Assembly: GCA_002269645.1 (NCBI GenBank)
Contig: NIVC01001106.1
Span: 1 to 64,000 of the forward strand
Source: Macrostomum lignano
Taxonomy: Eukaryota
DNA: 64,000 bases
Direction of reading: 5' to 3'
The position numbers and the translations under genes were made by a program. The stretch's first letter is position 1, and each line of letters begins with the position of its first letter. Shown here piece by piece: positions 1 to 64,000 of the stretch. Below the pieces are notes generated by a model. It searched no databases, was not told where the DNA came from, and was given only the letters and a program-made list of their open reading frames with translations.

Positions 1-134
1 AAATTACCCACTAATTCTCGTTGGCATTTGGCTAGTATTAAAAATGATGTGATTTAAAAATACCTGACTGCGCACAAATTTAAACTGAGTCAGCCAGAGC
101 GCGGCCTGAAATATGGAGGGTAGCGGTATTAGGA

Positions 135-1570
135 TCAGTGACGGATCTGGAAATGATGTGGGAGTTACGACGGATCTGGAAATGATGTGGGAGTCACTGA
201 CGGATCTGGAAATGATGTGGAGTCACTGACGGATCTGGAAATGATGTGGGAGTCACTGACGGATCTGGAAATGATGTGGCAGTCACTGACGGATCTGGAA
301 ATGATGTGGGAGTCACTGATGAATCTGGAAACAATGTGGGAGTCACTGACGGATCTGGAAATGATGTGGGAATCACTGATGGATCTGGAAATGATGTGGC
401 AGTCACTGACGGATCTGGAAACGATGTGGCAGTCACTGACGGATCTGGAAATGATGTGGAATCACTGATGGATCTGGAAATGATGTGGGAATCACTGATG
501 GATCTGGAAATGATGTGGAATCACTGATGGATCTGGAAATGATGTGGAATCACTGATGGATCTGGAAATGATGTGGGAGTCACTGACGGATCTGGAAATG
601 ATGTGGGAGTCACTGATGAATCTGGAAACAATGTGGGAGTCACTGACGGATCTGGAAATGATGTGGGAATCACTGATGGATCTGGAAATGATGTGGCAGT
701 CACTGACGGATCTGGAAACGATGTGGCAGTCACTGACGGATCTGGAAATGATGTGGAATCACTGATGGATCTGGAAATGATGTGGGAATCACTGATGGAT
801 CTGGAAATGATGTGGAATCACTGATGGATCTGGAAATGATGTGGAATCACTGATGGATCTGGAAATGATGTGGGAGTCACTGACGGATCTGGAAATGATG
901 TGGGAGTCACTGATGAATCTGGAAACAATGTGGGAGTCACTGACGGATCTGGAAATGATGTGGGAATCACTGATGGATCTGGAAATGATGTGGCAGTCAC
1001 TGACGGATCTGGAAACGATGTGGCAGTCACTGACGGATCTGGAAATGATGTGGAATCACTGATGGATCTGGAAATGATGTGGGAATCACTGATGGATCTG
1101 GAAATGATGTGGAATCACTGATGGATCTGGAAATGATGTGGAATCACTGATGGATCTGGAAATGATGTGGGAGTCACTGATGGATCTGGAAATGATGTGG
1201 GAATCACTGATGGATCTGGAAATGATGTGGGAGTTACTGACGGATCTGGAAATGATGTGGGAGTCACTGACGGATCTGGAAATGATGTGGGAGTCACTGA
1301 TGAATCTGGAAACAATGTGGGAGTCACTGACGGATCTGGAAATGATGTGGGAATCACTGATGGATCTGGAAATGATGTGGCAGTCACTGACGGATCTGGA
1401 AACGATGTGGCAGTCACTGACGGATCTGGAAATGATGTGGGAGTTACTGACGGATCTGAAATGATGTGGGAGTCACTGAGGGATCTGGAAATGATGTAGG
1501 AGTCACTGATGGATCTGGAAATGATGTGGGAGTCACTGAGGGATCTGGAAATGATGTGGGAGTCACTGAG
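135..1570. repeat. 30-bp minisatellite (GGAGTCACTGACGGATCTGGAAATGATGTG, with 29-bp variants) carrying a 297-bp higher-order repeat
   Basis: Units read directly; identical ORF translations recur at 521/818/1115, 544/841/1138 and 573/870/1167, a spacing of exactly 297 bp. Confidence 0.95.
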
Positions 1571-2646
1571 GGACAGCCGATCCTGCAACAGCTCGAGTCC
1601 AACAATGCGCAGAGAGTTCGGCACCCCAATCCAAGGTGTACAGGATTTCAGCAAGGCAAGATGCATACAAGATCATGCTGTGTAAAGACAAGACCCCATG
1701 CAGTTCTCTGGCCTGCTCTTCTAAAAGATGCATTATCTGCTTTGCTATACGTCGTATACTGTATACAGTGTATATCATTGTGTCTCGGCCCGACAGCTAG
1801 CACCCCCCTTGCAGCCCATCTGCCGTCTCACTTGCTGCTCAAGTGTGTTTTGACTTCGCTTCTCAAGCGGTTGAGAGCGAGTTTTAGCGCGCAGCGTATT
1901 ATACTGCTCGCGCACAGAAATGATTAAGATTTCGGGTTTCATATATATACAATATTATGGTTCGCACAATACAATCGTTTATACTGTAATTGTCTGCGTT
2001 CGCATTTAGAGCAAAAATTTTTCGAGTATTATTATAATATATCATTGCGAATTCCTTTATATTAACGTATACCTGCAGAATATAAGAATAGTAATTAACT
2101 TGCCCCGGCCACTTAGCAGTCAGAACTGCTCACTGCACACGCTCCCCAGATGCGTGGGGCATAAAATTCAATTCAAGCCATTTTCCTGAGCCACTCGCTA
2201 TGTCTACATTGGATCCACTTGACCACAAGGGGGTGGGGCTGCCGCAGCACGGCTCCAGAGGCGGCCACAAACACACGGTTTTGGATTTTGAATATAAAGA
2301 AGTCAAAGCCAATTGGACGCGGGCATTTGCTGGATGGTAGGTGTGAATATTAGGCTTTGGCATGCGTGCAATTAGCAACACACAGCCTCTCCTGCTGGGC
2401 GCGACAATGTAAGCACTCATTTAATGCCGAGCAGATGAAGGGGGGAGAGTTAAGAGGGAGCCACAGCAACTCAAGTGGCTGAAGAAATGACTGGCGTTCC
2501 TGGTGACGCGCAGCAGAGGAGGGGGGCACGCGCCTTCTGTTCGAGACCCACCAATTAAATAGGAAAAACACTTGACTGCCGGGCAGCAGACTGGTGCAGT
2601 ATGATGGGATGCAAGGAGGTGGACGCCAGGTCGGAGATTCGTTGCG

Positions 2647-3282
2647 GAGAGTTTGGAATCTCACCTGAGAGTTTGGAATCTCACCTGAGAGTTTGGAATC
2701 TCACCTGAGAGTTTGGAATCTCACCTGAGAGTTTGGAATCTCACCTGAGAGTTTGGAATCTCACCTGAGAGTTTGGAATCTCACCTGAGAGTTTGGAATC
2801 TCACCTGAGAGTTTGGAATCTCACCTGAGAGTTTGGAATCTCACCTGAGAGTTTGGAATCTCACCTGAGAGTTTGGAATCTCACCTCAGAGTTTGGAATC
2901 TCACCTGAGAGTTTGGAATCTCACCTGAGAGTTTGGAATCTCACCTCAGAGTTTGGAATCTCACCTGAGAGTTTGGAATCTCACCTGAGAGTTTGGAATC
3001 TCACCTGAGAGTTTGGAATCTCACCTGAGAGTTTGGAATCTCACCTGAGAGTTTGGAATCTCACCTGAGAGTTTGGAATCTCACCTGAGAGTTTGGAATC
3101 TCACCTGAGAGTTTGGAATCTCACCTGAGAGTTTGGAATCTCACCTGAGAGTTTGGAATCTCACCTGAGAGTTTGGAATCTCACCTGAGAGTTTGGAATC
3201 TCACCTGAGAGTTTGGAATCTCACCTCAGAGTTTGGAATCTCACCTCAGAGTTTTGGAGGAACTGAGAGTTTGGAATCTCAC
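2647..3282. repeat. 20-bp minisatellite GAGAGTTTGGAATCTCACCT (~30 copies), in the intron downstream of Six3/6 exon 1
   Basis: Near-perfect 20-bp periodicity in the sequence. Confidence 0.95.
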
Positions 3283-3352
3283 GGGGCATTTAAAATATTT
3301 ACTTCAAACGTTGAGGAAAAAAGAGCCTTATAAAATGGTTGAGTTGACTCAC

Positions 3353-4092
3353 CTGCTCTTGGCAGCAGCGGCTCGGTCTCGCTGCCGCCGGTTCTTGAAC
3401 CAGTTCCCCACCTGTGTGGGAGTCAGCCCAGTTGCCATGGCCAGCTCCCGCTTCTTGGCCGGGTTGGGGTACGGGTCCTGCAGGTACCACTCCCGTAGCA
3501 AGCCCCTGGTTCGCTCCTTGAAGCAGTGCGTCTTCTGCTCACCGTCCCAGATGGTCCGGGGCATCGGGTACTTCTTGCGCACCCGGTACTTGTCCACCGG
3601 CCCGAGCGGGCGGCCCCGGAGCTTCTCGGCCTCCAGGTAGTGCGCCTCCAGCCACATAGTCTGCAGCTTGGCGTGCGACGTCTTGCTGAACTGGTGCATC
3701 TCCATCAGCTGGTACATCTCCCGGTAGTTGCCGGCGTGGAAGGCCACCACGGCGCGGGCCCGGATGACCGCCTCCTGCTGGCTGAGGGCCTCCCACAGGG
3801 CCGGGCTGGTCGGCAGGGACCAGAGAAACCTGGCCAGCCGCTCCACATCTCCGGACTCTTCCAGGGTCTGGCAGACCCGGCCAACCTGTTCAGCGCCGAA
3901 GAATTGAAAGGCCGGCAGAGGCGGCGGCGGTGGCAGGAGGTGAGGCGTCGGGAACAGCGGCGGAGAGGTCGGAGTCTGCTGGAGCTCCTGGTCCCCCTGC
4001 TGCTGTTGCTGGTGTCGGTGCAGAGGCAGCGGCAGGGGTGGCGGAGGCGGCGGGAAAGCCGCAAAGGCGGAGAGGCCCAGATTGAGGGCCAT
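3353..4092 (-). CDS. six3/6: SIX3/6 (optix) class homeobox transcription factor, coding exon 1 (SIX domain plus homeodomain)
   Basis: SIX domain ([26 protein letters not shown]...[19 protein letters not shown]); Six3/6-type homeodomain start [15 protein letters not shown]; end [17 protein letters not shown], followed by donor AG|GTGAGT at 3353/3352. Exon 2 not located. Confidence 0.95.
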
Positions 4093-4519
4093 TTCTGCAA
4101 TTTATGACTTGAACTCCAGTTCTGTCTGAACGAGTTTGCCTGCTAGGCGTCAATTTGGAATTCGTTGGTATATTAAAGTAACTTTTATTATTTAACTGTT
4201 GGGGAGTGGGCGGCTGAGGCGGGTGGCGGGCCAGCAGTCCTATGGCAGGCAGTCCTGCCGAGCCATTGGCTGTGGCCTAAGGGGGGGGGAGTGGCGGGGA
4301 CTGTCTGCAACACGGACCCCTCCTCCAACCCCAGTCCCAGTCTTGGCAGGCACTTCATCAACGCTACACGAGTCTCTTAACAGGTAAAATGGCAACCTGC
4401 TTGTCGTTCAAGAATCAGTAGCCTGGAAGAACCCCTCTTCACAAAAAATCTTTTAGATAACTGTCACCATCTATTGATTTATGACTCAATTTTTCACTTT
4501 AAGTTCATTTTTGACTGCT

Positions 4520-6028
4520 AAAGCACTGATTTTGGCGCCCAAGCACTGATTTTAGCGCCCAAGCACTGACTTTGGCGCCCAAGCACTGACTTTGGCGCCC
4601 AAGCACTGACTTTGGCGCCCAAGCACTGACTTTGGCGCCCAAGCACTGACTTTGGCGCCCAAGCACTGATTTTAGCTCAAAAGCACTGATTTTAGAGCCC
4701 AAGCACTGATTTTAGAGCCCAAGCACTGATTTTAGCGCCCCAGCACTGATTTTGGCGCCCAAGCACTGATTTTAGCGCCCAAGCACTGATTTTGGCGCCC
4801 AAGCACTGATTTTGGCGCCCAAGCACTGATTTTAGCGCCCAAGCACTGATTTTAGCGCCCAAGCACTGATTTTAGCGCCCAAGCACTGATTTTAGCGCCC
4901 AAGCACTGATTTTAGAGCCCAAGCACTGATTTTAGCGCCCAAGCACTGATTTTGGCGCCCAAGCACTGATTTTGGCGCCCAAGCACTGATTTTAGCGCCC
5001 AAGCACTGATTTTAGCGCCCAAGCACTGATTTTAGCGCCCAAGCACTGATTTTAGCGCCCAAGCACTGATTTTAGAGCCCAAGCACTGATTTTAGCGCCC
5101 AAGCACTGATTTTGGCGCCCAAGCACTGATTTTAGCGCCCAAGCACTGATTTTGGCGCCCAAGCACTGATTTTAGCGCCCAAGCACTGATTTTAGCGCCC
5201 AAGCACTGATTTTAGCGCCCAAGCACTGATTTTGGCGCCCAAGCACTGATTTTAGCGCCCAAGCACTGATTTTGGCGCCCAAGCACTGATTTTAGCGCCC
5301 AAGCATCTGATTTTAGCGCCCAAGCACTGATTTTAGCGCCCAAGCACTGATTCTGGCGCCCAAGCACTGATTTTAGCGCCCAAGCACTGATTTTAGCGCA
5401 GAAGCACTGATTTTAGCGCAGAAGCACTGATTTTAGCGCCCAAGCACTGATTTTAGCGCCGAAGCACTGATTTTAGCGCCCAAGCACTGATTTTAGCGCC
5501 CAAGCACTGATTTTAGCGCCCAAGCACTGATTTTAGCGCCCAAGCACTGATTTTGGCGCCCAAGCACTGATTTTGGCGCCCAAGCACTGATTTTAGCGCC
5601 CAAGCACTGATTTTGGCGCCCAAGCACTTAATTTAGCGCCCAAGCACTGATTTTGGCGCCCAAGCACTTAATTTAGCGCCCAAGCACTGATTTTGGCGCC
5701 CAAGCACTTAATTTAGCGCCCAAGCACTGATTTTGGCGCCCAAGCACTGATTTTGGCGCCCAAGCACTTAATTTAGCGCCCAAGCACTGATTTTGGCGCC
5801 CAAGCACTTAATTTAGCGCCCAAGCACTGATTTTGGCGCCCAAGCACTTAATTTAGCGCCCAAGCACTGATTTTGGCGCCCAAGCACTGATTTTGGCGCC
5901 CAAGCACTTAATTTAGCGTCCAAGCACTTAATTTAGCGCCCAAGCACTGATTTTGGCGCCCAAGCACTGATTTTGGCGCCCAAGCACTTAATTTAGCGCC
6001 CAAGCACTGATTTTGGCGCCCAAGCACT
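4520..6028. repeat. 20-bp minisatellite AAGCACTGATTTT(A/G)GCGCCC
   Basis: Units read directly, ~75 copies. Confidence 0.95.
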
Positions 6029-6701
6029 GTGAGCCTTTGCAGCTCATTTTGGGATCCTAACACCTGGGCGCTCGGGTCAAAGTTGATGCGGGATTAGCCC
6101 CGCAGAAAGCAGAAAGCCTTAATCCGTAGTCAAATAAATATTCCAAATTAAATGAGCATTTTATACAATGCAATTATTTTCCCCAATGCAGTGGATTAAT
6201 AGCGAGTGAATTAGGGCCATCTCTCCCGCCCATAGCAACTCAACTCAGCTCAAGCAGCAGTTTAATAGAGTGATGCTGATGACGCGCTCAGGAAACAGGA
6301 AGTGCTGGAAGCTGGTAATGGGAAGCGGCAGAAATGGCATAAACCATGCATCGCGGATGCAGGCAGCAGTCACTATATAGATTACGAAGGCCCCTCAAAG
6401 GCGCCGGTATGTCGATTGAGTCTCACACCCTCACGGACGGACAATGAGAGACTGCATCATGCATGTCAAGTGCTCGGCCTCAGCCGTAGCTAAGTGAGTA
6501 GCGTGAGCATGAGGGTTGAGGCTTGCTGAAGTCAGAAGGCACAAGAAGGCCTGGAACCAGAATTTGGAGTCAGTCAGAGAATCAGCTTGTACCTTTTGGT
6601 TACTTCTCCAAAGATGCATAACCGCAATGGCGGATCCGTCTAGGGGAGGTCAAGGTGGTCAAAGACCCCCAGATCCAAAAAAAATTTCTATTGCGCACGA
6701 A

Positions 6702-7612
6702 ATCTAGACTGTGGTGCTAAAATCTAGACTGTGGCGCTAAAATCTAGACTGTGGCGCTAAAATCTAGACTTTGGCGCTTAAATCTAGACTGTGGCGCTAA
6801 AATCTAGACTGTGGCGCTAAAATCTAGACTGTGGCGCTAAAATCTTGACCGTGGCGCTAAAATCTAGACTGTGGCGCTAAAATCCAGACTGTGGCGCTAA
6901 AATCTAGACTGTGGCGCTAAAATCTAGACTGTGGCGCTAAAATCTAGACTGTGGCGCTAAAATCTAGACTGTGGCGCTAAAATCTAGACCGTGGCGCTAA
7001 AATCTAGACTGTGACGCTAAAATCTAGACTGTGACGCTAAAATCTAGACTGTGGCGCTAAAATCTAGACTGTGGCGCTAAAATCTAGACCGTGGCGCTAA
7101 AATCCAGACTGTGGTGCTAAAATCCAGACTGTGGCGCTAAAATCTAGACTGTGGCGCTAAAATCTAGACTTTGGCGCTAAAATCTAGACTGTGGCGCTAA
7201 AATCTAGACTGTGGCGCCAAAATCTAGACTGTGGCGCTAAAATCTAGACTTTGGCGCTAAAATCTAGACTTTGTCGCTAAAATCTAGACTGTGGCGCTAA
7301 AATCTAGACTGTGGCGCTAAAATCTAGACTTTGGCGCTAAAATCTAGACTGTGGCGCTAAAATCTAGACTGTGGCGCTAAAATCTAGACTGTGGCGCTAA
7401 AATCTAGACTGTGGCGCTAAAATCTAGACTTTGGCGCTAAAATCTAGACTTTGTCGCTAAAATCTAGACTGTGGCGCTAAAATCTAGACTTTGGCGCTAA
7501 AATCTAGACTGTGGCGCTAAAATCTAGACCGTGTCGCTAAAATCTAGACTGTGTCGCTAAAATCTAGACTGTGGCGCTAAAATCTAGACTGCGGCGCTAA
7601 ACTGGCGCTAGA
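6702..7612. repeat. 20-bp minisatellite AATCTAGACTGTGGCGCTAA
   Basis: Units read directly, ~45 copies. Confidence 0.95.
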
Positions 7613-8149
7613 ATCTTGCGTTCTTGCGTCCTCATTCTCCCCAACACACTGGGAAAAAATTATTAACGAATATATTCAGCATAATCAGGCTCAGGGACAC
7701 CTGCTACAGTATAAGTGGCCTTGTTGTTTCTGAAGATTTATAAAAAAATTGGCAATCCAGATTTTTCGTTGACGGCCACCTTGGCAGGCTGGCAGAGTTC
7801 AGGGTGGGTGGAGTTTTCTGACACATGCACTGCATAGGTAAAAAATGAGGTTGTCATTGTCGACCGCTTGCTTGTACGCTATGAAATTAATGCTTTGCCC
7901 GCCCAGCCAGCAGTTGCAGTCAGTTAAATGCTGACTCCACGCCACGCATCCGGTACTTAGCTATGTAAAGCCAGCTTAATCCCTTCTGTTAATAAAGCGA
8001 ACAAAAAACACGGGATTTTGGTGATGCAGCTCTGTGCGTTTTGTCTCTGGATTCTGGAAGGAAGGCTTTCTTTAGTTTCTAACACTGCTGGATTTCAGTT
8101 TCTCAGTGTTTTTGAATTAGTTTTCTTTAATTTTATCTCTTAATTCCTA

Positions 8150-8430
8150 GCTCATCTCATTTCTTAGATCAGTTCTCACTTTTCTGGAGTCATATCATCT
8201 TATCCCATCTTATCTATAGTCTTATCTGTCATCTAATCTCTTATCTTATCTGTTAAATCATCTAATCTCACCTGTCATCTCATCGCATCTGTCATCTCGT
8301 CTCATCTGTCATCTCGTCTCATCTTTTAACTAATCTCACCTATCGTCCCATCTCATCGTCTCATCTAATTTCACCTATCATCTCATCTCATCTCATTACA
8401 TCTCATCTGATCTTGTTTATCCAATCTGTC
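8150..8430. repeat. Degenerate (TCATC/TCATCT)n low-complexity tract
   Basis: Recurring TCATCTC and CTGTCATC words. Confidence 0.6.
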
Positions 8431-9384
8431 TCAAATCATTAGTCATCCCCACCCAAAATCTTCTCTCTTCAGTCTATTTCAAAAGCAAGATCACATTGAG
8501 AGCAAGCGGCATTGGTGGAGGGAAAAAGAAAGGAATGATTGCAAATCATACTTAAGCCGTAGTTCCACCATCGCTTCACCGCCCAGGCCCATTGTGATGA
8601 ACAGTTGCCGACAAAAAACTGTGTTGTTGAAACCCCTCTAAAATGTATAAATCCCCCCTTATTGTTCCGAAACGGTTAATTTAATTGAAGTGATTGCTCG
8701 GGATGTGGTGAGGATTTTGGATAAGCCACAGCTCTGTGCCCCGCCTTCTAAATATACTCACAGCTATCATAGCGAGGCGGGCCTAACAGAGGCCAAAGCC
8801 CCCTCTGCAATTAGAAAATTGGCAATGAAAATTTGCGCACAAAATCGCCGAACAGCATGCAGCTAGCGGCATTCAAGCATCCGTCAGCCCCCCGCCCCCC
8901 AGATGCAGACAGGTTTTTTTCAAGCAAAACAAAATGAATGATCAATTCTGAAATTGCTCCAAAACCACTTGTCAAATTGGAGCACTTGTTTGAGTCTCGA
9001 TTTTTTAATTGGATTTTCGGAAACGATTGAAATTTTATCCCAGAACCATGACAGGGATTAAAGGAGCCTGCAAATCCGGATGATGAGCTCTCATTTTTAT
9101 AATTCGCATGCAGTTTAACTGCAAAATCGGCAAATTTTAATTTAAACAATGACGTGAGTAAGCGATTAAAGGAAATGAGAATTTTATAAATTTCTCTTCA
9201 TTGTTTTTTAAATTATCAAACATCCAAAAACGGCACTCGGGACTCAAAACACAAAATGGTGCTTCAACTTTGAAACCGGCACTTAACTAATATCCGAAAA
9301 GAACACAAAAATACGAAAAAGGCATTTTGACTCCCAGAATCTCTGATCATTACTCAAATTAATAAAATAAATAGCCTTTAAATA

Positions 9385-9700
9385 AACAAAATGAAACTAA
9401 AGAGCAAATGGCAATTAAATAAACAAAATAAAACTAAGAAACAAATGGCAATTAAAAAAACAAAATAAAACTAAATAAAAAAATGGCAATTAAATAAACA
9501 AAATGAAACTAAGAAGCAAACGCCAGTTAAATCACTAAAATGACACTATACAAAACAGACGGCAATTAAATAAACGAAATGACTCTATACAAAACAAATG
9601 GCACATGCACTTGACAGAATGACACAAAAATGGCGCATAAATAAATAAATGACACAGGAAAAAAACAAACGGCACTTGAATAGCCAAAATAAAATCAGAA
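9385..9700. repeat. Degenerate AT-rich tandem repeat (~37 bp; AAATGGCAATTAAATAAACAAAATGAAACTAA-like)
   Basis: Several diverged copies of GGCAATTAAATAAACAAAAT. Confidence 0.65.
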
Positions 9701-10627
9701 AAAAAGAAACTACATTTGAATTAACAACACGCTAAAAATAGATTTACAAAAATATGTTAGAAAGTGAAGATTTTTATTATTTAAATACTGATTTTCCTGG
9801 AAAAGAAAAACAAATTAATTTAGAAGCCTTCATTCCCTGGCACAGAGATAAAGGAAGCAGGTCAGTTGAATGGAGAAGGATCAGTTGCCAGCTTGATGAA
9901 AGTATGAAATTGGCAAGAAAGAGATAGCCAGTGTGAAAAGAATTGTTATTGCAGGCAGAAGAACCCTTCAAGGTGTATATAATGCATGCCAGGTGCCAGA
10001 CCTTTGGCTTCTTGTCTGAGGCCTAATCAGACAGATCGCATATACGAAATCTGACTGCGCAGGAGAAGTTGGGACGGGCCTGCAACAGCTGATCAAGCTA
10101 TCTTGATCAACCAAAATGGGAAGTTAATCCCACCTTTCTCCAGCCTCGTCTTCGCAACAACCTCCCCCTCCCTACTTCCCCCCAAAAAACTGAAAAAAAG
10201 GCAATTCTTTCAAGCCTATATCGGCTGTGGTTACTCTTTTATCTGACCCGTCCATCAGCCACACTCCGAAGTTTCGCTTGCTGGCAGGCCAAGGTAGCTG
10301 GCATTAGACCGAATTGGATATCGTAGCGCGCATAGCATCCTATACGAGCTCCAACTAATAAAAAGTAGGTTCCCTTTTTAACAGACGCTCCTATTAGGCA
10401 GTCACGCAGTGTCAGGTGACAGTGGCTGACGGAACGCACAGGCGGGGGGCCTGGCCCTGAACTATGGGGGGCTTCCTCCTGGAACTCAGCGTGACAGGGT
10501 TGACTTCCCCCCCTCACCTGCCCACCTCAACAGGACTGCGAGGGTTTGCGGTTTTTCCTTTGTTTCTGGAGTTGAATACAAAGTTGCATCAATTTTCATG
10601 GGTATCTTTGGGCAAGAAGTATCCCTC

Positions 10628-11228
10628 ATCCCTCTATGCGCCCTCTCCCGGCCTCTATCCACCCTCTCCCTCTATGCGCCCTCTCCCGGCCTCTATCCAC
10701 CCTCTCCCTCTATCCGCCCTCTCCCTCTATCCGCCCTCTCCCTCTATCCGCCCTCTCCCTCTATCCGCCCTCTCCCTCTATCCGCCCTCTCCCTCTATCC
10801 GCCCCTCCCTCTATCCGCCCCTCCCTCTATCCGCCCTCTCCCTCTATCCGCCCTCTCCCTCTATCCGCCCTCTCCCTCTATCCGCCCTCTCCCTCTATCC
10901 GCCCTCTCCCTCTATCCGCCCTCTCCCTCTATCCGCCCTCTCCCTCTATCCGCCCTCTCCCTCTATCCGCCCTCTCCCTCTATCCGCCCTCTCCCTCTAT
11001 CCGCCCTCTCCCTCTATCCGCCCTCTCCCTCTATCCGCCCTCTCCCTCTATCCGCCCTCTCCCTCTATCCGCCCTCTCCCTCTATCCGCCCTCTCCCTCT
11101 ATCCACCCTCTCCCTCTATCCGCCCTCTCCCTCTATCCGCCCTCTCCTTCTATCCGCCCTCTCCCTCTATCCGCCCTCTCCCTCTATCCGCCCTCTCCCT
11201 CTATCCGCCCTCTCCCTCTATCCGCCTC
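10628..11228. repeat. 17-bp pyrimidine-rich minisatellite CTATCCGCCCTCTCCCT
   Basis: Units read directly; explains the SIRPLPLSAL ORFs. Confidence 0.92.
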
Positions 11229-11924
11229 TCCTTGTACGAGCTATATTCACTATCTGCATCCATCCAACCTAATCCAATGGATCATTACTTCGCTTGTTCT
11301 AAACGCTTTTGCAAGTCAAAGAAGATTCATTTGCTAAGCCTAGAAAAAACAATTCCACAGAAAAGCTTCGCATGGGAGAATATTTCGCATTTTCGCTGAT
11401 AAAGTCTGGGTGATGTGCCCAACCCCCCCCCCCCAGAGCTCTGAACAATCGACACCTGATAAGGTGACTTCTCGATTAATAATGATAACAATGACCGAAC
11501 TGTGTTTACTACCAACTGGACCGAACTCGTGGAAGTTCGAGCCGGCAAAAGCAAAACAATTAATTCATGGTATATTACCGAACCGGAGGCACTCAAATTT
11601 CAAAGCTGATATGTTATCTGACTTGCTCTTGGCCTCTGTATATTGGTCTTCATCTGCTCTGCAGAATCTGCAATGAAAAATATACTAAAGCAAAGGAGAT
11701 AAAGACACTACTGTAGGAGGGACGGCTTTGGAAAATAATAATAGTTTTCTTAACACTTTAGATATCGATAAGGTGATGCAACACTCGAACCACCCCCCAT
11801 GGTGGCTTATCAGGGCTTTCAGGCTTCATATTTCATATACGACGAATTATTATGATTATTAATAAATCGATTTGCTGCCCACAGACACGTGTGGAACTGC
11901 GAATGATGAACCTGTGAATCTCGC

Positions 11925-14900
11925 TGAGTGCTGAGTGCTGAGTGCCATAGACAGTGTGTGAGCTGAGTACTGAGTGCTGAGTGCCATAGACAGTGTGTGA
12001 GCTGAGTACTGAGTGCTGAGTGCCATAGACAGTGTGTGAGCTGAGTACTGAGTGCTGAGTGCCATAGATAGTGTGAGCTGAGTACTGAGTGCTGAGTGCC
12101 ATAGACAGTGTGTAAGCTGAGTGCCGAGTGTCATAGACAGTGTGTTAACTGAGTGCCGAGTGTCATAGACAGTGTGTTAACTGAGTGCCGAGTGTCATAG
12201 ACAGTGTGTTAACTGAGTGCCGAGTGTCATAGACAGTGTGTTAACTGAGTGCCGAGTGTCATAGACAGTGTGTTAACTGAGTGCCGAGTGTCATAGACAG
12301 TGTGTTAACTGAGTGCCGAGTGTCATAGACAGTGTGTTAACTGAGTGCCGAGTGTCATAGACAGTGTGTTAACTGAGTGCCGAGTGTCATAGACAGTGTG
12401 TTAACTGAGTGCCGAGTGTCATAGACAGTGTGTAAGCTGAGTGCCGAGTGTCATAGACAGTGTGTAAGCTGAGTGCCGAGTGTCATAGACAGTGTGTAAG
12501 CTGAGTGCCGAGTGTCATAGACAGTGTGTTAACTGAGTGCCGAGTGTCATAGACAGTGTGTTAACTGAGTGCCGAGTGTCATAGACAGTGTGTAAGCTGA
12601 GTGCTGAGTGTCATAGACAGTGTGTAAGCTGAGTGCCGAGTGTCATAGACAGTGTGTAAGCTGAGTGCCGAGTGTCATAGACAGTGTGTAAGCTGAGTGC
12701 CGAGTGTCATAGACAGTGTGTTAACTGAGTGCCGAGTGTCATAGACAGTGTGTTAACTGAGTGCCGAGTGTCATAGACAGTGTGTAAGCTGAGTGCCGAG
12801 TGTCATAGACAGTGTGTTAACTGAGTGCCGAGTGTCATAGACAGTGTGTTAACTGAGTGCCGAGTGTCATAGACAGTGTGTTAACTGAGTGCCGAGTGCC
12901 ATAGACAGTGTGTTAACTGAGTGCCGAGTGTCATAGACAGTGTGTTAACTGAGTGCCGAGTGTCATAGACAGTGTGTTAACTGAGTGCCGAGTGTCATAG
13001 ACAGTGTGTTAACTGAGTGCCGAGTGTCATAGACAGTGTGTTAACTGAGTGCCGAGTGTCATAGACAGTGTGTGAGCTGAGTGCCGAGTGTCATAGACAG
13101 TGTGTTAACTGAGTGCCGAGTGTCATAGACAGTGTGTAAGCTGAGTGCCGAGTGTCATAGACAGTGTGTTAACTGAGTGCCGAGTGTCATAGACAGTGTG
13201 TTAACTGAGTGCCGAGTGTCATAGACAGTGTGTTAACTGAGTGCCGAGTGTCATAGACAGTGTGTTAACTGAGTGCCGAGTGTCATAGACAGTGTGTTAA
13301 CTGAGTGCCGAGTGTCATAGACAGTGTGTTAACTGAGTGCCGAGTGTCATAGACAGTGTGTTAACTGAGTGCCGAGTGTCATAGACAGTGTGTTAACTGA
13401 GTGCCGAGTGTCATAGACAGTGTGTTAACTGAGTGCCGAGTGTCATAGACAGTGTGTTAACTGAGTGCCGAGTGTCATAGACAGTGTGTAAGCTGAGTGC
13501 CGAGTGTCATAGACAGTGTGTTAACTGAGTGCCGAGTGTCATAGACAGTGTGTTAACTGAGTGCCGAGTGTCATAGACAGTGTGTTAACTGAGTGCCGAG
13601 TGCCATAGACAGTGTGTTAACTGAGTGCCGAGTGTCATAGACAGTGTGTTAACTGAGTGCCGAGTGTCATAGACAGTGTGTTAACTGAGTGCCGAGTGTC
13701 ATAGACAGTGTGTTAACTGAGTGCCGAGTGTCATAGACAGTGTGTTAACTGAGTGCCGAGTGTCATAGACAGTGTGTGAGCTGAGTGCCGAGTGTCATAG
13801 ACAGTGTGTTAACTGAGTGCCGAGTGTCATAGACAGTGTGTAAGCTGAGTGCCGAGTGTCATAGACAGTGTGTTAACTGAGTGCCGAGTGTCATAGACAG
13901 TGTGTTAACTGAGTGCCGAGTGTCATAGACAGTGTGTTAACTGAGTGCCGAGTGTCATAGACAGTGTGTTAACTGAGTGCCGAGTGCCATAGACAGTGTG
14001 TTAACTGAGTGCCGAGTGTCATAGACAGTGTGTAAGCTGAGTGCTGAGTGCCATAGACAGTGTGTTAACTGAGTGCCGAGTGTCATAGACAGTGTGTAAG
14101 CTGAGTGCTGAGTGTCATAGACAGTGTGTAAGCTGAGTGCCGAGTGTCATAGACAGTGTGTAAGCTGAGTGCCGAGTGTCATAGACAGTGTGTTAACTGA
14201 GTGCCGAGTGTCATAGACAGTGTGTAAGCTGAGTGCCGAGTGTCATAGATAGTGTGAGCTGAGTACTGAGTGCTGAGTGCCATAGACAGTGTGTTAACTG
14301 AGTGCCGAGTGTCATAGACAGTGTGTTAACTGAGTGCCGAGTGTCATAGACAGTGTGTTAACTGAGTGCCGAGTGTCATAGACAGTGTGTTAACTGAGTG
14401 CCGAGTGTCATAGACAGTGTGTTAACTGAGTGCCGAGTGCCATAGACAGTGTGTTAACTGAGTGCCGAGTGTCATAGACAGTGTGTTAACTGAGTGCCGA
14501 GTGTCATAGACAGTGTGTTAACTGAGTGCCGAGTGTCATAGACAGTGTGTAAGCTGAGTGCCGAGTGTCATAGACAGTGTGTTAACTGAGTGCCGAGTGT
14601 CATAGACAGTGTGTTAACTGAGTGCCGAGTGTCATAGACAGTGTGTTAACTGAGTGCCGAGTGTCATAGACAGTGTGTTAACTGAGTGCCGAGTGTCATA
14701 GACAGTGTGTTAACTGAGTGCCGAGTGTCATAGACAGTGTGTTAACTGAGTGCCGAGTGTCATAGACAGTGTGTTAACTGAGTGCCGAGTGTCATAGACA
14801 GTGTGTTAACTGAGTGCCGAGTGTCATAGACAGTGTGTAAGCTGAGTGCCGAGTGTCATAGACAGTGTGTTAACTGAGTGCCGAGTGTCATAGACAGTGT

Positions 14901-15686
14901 GTTAACTGAGTGCCGAGTGTCATAGACAGTGTGTTAACTGAGTGCCGAGTGTCATAGACAGTGTGTTAACTGAGTGCCGAGTGTCATAGACAGTGTGTTA
15001 ACTGAGTGCCGAGTGTCATAGACAGTGTGTTAACTGAGTGCCGAGTGCCATAGACAGTGTGTTAACTGAGTGCCGAGTGTCATAGACAGTGTGTTAACTG
15101 AGTGCCGAGTGTCATAGACAGTGTGTTAACTGAGTGCCGAGTGTCATAGACAGTGTGTTAACTGAGTGCCGAGTGTCATAGACAGTGTGTTAACTGAGTG
15201 CCGAGTGTCATAGACAGTGTGTTAACTGAGTGCCGAGTGTCATAGACAGTGTGTAAGCTGAGTGCCGAGTGTCATAGACAGTGTGTTAACTGAGTGCCGA
15301 GTGTCATAGACAGTGTGTTAACTGAGTGCCGAGTGTCATAGACAGTGTGTTAACTGAGTGCCGAGTGTCATAGACAGTGTGTTAACTGAGTGCCGAGTGT
15401 CATAGACAGTGTGTTAACTGAGTGCCGAGTGTCATAGACAGTGTGTAAGCTGAGTGCCGAGTGTCATAGACAGTGTGTTAACTGAGTGCCGAGTGTCATA
15501 GACAGTGTGTTAACTGAGTGCCGAGTGTCATAGACAGTGTGTTAGCTGAGTGCCGAGTGCCATAGACAGTGTGTTAACTGAGTGCCGAGTGTCATAGACA
15601 GTGTGTTAACTGAGTGCCGAGTGTCATAGACAGTGTGTTAACTGAGTGCCGAGTGTCATAGACAGTGTGTAAGCTGAGTGCTGAGT
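11925..15686. repeat. 32-bp satellite CTGAGTGCCGAGTGTCATAGACAGTGTGTTAA (~3.7 kb)
   Basis: Highly homogeneous 32-bp periodicity with TTAAC/TAAGC variants. Confidence 0.97.
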
Positions 15687-16340
15687 CCTGACTGCCAGTG
15701 AGACCCTATCAAGTCCAAAGCTGGTGCCTGTATTTTCTGCTCCAGAGACAGCCAGGAAGGATTACCGCTCAGCAATGGATGAGATTAAATAAGGATACAA
15801 ACATACACGTAGGGATGGGGTATTAACTCGATTACCGGACAGAGAAACAAGCCCCAACCTCGGAAGTGTGAGATCTCTTCAATCAAAAGTCCTACATGGT
15901 GCATGGATAGCCGCTCTGTCCGCTGTTGCGGTCTAAAAGTAGGACCGTCCCTTAGAGCAACTCGAGGCACCATCAAATGCTTTCACACTAATGGAGACCC
16001 GCGGGCCCTTGCCATCAAGCCCGTAACCTACACCCCAGCAACAGCGAAATCCAATCTCCTGTTGGCTCCTGGTCTCGCGAGCAAAAAGTCGCTTTCGGCA
16101 AGAAGAGAAAAAAAAGCAGAAAGAAGGATGTTGCAGAGAGACGCGGGAAAGTCAAGTTGCCAAAAGTGAGGATTACTTACAAAGAGGAGATTTCGCCCAA
16201 ATGCATTGCTCGATTCGCCTACTCAGCTACAGTTGATCAGCTCTCTCTGTGCTCAATTTTCGAATGTCTCAAACTCATCGATGAGTCACAACTGCAAGCA
16301 TACAGAATTTAGTAGTTAGTCTGATATCAACACTTGAATG

Positions 16341-16912
16341 GTGCCAATTACTGAGTATGAGTGAGGCGCCAATTACTGAGTATGAGTGAGGCGCCAATTA
16401 CTGAGTATGAGTGAGGCGCCAATTACTGAGTATGAGTGAGGCGCCAATTACTGAGTATGAGTGAGGCGCCAATTACTGAGTATGAGTGAGGCGCCAATTA
16501 CTGAGTATGAGTGAGGCGCCAATTACTGAGTATGAGTGAGGCGCCAATTACTGAGTATGAGTGAGGCGCCAATTACTGGGTATGAGTGAGGTGCCAATTA
16601 CTGAGTATGAGTGAGGCGCCAATTACTGGGTATGAGTGAGGTGCCAATTACTGAGTATGAGTGAGGCGCCAATTACTGAGTATGAGTGAGGCGCCAATTA
16701 CTGAGTATGAGTGAGGCGCCAATTACTGAGTATGAGTGAGGCGCCAATTACTGAGTATGAGTGAGGCGCCAATTACTGAGTATGAGTGAGGTGCCGAAAT
16801 TTAAGTAGGATTGGCGCCGAAACTTGAGTAGGATTGGCGCCGAAACTTGAGTAGGATTGGCGCCGAAACTTGAGTAGGATTGGCGCCGAAACTTGAGTAG
16901 AAGTGAGGCGCC
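16341..16912. repeat. 25-bp array (GAGGCGCCAATTACTGAGTATGAGT) followed by a 23-bp array (GGCGCCGAAACTTGAGTAGGATT)
   Basis: Units read directly. Confidence 0.92.
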
Positions 16913-16937
16913 GAATATTGAGCTGAAAAGCGGGTTC

Positions 16938-17128
16938 AGGGGGCAGACAAACTTGGCTCAAGGGGGAGACAAAATGGCTTCAGGAGGCAGACAAACTTGG
17001 CTCAAGGGGGAGACAAAATGGCTTCAGGGGGGCAGACAAACTTGGCTCAAGGGGGAGACAAAATGGCTTCAGGGGGCAGACAAACTTGGCTCAAGGGGAA
17101 GACAAAATGGCTTCAGGGGGCAGACAAA
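16938..17128. repeat. 44-45-bp tandem repeat (GGGGCAGACAAACTTGGCTCAAGGGGGAGACAAAATGGCTTCA), ~4 copies
   Basis: ACTTGGCTCA recurs at 16951, 16995, 17040 and 17084. Confidence 0.9.
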
Positions 17129-17667
17129 CTACAGGCCAGAGGGAGTGCCAATAAATATTTCTTACAAACAGAACAGTTACATGCACTTTGTGCTGCCAAA
17201 ATTTCAGGCACTAATACCCTATTATAATGGACAATAATAAAGTCAAGCTACGAAAACCGTTGTGCCCTACTGACAGTAAAGTAGTTAGCAAAAACTGCGC
17301 CATTTTATTGTCACAAAAGCGGGAAAATTTCTGCAGTCAGTTAATTTCAGACAGGAAAGAAAATGTCTTTTAGCAGCGCAATTTGTAGCGGTTGGAGGCA
17401 TTTGCTACCCTTAGCAACTGCGGTTCCACTTAAAGGGGACTTATAAATCAGTCAAATTTGACAGGCCTCGGCCATTAGGTAGCGTTGCCGCTGTTGAAAT
17501 TGAAACAGATGGCTTGAGGGGTGGAGCAAAGTGACCCGCGTGGCAGGCTTTTAACGCTGCCCTTCCAGGCGGCGGCGAAGGACGCAACAAAGCTTTGTTG
17601 GGCATCCTGGACTGACTGATGCGCTGGAGACTGCGTGATGACTACGGGAATTCAGCTTTTCACTGCC

Positions 17668-19010
17668 TGCTTGCCTGTCTGTCTTAGTGTCTGTATGTCT
17701 TAGTGTCTTAGTGTCTGTGTGTCTGTCTTTCTGTCTGTCTGTCTTAGTGTCTGTGTGTCTGTCTTTCTGTCTGTCTTAGTGTCTTAGTGTCTGTGTGTCT
17801 GTCTTTCTGTCTGTCTGTCTTAGTGTCTGTGTGTCTGTCTTTCTGTCTTTCTGTCTGTCTGTCTTAGTGTCTGTGTGTCTGTCTTTCTGTCTGTATGTCT
17901 TAGTGTCTTAGTGTCTGTGTGTCTGTCTTTCTGTCTGTCTGTCTTAGTGTCTGTGTGTCTGTCTTTCTGTATGTCTTAGTGTCTTAGTGTCTGTGTGTCT
18001 GTCTTTCTGTCTGTCTATGTGTCTTAGTGTCTGTCTGTCTTTCTGTCGGTCTTAGTGTCTTAGTGTCTGTGTGTCTGTCTTTCTGTCTGTCTTAGTGTCT
18101 TAGTGTCTGTGTGTCTGTCTTTCTGTCTGTCTTAGTGTCTTAGTGTCTGTCTGTCTGTCTGTCTGTCTTAGTGTCTTAGTTTCTGTGTGTCTTTCTGTCT
18201 GTCTTAGTGTCTTAGTGTCTTTGTGTCTGTCTTTCTGTCTGTCTGTCTTAGTGTCTGTGTGTCTGTCTTTCTGTATGTCTTAGTGTCTTAGTGTCTGTGT
18301 GTCTGTCTTTCTGTCTGTCTGTCTTAGTGTCTGTGTGTCTGTCTTTCTGTCTGTCTTAGTGTCTTAGTGTCTGTGTGTCTGTCTTTCTGTCTGTCTTAGT
18401 GTCTTAGTGTCTGTCTGTCTGTCTGTCTGTCTTAGTGTCTTAGTGTCTGTGTGTCTTTCTGTCTGTCTTAGTGTCTTAGTGTCTGTGTGTCTGTCTTTCT
18501 GTCTGTCTGTCTTAGTGTCTGTGTGTCTGTCTTTCTGTCTGTCTTAGTGTCTTAGTGTCTGTGTGTCTGTCTTTCTGTCTGTCTGTCTTAGTGTCTGTGT
18601 GTCTGTCTTTCTGTCTGTCTTAGTGTCTTAGTGTCTGTGTGTCTGTCTTTCTGTCTGTCTTAGTGTCTTAGTGTCTGTCTGTCTGTCTGTCTGTCTTAGT
18701 GTCTTAGTGTCTGTGTGTCTGTCTTTCTGTCTGTCTTAGTGTCTTAGTGTCTGTCTGTCTGTCTGTCTGTCTTAGTGTCTTAGTTTCTGTGTGTCTTTCT
18801 GTCTGTCTTAGTGTCTTAGTGTCTTAGTGTCTGTCTTTCTGTCTGTCTGTCTTAGTGTCTGTGTGTCTGTCTTTCGGTCTGTCTTAGTGTCTTAGTGTCT
18901 GTCTGTCTGTCTGTCTGTCTTTCTGTCTGTCTATGTGTCTTAGTGTCTGTCTGTCTTTCTGTCGGTCTTAGTGTCTTAGTGTCTGTCCGTCTGTCTGTCT
19001 TTCTGTCTTT
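17668..19010. repeat. Compound microsatellite (GTCT)n / GTCTTAGT / GTGT
   Basis: Read directly. Confidence 0.95.
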
Positions 19011-19234
19011 CGAAGTTCTATTCACAACTTATTTCTTGCCTTTAGCAGACGTTATCATTGGCTTATTTGCTTAATCTCTCGGGCCATCTTTCTCTAAATC
19101 CCGTCTACGTTCTGTTTCTGAATTCACAATTTTTTTTCACTGGCGCCACGCAGCTGTCAGTCAAGATAGCGCAGGCGCCACCAGTTCCAGATCTTCCAGA
19201 TCAAGTGCTGCCCGAACTACCCGAGTGTTTGGCC

Positions 19235-19965
<731 letters not shown>

Positions 19966-20869
19966 CTGAAACTTCTCTCCCCTCTTTCTTTCGCAGCAGC
20001 AGCAACTTTCGCAGCAGCTGAGCAATGCTGTGCTTATTCTTCATCATTGGCCTATAAGCAGTTTTATGGTCCGAGCGCTATGGCTCGAGTGTCTACCCGT
20101 ATCATTTTCATTTTTTTTATCTTCGACCCAGAAAAAAACTTGATCCGTCCGTCTCAAAGCGTTTGAATAGAATATAATCTCACAATTCCCCCAGAAATCT
20201 GCCAGAAGAATCTTGGATTTTTTCAAGCCGAAAATAACCGGAGGAAGAGGAGGAACAGAATGCTCAGCTGAGCAGCCAGTGCAGATCTCGAGATGCCCTT
20301 GATTAATGCCATGCTCTGTCCCTCACTGCTCCCCCGTCCCCCTGCCTAATGAAGCCACGGGTGGAGATCGATTCAAATTCTGCTGCTACGGGAGCATATC
20401 GGGATTGGTAAGAATTGGGATGAGAGTTTGGCAGCCGGACCAACTACGCCTATAGTTTTGCACTCGTAAAAAAATATTTTATGTGCATTTCCCGAAAATG
20501 TCAGCGAACTGGGAAGTGACCATGGGAGATCCTGGCAGGGGAGGCTGCGAGATAAGATAGATGAAGGCGTGGAAGAGTTAAGTGCAAAAAAACTGTCGCG
20601 AAAATTGTAGAAAAATACAACAGCAGATCTTCTGGTCCGTCTTTTCGTTCTGACTAATTAATTATTAATGATTTTCTAAACCCTGCAAGAAATGATAAGC
20701 AATTAAAATGCACATTGGACAGGCAAAAACTAATTGGCCCTATCAGTAGTGACAAAACTCAAAGAAGTGCACCCAACACCTAGAGCATCGCCACACGAAA
20801 TGCATAGCGGAAAGGGGATAGATATGAAGGGGATAAATATAAGAGTGGGTGGGCTGTAATAGACAAGGA

Positions 20870-21575
20870 TGGGAGATGAGGGGAGAGAAGAGAAAAGATA
20901 GAGGAGAAAGGGAGAAGGGAGGGGAGGGGTGAGAGGTGAGAGGTGAGTAGAGAGGAGAAAGGGGAAAAAGAGGGGAGGAGAGAGGAGAGAGGGGAGGAGA
21001 GAGGAGAGAGGGGAGGAGAGAGGAGAAAGGGGAGGAGAGAGGGGAGGAGAGAGGAGAAAGGGGAGGAGAGAGGGGAGGAGAGAGGAGAGAGGAGAGAGGA
21101 GAGAGGAGAGAGGAGAGAGGAGAGAGGAGAGAGAGAGAGGAGAGAGAGAGAGGAGAGAGGAGAGAGGAGAGAGGAGAGAGGAGAGAGGAGAGAGGAGAGA
21201 GGAGAGAGGAGAGAGGAGAGAGAGAGAGAGGAGAGAGAGGGAGAGAGGAGAGAGGAGAGAGGAGAGAGGAGAGAGGAGAGAGAAGAGAGGAGAGAGAGAG
21301 AGGAGAGAGGAGAGAGGAGAGAGGAGAGAGAGGAGAGAGGAGAGAGGAGAGAGGAGAGAGGAGAGAGAGGAGAGAGGAGAGAGAGGAGAGAGAGGAGAGA
21401 GGAGAGAGGAGAGAGGAGAGAGGAGAGAGGAGAGAGGAGAGAGAAGAGAGGAGAGAGGAGAGAGGAGAGAGGAGAGAGGAGAGAGAGAGAGAGGAGAGAG
21501 AGAGAGAGGAGAGAGGAGAGAGGAGAGAGAGGAGAGAGAGGAGAGAGGAGAGAGGAGAGAAGAGAAGGATAGAGA
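20870..21575. repeat. Polypurine (GGAGA/GAGA)n tract
   Basis: Almost exclusively G and A. Confidence 0.95.
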
Positions 21576-22104
21576 GAGTAGGTGTTGTAGGGAAAGGGTG
21601 ATGATAAGAAAGATGGAGCCAGAGAGGAAAGAAAAGTGCAGGGAAGAAATGAAGACTTACTCATAATGCGAGCTGTAATAAAGCAAAAACTCAATTTGAA
21701 GTCGCCCAGCGGTTGCCACAGAGACCAGAGTGTTCTAACAAAAGGTAGCAAAGGTAGAGAAAAAAATCAGAAATACTAAATCAAGACAGTTTTGGGCGAC
21801 AAGAAACTGGAGGAGAAGACAATTCAGACAGTTATTTTGCTAGATAAAGACATCAATGGGCAGCTTTGATGTCCATCCCGTACTGCATGCTACAAGCTCA
21901 CAAGCGAACTGCAATAGCGCAAGCCTGCAGGGCTTCAATGGGAACGGCAAGGCTGTTTAAAGCTAAAATATAAAGCTAAAAGACTTTTTCTAAACAGCCA
22001 GAGGACTTGCGGCCGGAGCGTGTACCGATTCTGGCGCAGATTTGAATCCATTTTAACTGAATTCATCAATTCCCGCTGAGCTCAGACACTTGGACTCCGT
22101 TCGA

Positions 22105-22770
22105 TCCAGTGTTCTCCCTTTCCCTCCCTCTCCTCCCTTTCCATCCCTCTCCTCCCTTTCCCTCCCTCTCCTCCCTTTCCCTCCCTCTCCTCCCTTTCCC
22201 TCCCTCTCCTCCCTTTCCCTCCCTCTCCTCCCTTTCCCTCCCTCTCCTCCCTTGCTCTCCCTCTCTTCTCTTTCCCTCCCTCTCCTCCCTTTCCCTCCCT
22301 CTCCTCCCTTGCTCTCCCTCTCCTCCCTTTCCCTCCCTCTCCTCCCTTTCCCTCCCTCTCCTCCCTTTCTCTCCCTCTCCTCCCTTTCCCTCCCTCTCCT
22401 CCCTTGCTCTCCCTCTCTTCTCTTGCTCTCCTTCTCCTCCATTTCCCTCCCTCTCCTCCCTTGCTCTCCCTCTCCTCCCTTTCCCTCCCTCTCCTCCCTT
22501 TCCCTCCCTCTCCTCCCTTTCCCTCCCTCTCCTCCCTTGCTCTCCCTCTCTTCTCTTGCTCTCCTTCTCCTCCATTTCCCTCCCTCTCCTCCCTTGCTCT
22601 CCCTCTCCTCCCTTTCCCTCCCTCTCCTCCCTTTCCCTCCCTCTCCTCCCTTTCCCTCCCTCTCTTCTCTTGCTCTCCCTCTCTCGTCTATCCTCTCTAT
22701 TCTATCATCTTTCCTCTCCTCACTGCTTCACCTCTCCGTCCTTCCCTCCCTCTCTCCAGCCCTCTCATTC
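22105..22770. repeat. Polypyrimidine (CCCTCCCTCTCCTCCCTTT)n-like tract
   Basis: Almost exclusively C and T. Confidence 0.92.
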
Positions 22771-23327
22771 TCTCACTTGATTTCCTGGGCCGAAACGAAC
22801 TAAAAAGTGTGTAAACTAATAAAAGTACATTTCATTTCCAGATGCAAGTTGAGGCATCGCATTGACAATTCCATCCACTGCCAATGCCAATGGCTGAGGC
22901 CAAAACAGAAGCAGGACGCGAGAAGCCAATCAAAGAAGCCAGCGATTCCAATAGGGCAAGAATTTAGCAGAAGCAGCAGGCAGAGGCAGAAGCAATACAA
23001 GAAGCAGAAGAGAGGGGAGATGAGTTGAAAGTAGCTGAATTCTGTCAAATCTATCGACCTGTGCTCAAGACTCCTCTGCTCTGGCTCTCGGAACAAAAAC
23101 GGTCGTCTTCACTAATTGGCCCTTCTTTAAATAAGAGACGCATGCACTCTTTTAGGAGCAGCAAGTCAAGGAGGTGAGGCTGAATCTTCCATTTGTCGGC
23201 TGGTATTGAGTATTGAGTATCTGAATAGGCTGAATTGAGAACTTTGAACTGAAGCGAGAATTCAAACCCTTTTTAGAAATAGAAAAATCTCCAACCGTTT
23301 GGAGTAGCGCGATTGCTGACTTCTCAT

Positions 23328-24020
23328 TTTCTCACCTTCTCTCTCCCTTTCTCCCCCCTCTATCTCCTCTTTCCGTCTCACTTTCTCCCCTCTCTCCCCT
23401 CTCTCCCCTCTCCCCCTCTCACTCTCTTCCCTCTCTCCCCTCTCTCCCCTCTCTCCCCTCTCTCCCCTCTCACTCTCTCACTCTCTCCCTCTCTCCCCTC
23501 TCCCCCTCTCACTCTCTCCCCTCTCTCCCCTCTCCCCCTCTCACTCTCTCCTCTCTCTCCCCTCTCCCCCTCTCACTCTCTGCCCTCTCTCCCCTCTCCC
23601 CCTCTCACTCTCTCCTCTCTCTCCCTCTCCCCTCTCACTCTCTCCCTCTCTCCCCTCTCCCCCTCTCACTCTCTCACTCTCTCCCCTCTCTCCCCTCTCC
23701 CCCTCTCACTCTCTCCCCTCTCTCCCCTCTCCCCCTCTCACTCTCTCCTCTCTCTCCCCTCTCCCCCTCTCACTCTCTCCCTCTCTCCCCTCTCCCCCTC
23801 TCACTCTCTCCTCTCTTTCCCCTCTCCCCCTCTCACTCTCTCCCCTCTCTCCCCTCTCCCCTCTCACTCTCTCCTCTCTCTCCCCTCTCCCCTCTCACTC
23901 TCTCCCCTCTCTCCCCTCTCCCCCTCTCACTCTCTCCCCTCTCTCCCCTCTCCCCCTCTCACTCTCTCCTCTCTCTCCCCTCTCTCCCCTCTCTTCCTTC
24001 TCTCCCCTCTCCCTCTCTTC
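23328..24020. repeat. Polypyrimidine (CTCTCCC/CTCACT)n tract
   Basis: Read directly. Confidence 0.92.
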
Positions 24021-24393
24021 TCGTTTGTACAGCGACTTAATCTAAATAATTTTTGCTGTACTTTTACCCTTTTTCATTTCTCTTCTCAAGAAAACTTTCG
24101 CACAAGTGTGCTGTTAAGTTTTGAAAGCATTCAATTCTACTCGTAAGAATAAAAGCATATCAGGTTAGCAAGAGCTTCTACTGCACAAGAAGTCTTTATT
24201 TACTGCTGGATTTGAGACATCTATTGAGTTAAACACAGCTCAGTTCCTCAGTGGTTGGCAAAAGTTCAACTGTTTTACCCGCTGACAGAATGGCCAGTGT
24301 CCCAGTGGGAAAGGAAACGGCACGGCTGTATCGGATGGCAACTGGGAAAAAGGATGGGGCTAGAGACGGACTCTGCAGGAATGCGCCAGAAAC

Positions 24394-24394
<1 letters not shown>

Positions 24395-24476
<82 letters not shown>
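24395..24476. repeat. (GA)n microsatellite
   Basis: Read directly. Confidence 0.97.
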
Positions 24477-24482
<6 letters not shown>

Positions 24483-25089
24483 AGGGAACAGTATGAGAGC
24501 AATTGCTGGCATCCTATTTCCTGAGTATTTTCTGCTCTGGGCTCTCTGCACACTGTTTTACTCCGGCACTTAGTTTTTAGTTTTCACCTGGCTGCGTTTC
24601 CCAGCTCTCAGTTTCTGTTGCTAAGGTAAACGCCGCCTCTCGCGCTACGCGACCCCTTGGTTCGATTTTCCGTGCGCTGGCACATTAGTCGGGTCTTGTC
24701 CCGTACACCCTGTGTGAGCGGTGTGCATGAGCGCGTGCCCGCGTACTGCATTGGCGCGCTGCTTTAAAAAAAGAGAAACAGAACGAATGAGCAGCAGCTC
24801 GTGTCCTTTGCTCGGGCTCCGTGTGCCAACCCACGGTCCACCGGCGCTGTCCGCTCGATTATCCCAGCAGGCAGCCCTGCTGGGATATCCCCAGGCGACC
24901 CTCCCAGCCTCTCGAAGGACGGCATCAATCGATAAAGAAAATAGCAAGGAAAGAGACAGCATAGGCTTCTTTCTTTTACTATAGAAATGCATAGGTGCAC
25001 AATAATAAGCTTGAAGTTTCTCGGGTGGGGGCCCCACACTTGTTATGCCTAATTTGAGGCGCCAACTTAGGGTGCTAAACTGGAGGACT

Positions 25090-25212
25090 CCGGAGTCACG
25101 ACTCAGGGGTCAGGGCTCAGGGGGTCAGGAGATCAGGGAGTCAGGGTTCAGGGGGTCAGGACTCAGGACTCAGTGGGTCAGGACTCAGGGGGTCAGGACT
25201 CAGGGGTCATGA
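25090..25212. repeat. Short degenerate GGACTCAGG(G) repeat
   Basis: Recurring TCAGGG/GACTCAG words. Confidence 0.7.
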
Positions 25213-25734
25213 GTACTCACTAATAAGGAGTACACCTTTTCTGTTAGGCACTTTACAACCTACCAAGCGTTAGAAGCTGATGAAGAAAGCGGTCCACCTG
25301 GGTTGTAATTAATGAAATGAGTCAACCGAACGGCAGGAGCAGTGAGAGTCCCGCTGACCATAATATTTTAATGCCAATATTGTTCTTGAATTTGGGGGGG
25401 GGGGTAGCTGACCCTTTGACTCCCCGTTCACTGATCTTCAAAATGAAAGTTTATTAAAAGCTTTATTAGTAGCTGTATCCGAACTTCGCATAACTAGCGC
25501 AATAGATATTGCTACTGCTGGCTGCCAAAGACTCCCCCATAATTGCCTGCGTGAGAATTTTTTCCGGGCTGCCTGCTGCCACCCACCCCACCCACCCCAG
25601 CCCCTACGATAGAAAATTGGAAAAGCTCTTCTCAGTCCACTTGGCCTCAACACCATCCAGGGAGCGTTTGACACTTGGACTGGAAACTTGACAGGTCGAT
25701 TTTATAATCACTAAGGGCGGATTAATAAAGTTTC

Positions 25735-26102
25735 GGATTAGTGAATTTTGGTATTAGTGAAGTTTAGGATTAGTGAAGTTTAGGATTAGTGAAGTTTAGG
25801 ATTAGTGAAGTTAAGGATTAGTGAAGTTTAGGATTAGTGAAGTTTAGGATTAGTGAAGTTAAGGATTAGTGAAGTTAAGGATTGATGAAGTTTAAGATTA
25901 GTGAAGTTAAGGATTAGTGAAGTTTAGGATTAGTGAAGTTAAGGATTAGTGAAGTTTAGGATTAGTGAAGTTTAGGATTAGTGAAGTTAAGGATTAGTGA
26001 AGTTAAGGATTGATGAAGTTTAAGATTAGTGAAGTTAAGGATTAGTGAAGTTTAGGATTAGTGAAGTTTAGGATTGGTGAAGTTAAGGATTGATGAAGTT
26101 TA
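25735..26102. repeat. 16-bp minisatellite GGATTAGTGAAGTT(T/A)A just upstream of the sulfotransferase gene
   Basis: Units read directly, ~22 copies. Confidence 0.93.
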
Positions 26103-26374
26103 GGCCTCCAGTCTAAAGATTTATATCCAGAGGTCCTTGCACCGGGTACCCCTCTAACCCACTCGGCCTGAAGTGCGCGAGGTCGCGCAGACACGCATAA
26201 TAAGAAAGCGAGTGAGCTCAATGGAATGAGAGGAATGGAGAGAGCCAGACAAAGAGAGGAGGAGTTTATGCAACTCGGTGCAGCAAGCTCGCCAGCGTTC
26301 TCAACAATTGCAGGAGCAGAAAAAAGGCGGACAGCAGCTGCGAGCAGACGATCAGCGAGCAGTGCGACACGAGG

Positions 26375-27334
26375 ATGTCCGGCCATGGCGGGCGGCTGCT
26401 GCTGCGGATCGGCCTGGCAGCCCTGCTGGCCGCCGCGGCACTCCTGACCGTCGCTGTCCTCCTCCGCGGTCACCGGACGCCGCCGCCGTCGCTCCCACCG
26501 CCGCCGCAGCAGCAGCTGCCACACTGCATCATCATCGGCGCCAGGAAGTGCGGCACCCGCGCCCTCCTGGATTTTCTAGACGCTCATCCGAACGTGGCCG
26601 CGGCCAGAAGCGAAATTCACTACTTCGACAAGACGGACAGGCTGCGGCGGGGCCTCAGCTGGTACCGCGGCCAGATGCCCCACAGCCGGCCCGGCCAGTT
26701 CACGATCGAGAAGACGCCCGCCTATTTTGTTACCGAGGCGGCGCCGCGGCTGGCGCGCCGTCAGCTTGGCGCCAATCTGCGCCTGCTACTGATTTTGCGC
26801 GACCCCGTGACCCGGGTGGTCAGCGACTACGCCCAGCACCTGCACCGTCGGGCCAAAGCGGGACGGCCGGCCCGTCCATTGGAACGGCTTGTGCTGTCCG
26901 GCTCCGGCCGGGTGAACCCGCGCTCCCGGATGATTCAAACCTCCGTCTATCATCGGCATCTGCGCCGCTGGCTGCGCCACTTTCCCGCCGACCGGCTGCA
27001 CATTGTCGACGGCGACCGGTTGATCGGCGAGCCGCACGAAGAGCTCCGCCTGGTTGAGCAGTTCCTCAGCCTGCCCAGCTTCCTCAATCGGCCGGAGCAG
27101 TTTGTGTTCAACTCTACCAAGGGATTCTACTGCGTTCGGGGCCGGCGGCAGCGGCAGCGCTGTCTGGGCAGCGAGAAGGGCCGCCAGCATCCGCCGGTGT
27201 CGCCGGTGACTCTGGCCAAGCTGCGCGCCTACTTTGAACCGCACAACCTCCGACTGGCGGAGCTGACGGGCCGGCGCTTTGCCTGGATGGGGCGGCCGGA
27301 GCAGCTGGGCGCGGGTTCGAATCCCGTCCTGTGA
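26375..27334 (+). CDS. hs3st: Heparan sulfate glucosamine 3-O-sulfotransferase (HS3ST family), single coding exon, 319 aa
   Basis: N-terminal signal anchor; LPHCIIIGARKCGTRALL (5'-PSB loop), EIHYFD, IEKTPAYF, LILRDPVTRVVSDY (3'-PB), FNSTKGFYC, CLGSEKGRQHP. Confidence 0.93.
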   Translation: MSGHGGRLLLRIGLAALLAAAALLTVAVLLRGHRTPPPSLPPPPQQQLPHCIIIGARKCGTRALLDFLDAHPNVAAARSEIHYFDKTDRLRRGLSWYRGQMPHSRPGQFTIEKTPAYFVTEAAPRLARRQLGANLRLLLILRDPVTRVVSDYAQHLHRRAKAGRPARPLERLVLSGSGRVNPRSRMIQTSVYHRHLRRWLRHFPADRLHIVDGDRLIGEPHEELRLVEQFLSLPSFLNRPEQFVFNSTKGFYCVRGRRQRQRCLGSEKGRQHPPVSPVTLAKLRAYFEPHNLRLAELTGRRFAWMGRPEQLGAGSNPVL

Positions 27335-27391
27335 TGAATGGCAGCGAATTTAACCAGATTCAAGCGAGTCCTGACCCCGATCCCCTGCTCC

Positions 27392-27750
27392 TCCTCTCTC
27401 TCACCTGACCGTGCTGAGTCCTGTTTCCCTCTCTCTCACCTGACCGTGCTGAGTCCTGTTCCCCTCTCTCTCACCTGACCGTGCTGAGTCCCTGTTCCCC
27501 TCTCTCTCACCTGACCGTGCTGAGTCCTGTTCCCCTCTCTCTCACCTGACCGTGCTGAGTCCTGTTCCCCTCTCTCTCACCTGACCGTGCTGAGTCCTGT
27601 TCCCCCCTCTCTCACCTGACCGTGCTGAGTCCCTGTTCCCCTCTCTCTCACCTGACCGTGCTGAGTCCTGTTCCCCTCTCTCTCACCTGACCGTGCTGAG
27701 TCCCTGTTCCTCTCTCTCTCTCTCTCTCACCTGACTGTGCTGAGTCCCTG

Positions 27751-27821
<71 letters not shown>

Positions 27822-27901
27822 TGACTGTGCTGAGTCTCTGTTCCTCTCTCTCTCTCTCTCACCTGACCGTGCTGAGTCCCTGTTCCTCTCTCTCTCACCT
27901 T
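27392..27901. repeat. 35-36-bp minisatellite (CTCTCTCACCTGACCGTGCTGAGTCCTGTTCCCCT) with an expanded internal (CT)n
   Basis: Read directly. Confidence 0.92.
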
Positions 27902-28730
27902 GACCGTCTGACAATGTTTTAAAATGGCAAAGATTGTTATAAGCCTTCACCCTCCGTTAGTTGCCTACAAGGTTTAAACTAAATTCATTCCCCTGTGACA
28001 ATAACCCTCACACATGACTTTCTATCCCTCCACTTTGTGAATTTTGTTATCATAAGATTTTTTCAGCAGAGTTTTTAATCAATTCTCTGCCAGAATATTT
28101 AGCCTCGGCATTTGCTTGCTAAAAGCAAAGTTGACCAACTTTTACCAACTTTGTCTGCCTGTTATTTTTTCATTGAGAAAGTGGCTTGCACACACACACA
28201 CACACTGTGTTTGCACATAACTATATACAAAGCAAGCTCGTGAAAAAGCACTGCACTCACATGTGCTCAAATTCTTGTTCGTTAACTTGTGCTTTTTTAT
28301 TTCTTGACTCAATCGGAGCTGCGCAGTGACTAATTAGGGATGAGCAATCATTAGCTGGAGAAAATGTGCCACAGCACGCAATCAAGGTCAAGGAAAGTAC
28401 ACTAACACAACACATAATCATAGCTCGTAATCAGGTCGTAAAGTTAGTAGTAGCTTTGTAATAAATTTTTAATACAGCAAAAATGTGCAGCTCGTGTTTC
28501 GATTTATTAATTAGAAATTAAGAAAAAAATCTATAGTATTACTGTTTTCAGTAGTATCAATAGCAAAAATGATGATTTTCTATGTATAGTCAGTTATTCA
28601 GCAAGCAGTTAAGCAGACCCGCTGATCCTTGCATGTACACTCTCTGTGCCTTAGGGGGGGGGGTCGGCCATCGGGGCGTGAATTGCAGAGCAAGGTAAAT
28701 TTCCATGGCAAATCAAGCTTCAAATTACTA

Positions 28731-28804
28731 TGACCGCATTCGGATTCGAACTCGGGTCCTATAACTTGATATTAAGATGCGTTAACCTCTGACGGGGCTA
28801 CCCT
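28731..28804 (-). pseudogene. tRNA-derived relic (tRNA pseudogene or SINE head)
   Basis: Minus strand has an A-box-like TAGCCCCGTCAGAGG and a B box GAGTTCGAATCC at tRNA-like spacing; the acceptor stem does not pair. Confidence 0.55.
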
Positions 28805-28937
28805 CATGTCCTCCGCACACAATATCTGAGCGTTAAAAAAAGCATATTTACTGCAGCCAATCAGATTTCACGGGAGTGAGGTGGGGCGTCAAAGTTTCTA
28901 TTTTTAGCAACAGCAGTAAATAAAATCGACAGAATCG

Positions 28938-29081
28938 CTAGGCCAGAAACTGGGCCCTATTGAGACCCTCAACGATCAGCGGCACAATCGATTGCAGAAA
29001 TTTTAGCCAGATGGGGCGGTTAGCGGCGTACTGACTGCCCAGTCTGTCCTGGAACACCGCGTCAAGGACGTTGTTGAGAGC
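28938..29081 (-). CDS. Globin exon 3 (ALNNVLDAVFQDRLGSQYAANRPIWLKFLQSIVPLIVEGLNRAQFLA*)
   Basis: Acceptor TTGATTCAG|GCT at 29081; phase 0 matches the exon 2 donor; H-helix Trp present; TAG at 28940-28938. Confidence 0.85.
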   Translation of the reverse strand, partial: ALNNVLDAVFQDRLGSQYAANRPIWLKFLQSIVPLIVEGLNRAQFLA

Positions 29082-29644
29082 CTGAATCAATGAATTGACG
29101 TTGGGGGTGTTTCCTGATACTTAAATATGTATATATTGTTAACTTATTTTATATCAGACATTTAAGAAAACTAGAATTCCTAGAAACCAATAAAAGATAC
29201 CCGAAGCCAATTCTAATATCCTGAAGACAAATAGTATTCTAATTCTAAGAAAGCTATAAAATTCACTGGAAACTAAAAAGCCTTCCAGGAAACTCCGTGA
29301 AATTCTAAGAAACCCAGGTAAATAAAAACAATTAATTCTAGGAAAAAACAGTAGAATTTTAGCAAAAACTAGCTTCCAAAAAACCATGTGAAATTCCAAG
29401 AAACGCAATTAAAAACTCGGGAACCGTGTCAGATTCCAAGAAACTTAATCAAATCTTATAATTCTAAGAAACAGATATGAAATTCCAGGAAACCTAATAC
29501 GAAATTCAATCTGCGCGTTTTGCTGCGTCAATAGATTCCTGGAAACCTTGCAGAATTCTTAGAAACAATGCAAAACTGTTGTTCAATCAAATAAAATTCT
29601 AGGAAACTGCAGGTACATTGTGCACACAGAAGTCCCCGCCGCAC

Positions 29645-29876
29645 CAGGAAGTGATCAACGTTAACTCCTCGATTGAGGTGCGACTCGCCGATGAGCCGCA
29701 AGGTCTCCGCTGAGGCCTCCGGATGGGAGCTGCCCAACGAAGCGATCACCGAGTCCATCGAGTTCACCACGCGGAGGCCGTGGGCGCGCAGGGCGGGCAG
29801 CCCGGCCAGCTCAGACAGGGGCCGGTCGCGGAAGTTCGAAAACTTCACCTGCACCTCCGGGTACAGCTGGAACAGC
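29645..29876 (-). CDS. Globin exon 2 (LFQLYPEVQVKF...LRAHGLRVV...IGESHLNRGVNVDHFL)
   Basis: C2 Pro, CD1 Phe, distal E7 His and proximal F8 His; acceptor CCCTCAG|G and donor CTG|GTGCGG; 232 bp. Confidence 0.92.
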
Positions 29877-29934
29877 CTGAGGGATGCGGGCGGCCGCTGA
29901 TAAAGCAGATGCGCTTGATGACACTTAAATTGTC

Positions 29935-32710
29935 GCCCCTGACACACTTGAGTTGTTTCCACTGACACACTTGACTTGTTTCCACTGACACACTTGACTT
30001 GTTTCCACTGACACACTTGACTTGTTTCCACTGACGCACTTGACTTGTTTCCCCTGACACACTTGACTTGTTTCCCCTGACACACTTGACTTGTTTCCAC
30101 TGACACACTTGACTTGTTTCCCCTGACACACTTGACTTGTTTCCACTGACACACTTGACTTGTTTCCCCTGACACACTTGACTTGTTTCCCCTGACACAC
30201 TTGACTTGTTTCCCCTGACACACTTGACTTGTTTCCCCTGACACACTTGACTTGTTTCCCCTGACACACTTGACTTGTTTCCCCTGACACACTTGACTTG
30301 TTTCCACTGACACACTTGACTTGTTTCCCCTGACACACTTGGCTTGTTTCCACTGACACACTTGACTTGTTTCCACTGACACACTTGACTTGTTTCCACT
30401 GACACACTTGACTTGTTTCCACTGACACACTTGACTTGTTTCCACTGACACACTTGACTTGTTTCCACTGACACACTTGACTTGTTTCCCCTGACACACT
30501 TGACTTGTTTCCACTGACACACTTGACTTGTTTCCCCTGACACACTTGACTTGTCGCTCCTGACACACTTGACTTGTTTCCCCTGACACACTTGACTTGT
30601 TTCCCCTGACACACTTGACTTGTTTCCCCTGACACACTTGACTTGTTTCCACTGACACACTTGACTTGTTTCCCCTGACACACTTGACTTGTCGCTCCTG
30701 ACACACTTGACTTGTTTCCACTGACACACTTGACTTGTTTCCCCTGACACACTTGACTTGTTTCCACTGACACACTTGACTTGTTTCCCCTGACACACTT
30801 GACTTGTTTCCCCTGACACACTTGACTTGTTTCCACTGACACACTTGACTTGTTTCCCCTGACACACTTGACTTGTTTCCCCTGACACACTTGACTTGTT
30901 TCCACTGACACACTTGACTTGTTTCCACTGACACACTTGACTTGTTTCCCCTGACACACTTGACTTGTTTCCACTGACACACTTGACTTGTTTCCACTGA
31001 CACACTTGACTTGTTTCCCCTGACACACTTGACTTGTTTCCCCTGACACACTTGACTTGTTTCTCCTGACACACTTGACTTGTTTCCCCTGACACACTTG
31101 ACTTGTTTCCACTGACACACTTGACTTGTTTCCCCTGACACACTTGGCTTGTTTCCACTGACACACTTGACTTGTTTCCACTGACACACTTGACTTGTTT
31201 CCACTGACACACTTGACTTGTTTCCACTGACACACTTGACTTGTTTCCACTGACACACTTGACTTGTTTCCACTGACACACTTGACTTGTTTCCCCTGAC
31301 ACACTTGACTTGTTTCCACTGACACACTTGACTTGTTTCCCCTGACACACTTGACTTGTCGCTCCTGACACACTTGACTTGTTTCCCCTGACACACTTGA
31401 CTTGTTTCCCCTGACACACTTGACTTGTTTCCCCTGACACACTTGACTTGTTTCCCCTGACACACTTGACTTGTTTCCACTGACACACTTGACTTGTCGC
31501 TCCTGACACACTTGACTTGTTTCCACTGACACACTTGACTTGTTTCCCCTGACACACTTGACTTGTTTCCACTGACACACTTGACTTGTTTCCCCTGACA
31601 CACTTGACTTGTTTCCCCTGACACACTTGACTTGTTTCCCCTGACACACTTGACTTGTTTCCCCTGACACACTTGACTTGTTTCCCCTGACACACTTGAC
31701 TTGTTTCCACTGACACACTTGACTTGTTTCCACTGACACACTTGACTTGTTTCCCCTGACACACTTGACTTGTTTCCCCTGACACACTTGACTTGTTTCC
31801 ACTGACACACTTGACTTGTCGCTCCTGACACACTTGACTTGTTTCCCCTGACACACTTGACTTGTTTCCCCTGACACACTTGACTTGTCGCTCCTGACAC
31901 ACTTGACTTGTTTCCCCTGACACACTTGACTTGTTTCCACTGACACACTTGACTTGTTTCCACTGACACACTTGACTTGTTTCCACTGACACACTTGACT
32001 TGTTTCCCCTGACACACTTGACTTGTCGCTCCTGACACACTTGACTTGTTTCCCCTGACACACTTGACTTGTTTCCCCTGACACACTTGACTTGTTTCCC
32101 CTGACACACTTGACTTGTTTCCCCTGACACACTTGACTTGTTTCCCCTGACACACTTGACTTGTCGCTCCTGACACACTTGACTTGTTTCCACTGACACA
32201 CTTGACTTGTTTCCCCTGACACACTTGACTTGTTTCCACTGACACACTTGACTTGTTTCCCCTGACACACTTGACTTGTTTCCCCTGACACACTTGACTT
32301 GTCGCTCCTGACACACTTGACTTGTTTCCCCTGACACACTTGACTTGTTTCCCCTGACACACTTGACTTGTTTCCACTGACACACTTGACTTGTTTCCAC
32401 TGACACACTTGACTTGTTTCCCCTGACACACTTGACTTGTTTCCCCTGACACACTTGACTTGTTTCCACTGACACACTTGACTTGTCGCTCCTGACACAC
32501 TTGACTTGTTTCCCCTGACACACTTGACTTGTTTCCCCTGACACACTTGACTTGTTTCCCCTGACACACTTGACTTGTCGCTCCTGACACACTTGACTTG
32601 TTTCCCCTGACACACTTGACTTGTTTCCCCTGACACACTTGACTTGTCGCTCCTGACACACTTGACTTGTTTCCCCTGACACACTTGACTTGTTTCCCCT
32701 GACACACTTG
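29935..32710. repeat. 22-bp minisatellite CTGACACACTTGACTTGTTTCC(C/A), filling globin intron 1
   Basis: ~125 copies; stop-free on the minus strand, giving three spurious 926-1066-aa ORFs. Confidence 0.97.
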
Positions 32711-32878
32711 AGTTGGTGCCCCTGGCACTTGAATTTGTGCCTTAACTTAGCTCGAAAAGTGGCAGCCCTGATAGTCACACGATGATTGAGACCTACTGAC
32801 ACACCAAAACTGAGACAATTCCTGAAGAATTCATGTAGCATCCAGCAGCTAGCGAGTACAATCTCACTCGCTACTCAC

Positions 32879-32982
32879 TTGAGAAACACGGCCACACCCA
32901 GAGCGGTTTTGTCCCTGGTAGCTGCCAACCAGTCGGCCTTGATGACTCGCTGCTCCTGCTCTGTCAGACTGATTTTCTCCAT
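32879..32982 (-). CDS. Globin exon 1 (MEKISLTEQEQRVIKADWLAATRDKTALGVAVFLK)
   Basis: A-helix pattern SLTxxExxxIxxxW; donor AA|GTGAGT in phase 2 (canonical B12.2); joins exon 2 in frame to give a 159-aa globin. Confidence 0.88.
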
Positions 32983-33427
32983 TACGGAAAATGCTAGCTA
33001 TGCTCGTAGATATTTGATATTGCAACGGAAAAGAAAGTAGACAAAGTCTATTATTTGAAAATTTGTTTATATAGAACAGCGGACTGAGCTGGGCCGGAAG
33101 GCATCAAGCATGACAGCACTGACTGCTGATGGAGCTTTGATGGCTTCCTGGTTTGATGAAAGGGAAACTCGCTAATGCAGACGGTGCCCCGGCTGTAATT
33201 ACAGGTAACCCTGGCATGAGAAGCCTGTTTTTCATTCAGGCAGGCACATTAGACTTAGAGAGACATCCTGAAAGAGATGCGGCACGAACGGAAACTGCGG
33301 ACGCTAAGGCAGGCTAAGCTAAGATGTCATGCATGAGCGGCGACGATCTGTTCAGCTTTCGTTCCTGGCATGACTTCTGCTTTTCACAGCGGCTGTGCTT
33401 TGCCTTTTTATAAAATAGAAGTTGAAA

Positions 33428-34022
33428 GCTCCCGCTCACTCACCACTGCCTTCACGCCGCCCCCGATCCCTTCACACTGCTCCCGCTCACTCACCACTGC
33501 CTTCACGCCGCCCCCGATCCCTTCACACTGCTCCCGCTCACTCACCACTGCCTTCACGCCGCCCCCGATCCCTTCACACTGCTCCCGCTCACTCACCACT
33601 GCCTTCACGCCGCCCCGATCCCTTCACACTGCTCCCGCTCACTTCACACTGCCTCCGCTCTCTTCACACTGCTCCCGCTCTCTTCACACTGCCTTCACGC
33701 CGCCCCCGCTCTCTTCACACTGCTCCCGCTCCTTTCACACTGCTCCCGCTCACTTCACACCCCTTTCACACCGCCCCCGCTCCCTTCACACTGCTTCTGC
33801 TCACTTCACACTGCCCCCGTTCTCTTCACACTGCTCCCGCTCCCTTCACACTGCCCCCGCTCCCTTCACACTGCCCCCGCTCCCTTCACACTGCCCCCGC
33901 TCTCTTCACACTGCTCCCGCTCTCTTCACACCCCTTTCACACCGCCCCCGCTCCCTTCACACTGCTCCTGCTCACTCACCACTGCCTTCACGAAGCCCCC
34001 GCTCCCTTCACACTGCTCCCAC
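33428..34022. repeat. 51-bp repeat (3 copies) decaying into ~20-bp CCCGCTCCCTTCACACTG subunits
   Basis: CCCGCTCACT at 33431, 33482 and 33533. Confidence 0.85.
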
Positions 34023-34228
34023 TGAAGTCATTAAAAAGACACAACAAGCCCATGGCCATTTCAACAAAGGATGTTACATAGCTCCTAATAGTAACACAAA
34101 TTTTGATGGTAAAAAACCGATCACCATAACCGTAAAGCACTAAAAGAATTCCACACTATACTGATATTATTGTAATAAAGTTTTCAGTTTAATTAGCGAG
34201 TAAATTTGTTCTTCATCAGAGTAGTTTA

Positions 34229-34861
34229 TCACTCATCCGAAATCTGCATTTTTGAGGTGGCCCTGTCAACCATCATCAGCTTCTTGAGCTCGCCATCGCC
34301 TCTACCGTCTGCAGCTTCGTCATCGGCGACTTCGTTGACTCCGGCCGACTTGCCGAATACTTTCAACTGCCGGTGGAAGCACAGCTCGTAAACCAGCGAG
34401 CCCAGCGCGCAGCCCAGATAGGGCCCGACTAGCGGCGCCCAGAAGGCGCGCGGCCCGACGGCCGGCAGGAGCGGCAGGCCGTAGCCAGCGGCCAGGCTGG
34501 CGAACAGGCGAGGCGCAAAGTCCCTGGCCGGGTTGAGGGTGCAGCCGGACACGGGCAGGGTGCACTGCAGCAGGCAGGTGGCCGACAGGCCGACCAGCAG
34601 CGGCTGCAGACCGGTGGCCGGATTTGCGTTGGCGCCGTCGGTCACGGCGCGAACGGCCAGCATGAAGGCGGCGGAGGTGAACAGCTGATTGGCCAGAACA
34701 ATGGACAGACTGGCACTCGGGTGCGGCAGAGTGACAAACACTCCGGCGGTGCCGTTGGCGCCGAAAGCGACACGGCGGCCGCCGTCAATGGCGTCCAGCA
34801 TCGGGGCGTAGAATGTGTACACTGCGCCAGCGCCAGCGAACGCGCCAAGGTATTGGGCGGC
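34229..34861 (-). CDS. aqp: Aquaglyceroporin exon 2
   Basis: Acceptor TTTCGTCGATAG|GCC; AQYLGAF..G, TAGVFVTLP, second NPA box GCTLNPARDFAPRLF, FWAPLVGPYLG. Confidence 0.92.
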   Translation of the reverse strand, partial: AAQYLGAFAGAGAVYTFYAPMLDAIDGGRRVAFGANGTAGVFVTLPHPSASLSIVLANQLFTSAAFMLAVRAVTDGANANPATGLQPLLVGLSATCLLQCTLPVSGCTLNPARDFAPRLFASLAAGYGLPLLPAVGPRAFWAPLVGPYLGCALGSLVYELCFHRQLKVFGKSAGVNEVADDEAADGRGDGELKKLMMVDRATSKMQISDE

Positions 34862-34894
34862 CTATCGACGAAATATTAAAGTGCAGTACAACCG

Positions 34895-35975
34895 GCGACA
34901 GTAGAACAGGAAAGACATCCGGTAGAACAGGTGAGAAATTCAGTAAAACAGGTGAGACACTCAGTTGAACTGTTGAGACATTCAGTAGAACCGGTGAGAC
35001 ACTCAAGAGAACTGGTGAGACACTCAAGAGAACTGGTGAGACACCCCGTAGAACAGGTGAGACACTCAGTTGAACTGTTGAGACACTTAGTAGAACAGGT
35101 GAAACACTCAGTCGAACAGGTGAGACATTGAGTAGAACAGGTGAGACATTGAGTAGAACAGGTGAGACACTCAGTAGAACTGTTGAGACTCAGCGGAACA
35201 GGTGACACCCGGTAGAACAGGTGAGACACCCGGTAGAACAGGTAAGACACCCGGTAGAACAGGTGAGACACTCAGTAGAACAGGTTGGACATTGAGTAGA
35301 ACAGGTGAGACATTAAGTAGAACAGGTGAGACACTCAGTATAACAGGTGAGACATTGAGTAGAACAGGTGAGACGTTGAGTAGAACCGGTGAGACATTCA
35401 GTAGAACAGGTGAGACACTCAGCGGAACCGGTGAGACACTCAGTAGAACAGGTGAGACACTCAGCGGAACTGGTGAGACACTCAGTAGAACAGGTGAGAC
35501 ACTCAGGAAGACACTCAGTAGAACAGGTGAGACACTCAGTAGAACAGGTGAGACACTCAGTAGAACAGGTAAGACACTCAGTAGAACAGGTGAGACACTC
35601 AGTAGAACAGGTAAGACACTCATTAGAACAGGTGAGACACTCAGTAGAACAGGTAAGACACTCAGTAGAATAGGTGAGACACTCAGTAGAACAGGTGAGA
35701 CACTCAGTAGAACAGGTGAGACACTCAGGAAGACACTCAGTAGAACAGGTGAGACACTCAGTAGAACAGGTAAGACACTCAGTAGAACAGGTGAGACACT
35801 CAGTAGAACAGGTAAGACACTCATTAGAACAGGTGAGACACTCAGTAGAACAGGTAAGACACTCAGTAGAACAGGTAAGGCACTCAGCGGAACTGGTGAG
35901 ACACTCAGTAGAACAGGTGAGACACTCAGTAGAACAGGTAAGACACTCAGTAGAACAGGTGAGACACCCAGTAAA
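34895..35975. repeat. 21-bp minisatellite GAGACACTCAGTAGAACAGGT in the aquaporin intron
   Basis: Read directly. Confidence 0.93.
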
Positions 35976-36084
35976 ACCGGTAATCTAACGGTACTAAAGA
36001 CAGTCAGCACATTTTCAGTGCTAGCTCTAAACCAGAAGTTTCAAGGAATTCTACAGACTGACGCATTCCGCTGGTAGAACCCAC

Positions 36085-36408
36085 CTGATAGACCAGGAAG
36101 TCGAGCAGGGTCATCCGGCCCACGGCCAGCAAAGCCAGCGACACGGCCGGATTGACGTGGCCGCCAGACACGCCGAAGCTGGCGTACACAGCCAACGCCA
36201 GCGCCAGGCCGGACCCGATGGTGGCCATCAAGACGGAGGCGTCCTCTGCCCCGCCGCCTGAACTGCTGCTGGAGTGCCGCGAGACCAGGCAGTTGGCTGA
36301 GGCGGACAGGCACAGGGACACCAGCAAGAAGGTGGCGGCCAGTTCGGCCAAGGCTACCCGGCAAAGCCGGCTGCCAATTCGAAGGCGATCAAAAACTGGC
36401 ATGGCCAT
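36085..36408 (-). CDS. aqp: Aquaglyceroporin exon 1
   Basis: LAELAATFLL, first NPA box GVSGGHVNPAVSLA; donor CAG|GTGGGT in phase 0; spliced product 318 aa. Confidence 0.92.
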
Positions 36409-36837
36409 TTTTCTGCTTAGCCTTCAGCTAAAAGCGCCACTCTCCACTGTTTGCTTTTGCGTTCCGGCAAGCTTAAATAGCCGGCGGTAATTAGTTGGAT
36501 TGCTCAGTGATTTGCGCGCATGACTTGCTTGCGAGATTTTTTATGACCACTGACTGTTAGGCAAGCACAGGAAAAATGAGTTGTTTTGTTAATTTATGCA
36601 ACCAGTGTTCCCCCCCCCCCTGAGAGATTGCTCGACACCCGAGAGCATTTATTGCGATCCAGTTTGGAGAGAGAGAGACAAAGAGTACACGGCGCACGAT
36701 TTTTTTGTTTAAATGGTTCGGATTGCGTAATTCAGTTATTACTTTTTTACACGACCTCCCAACACCGGCGCAGACCGGTACTCGGTATATATTTATAAAT
36801 AATTACAATTAGAAAAAAAAGCTAATCAGAGTTCAAT

Positions 36838-37788
36838 TTAAGCTTTCTTCTGCTTGTCCTTGCGACAGTCCGGGCAGTACCATTTGCCTTTGGGCTCAGA
36901 GGTGAGCTTCACGCAGCGGAAATGGAACCACTCGATGGCGCAGCGGGCATTGTCGCAGGCGATCATCTCGCCGAATGAGACTTTGTTGCAGATGCAGTAG
37001 CGTCGGGACTCCTCATTAGTTGATCCGCCTTGCTGCTGCTGTTGCTGGCTCTTTGACGCCTTCTGCTGCGACTGCTGCTGCTGGCGCTTCTTCGGTGCGC
37101 TGGCTGGCGTCTGCTGCTGCTGCTGACGGACTCGCCGACGCTTCGACGATGTCGCCGCAGTTGCCGTTGCTGCCGCCGCGCCGCCACCGACTGAAGTCAG
37201 CAGATCCCGACTACTGCTACTGGCATTTGAAGATGCCGCTTCATCTTTGTCGGATGCTGCGGCAGCGGCGGCGGCGGCCGAGCGTCGTCTCTCACCGGCC
37301 GAGGCTCGCTTCTGATGATGCTGGCGCCGCTGCTGCTGCTGTGTCGACGAGGCCGGACTGGCAGCCCTCGCCGCGGCGGCCGCAGCTTCAATCCTAGCCA
37401 GCAGGTTTCTCTTGCCATCATCCAGCCGAGTGCGGCGGCCGTCGAGCAGCTCCTGGACGAGGCCGGCTAGGCGCATTTTCTCCTCGCCGAGCTCCTGTAG
37501 CCGCGCTACGGCGCGCTGCACTGAGACGCCGACAGCAGCTGACGACTCTGACGAATTCGACGAAGCTGCTAGACGTTCTAAATCGGCCACCGAGGCGTGG
37601 CAGCGAGCGTCGAGCTCTCGGTACTGGGATAGGCAGGCCTGCAGATCGCCTGGCAGCGATTCGCAACAGTCCAGCACGTCCTCCAGGTAGGTGACCAGCA
37701 GGTGCCACTCAGGTGAGCCCGTCTCGAGGCCCCCGATTGCTGCCGAGGTCAGGGCGGTCGCGCCGTCGCGGTCTGCCACAGTCGCCGA
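36838..37788 (-). CDS. ing: Inhibitor of growth (ING) family protein, main coding exon; no in-frame ATG before the N-terminal domain
   Basis: N-terminal [17 protein letters not shown]; C-terminal PHD finger [28 protein letters not shown]...[10 protein letters not shown]; acceptor TCTCCTGTCACTCCGCAG|TCG at 37788. Confidence 0.92.
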
Positions 37789-37847
37789 CTGCGGAGTGAC
37801 AGGAGATACACGAAATCCTGAACAGTCAGGTCAGGGAACTTTTGAGC

Positions 37848-38922
37848 CTCCTATCCTTTATCCTTGATATCCCATCCTTTATCCTCAATATACCATCCTT
37901 TATCCTTAATATCCCATCCCTTATCCTCAATATCCCATCCTTTATCCTTAATATCCCATTCTTCATCCGCAATATCTATCCTTTATCCTCAATATCCCAT
38001 CCTTTATCCTTAATATCCCATCCTTTATCCTTAATATCCCATCCTTTATCCTCAATATGCCATCCTTTATCCTTAATATCCCATCCTTTATCCTCAATAT
38101 GCCATCCTTTATCCTTAATATCATATCCTTTATCCTCGATATCCCATCCTTTATCCTTAATATCCCATCCTTTATCCTCAATATCCCATCCTTTATCCTC
38201 AATATGCCATCCTTTATCCTCGATATCCCATCCTTTATCCTCAATATGCCATCCTTTATCCTCGATATCCCATCCTTTATCCTTAATATCATATCCTATA
38301 TCCTCAATATCCCATCCTTTATCCTCGATATCCCATCCTTTATCCTCAATATCCCATCCTTTATCCTTAATATCATATCCTTTATCCTCAATATCCCATC
38401 CTTTATCCTTAATATCCCATCCTTCATCCGCAATATCTATCCTTTATCCTTGATATCACATCCTTTATCCTCAATATGCCATCCTTTATCCTTAATATCC
38501 CACCCTTTATCCTCAATATGCCATCCTTTATCCTCAATATCCCATCCTTTATCCTCAATATGCCATCCTTTATCCTCGATGTCCCATCCTTTATCATTAA
38601 TATCATATCCTTTATCCTCAATATCCCATCCTTTATCCTCGATATCCCATCCTTTATCCTCAATATGCCATCCTTTATCCTTAATATCCCATCCTTTATC
38701 CTTAATATCATATCCTTTATCCTCAATATCCCATCCTTTATCCTCAATATGCCATCCTTTATCCTCAATATTCCATCCTTTATCCTCAATATTCCATCCT
38801 TTATCCTTAATATTCCATCCTTTATCCTTAATATCCCATCCTTTATCCTCAATATGCCATCCTTTATCCTTAATATCCCATCCTTTATCTCCATAATCCC
38901 ATCCTTTATTCCCAATATCCCA
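37848..38922. repeat. 21-bp minisatellite ATCCCATCCTTTATCCTCAAT
   Basis: Read directly. Confidence 0.95.
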
Positions 38923-39489
38923 TCTTAAGTCCTCTACAGTCAACTCTACATCTACATGAAAATATACAAAAAGTAAATAATGAAAATTTTGCAGAATCGT
39001 AAGTGGAGGGAAGTCAAAAAAAGGTGGGACCAATTCAAAACCTTTAAATCTGACAACTCAACATTACGAAGTTTGTCACAGAATGTGTTCGGGGAGCATT
39101 TGAGTCAAGCACTAACCTGGCTAGGCAGACAATAGCATATAAAAAATGAAAGTATCAGACAATAAAGAAAGAAAGTCAATAAAAAGCGTACAGCGGATTT
39201 CAGTAGTGCTAGTAGCGTTTTGCGAGAGAAAAGTTTTCATTAATTTCTGAATTTAAGTTCATTTGCAAAAAGGCATAAAAACATGTTACGAATACGAAAG
39301 AATCACGTTTCACCTTAGCTGAATATTTGTAAAACTGAAGCCCACTGCTCACCTCATCTCGATTCTGACGATTTTAACATAAAATTTCAACATTCAGGTA
39401 CCTGGATTTCTAACTAAAATCGAAATTTTAATGTCTATTAAGTTTTTACGAGTTTAAACTAACGACAGAGGTTTCACAAGTTCCTAAGA

Positions 39490-40282
39490 ACCATCAAGGA
39501 CTCCCCCTATTCACTCAAAACCATCATGGACTCCCCCTATTCACTCAAAACCATCATAGACTCTCCCTATTCACTCAAAACCATCATGGACTCTCCCTAT
39601 TCACTCAAAACCATCATAGACTCTCCCTATTCACTCAAAACCATCATGGACTCCCCCTATTCACTCAAAACCATCATAGACTCTCCCTATTCACTCAAAA
39701 CCATCATGGACTCTCCCTATTCACTCAAAACCATCATGGACTCTCCCTATTCACTCAAAACCATCATGGACTCTCCCTATTCACTCAAAACCATAATTGA
39801 TTCCCTATTCACTCAAAACCATCATGGACTCTCCCTATTCACTCAAAACCATCATGGACTCTCCCTATTCACTCAAAACCATCATGGACTCTTCCTATTC
39901 ACTCAAAACCATAATTGATTCCCTATTCACTCAAAACCATAATTGATTCCCTATTCACTCAAAACCATAATTTGATTCCCTATTCACTCAAAACCATAAT
40001 TGATTCCCTATTCACTCAAAACCATAATTGATTCCCTATTCACTCAAAACCATAATTTGATTCCCTATTCACTCAAAACCATAATTGATTCCCTATTCAC
40101 TCAAAACCATAATTGATTCCCTATTCACTCAAAACCATAATTGATTCCCTATTCACTGAAAACCATAATTTGATTCCCTATTCACTCAAAACCATAATTG
40201 ATTCCCTATTCACTCAAAACCATAATTTGATTCCCTATTCACTCAAAACCATAATTTGATTCCCTATTCACTCTAAACCATC
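39490..40282. repeat. 30-bp array (CATGGACTCTCCCTATTCACTCAAAACCAT) changing into a 28-29-bp array (AATTGATTCCCTATTCACTCAAAACCAT)
   Basis: Read directly. Confidence 0.93.
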
Positions 40283-40302
40283 ATGAGCCTGTCTCAACGC
40301 TG

Positions 40303-40693
40303 TCACTCGCCCCTAGGTAGTTGGCCATTTTTCCCGGTCCAGAGCATTGGATCAAATTTGACATCGCAGCCCATCGCCAGCAGAGCCGCTTTGGCCTCGT
40401 CTTTGCAGACGGCAAGCAGGCCGTTCATCAGCGACTCCATGCCGTGCGTCAGCAGCGCGGGCCGAACCAGGCCGCCAGAATCCGCTGAGTCGTCGCGAGC
40501 GGCCACATTGCGAACGCACAGGCAGAGCTGGCGCATCAGGGCGGAGTCTGGCCGGTGAAGAGCGGCCAGCAGGGACAGCAGCGCCGGGCCGGGCAGCTCG
40601 GCGGCAAATCGGCGGGCCGTGGCCGGCTGACGGAGGCACAGGTTGGCGGCCAGGCCTAGGAACTGGTGCGCCACCGGGGCCTGCTTGGCGAAT
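40303..40693 (-). CDS. armc6: Armadillo repeat-containing protein 6-like, exon 3
   Basis: Acceptor TTGCGCAG|A in phase 2; C-terminal CKDEAKAALLAMGCDVKFDPMLWTG resembles the ARMC6 end. Confidence 0.8.
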
Positions 40694-40705
40694 CTGCGCA
40701 ATTTT

Positions 40706-41312
40706 GGGGCGGATAACTGGGGACTGAATGGGGCGGATAACTGGGGACTGAATGGGGCGGATAACTGGGGACTGAATGGGGCGGATAACTGGGGAGTGAA
40801 TGGGGCGGATAACTGGGGGTAAAGGGGGCGGAAAACTGGAGGTTGAAGGGGTGGAAACTGAGGGTGAAGGGGGCGGATAACTGGGGAGTGAATGGGGCGG
40901 ATAACTGGAGACTGAATAGGGCAGATAACTGGAGACTGAATAGGGCGGATAACTGGGGAGTGAATGGGGCGGATAACTGGGGGTAAAGGGGGCGGAAAAC
41001 TGGAGGTTGAAGGGGGTGGAAACTGAGGGTGAAGGGGGCGGATAACTGGGGAGTGAATGGGGCGGATAACTGGAGACTGAATAGGGCAGATAACTGGGGA
41101 GTGAATGGGGCGGATAACTGGGGAGTGAATGGGGCGGATAACTGGAGACTGAATAGGGCGGATAACTGGGGACCGAATGGCGCGGATAACTGGGGGTGAA
41201 GGGGGCGGAAAACTGGGGGGTGAAGGGGGCAGAAAACTGGGGGTTGAAGGGGGCGGAAAACTGGGGGTGAAGGGGGCGGAAACTGGGGTGAAGGGGGCGG
41301 AAAACTGGAGGA
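40706..41312. repeat. 24-bp G-rich minisatellite GGGGCGGATAACTGGGGACTGAAT (ARMC6 intron 2)
   Basis: Read directly. Confidence 0.9.
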
Positions 41313-41351
41313 CTCAAAAGCTGGCGGGCTACCAGCTGCAGTAGAACTCAC

Positions 41352-41680
41352 TTGGTAGCCACATCCAGCAGCACGGGCAGGTGCTCAGCGGCCGCCCGTT
41401 TAACCTGATCGTTGCGGGCCAGATTGCGCAATAATCCCATGCCGGAGGCGGCCAGCTGAGGCTCCTGGCTGTGCGCGTAAATTGCGCCAACAATGAAATC
41501 GCAGGCGCCCAGTTCTAAAGCTCGCTGACAGAATTCGTCGCGCACGGCCAGACAGGCTAAGGTGTCGAACACTCGGGCCACTGTGCGGGCCGACTCTGGC
41601 CGATTGTAGCGGCGGCACAGGCGCAGCAGTAGGGCGAGAGCCGGGGTCTCCGACATCACTTGGCGAGCTCGTTCGTGAGC
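41352..41680 (-). CDS. armc6: ARMC6-like exon 2
   Basis: Acceptor CTGGCCAG|GCT CAC GAA; LACLAVRDEFCQRALELG, LRNLARNDQVK; donor AA|GTGAG. Confidence 0.85.
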
Positions 41681-41717
41681 CTGGCCAGAGCATTGGTTAG
41701 TGGTATAAGTTTACCCA

Positions 41718-41962
41718 TTGGATCACTGAACCCTAACCAATGATCACTGAACCCTAACCAATGATCACTGAACCCTAACCAATGATCACTGAACCCTAAC
41801 CAATGATCACTGAACCCTAACCAATGATCACTGAACCCTAACCAATGATCACTGAACCCTAACCAATGATCACTGAACCCTAACCAATGATCACTGAGCC
41901 CTAACCAATGATCACTGAACCCTACCCAATGATCACTGAACCCTAACCAATGATCACTGATC
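41718..41962. repeat. 21-bp minisatellite CCAATGATCACTGAACCCTAA (ARMC6 intron 1)
   Basis: Read directly. Confidence 0.93.
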
Positions 41963-41964
41963 CC

Positions 41965-42918
41965 CACTCAATAATCACACAAAACTACTCCATAATCACA
42001 CAAACCTACTCAATAATCACACAAACCTACTCAATAATCACACAAACCTACTCAATAATCACACAAACCTACTCAATAATCACACAAACCTACTCAATAA
42101 TCACACAAACCTACTCAATAATCACACAAAACTACTCAATAATCACACAAAACTACTCAATAATCACACAAAACTACTCAATAATCACACAAAACTACTC
42201 AATAATCACACAAAACTACTCAATAATCACACAAAACTACTCAATAATCACATCAACCTACTCAATAATCACACAAAACTACTCAATAATCACACAAAAC
42301 TACTCAATAATCACACAAACCTACTCAAATACCACACAAACCTACTCAATAATCACACAAAACTACTCAATAATCACACAAAACTACTCAATAATCACAC
42401 AAAACTACTCAATAATCACACAAAACTACTCAATAATCACATCAACCTACTCAATAATCACACAAAACTACTCAATAATCACATCAACCTACTCAATAAT
42501 CACACAAAACTACTCAATAATCACACAAAACTACTCAATAATCACACAAACCTACTCAATAATCACACAAACCTACTCAATAATCACACAAAACTACTCA
42601 ATAATCACACAAAACTACTCAATAATCACACAAACCTACTCAAATACCACACAAACCTACTCAATAATCACACAAAACTACTCAATAATCACATCAACCT
42701 ACTCAATAATCACACAAAACTACTCAATAATCACACAAAACTACTCAATAATCACACAAACCTACTCAAATATCACACAAACCTACTCAATAATCACACA
42801 AAACTACTCAATAATCACACAAAACTACTCAATAATCACACAAACCTACTCAAATACCACACAAACCTACTCAATAATCACACAAAACTACTCAATAATC
42901 ACACAAACCTACTCAAAA
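41965..42918. repeat. 21-bp minisatellite AATAATCACACAAA(A/C)CTACTC (ARMC6 intron 1)
   Basis: Read directly. Confidence 0.95.
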
Positions 42919-43011
42919 ATCTACACAGTGCTCAAGAGCTCGCATTACCAAACAGGCACTCCCAGTTAGGAGCTCCCAAGACAGCTGATATCACGGACAT
43001 CCCATACTCAC

Positions 43012-43821
43012 CTGGCCAACAACCGCCCGAACATCATCGTCCAGAGTGAGCAGGCGAAACAGCCGACAGGCCTGACAGATCAAAGCTTCCCTTCCTGGCT
43101 GAGTTCTCATCAGTCGAGCCAGCATTGGCACCAGGCCGTTGAGCACCAACAGCTGACGGTTGGCCTCGTTCAGCACACACGAGCTGCCAAGGACGCCTAG
43201 CAGGGCGGTGAGCTCAGCAGCCGATTCAGGCGTGCCTTCGTCAGCCGCCTCCTCCTCTTCGGCTTCAACACACGCATCGCCAGTCTCGGCCACAGCATTT
43301 TCCGCTACTACTACTTCTCCATCAGCAGTAGTATCAGCCACTCCAGCCAATAGCTTAGCCCTAGCCAGCAGGCCGATCAGCTGATTAGAATTCAGCGCAT
43401 CCGATTGCTGTTTCAATAGGCGTCGGAGACAGCGCAGCGCGGCGCAGGCTACGGAGGAATCCGACGGCTCAGAAGCCAGGCTCAGCAGTGCGGGCGCGAC
43501 GCGAAGCTGGGCAGCCAGAACCCGATGAGGCAAGCCGGCAGCTAGCTGATGGGACAGCTCGCCAATCTGGCTGAGTAGCTGGTCCTTGGTTTGAGTAGCC
43601 ACAGAGTCAGCTGACAACACGACAGCGTTAACAGCCAGCACAAGAGGATGCCGACCCTCCGGATAAAGCGGCAAGTCCTGCACTATCAAACCAATAGAAG
43701 CTTTCTGAGCCTCCAGCTGTTTAACAGCATCTTCGATTGCTTCATCTGGCGGCATGTCGAATTCGTCAATATTCTCGCGTACCAGACTGTTGTAGGTGTC
43801 CTGCGACACTGGCCGGGACAT
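43012..43821 (-). CDS. armc6: ARMC6-like exon 1
   Basis: N-terminus VSQDTYNSLVRENIDEFDMPPDEAIEDAVKQLEAQ matches the ARMC6 signature; CRLFRLLTLDDDVRAVVGQ|AHERARQ continuity across the intron; donor CAG|GTGAGT. Three exons give ~509 aa. Confidence 0.85.
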
Positions 43822-44002
43822 TTCAAGCTGATTTTGAGCTGCAATAAATCCAATAGATAGTCATAATAAGCTTACAATACTACTGAAATTAAAGTAGCAT
43901 AAAAACTGGAATCACAAACCTGTACAGTAGACGAGAGTAATGCTACTTTCAGTAGCAAAACTAGCGTTTTAATGATTTTTTAAGTCAACTGAAAATCGAG
44001 AA

Positions 44003-45062
44003 GGAAACTACACAAGTCACCCAAAACTACACAAGAGTCACCCCAAACTACACAAGAGTCACCCGAAACTACACAAGAGTCACTCAAAACTACACAAGTC
44101 ACCCAAAACTACACAAGAGTCACCCGAAACTACACAAGAGTCACCCGAAGCTACACAAGAGTCATCCGAAACTACACAAGTCACTCGAAACTACACAAGA
44201 GTCACCTGAAGCTACACAAGAGTCACCCGAAACTACACAAGAGTCACCTGAAGCTACACAAGAGTCACCCGAAGCTACACAAGAGTCACCCGAAGCTACA
44301 CAAGAGTCCCCCGAAACTACACAAGAGTCACCCGAAACTACACAAGAGTCACCTGAAGCTACACAAAAGTCAGCCGAAGCTACACAAGAGTCACCCGAAG
44401 CTACACAAGAGTCACCCGAAACTACACAAGAGTCACCCGAAACTACACAAGAGTCACCCGAAACTACACAAGAGTCACCCGAAACTACACAAGAGTCACA
44501 TGAAACTACACAAAAGTCAGCCGAAACTACACAAGAGTCCCCCGAAACTACACACGAGTCACCTGAAACTACACAAGAGTCACCTGAAACTACACAAGAG
44601 TCACATGAAACTACACAAAAGTCAGCCGAAACTACACAAGAGTCACCCGAAACTACACAAGAGTTACCCGAAACTACACAAGAGTCCCCCGAAACTACAC
44701 ACGAGTCACCTGAAACTACACAAGAGTCACCTGAAACTACACAAGAGTCACCTGAAACTACACAAGAGTCACCTGAAACTACACAAGAGTCACCTGAAAC
44801 TACACACGAGTCACCTGAAACTACAAAAGAGTCACCTGAAACTACACACGAGTCACCTGAAACTACAAAAGAGTCACCTGAAACTACACGAGAGTCACTC
44901 GAAACTACACGAGAGTCACTCGAAACTACACAAGTCACCCGAAACCACACAAGAGTCACCTGAAACTACACAAAAGTCACCCGAAACTACACAAGAGTCA
45001 CCCGAAACTACACAAGTCACCCGAAACTACACAAGAGTCACCTGAAACTACACAAGTCACTT
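44003..45062. repeat. 21-bp minisatellite GAAACTACACAAGAGTCACCC
   Basis: Read directly. Confidence 0.95.
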
Positions 45063-45907
45063 AAAACTACTCAATATTCGAGTGCCGAAAACCTACTCAA
45101 TAGCCACCCTTCAAGTCAGACTCCTGACTAATTCTAAGGCTAAAAATAAAAAAATGAAAGCAGAAAAATTATAACAGTTATTCAGGTAACAGAGAAATGC
45201 ATGGCAAGAGCATTTATTAACGCATATACAAAGTGTAAACTGACAGCTGGAAAACAGACAGTTTTTTTATTTCTTGAAAACTCGCATGCATTAAATCCAA
45301 TTCAAATAGACGCCAGCATTGACGCGTATTAGAAACTAGACCTATCGCTTGGCACAAATTTGAATTAAATAAAATGGATTTGACTAACTGTCAATACTCG
45401 TAGATATCTTACCACCTTTGTTATAAACGAGCCGTAATTAAACGTTAATTACCAATAAACCACTCAACTTGATAAGCATTCAAAGCGAGGATTTAGTCTA
45501 AGGTGGAAAGTATCTGGGAATAAAGGTGGAAATCAAATTCAATAGCTGATGCAGATACGCACTTTAGTCGCAACTCAGTGCTTCTACAGATACGACTTTA
45601 CAGTTCCAAAGTGGTTTCAAATTTTTAGACAATAAAACGCCCCAAATTGACACTTAGGCGACTCTTTGACGACTTTTTGGCAACTTGTACGGCGACATCT
45701 TGTTTTATAATAAAGTCGTCTAAAGTCAAAACGACGCAAGTGACAATGGGACGCTTCTTAGCCTAGGTAACGTTCTCATCGGGCAGAATGGGGCAATGTC
45801 GCTTAAAGTGCACCAGGGTGCACACAACCCCTTACCTCTAATAAATAATTCGAGCTTATAAAAGATCCCCCCAGCAGCAGAGATAAAAGCAGTTCCAAAA
45901 CTGAAAT

Positions 45908-46450
45908 TCAGCCTTCCGGCCGGAATTTGCGCTGCTCAGCGATGGCCCGCAGCTTCTCGGCGAAGCTGGCCCGCAGCGCGCCCAGCCGGTTTCGCTGCTC
46001 CTCCGCTCGCGTCGCTTTTGGCGCTTTGGCGCCGCCCAGAGCCAATTGCAACTCGGCTGCGGCGAGCTTCTCGCGCCTACGCTGGCGCTCTAATTGGCGC
46101 CTGGCGCGCGATTGACCCCGGCCAAACACCAGCGCTCTGGCGGCGTCCTCTGTCTCTGCAGCCGGCGTGTCCTCGGGTTTAGCCTTAGTCCCTTCAGCTT
46201 GAGCCTCAGCAGCATCAGGCTTGGCCGTTGAGCCACTTTTCTTATAACTGACTGTCACCCAGCCGTCAGAGTCTGGCAGTCGGGACTGGCGTCGCTCCTC
46301 TTTGTCAGCCGCTTCGTAATACCTGGCTAACAGCAGCTGGCAGTCCTGCAGCACAGAGTCCTCCTGCTGTCTGGGCACCAGCTGCAGCGTGTCCCTAATG
46401 TACTCTTGGCGCATTGATTCAATTTGCTGTATAGCGTTTGCAGACTGCAT
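45908..46450 (-). CDS. rrp7a: Ribosomal RNA-processing protein 7 (RRP7A)-like C-terminal domain, 180 aa
   Basis: LPDSDGWVTVSYKK motif and terminal RKFRP, both typical of the RRP7 C-terminal domain; no RRM seen. Confidence 0.7.
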   Translation of the reverse strand: MQSANAIQQIESMRQEYIRDTLQLVPRQQEDSVLQDCQLLLARYYEAADKEERRQSRLPDSDGWVTVSYKKSGSTAKPDAAEAQAEGTKAKPEDTPAAETEDAARALVFGRGQSRARRQLERQRRREKLAAAELQLALGGAKAPKATRAEEQRNRLGALRASFAEKLRAIAEQRKFRPEG

Positions 46451-48609
46451 CGCCTAGTCTAGTCATGAAATATTTGTTGTTCCGATTTAGATTGATCAAA
46501 TCTGTAAGAACTCTTCAGGCAATGTACATGAAAAAAGACACATTAATATGAGTTCTGTGGAAAGTAGACTGGAACCCTAAAACCCATGGTGCAACCAGGG
46601 AGGGGACCTGCCCCCACTTTGATACAGACCCAGAAAAAATGCAAGTGGGACCAAAATACAGGCCTAATCCTCTGCCCTCCCTTTAGGTCTTCACACTTTG
46701 GATCTGCCCCCTCTTTCTTTACTAAATTTCTAGTTGTCTGTTGGCAAATTATTTATTTGTTTTCTGGCAGACAAATAGGTTGCAATGTGAGTCCTAGTTG
46801 ATATAGAAATAAGGCAGTCAGATTCAACTATTACTAATACCATAATATTGCATTATATATATTCACATAGAACTAAGTGAAATCAAACAAACCTAATTTA
46901 CTTATTTAAATAGAAGTTGCATATATGGCATATTATAGCTTTGCAATACTTTTATTACTTTTTGTATGTACACAATATAATAAATAACATGTTAATATAG
47001 ATTGTAAAGCATAAACTTTTTAGAATTTTCTTAATTATGTATTGTTTTATATAATTATATAATTAAAAAATAGAATAATTATCAATATAACAATATTCAA
47101 TTCTCTAAATAATATACCTATTCAAAAGTAAAATATATGTATTTCTATATAGGGCCTACTTACCTCTTTTATTTATAAGCAACACCAAAATGAAACTATT
47201 TTAAATTGTGCTTTATAATACTAAATAAAATGTATATATAAAATATATGTAATGTATCTTTATATCTATTTTAAAAGTAATCCTATTTTGTACTTACTTC
47301 ACAGTATGCATTATTTGTATTTGTATTCTATTTATATTTTACTATACTTTTTACTATATATATTTATAATTTAAAGTTTGCATAACTGGTTTATAACATA
47401 CTCTTTGTTTTATTTCTCAATATTAACTAATATACATGTATAATAAATTGTCGCATCATCAGATTTGTCATAAGGGTTTGCCACTTTGATTCAGCACCTA
47501 TTGATTGAAAATTCAAATTATGGTCTTTGGCAATTCTTTTTATTACAAATACAAATTTTGAATTGTAAGAGCTCTATATCTATTATATTAGGTATTTCTA
47601 AGATTTACATAGCTCATAGGCTAGCCTAACTAGTTAGTTTTTTACAAAACTATATCAATGTTTAATATTTTTAATTTTAATTTTTAAGTTTAATATATTT
47701 TGTGTTTTGTTATTTTAAACTAACTAGCCTAATGCAATAAACTCACTAAAGTCCCTAGGGCCAATAACAAACAAAACATGATATTTATATATAACAATAC
47801 CTGAAAATTCTATACCCTAAATCAGCTAAGTGTATGCCAAGATTCTAGGCCTATGGTATTCTAAGTGAAGGGCTAAAAAACATAATTTTTGGCATAAAAG
47901 CCACCTTATAGTTTGGACTAGGCCTAGGCCTATAGATGGCCTAGTGGCCTTAGCCATGCCCATGGCATAGGAGATTTATATGTAGGGTATAAAACACTTT
48001 ATATAAACATATATCTATTTTGAGTATAAGATTTCTTGAGTTTGACTGTTTGAAGAGTGTTTTAACAATGCCATTTCATTACTTATGATGTCATTCAGCA
48101 ATAGGGCCTACTTTATAGACCTATTCATATTTCAAAATTATAATCCATAATAAATTACTAGATGCAAGTTGTCTTGTCATTTTAGAAAATATTAGGCCTA
48201 CTGGTGGTGTGGTCTATATATGTAGGTCGATTTTTAAACAATACAGACAGTGAGAAAATATATGTCTGACAATACAATATGACACTTATTCACTTAACTC
48301 TACAATTACATAAAAGTTAGCCATTGTGTCGGTAGGGGGTACAATAGCGAAAATTAGTAGGCCTAATCGAACAAGAAATAATAGCTAATAGGGGCTAACT
48401 AAGTGATAAAGCTTTGCAAAAAATGCGTTTAGAGATTTCTAAAATTACTTGCAAAAGCCAAGCTATCACTATTATTTGTGGTGCTTGTTACTTATTGTTT
48501 AAGTTTTAAACAGTACAACTACTGTAAAATTAAAAAATGATGCCAGTCAACTTGTCAACAAGTTCGTGCGTGCGCGCAACGGAATTTCCAAAAAATGACC
48601 ATTTGAAAA

Positions 48610-48991
48610 GGGTCTCCCTAAAACACGCCCCGCACAGCCCCGACCGCTACACATTATAACATTTTTTGTCAATGCAGTATTTGATTGCAGAGGAAAGTAT
48701 TTGTTGTAAGAGTAATGGAATAAATAAATTCAATTATCATTCTAAATAATAGCATTATTTTTCATTTTTTCGTTTCTATTATAAAATTATAGTATTATTA
48801 TTTTACTAATATTACTATTTATATCACTTATTATTCACCGAATTGTATATTTCATAGTAAAAAAAACTAAATTCGATACAAACTTGAAGCTTAACAGAGA
48901 TCTAACTAACTTTGAAATGTCTTCAGTTTAGCCAAATTTGTTATAATGTGTAGCGGTTCGGGGCGGCGCGGGGCGTGTTTTAGGGAGACCC
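48610..48991. mobile_element. Non-autonomous DNA transposon (MITE), Mutator/MULE-like, 382 bp
   Basis: ~51-bp TIRs (GGGTCTCCCTAAAACACGCCCCGC...CCGCTACACATTATAAC) and a perfect 9-bp TSD ATTTGAAAA at 48601-48609 and 48992-49000. Confidence 0.88.
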
Positions 48992-49499
48992 ATTTGAAAA
49001 TGCTGTCAATGCTGTTAGGTGCTGTCAAACAATTTTAATTTGAAAAACATTGAAAAGCTCATCTCCGCAGCGTATTCTTCAGTGAAAACCAGCAGCCCCT
49101 TAATTTTTTGAAAGAAAAGTAGTTTCCCGTCCTTCTACTTAAGTATACTCCTTTGGGAACACTATAGGAGTTAAAGTCTAATTCCCTCCTAGTGATCCTC
49201 GCACTTTTACAGTAGGTCGTCAGATTATCTTGCAACAACTGGTTGCGAATAGGGTACGCCTTAAATGAGGACCAAACCACAAATACGAGCTATAATGCCT
49301 GCTGGTGAGAAAAAATTCAAGAAATTAAAAAGCTGTATTTGTACATGTATAAGGAGTTGGTCAAATTTGATGCCTACGTTACATGTACGTGCGTTTGAAA
49401 CTGGTGAATGTACACATTGCAATGTACAGGTATAAAATACATTAATACCGACAGGTATATTAATGTATATGCCATGGAAAAGTTTGTAGGATTGTGCAA

Positions 49500-50100
49500 G
49501 CTAGTTTATAGTAAATAAATTGATGGGTTTCGACCTTCGGGCTCCTTGTTAGGGAAGCCTTCGGGCCTCAGGCTCAGAAATAAATCAATTAGAGACCTGG
49601 CCCCCCACTCCTGTCAGATGGTCAGCCCCATGGTAGCTTGATCGTGTGGCGAGCAGTCTAGGTCATAGCTAAGAGAGGGACAGCGAGAGACGAGCAGAGA
49701 GAATTTTGAAAGTAGAAATTAGCTAATCCGCAGATCAACTAACTTGCTGCCACCAGCCCGTGCGCCCTGGCTCACCACACCGGGACTCTCGAAATCGGGC
49801 TTCCGATTAGAAGGGGCTTTGCACTTACCTGCCAACTAGTGTCTTTTTGCTGTCTATCTCGAAGTCATAGCCGATGATATAAGGGACACTGCTGGGACTA
49901 GATCGCATTGGCCATGCAGGTACAGAGGGGACTTGTGCAGGGGATTCTTGCAGTGGCGAGTCTATGGGGTAGCTACATGTACTATTACATTGCTAAATAC
50001 GAAGATATGTACTTTTGGCCTTCAACACGCCAACTAGCCTCTCATAGCGCTGATGATAGACTAACTTGAACTTCAGAGACCGCATGATTCTTTACCCGAG
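49500..50100 (-). mobile_element. Possible degenerate Penelope-like retroelement 3' end (GIY-YIG remnant plus hammerhead-like motif)
   Basis: Broken translation HRLA-HCKNPLHKSPLYLH ... GR*VQ-ALLI..RKP; downstream CCTAACAAGGAGCCCGAAGGTCGAAACCCATC. Needs several frameshifts to read. Confidence 0.25.
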
Positions 50101-52511
50101 CCGCTTGGCTAACCTAGAGTGCACAAAGTACATCTCTGGCGCCGATTCTGCACTTCTGGCAGTTTTGCTCACTGATTTGGTAGTTTGATCGACTGAGAAC
50201 TGCCTTGCCATTGGTCCACTGTGACCGGCGCCTACTAGCTTAGCTACTCATCTGAGCCATCGGCGAACAAAGAAATAAAACCGATAAAAATAACTGTTAG
50301 ATTTAACCTTCTCCTTAGTTCACTTCACACTTCAGATTGAATTGGAGTTTAGACTACTAGCAGTATTATTGAATGACTTCTGCCTCAGCAACAGCACTAC
50401 TGAACAAAATGAGCAAAAGTGTGCGCCTAATCCAGCTACTGAAACAGGGGGCAGATAAGGGATCACCCAATCAAGCAAGTCTAGGTAGCCTCTCACCCAA
50501 CCAATCAGAAACTCAACAGCCGGAGACCAGGTAATCCACAGTGACCGAATCGGCTTGATGCTCTGCAGCTGTAGACTCGGGATGATGCTGTCACAATCTT
50601 CGCTGTTAGCTAGCAGGTGATGCTCTTCACTTGATGTTCGCTGCTGATGACCGGGGGACTCGTCCTTGATGATGATGGCGGGGGGGGGGAAGTCGCAATC
50701 CGGGGATCAAGAAACGACGGTCAGGCTCCGGGAGGTCTCAAGCTAGGCCAAGTTCCCTGGAGGTCGAGGTCCGAGCGGGCCAAAAACACCGGTTTAAATA
50801 GCCGCCAACTGGACCGCAGTTTGTTATAATAGAACACGTCGATTCTGATTGGCTGAGCCGTTTTGTTAAAATGAGCGCCGAATTTTCTGATTGGCTAAGC
50901 TTGTTGCTACCCAGAATCACGTGACCGGGAGATCCTATCAGTTCCCACAGGGTCGTAAAAAGATGACAGGTGTGGAGTCTAGCTCCAAATGAATAAGAAT
51001 AAGATTGTGCACGAGTGTGTGTGAGCCTCGCAGGCCAGCTCGATCTTGGTTCGTAGCTTCTTACAGAGGCGCCAGGCCTCGGGCTTCTTTATTTATTTCT
51101 CTGCTTCCCAGCTTGGGGGAAGACAACCGGCAGGCCTATGCTTGTTGGGGGTGCGGGATGCAGACAGACAGACTTGTGCATAGGACTTGGGTGTGCATTG
51201 GCCGTACAGTGATGACTGTAACGGCTAGACAAAGACCGGTGCTTGGTGGGACTGAGGAGTGCGAGTACGAGCTAACCGATAGACAGACACTACAACAGGT
51301 GCGGCCATAAATCAATCAAAATCGCAACAAAATGATTTATGACTTTTCGCGTAGGATTGACAGAAATTAATGAAAAAATATACATTAGAAAGCTCTTATT
51401 AAATAGAAAGTGAAGATAATGAAGAGAAATCGCTAATCGCTAATCCCAAGGTACTTTTAGGGGTAAAACGCATAGCTGTCAAAGCTGTCACACGCTTGAG
51501 TGAACACGAACAATAGGTTCTGACCTCATAAATCTTGATGGCCTGTCAAAATGATGAGAAAAAAGCTACCGCCCGCATCCTCTCAGACCATCTGGCGCCC
51601 GCCTCAACACTGAGTGAGGCGCAGGTGGCTGTCAGACCGGCTTCGAAAGCGATGATTTATGACCCAAAAAGCTGCGCCTATGTTATTATGACTACTAGTA
51701 TGACCAAACATTATATCTAGTACAGATTCTATGACAATTAGCAGAAAAAAGATAAAAATGCCCATTGCCCACTGTTAGTAGGCCAATAAGTGTAGAGCCC
51801 ATGTGCTAGCGCGGGATTTGGAAAAAAGTGCGTCCTCATTAAAATTATTATATCTTTATAAATGTTAGGAACTAAATAACAATCTGGAATCTGGATCTGT
51901 GCGCGTGTCCATGGCTCAATAGAAATTGATACACTCTTACAGTAGCTTCGTACGTGTCTCCTAGCTCTTTTGCTGCCGTTCAACTGACAACTGTCAATCA
52001 CAACTTTCTTAAACATGCGGCCCTTGGTTAATTTAATTAAGTTGCAAGTACAGTACATGCTGCGTATTCAGTGATTACGGTTCAGTGATCAGTGATTCAG
52101 TGATTAGCCGCGTACTCATAGAATCCCATCTTCTACAATTGACTGTACGTAAAAACACTCATTAATTAAGCTTCCGCATCCGCAGGTTGGGATTTTTTCA
52201 ATTAAACGAAAAACAAAAACACAGAAAGGAAAAAAGTAATCGAATGTGCATGTGTACTTATTAATTAAACCTCTGGCGGGAGAAACAAAATTCAAATTAT
52301 TTAAGACGATGAAGCAACAGGACTAAATAGGGATGAATCCGAGAGAGGCAGCTGACTAAACAGACCTCGGCCGAGCATCATCACCGCACAGCGCGCAATG
52401 TCCTGTACGAAGCCTATAAGTGTGCGTGCATGGTGATTCTATGAAGCGACCGTTGTTATTGAAGGCCGCAAACGCAAATTACTCGTATGAATTTGTGATG
52501 CAGCTGCTTCA

Positions 52512-52982
52512 TCACAGCAGGTTCAGCTGCGTCATATAAACCCGACGAAGGATGTTCTGACAGTCCGAGAACACGCGGCGTATGTTCTCTGTGTCCACCG
52601 CAGTCGTATAGTGCGGATAGCATCGCCGCTGTCCGTCGCCCTGAGCGATAGCCTGGAATTGGTCGCGTACGAAACTCTTGGCTCGCGTCAGTTCTGGTTG
52701 CTCATCAGGACAATGCGGATCAGGCGCCGGCTGCGGGTAGCTCTTGAATGCTTCGAAGTAGTCTTCTAGTTTGGTCTTTCCTTTAAGAATCTTGTCCTGG
52801 AATGTGTCCTGCTTGTTTAGGAACAGAATAACGGAATTCTGTCGCAGGTAGCGGTTATTCCAGATGGTGCGGAACAGATCGATGGACTCTTGCAGCCGAT
52901 TCTGGGTTGGGTCCTCGCGCAGTCTTGAATCGTAGCCAGAGCAGGCGGAGACAAAAATCACAGCCGTGATATCGTGAAACAC
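52512..52982 (-). CDS. gnas-like: G protein alpha subunit, Gs-like, exon 2
   Basis: Acceptor TTTTAG|GTG; TAVIFV, NRLQESIDLFRTIWNNRYLR..SVILFLNKQD, CYPHYTTAVDTENIRRVF. Confidence 0.92.
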   Translation of the reverse strand: MFHDITAVIFVSACSGYDSRLREDPTQNRLQESIDLFRTIWNNRYLRQNSVILFLNKQDTFQDKILKGKTKLEDYFEAFKSYPQPAPDPHCPDEQPELTRAKSFVRDQFQAIAQGDGQRRCYPHYTTAVDTENIRRVFSDCQNILRRVYMTQLNLL

Positions 52983-53263
52983 CTAAAATTTGAACCCGAC
53001 GTCACGCTCGTAAACTGCATCCGAATACGATAGGGTATATTAAGAGGCCATTGACATATAATACCAATGACTAACTCGTATATTGTAGGTTTTTTAATAG
53101 TTGTAGCATCGTGAAGGTGTTTGAGTTTGACTTTTATACCACAATGCACTTAACTCCTAATATAATTACTAGAATTATTCTCTGCGTCTCCTAGTTTGTT
53201 CTCGTAATTTTAATTAAAAGTACCAACTCTTTATCTATGAATACATGCATGTGCCGAACCTCA

Positions 53264-54055
<792 letters not shown>

Positions 54056-55487
54056 TCACTATTGGCGCAGGTATTTGGCGATATTTTGCCAGACTGATGA
54101 GGCCAGAATAAATTTTTCCTGCTATTAGGGAACCTGCTCAGACAATATGGCCAGCTTTTCAGTTCGGCGGGATTCGTTGATGATTTTATTCTGTGCAAAT
54201 TTTCCCACTTTTATGCTAAGTCTTCGAGACTGCTCCTGCGTACCGTGTCTCTGTCTAACCCGCTAATTCTTTCGCTTAAAACTGGCTCGCTTGTGTTGCG
54301 TCTTTCGTCTGTCTGCGTTGCTTTTTTCTTCTCTAGACTATCACCTCTTTGATGCAGTGCGGCAGAGTTGGGCACAATGAAAAAGATAGAGATAAGAGCG
54401 AAAGATGGAGTCGAAAAAATGAGCTACAATATCGGAAGAATAGGCTGGCAGGAACGAAGTTTCTGAGAGGCCAAACTATAACGAGGCAGTGGCAACTTGA
54501 ACCGCCCCAAGCCTTTCCCGCTGTCACCGTTCTTAGCTATGTTGGCATGGCTGAACGGCAAGGTACTGTAGCACTCGCTGGTGTGGAGTCCGTACGACTC
54601 TAGCAGCAGTTTACTCTGCTTGCCCATTTTCTGACCCATCCCAGCTTCATTCTTCATTATATACATATATATAGCTCCAATATGCTGTATGCAAAACACT
54701 GTTGGGGCATCGCCAATTCAAGAAAGATAAATGAGCAGAGAAGCTGAGCTGGAATTTTTCTCTCGCTTTGCCAACTGTAGACAATTATAGCGAACTGCAA
54801 AGGGAGCTTGGATAGACATATATAGCTTGCATCGGAATATACAGTCATTATAGTGGCTTTTTTACTCGAGTGGCCAGCTCGTTGTGTACGCACTGACATC
54901 GTTGGGTTGAAGCCGATGCCATTGGTGCTAAGCATGCCACGAAGACTGCAATGTACTACACGAATGGCTAAAGGGCTGCTAGCTGTCAACAAAAGCTATG
55001 GAAAAATTAATCGATACAAGCAGTCATGGCCCCCAAACGGCCTGCTATTAAAACTTTTAAAGCCTAAAGAAAGGCGATAGTAGAGAAGATACGCAAGTCA
55101 AAGGACCTTTTGTTTAGCCAGTTCATCTCGGTGATAACAATGCTAAGAAAGTTGTGGAAGAATGTGTGCTTTTAAAACAAATTTACAAGCTTGTGCAAAG
55201 CGTTGGGGCTTTGTAAACATAGACGCTACATGTATTATGAAACAAAAGGCTTGCACTACGCGAACTTGTAACCACTCTCTTGCAGCTTGTAGGAACTTAC
55301 ATTTACATGTAGTAGCTTTTGTTAAAATTTATGAAACAAAAATCATGCGTAACTTTTCGCACGTCGCACCTGTGTGGCCACAAATACAAGTCCTATAATA
55401 CGAAACACCCCCGCATCTATGACCTGCATGAGCTTCTGTTTTGGAATGGCGATTATGAAATGAAATTTAATTAGAATAGGAGTAGAT

Positions 55488-55660
55488 TGTTGTGTAGTTG
55501 GTTTGCAGATATGTACATATGCTATGTACATCTGTTTTCCGATATTGATCTGTCGCAGCTAAATAAATGAATATATAAGTATAAATATACTAGTCGGTAG
55601 GCCAACTTGGGCTAAGTTCGTGTGTACCCCTAAATTCAGTCTGACTTTCTCAACACAACA
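55488..55660 (+). repeat. 5' LTR (173 bp)
   Basis: Matches 62820-62988 apart from one 4-bp indel and one substitution. Confidence 0.95.
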
Positions 55661-55789
55661 TTGGCGTCGCAAGCTAGGCCAACCCCCCCCCCACAATTTG
55701 GGGTTTTGACTTTTCACTAACAATTTGAGTGCCAGCCCAGCCTAAAAGGCCGCCACTGCGAAGTAAACAAGCGACAAACAAAGTACACA

Positions 55790-56660
55790 GTGCTCAGAAT
55801 GTCCCAGTCAACGACAGCTCCTAGCACATCGGAGGTGCCAAGGATCAACATCTCGCCATCAGAGCAATTCCTGCCTCAACCGGGACCGCCAACGAGGCCG
55901 TGGAATGAGTGGAAGAGCCTGTTTGACAACTACTTAATGGCGGCGGGCTTCGACACTCTACCAGACGTGAGAAAGCGAGCCCTGCTTCTGCACTGCCTGG
56001 GTGCGGAAGGACAGCGGATCTTCGCAGCGATGCAGCCACCGCCATCTCAGAATTCGGATGGTGAACAGACACCGCTGGGATTCGATGAGACCGTGAAGCT
56101 GCTGAAGGAGCAGTTTGGTGGCAAGACCAACGTGGTGGCGGAGCGCCACAGGTTTCGGCAGCGAGGGCAGCGACCCGGTGAGAAAATCGCTGACTTTGTG
56201 GCAGCGCTGTACACGCTGGCCGGCTCGTGCGAGTTCGGCGGCATGACGGACGAGATGATTCGCGACCAGATCGTGGAGAAGGTCAGCGACAGGCGGATCA
56301 GAGAGCGCCTGCTCATCGAGGACGGCCTGACGCTCAAGACGGCGGTGACGCTGAGTCAGCAGTGGGAGACCAGCATCGCGGAAGCCAGTGCGATCGAGAC
56401 TGGCGGCGCAGTTGCCATGGCAAGCCGAGGCGAGGCGGAGGTGAACAAGGTGCAAAATCAGTTCGGAAAGTCCAGAGCTCAAGAACGGGCGGCTGCCGGG
56501 CGAGAGTCCTGTCTGAACTGCGGAGGCGGCCACAACAGGCGAGCGCGATGTCCTGCTGAAGGCAAGTCCTGTTATGCCTGTGGCAAGCAGAACCATTTTG
56601 GCAGGATGTGCAGGTCGCAGGGCACTAAGGTGGCCGAGGTCGGAGAGCAGCCGCGAGGTC
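55790..56660 (+). pseudogene. gag: gag with two CCHC-type zinc knuckles (first one imperfect)
   Basis: LLLHCLG.EG, ERHRFRQR.Q.PGE, DEMIRDQIV, CLNCGGGH...CPAEGKSCYACGKQNHFGRMC. The frame loses homology after ~56655. Confidence 0.85.
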
Positions 56661-58373
56661 TTCACCGTGCGTGGCACGGCCAGTCCCGACATCAGGTGCC
56701 GGCTGAAGGTCCAGGGCAGCTGGCTGAGCCTGCTGGTCGACTCGGGCGCGAAAGTGTCCATTCTATCGGAGAGGACCTACCGGAGGCTCGGGTCCAAGGC
56801 GCCGCTGCAGCCATCCAACAGGAAGCTCATCGCGTACAACGGCAAGGCTATCGACGTGCTGGGACAGGCGGTGCTGTCGGTCAACTACCGCGGGCAGAGT
56901 GTGCCGTTCTTCTGCTTCACAGTAGTGCAGCAGGGATCCGACATCATGGGCACCGATCTGATGCAGCAGCTCAGCTTCCAAGTGGTGGACCGGGACGGCG
57001 ACCTGGTGCGCACCGTGGACAAGACCAGGCAGCTGCCGGCTTGGCTGCCAGACCGCTTCGAGCAGCTGACGCGAGGACTCGGCCGGATTCGAGGGTTCGA
57101 GCACAGGCCCCGAGTGAACCCCGCAGTGCCTCCAGTGGCGCAGCCTCTCCGCCGGACGCCGCTCAGCCTCAAGGAGAAGGTCCAAGCTGAGATCGATCAG
57201 CTTCTAGCGGACGGGATCGTCGAGGAGATTCAGGCATCCGAGTGGATTTCGAATCTGGTGGTCGTCCCAAAGCCTGACGGTAAGATCCGAATCTGCAATG
57301 ACCTCAGGTGCCCCAACAAGGCAATTGTGCCGGACAAGCAGCCTCTGCCGACATTCGAGGAGCTGACGACGGAGTTTAAGGGCTCGACGGTTTTCTCAAA
57401 ACTAGATCTGAACTCATCGTATCTGCAGCTCGAGCTCGCCGAGGACAGACGCGATATGACGGCCTTCATCACGGAGAAGGGTCTCTATCGGTACAAGCGG
57501 GTTTGTTTCGGTCTCAACAGCGCTCCGGCAGCTTTCCAGAAGGTGCTGAGCAAGATTCTGCACGGCTGTTCAGGAACGGTGCACTACATCGACGACATAG
57601 TCGTGCACGCTGCCAGTGAGGCTGAGCATCACAAGCGACTCACTGCGTTGCTCGACAAGCTGCTGGCCCACGGCGTCACTCTGAACGCAGGCAAGTGCCA
57701 GTGGGCTGCTGAGTCTGTGCAGTTCCTGGGCTACATCGTCTCTGGAAGCGGCCTGCGACCGATGCAGTCAAACGTGGACGCTATCGAGCAGGTGCCGGAG
57801 CCGAAGAGCGCTGAGGCGGTGGCGGCATTCCTTGGAATGGTGAAATTTTACGCGAACTTTCTTCAAAACCTGTCGGATGTCGCCGAGCCGCTGCTGAGGC
57901 TGCTGAGGAAAGACGTGCCCTGGGACTGGTCCGCAGACTGCCAGAAGGCCTTCACAACGCTCAAGAAGATGGTGCTGGCGCCGACCTGTCTGAGGTTCTT
58001 CAGCCCGGATGAGAAGATCATCGTTGCCTGCGACGCTCTGGGCGCCGTTCTGCTTCAAGAAGACGGCGCCGGCGTCCGGAGACCAGTCGCGTTTGCGTCC
58101 AGAACCCTGTCAGCGACTGAGCGCAAGTACTCCGCGTCTGAAAGAGAGGCATTGGCATGCATCTTCGCCTGTGAGAGGTGGCACTATTTCCTGTTCGGCC
58201 GAAGATTCGAGCTGCACACGGACCATCAGGCGCTGACTACGTTGCTGACAGCTCAGGGCAGCGGCCACCGGCCATTGAGATTGCACCGGTGGGCCGACCG
58301 CCTGCTCGCGTATGACTTCCAGGTCTGCCACGTTCCGGGGAAAACGAACACCGTTCCGGACTTTTTGTCGTGA
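56650..58373 (+). pseudogene. pol: pol part 1: aspartic protease, reverse transcriptase, RNase H
   Basis: LLVDSGAKVSIL; FSKLDL...YLQ; FGLNSAPAAFQ; YIDD; ERKYS..EREALA; ends DFLS*(TGA). Confidence 0.92.
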
Positions 58374-59807
58374 CACGGCGCCCGCAACGACAGCATCGAG
58401 GAGGACCCGGCGGAGCTCCAAGTGAACGCCGTCCTGCTGTCTGGCGCGCTGCAGATCGTGAGCCCAAGCGAACTGGCTGAGGCATCTCTACAGGACCCGG
58501 TGATCAGCCAGGCGATCGAGATGACGCTGGAGGGCTGGCCAAGTTCCATCAAGCAGTTGAGGCCGGAGCTGCAGCCGTTCTGGCGGATCAAGGAGCAGCT
58601 CACAGTCTGGAATGTAGGCAAGTGCCTGGCGAATGGGTTGCGCGCGGTGATCCCCGCGTCGTTGAGAGAGAAGACGCTGCAGCTGGCGCACTTTGGGCAC
58701 CTCGGAGTGAGCAGAATGAAGCAGCACTGCCGGGACTCGGTCTGGTGGCCGCAGATCGACAGCCAAATCGAGGAGTTCGTGCGGCACTGCGAGGCCTGCC
58801 TGCTCAGCGAGAAGAACTTCAAGCCATCCAAGACGGTGCTGACTCCGACGAAGTGGCCGACGCGACCTTGGGAGGAGCTTCAGCTCGACATCTTCGGGGA
58901 GCTGCATTCGGCGCCGAACTCATGTCGCTTCATTCTGGTGCTGTACGACCTGCATTCGAAGTGGCCCGAAGCAGCCTGCATGTCCACAGTGACCACAGCT
59001 GACGTGATCGACGCCCTGACGACGTGGTTCAGCCGCTGGGGACTCCCAAAGAGCATCAACACGGACGGCGGGCCGCAGTTCATGTCCGGTGACTTCAAAG
59101 ACTTCCTCCAGCGCTGCGGCATCCAGCACCGCCAGTCGCCGCACTACCACCCGCAAGGCAACGCTGCAGTCGAGCGCTTCAACCGGTTTCTGAAAGACGG
59201 CCTGAAGACGCACCTGCAGGACGGTTACGGCTTCAAGGATGCGGTGAGGGCGCTGCTGTGGTCATACCGGGCCACCCCGCACGCACTGACGGGGGTGTCA
59301 CCGGCGGAGCTGATGACGAGCCGGAAAATCAGCACCCCGCTGACCGCACTGCAGCCAAGGACGCCATCGCAGCACAACCTGGCAGGCAGCATCAGGCAGA
59401 AGCAGCAGCGAGTCTTCAGCAAGCTCAACTCGGCCAGGAGGCCTCCGCCGGCGTTCAAGGTCGGCGACTGGGTGCGCGTGAGGCGGCCGTTCGCGCGTGG
59501 CAAGCTGAGCAGCCGGCTGTCCGAGCCACTGGAGATCTCGAGAATCGCGAGCGCCACCACAGTGATCCTCAGTGACGGCTCTCGGTGGCACGTCGACAAC
59601 TGCGTGCGGGTGGAGCGGCCGGCGGGAGCGCTGCCGCAGTGGCCCGCGCCAGCCGCCACGACCGCTCCGACACCCGCGGCGGCGGCGGGAGCGGCGGCGG
59701 AGGCGGCCAAAGAGCTGCCGCTGCATGAAGGAGCACCGACGGCAATTCGAGCGAGTGTGAGGAGTCGGGCTCCACCGCAGTGGTACGGGGATGTGGTGAC
59801 TCATTGA
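58374..59807 (+). pseudogene. int: pol part 2: integrase, in frame with part 1 across a single TGA
   Basis: HHCC motif (AHFGH...CEAC), catalytic QLD / NTDGGPQF / VERFN, C-terminal FKVGDWVRVR. Confidence 0.92.
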
Positions 59808-60284
59808 TTGCAATGACTGAAAAGGACTTTTGAGTTGCAAGCCTTTGGTTTTCGAGTTTTCTATTTGAGGGTTTTGAAATTGGAACTTAATGTCGAACTT
59901 TTTCAAACATTTTATTCCGATATCAAAAAAATATTTTATTCCTAATATTCATGTCTGTTTTATTGCTCTTGAATATGTAATCGACAAGCTGTTGAAACCC
60001 GCGGATTTTGAACCCGGGGAATTCCAATCCCCGGAACTACTTTTGCATGTATTCTGAAATCTAAGGCCATACACAAACAAAAATTGTTAATAGTTAGTAG
60101 GATAGAGGTAGACATAAAATGGAGCACATTCGTGTAAAATTAGGGTTTGAGGCAAACATTGATATTGTTGGCTGGGGTACTCCGAAGAATGTCAGGCAAT
60201 GTCTGTCTGACTCTAAAACATGTATTGGCAAACTCTGGCCTCTCCCTGACTCTCCCTACGTCCCTTGGATCCTTTAAAATTTCT

Positions 60285-61520
<1,236 letters not shown>

Positions 61521-62819
61521 TTCCTCTCTCATCTGGCCCGCACATAAGCTGGATTCTTTATCTGGCTTTTGAAGTAAAAGTCTGCCGATCCCTGCTTCGA
61601 AAGCCAGTTTGTGGGACGTACTACTCTCATCGTTGTTCTCATGCTTTGATCACGTCATCTTTCTTGCCAATTTGCAGCCCTGAAAGGAATTTGTGTATCT
61701 TCAGCTCCACTGCAGTCTGCATCAGTCTAACAATAACAACCAAGGAAATACGCATTTCTTAGGAGGCCATTTAAAATTTACACACTACCTTTAAAAGAAA
61801 CCTAAAATTTCCATGGTGTGCCTAATTAAGTAGGGTTGTATTGCATTGTGCATAGGATCGCATCGCCTTTTCATAAATCTTTCGTTTTTACAAACCGCTT
61901 TTCGCTTTCGCTTTTTTGCTGGATTTCCTCGATTTGCCAATTGCCATCCACTGTTAAACTGCTGCAGAGTTTGCCAATACAGAGGGGAGGGCAGTGGTTA
62001 GAATTTCTCACTAAACTGTTATGGCTAAACGTAGCCTCTCCACTCTCGGGGTGCAGAGAAGGCTATAAATAAAGTTATTCCAAAACAGTGTACATTTGCT
62101 ATGTACATTCAGTCCTATCGCCTGACCCTTCGTCTGGCTCTGGGGGAATGAGTGAGTGAGTGGCACAAACAACAGAAAAAGCAGACAAACTTCACATGCT
62201 TACAGTTTCTTTTTCGGTTGAGTTACAGAGTTGAAACTTTACATTTAGATAGAGAATGGGTCAATAAAGAATTGTGTCAAGTTTGAAGTCAATCGCTTTA
62301 CGTGGAGCAAACTTATGGCAGCTGAAAGTTAGTCAATTTTGAAACCCTTTTACACATCTGGGCCCAGATCGGGAAAGAGAGGCGGGCGGAGGTTGGGGTG
62401 GTTGCTACGCTGAAAAAACAGCCTAACTTTAAAAGTGCACAGCACCGCTCAGGATTAACTTTAAGACTCGAAATTTTACATGATTGTGCCAAAACAGTTT
62501 AAGATTATCTGTGTCAAATTTGAAGAGAATCGGTAGAAGTGGAGCGGCGCTATAGAGGATTTAGTGAAAAAATTGCGCATTTTGAGCAGTTTTTTGCACT
62601 TTTAGGTAGGAAGACTCAAATTTAGGAAATTAAAAGGTAGCCTAAGACATTCTCCGTAGTAAGTTTAGGGTGGGTGTAAAGTTTGGTGTAATTTGGTTGA
62701 GCGGTTTGGGAGTCCATAGCGATCAAAATTGTCCACACACAGACAGAGTTTTGACTTTTATAGGTAGAGATTTTCGAATATTTCATCGACAAGGCAACTC
62801 GTTCGCGAGGGAGAGTGAA

Positions 62820-62988
62820 TGTTGTGTAGTTGGTTTGCAGATATGTACATATGCTATGTACATCTGTTTTCCGATATTGATCTGTCGCAGCTAAATGAAT
62901 ATATAAGTATAAATATACCAGTCGGTAGGCCAACTTGGGCTAAGTTCGTGTGTACCCCTAAATTCAGTCTGACTTTCTCAACACAACA
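62820..62988 (+). repeat. 3' LTR (169 bp)
   Basis: Direct repeat of 55488-55660, followed by TSD TAGAT. Confidence 0.95.
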
Positions 62989-63451
62989 TAGATCAGGAAG
63001 ATACTATAAGCAAAGTTTTAGACAGAAAAAGATACGCAGAATGCATCTTTAGATCAAAAAATAAAGCTTGAGGTATCGCATGCACTTTAAATGAGTGAGC
63101 TATCTAAATTTAGCTGACCATAAGAAATACAATTACTGTCAGCCTTGAAGAGAATCTAATTAAGAGAGGGTCTTTTTCCAAACTGTTTAATTTGCTGCAG
63201 CTGGCAACTCCGCACAAGCTATTCTTCAAAACTTAATATTCATAACCTGCGTCGCATATACCCAATCCCTCACAGCCAGCATGAGTGGCTCACCTGTCTA
63301 CACCCTAATTTGCCGTTAGAGCTCCCTCGAGGCATTAGAATGAGTGGCGAGCCGACTGCAATATTTATTGTGACACCCACCTGAGCAGTGTATTTTTAGA
63401 GGCCCTAACGCTAACCTACTAAGCAACTCTGGCTGACTGACTGGCTGACTA

Positions 63452-63930
<479 letters not shown>

Positions 63931-64000
63931 AAAAAGTTAAAACAATGCAAGCTTATATTGTAATTAAGCTTAAAAATTGAAATTAACGTACGGCCGTGCA

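Follow-up and report, generated by a model that had tools for sequence, protein, structure and literature searches.

A conserved ING1/2-like gene in the flatworm Macrostomum lignano lacks a genomic start codon and probably takes its initiator AUG from the spliced leader

How is a conserved gene translated when the genome holds no start codon in front of its conserved sequence? The question is raised by an ING1/2-like open reading frame (ORF) of Macrostomum lignano, found on contig NIVC01001106.1 of assembly Mlig_3_7 (GCA_002269645.1). The stretch that we analysed (henceforth the window) comprises positions 1 to 64,000 of this contig, and window coordinates are therefore those of the record. 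The ORF occupies a single exon on the minus strand, is terminated by TAA (36840–36838) and encodes a protein of the ING1/2-type family, with both an ING N-terminal domain and a C-terminal PHD finger present and with ING1 and ING2 as best named matches. In protein searches the PHD finger was 65–77% identical to those of ING1/2 proteins. The whole protein was 100% and 99% identical to two M. lignano entries, one of which is BOX15_Mlig015258g3, described as partial, and the members of its 90% clusters were all NCBI genome-derived. Only two in-frame ATGs occur in the ORF, at codon 105 (37476) and at codon 275, and since the former lies inside the conserved ING N-terminal domain it cannot start the full-length protein. 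On the 5' side the frame is shut by a TGA. A first-pass annotation of the same DNA had put this stop near 37829 with no ATG between it and the domain; the TGA is real and no in-frame ATG appears until codon 105, the position of the stop being 37833–37831, 2–4 nt away from the one proposed.

Table 1. Features of the ING locus and its flanks in the window (a slash marks a splice site).
Feature	Coordinates	Strand	Remarks
MIP/aquaporin gene, 323 aa, downstream of ING	34229..36423	-	acceptor ttttag/CTGAAGG, exon start 36427; own ATG 36408, 19 nt in
ING1/2-like ORF, single exon, 316 codons + TAA	36838..37788	-	no initiator ATG of its own; P0001, P0002 and P0121 annotated as partial
PHD finger, Pfam PF00628, residues 265-308	36865..36996	-	24.6 bits (cut-off 24)
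ING N-terminal domain, Pfam PF12998, residues 34-127	37408..37689	-	E=3.6e-12; profile positions 1-100 of 102
First in-frame genomic ATG (codon 105)	37474..37476	-	within the ING N-terminal domain
Pyrimidine-rich tract and CAG 3' splice acceptor, AG 37790-37789	37789..37810	-	proposed SL trans-splice acceptor; same in 3/3 genome copies
In-frame TGA stop	37831..37833	-	15 codons 5' of the ING exon start; 5' limit of the ING frame
21-bp minisatellite, about 51 copies, 52 ATGs	37849..38924	-	ends 59 nt 5' of the acceptor AG; presumed outron
Unique AT-rich spacer	38925..39504	-	holds the ATGAG/GTGAGC donor, and ATTAAA at 39432
30-bp minisatellite immediately 3' of the ARMC6 stop	39505..40281	-	copy number varies among genome copies
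ARMC6-like gene, 514 aa, upstream of ING	40303..43836	-	annotated 5' end at acceptor; exon start 43838; own ATG 43821, 17 nt in

The relatives of the protein indicate where it used to begin. When its N-terminus was aligned with five ING1/2 proteins, the M-LNQAAVEAL of the orthologues (in which the Leu after the Met is invariant) fell on residues 12–21. Residue 12 thus corresponds to the ancestral initiator Met and is not a Met here, while the frame stays open for another 11 codons, exactly as far as the acceptor. As coding homology runs from residue 12, the start must lie upstream of it, where the genome has no ATG. Judged by this alignment, the genomic ING gene has lost its ancestral initiator.

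The same arrangement is found in two more near-identical copies, on NIVC01000445.1 (L001) and NIVC01001105.1 (L002), in keeping with the recent polyploidy known for this M. lignano line. The ING protein differs among them by one substitution and one in-frame codon deletion, and the ORF is intact throughout (313–316 codons). Identity is about 99.6% in coding and non-coding sequence alike (4 differences in 948 nt of coding DNA, 2 in 580 nt of unique non-coding DNA), which leaves a test for selection, whether on ORF or phase, without power. An ING orthologue from a Macrostomum other than M. lignano was found neither in word-indexed protein searches nor in an exhaustive HMMER search of 1.84 billion representatives; the word-indexed search with the N-terminus only missed the ING protein itself, and its blank result is uninformative. 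One candidate orthologue, P0127 (63% identity), was rejected as a frameshift-ridden fused model of ARMC6, ING and MIP (884 aa), probably from an older, error-prone assembly. Another fused model, P0126 (A0A1I8IJB7, 457 aa), joins ING to the MIP/aquaporin gene; both models are artefacts and could mislead homology searches.

The open frame begins at a splice acceptor. Its context is tatctcctgtcactccgcag/TCGGCGACT, with pyrimidines at 15 of the 20 nt that precede the AG, and its last six bases, CCGCAG, depart at one position (5 of 6 matched) from [T/C]TNCAG, the motif reported as the leading one for trans-splicing. The first-pass annotation had described this acceptor as lying exactly in phase 0 with the ING ORF, which is what we see: the exon starts at 37788 and 316 open codons follow. 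By chance alone, about 26–48 random codons would be free of ATG with p about 0.5–0.65, and an acceptor falls in phase 0 one time in three. Neither feature is rare by chance, so what gives the observation its weight is biology (a conserved, intact gene without an initiator) rather than statistics.

Existing gene models begin at or close to the same place. The annotated ING coding sequences of the three genome copies are all 5'-partial and lack a Met; P0121 begins with the Ser equivalent to 37788, and P0001 and P0002 with the Thr two codons later (37782), 6 nt past the acceptor. The UniProt entry A0A1I8IJB7, from the older assembly and modelled independently, also begins SATVADRDG. In the Mlig_3_7 annotation (TBONE), the spliced leader (SL) was trimmed from the reads, the reads were mapped and transcription units were cut at peaks of SL reads, after which the ORFs of the gene set were called with TransDecoder (PMC5730564). 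A 5'-partial TransDecoder ORF begins no more than 2 nt from the end of its transcript. As such ORFs start so near the transcript end, the annotated ING transcripts exclude the TGA at 37833, and by the same token they exclude a neighbouring plausible acceptor at 37817, which would give a different N-terminus. We also considered whether the suffix g3 of the gene name marks the third gene of a transcription unit. This was rejected: the prefix names a 95%-identity cluster, g1 to g3 appear to number copies, and the neighbouring genes bear other prefixes.

Could the missing codon be supplied by the leader? The first-pass annotation had made its proposal depend on an organism with SL trans-splicing and a leader ending in AUG, and M. 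lignano is such an organism: its published SL, 35 nt long (CGGTCTCTTACTGCGAAGACTCAATTTATTGCATG, PMC8629364), has the 3' end ...TTGCATG (PMC8629364, PMC5173321), and 30% of its genes are trans-spliced to it (PMC8629364). When this leader is joined in silico at 37788, the result is an uninterrupted frame of 317 codons with the SL AUG in frame and no stop between. Vertebrate Kozak rules rate the surroundings of this AUG (U at -3, U at +4) as poor. An SL RNA gene was not found within the window, where Rfam also gave no matches.

From the arrangement of the DNA and its annotation we infer that the spliced leader is quite probably trans-spliced at 37788 and that ribosomes start ING at its AUG. The same suggestion in the first-pass annotation thereby gains indirect support, from the ATG at the end of the SL, the 317-codon frame, the Met-less annotations and the lack of an in-phase cis exon with a consensus donor (see below). 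The pre-mRNA would be transcribed together with the upstream ARMC6-like gene as a polycistron, or from a promoter of its own through the 1.1-kb minisatellite. Its CAG acceptor would then be trans-spliced to the 35-nt leader, whose last three bases are AUG, giving the junction ...CAATTTATTGCATG joined to TCGGCGACTGTGG at NIVC01001106.1:37788 (-), and the outron, with about 100 upstream ATGs, would be removed in the same step. The leader AUG would come to lie in phase 0 right before TCG GCG ACT, so that the mRNA would read ...UUGC AUG UCG GCG ACU... and yield an ING1/2-like protein of 317 residues. As there is no genomic initiator, full-length protein would be made only from trans-spliced transcripts. 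A further step would be to suppose that ING output became strictly SL-dependent once the ancestral ATG was lost, and is gated by the efficiency of trans-splicing (e.g. in neoblasts, for which SL trans-splicing of 85% of specific genes has been reported), the phase-0 acceptor having been fixed first and the genomic Met having decayed afterwards, a kind of 'start-codon outsourcing'. We regard this scenario as speculative and rather improbable.

The obvious competitor to a leader AUG is an ordinary one, brought in by an unannotated cis-spliced 5' exon, in which case 37789 would be mainly a cis acceptor and the annotation would have split the gene at an SL site in its interior. Acceptors of parasitic flatworms are indeed often common to cis- and trans-splicing (PMC12582326), and a consensus donor does exist upstream. 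A distance of 2514 nt separates the ARMC6 stop (TGA 40305–40303) from the ING acceptor, 1076 nt of them in the 21-bp and 777 nt in the 30-bp minisatellite, and they contain 105 ATGs. They hold a single GTRAG donor, the consensus site ATGAG/GTGAGC (ATG 39357–39355, GT 39352–39351). The first-pass annotation had noted an ATG with a donor near 39350, in phase 2 and out of frame, and so it proved: joined to 37788 this exon gives an out-of-frame ORF of 14 codons, and a script scan found no acceptor downstream of the TGA that matches its phase. That annotation had also named a phase-0 upstream ATG exon as the finding that would count against the SL; no such exon with a GTRAG donor occurs in these 2514 nt. 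The phase-0 ATG/GT candidates are limited to ATG/GTTTTG sites, which are weak and lie within the 30-mer minisatellite, plus a few other non-consensus sites. Given in addition that two annotations begin at the acceptor, a cis-spliced start seems very unlikely to us. We give just as little credence to initiation at a near-cognate codon of the exon, independent of the SL AUG. The GTG at codon 4 (37779) has a good Kozak-like context (GCGACTGTGG, A at -3 and G at +4) and in the alignment the CTG at codon 13 matches the Leu after the orthologues' Met. On a trans-spliced mRNA, however, scanning ribosomes would meet the in-frame AUG 9 nt before the GTG, and on one that is not trans-spliced they would face a leader with up to 105 upstream ATGs. 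Near-cognate starts are in general weak.

Two other readings do without a full-length start altogether. The locus might be a transcribed copy that is untranslated or decaying, for example an intronless retrocopy that has lost its start codon. It is intronless and lacks an ATG, and M. lignano, as a recent polyploid, has many redundant copies. Yet three genome copies and the older assembly all have an intact ORF (313–316 codons), the two Pfam domains are there in full and the phase of the acceptor is exactly that required by the SL AUG; the differences between copies, one substitution and one in-frame codon deletion, also speak against decay, being nonetheless too few to prove selection. We therefore think a decaying copy improbable, if slightly less so than a hidden cis exon or a near-cognate start. 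Translation might instead start at Met105, the first in-frame ATG that the genome provides, and give an N-terminally truncated ING reduced to the half with the PHD finger. The ING N-terminal domain, still recognisable over 94 residues and in a frame that is open and homologous from residue 12, would lose 71 of them by such a start, and we consider it the least credible of all these possibilities.

The neighbours of the gene provide an internal control for initiation at the SL AUG. Like ING, the ARMC6-like and MIP genes are 5'-partial in the annotation, with ends 0–4 nt past an AG acceptor, and each has an ATG of its own shortly downstream. If the SL is joined at their acceptors, its AUG would be out of frame and would open upstream ORFs of 51 codons (ARMC6) and 13 codons (MIP) that overlap the gene's own ATG. 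Within this small sample (n=3), only the ATG-less gene has its acceptor in phase, as expected. How mRNAs such as those of ARMC6 and MIP avoid the leader AUG is a question that the arrangement raises. A separate peculiarity of the ARMC6 acceptor is its context, ATTTATTGCAG (L003 3933–3944; window about 43850–43839, minus strand), which has 10 consecutive bases in common with the 3' end of the SL, ATTTATTGCATG; the likeness could be due to chance or could be a source of mis-assigned SL reads.

These genes belong to a run of five on the minus strand, in the order G-alpha (54028–52512), RRP7-like (46450–45908), ARMC6-like (43836–40303), ING (37788–36838) and MIP/aquaporin (36423–34229), with strand and order the same in all three genome copies. 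SL-resolved operons of M. lignano consist of adjacent genes on one strand, with SL trans-splicing of the downstream gene and a repeat-adjusted intergenic distance below 1 kb (Ustyantsev and Berezikov 2021, PMC8629364). Between ARMC6 and ING, the 2514-nt gap shrinks to about 660 nt once its 1853 nt of tandem repeat are taken out, and about 410 nt lie between the ING stop and the MIP acceptor. This spacing, along with annotated 5' ends that lie at AG acceptors, suggests that ARMC6, ING and MIP may form a polycistron resolved by the SL.

Some other features of the window deserve mention. Minisatellites with units of 20–30 bp are dense in its introns and spacers (33428–34020, 34899–35981, 37849–38924, 39505–40281, 40705–41308 and 41721–42927), and the lengths of the arrays vary among the three genome copies despite the identity of about 99.6% in unique DNA. 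Inside a 21-bp tandem array, ARAGORN made two overlapping calls of tRNA-Pro(agg), 97 nt, at 41758–41917 (minus strand), which we discarded as almost certainly false positives, Rfam being blank there. The annotated RRP7 (faint) protein of 180 aa (45908–46450, minus strand) seems to correspond to no more than the C-terminal part of an RRP7-type protein and may be a 5'-truncated model. At 29528–32841 (minus strand), three overlapping ORFs of about 930–1070 codons in different frames share 3.3 kb, a pattern suggestive of a long region of repetitive or low-complexity sequence.

Initiation at a leader AUG is a mechanism established in flatworms and expected in Macrostomum, and nothing in our reading of the ING locus calls for a new one. 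In Schistosoma mansoni, Cheng et al. (2006) are quoted as finding the SL AUG in frame in 28% of trans-spliced transcripts, with more than 40 cDNAs in need of it (PMC9851317), and this 2006 work is cited for the experimental demonstration of such initiation in Schistosoma (PMC9851317, PMC12582326). In the paper on the genomes of M. cliftonense and M. hystrix, the terminal ATG of the SL is called the translation start codon and was retained in trimming (PMC10468722). The ING gene resembles the Schistosoma mRNAs in its AUG-ending SL, its phase-0 acceptor, the absence of a genomic in-frame AUG before the conserved sequence and the dependence on trans-splicing that would follow for its protein. It differs in belonging to a free-living member of the Macrostomorpha and in being another gene, and whereas the Schistosoma case was tested experimentally, leader joining and initiation are here deduced. 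A start codon supplied in trans by the leader is also what defines the slORFs of nematodes, Oikopleura and trypanosomes (slORFfinder, PMC9851317); those mostly use near-cognate NUG codons and often create new or alternative ORFs, whereas at ING the leader AUG would start a canonical, conserved protein. The likeness to the SL-resolved operons of M. lignano (PMC8629364) lies in the same-strand ARMC6, ING and MIP genes, with 5' ends at acceptors and repeat-filled spacers; the SL AUG as a start codon is not discussed in that paper. The gene itself (Mlig015258) was not found by name in the main texts of the literature searched or in the supplements of PMC5816591.

As a protein, the M. lignano ING has the build of the animal ING1/ING2 readers of H3K4me3, an ING domain at the N-terminus and a PHD finger at the C-terminus, with best matches from insects, amphibians, cnidarians and others. 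Unlike them it is intronless, has a long middle part of low complexity rich in Ala, Gln and Ser, extends N-terminally by 11 residues past the ancestral Met position and lacks a genomic start codon. Only the instance is new: a free-living flatworm in which the gene concerned is a chromatin reader of the ING1/2 type, together with evidence, of the kind an alignment can give, that the ancestral Met of this gene was lost. The case bears on annotation as well. Because the leader is trimmed together with its ATG, ING and similar M. lignano genes are deposited as Met-less 'partial' proteins, and restoring the SL-derived Met would give such proteins their true N-terminus. A conserved regulator that would be translatable only after trans-splicing, in a flatworm that can be made transgenic, would also be a convenient test locus for initiation at the SL AUG outside the parasitic flatworms.
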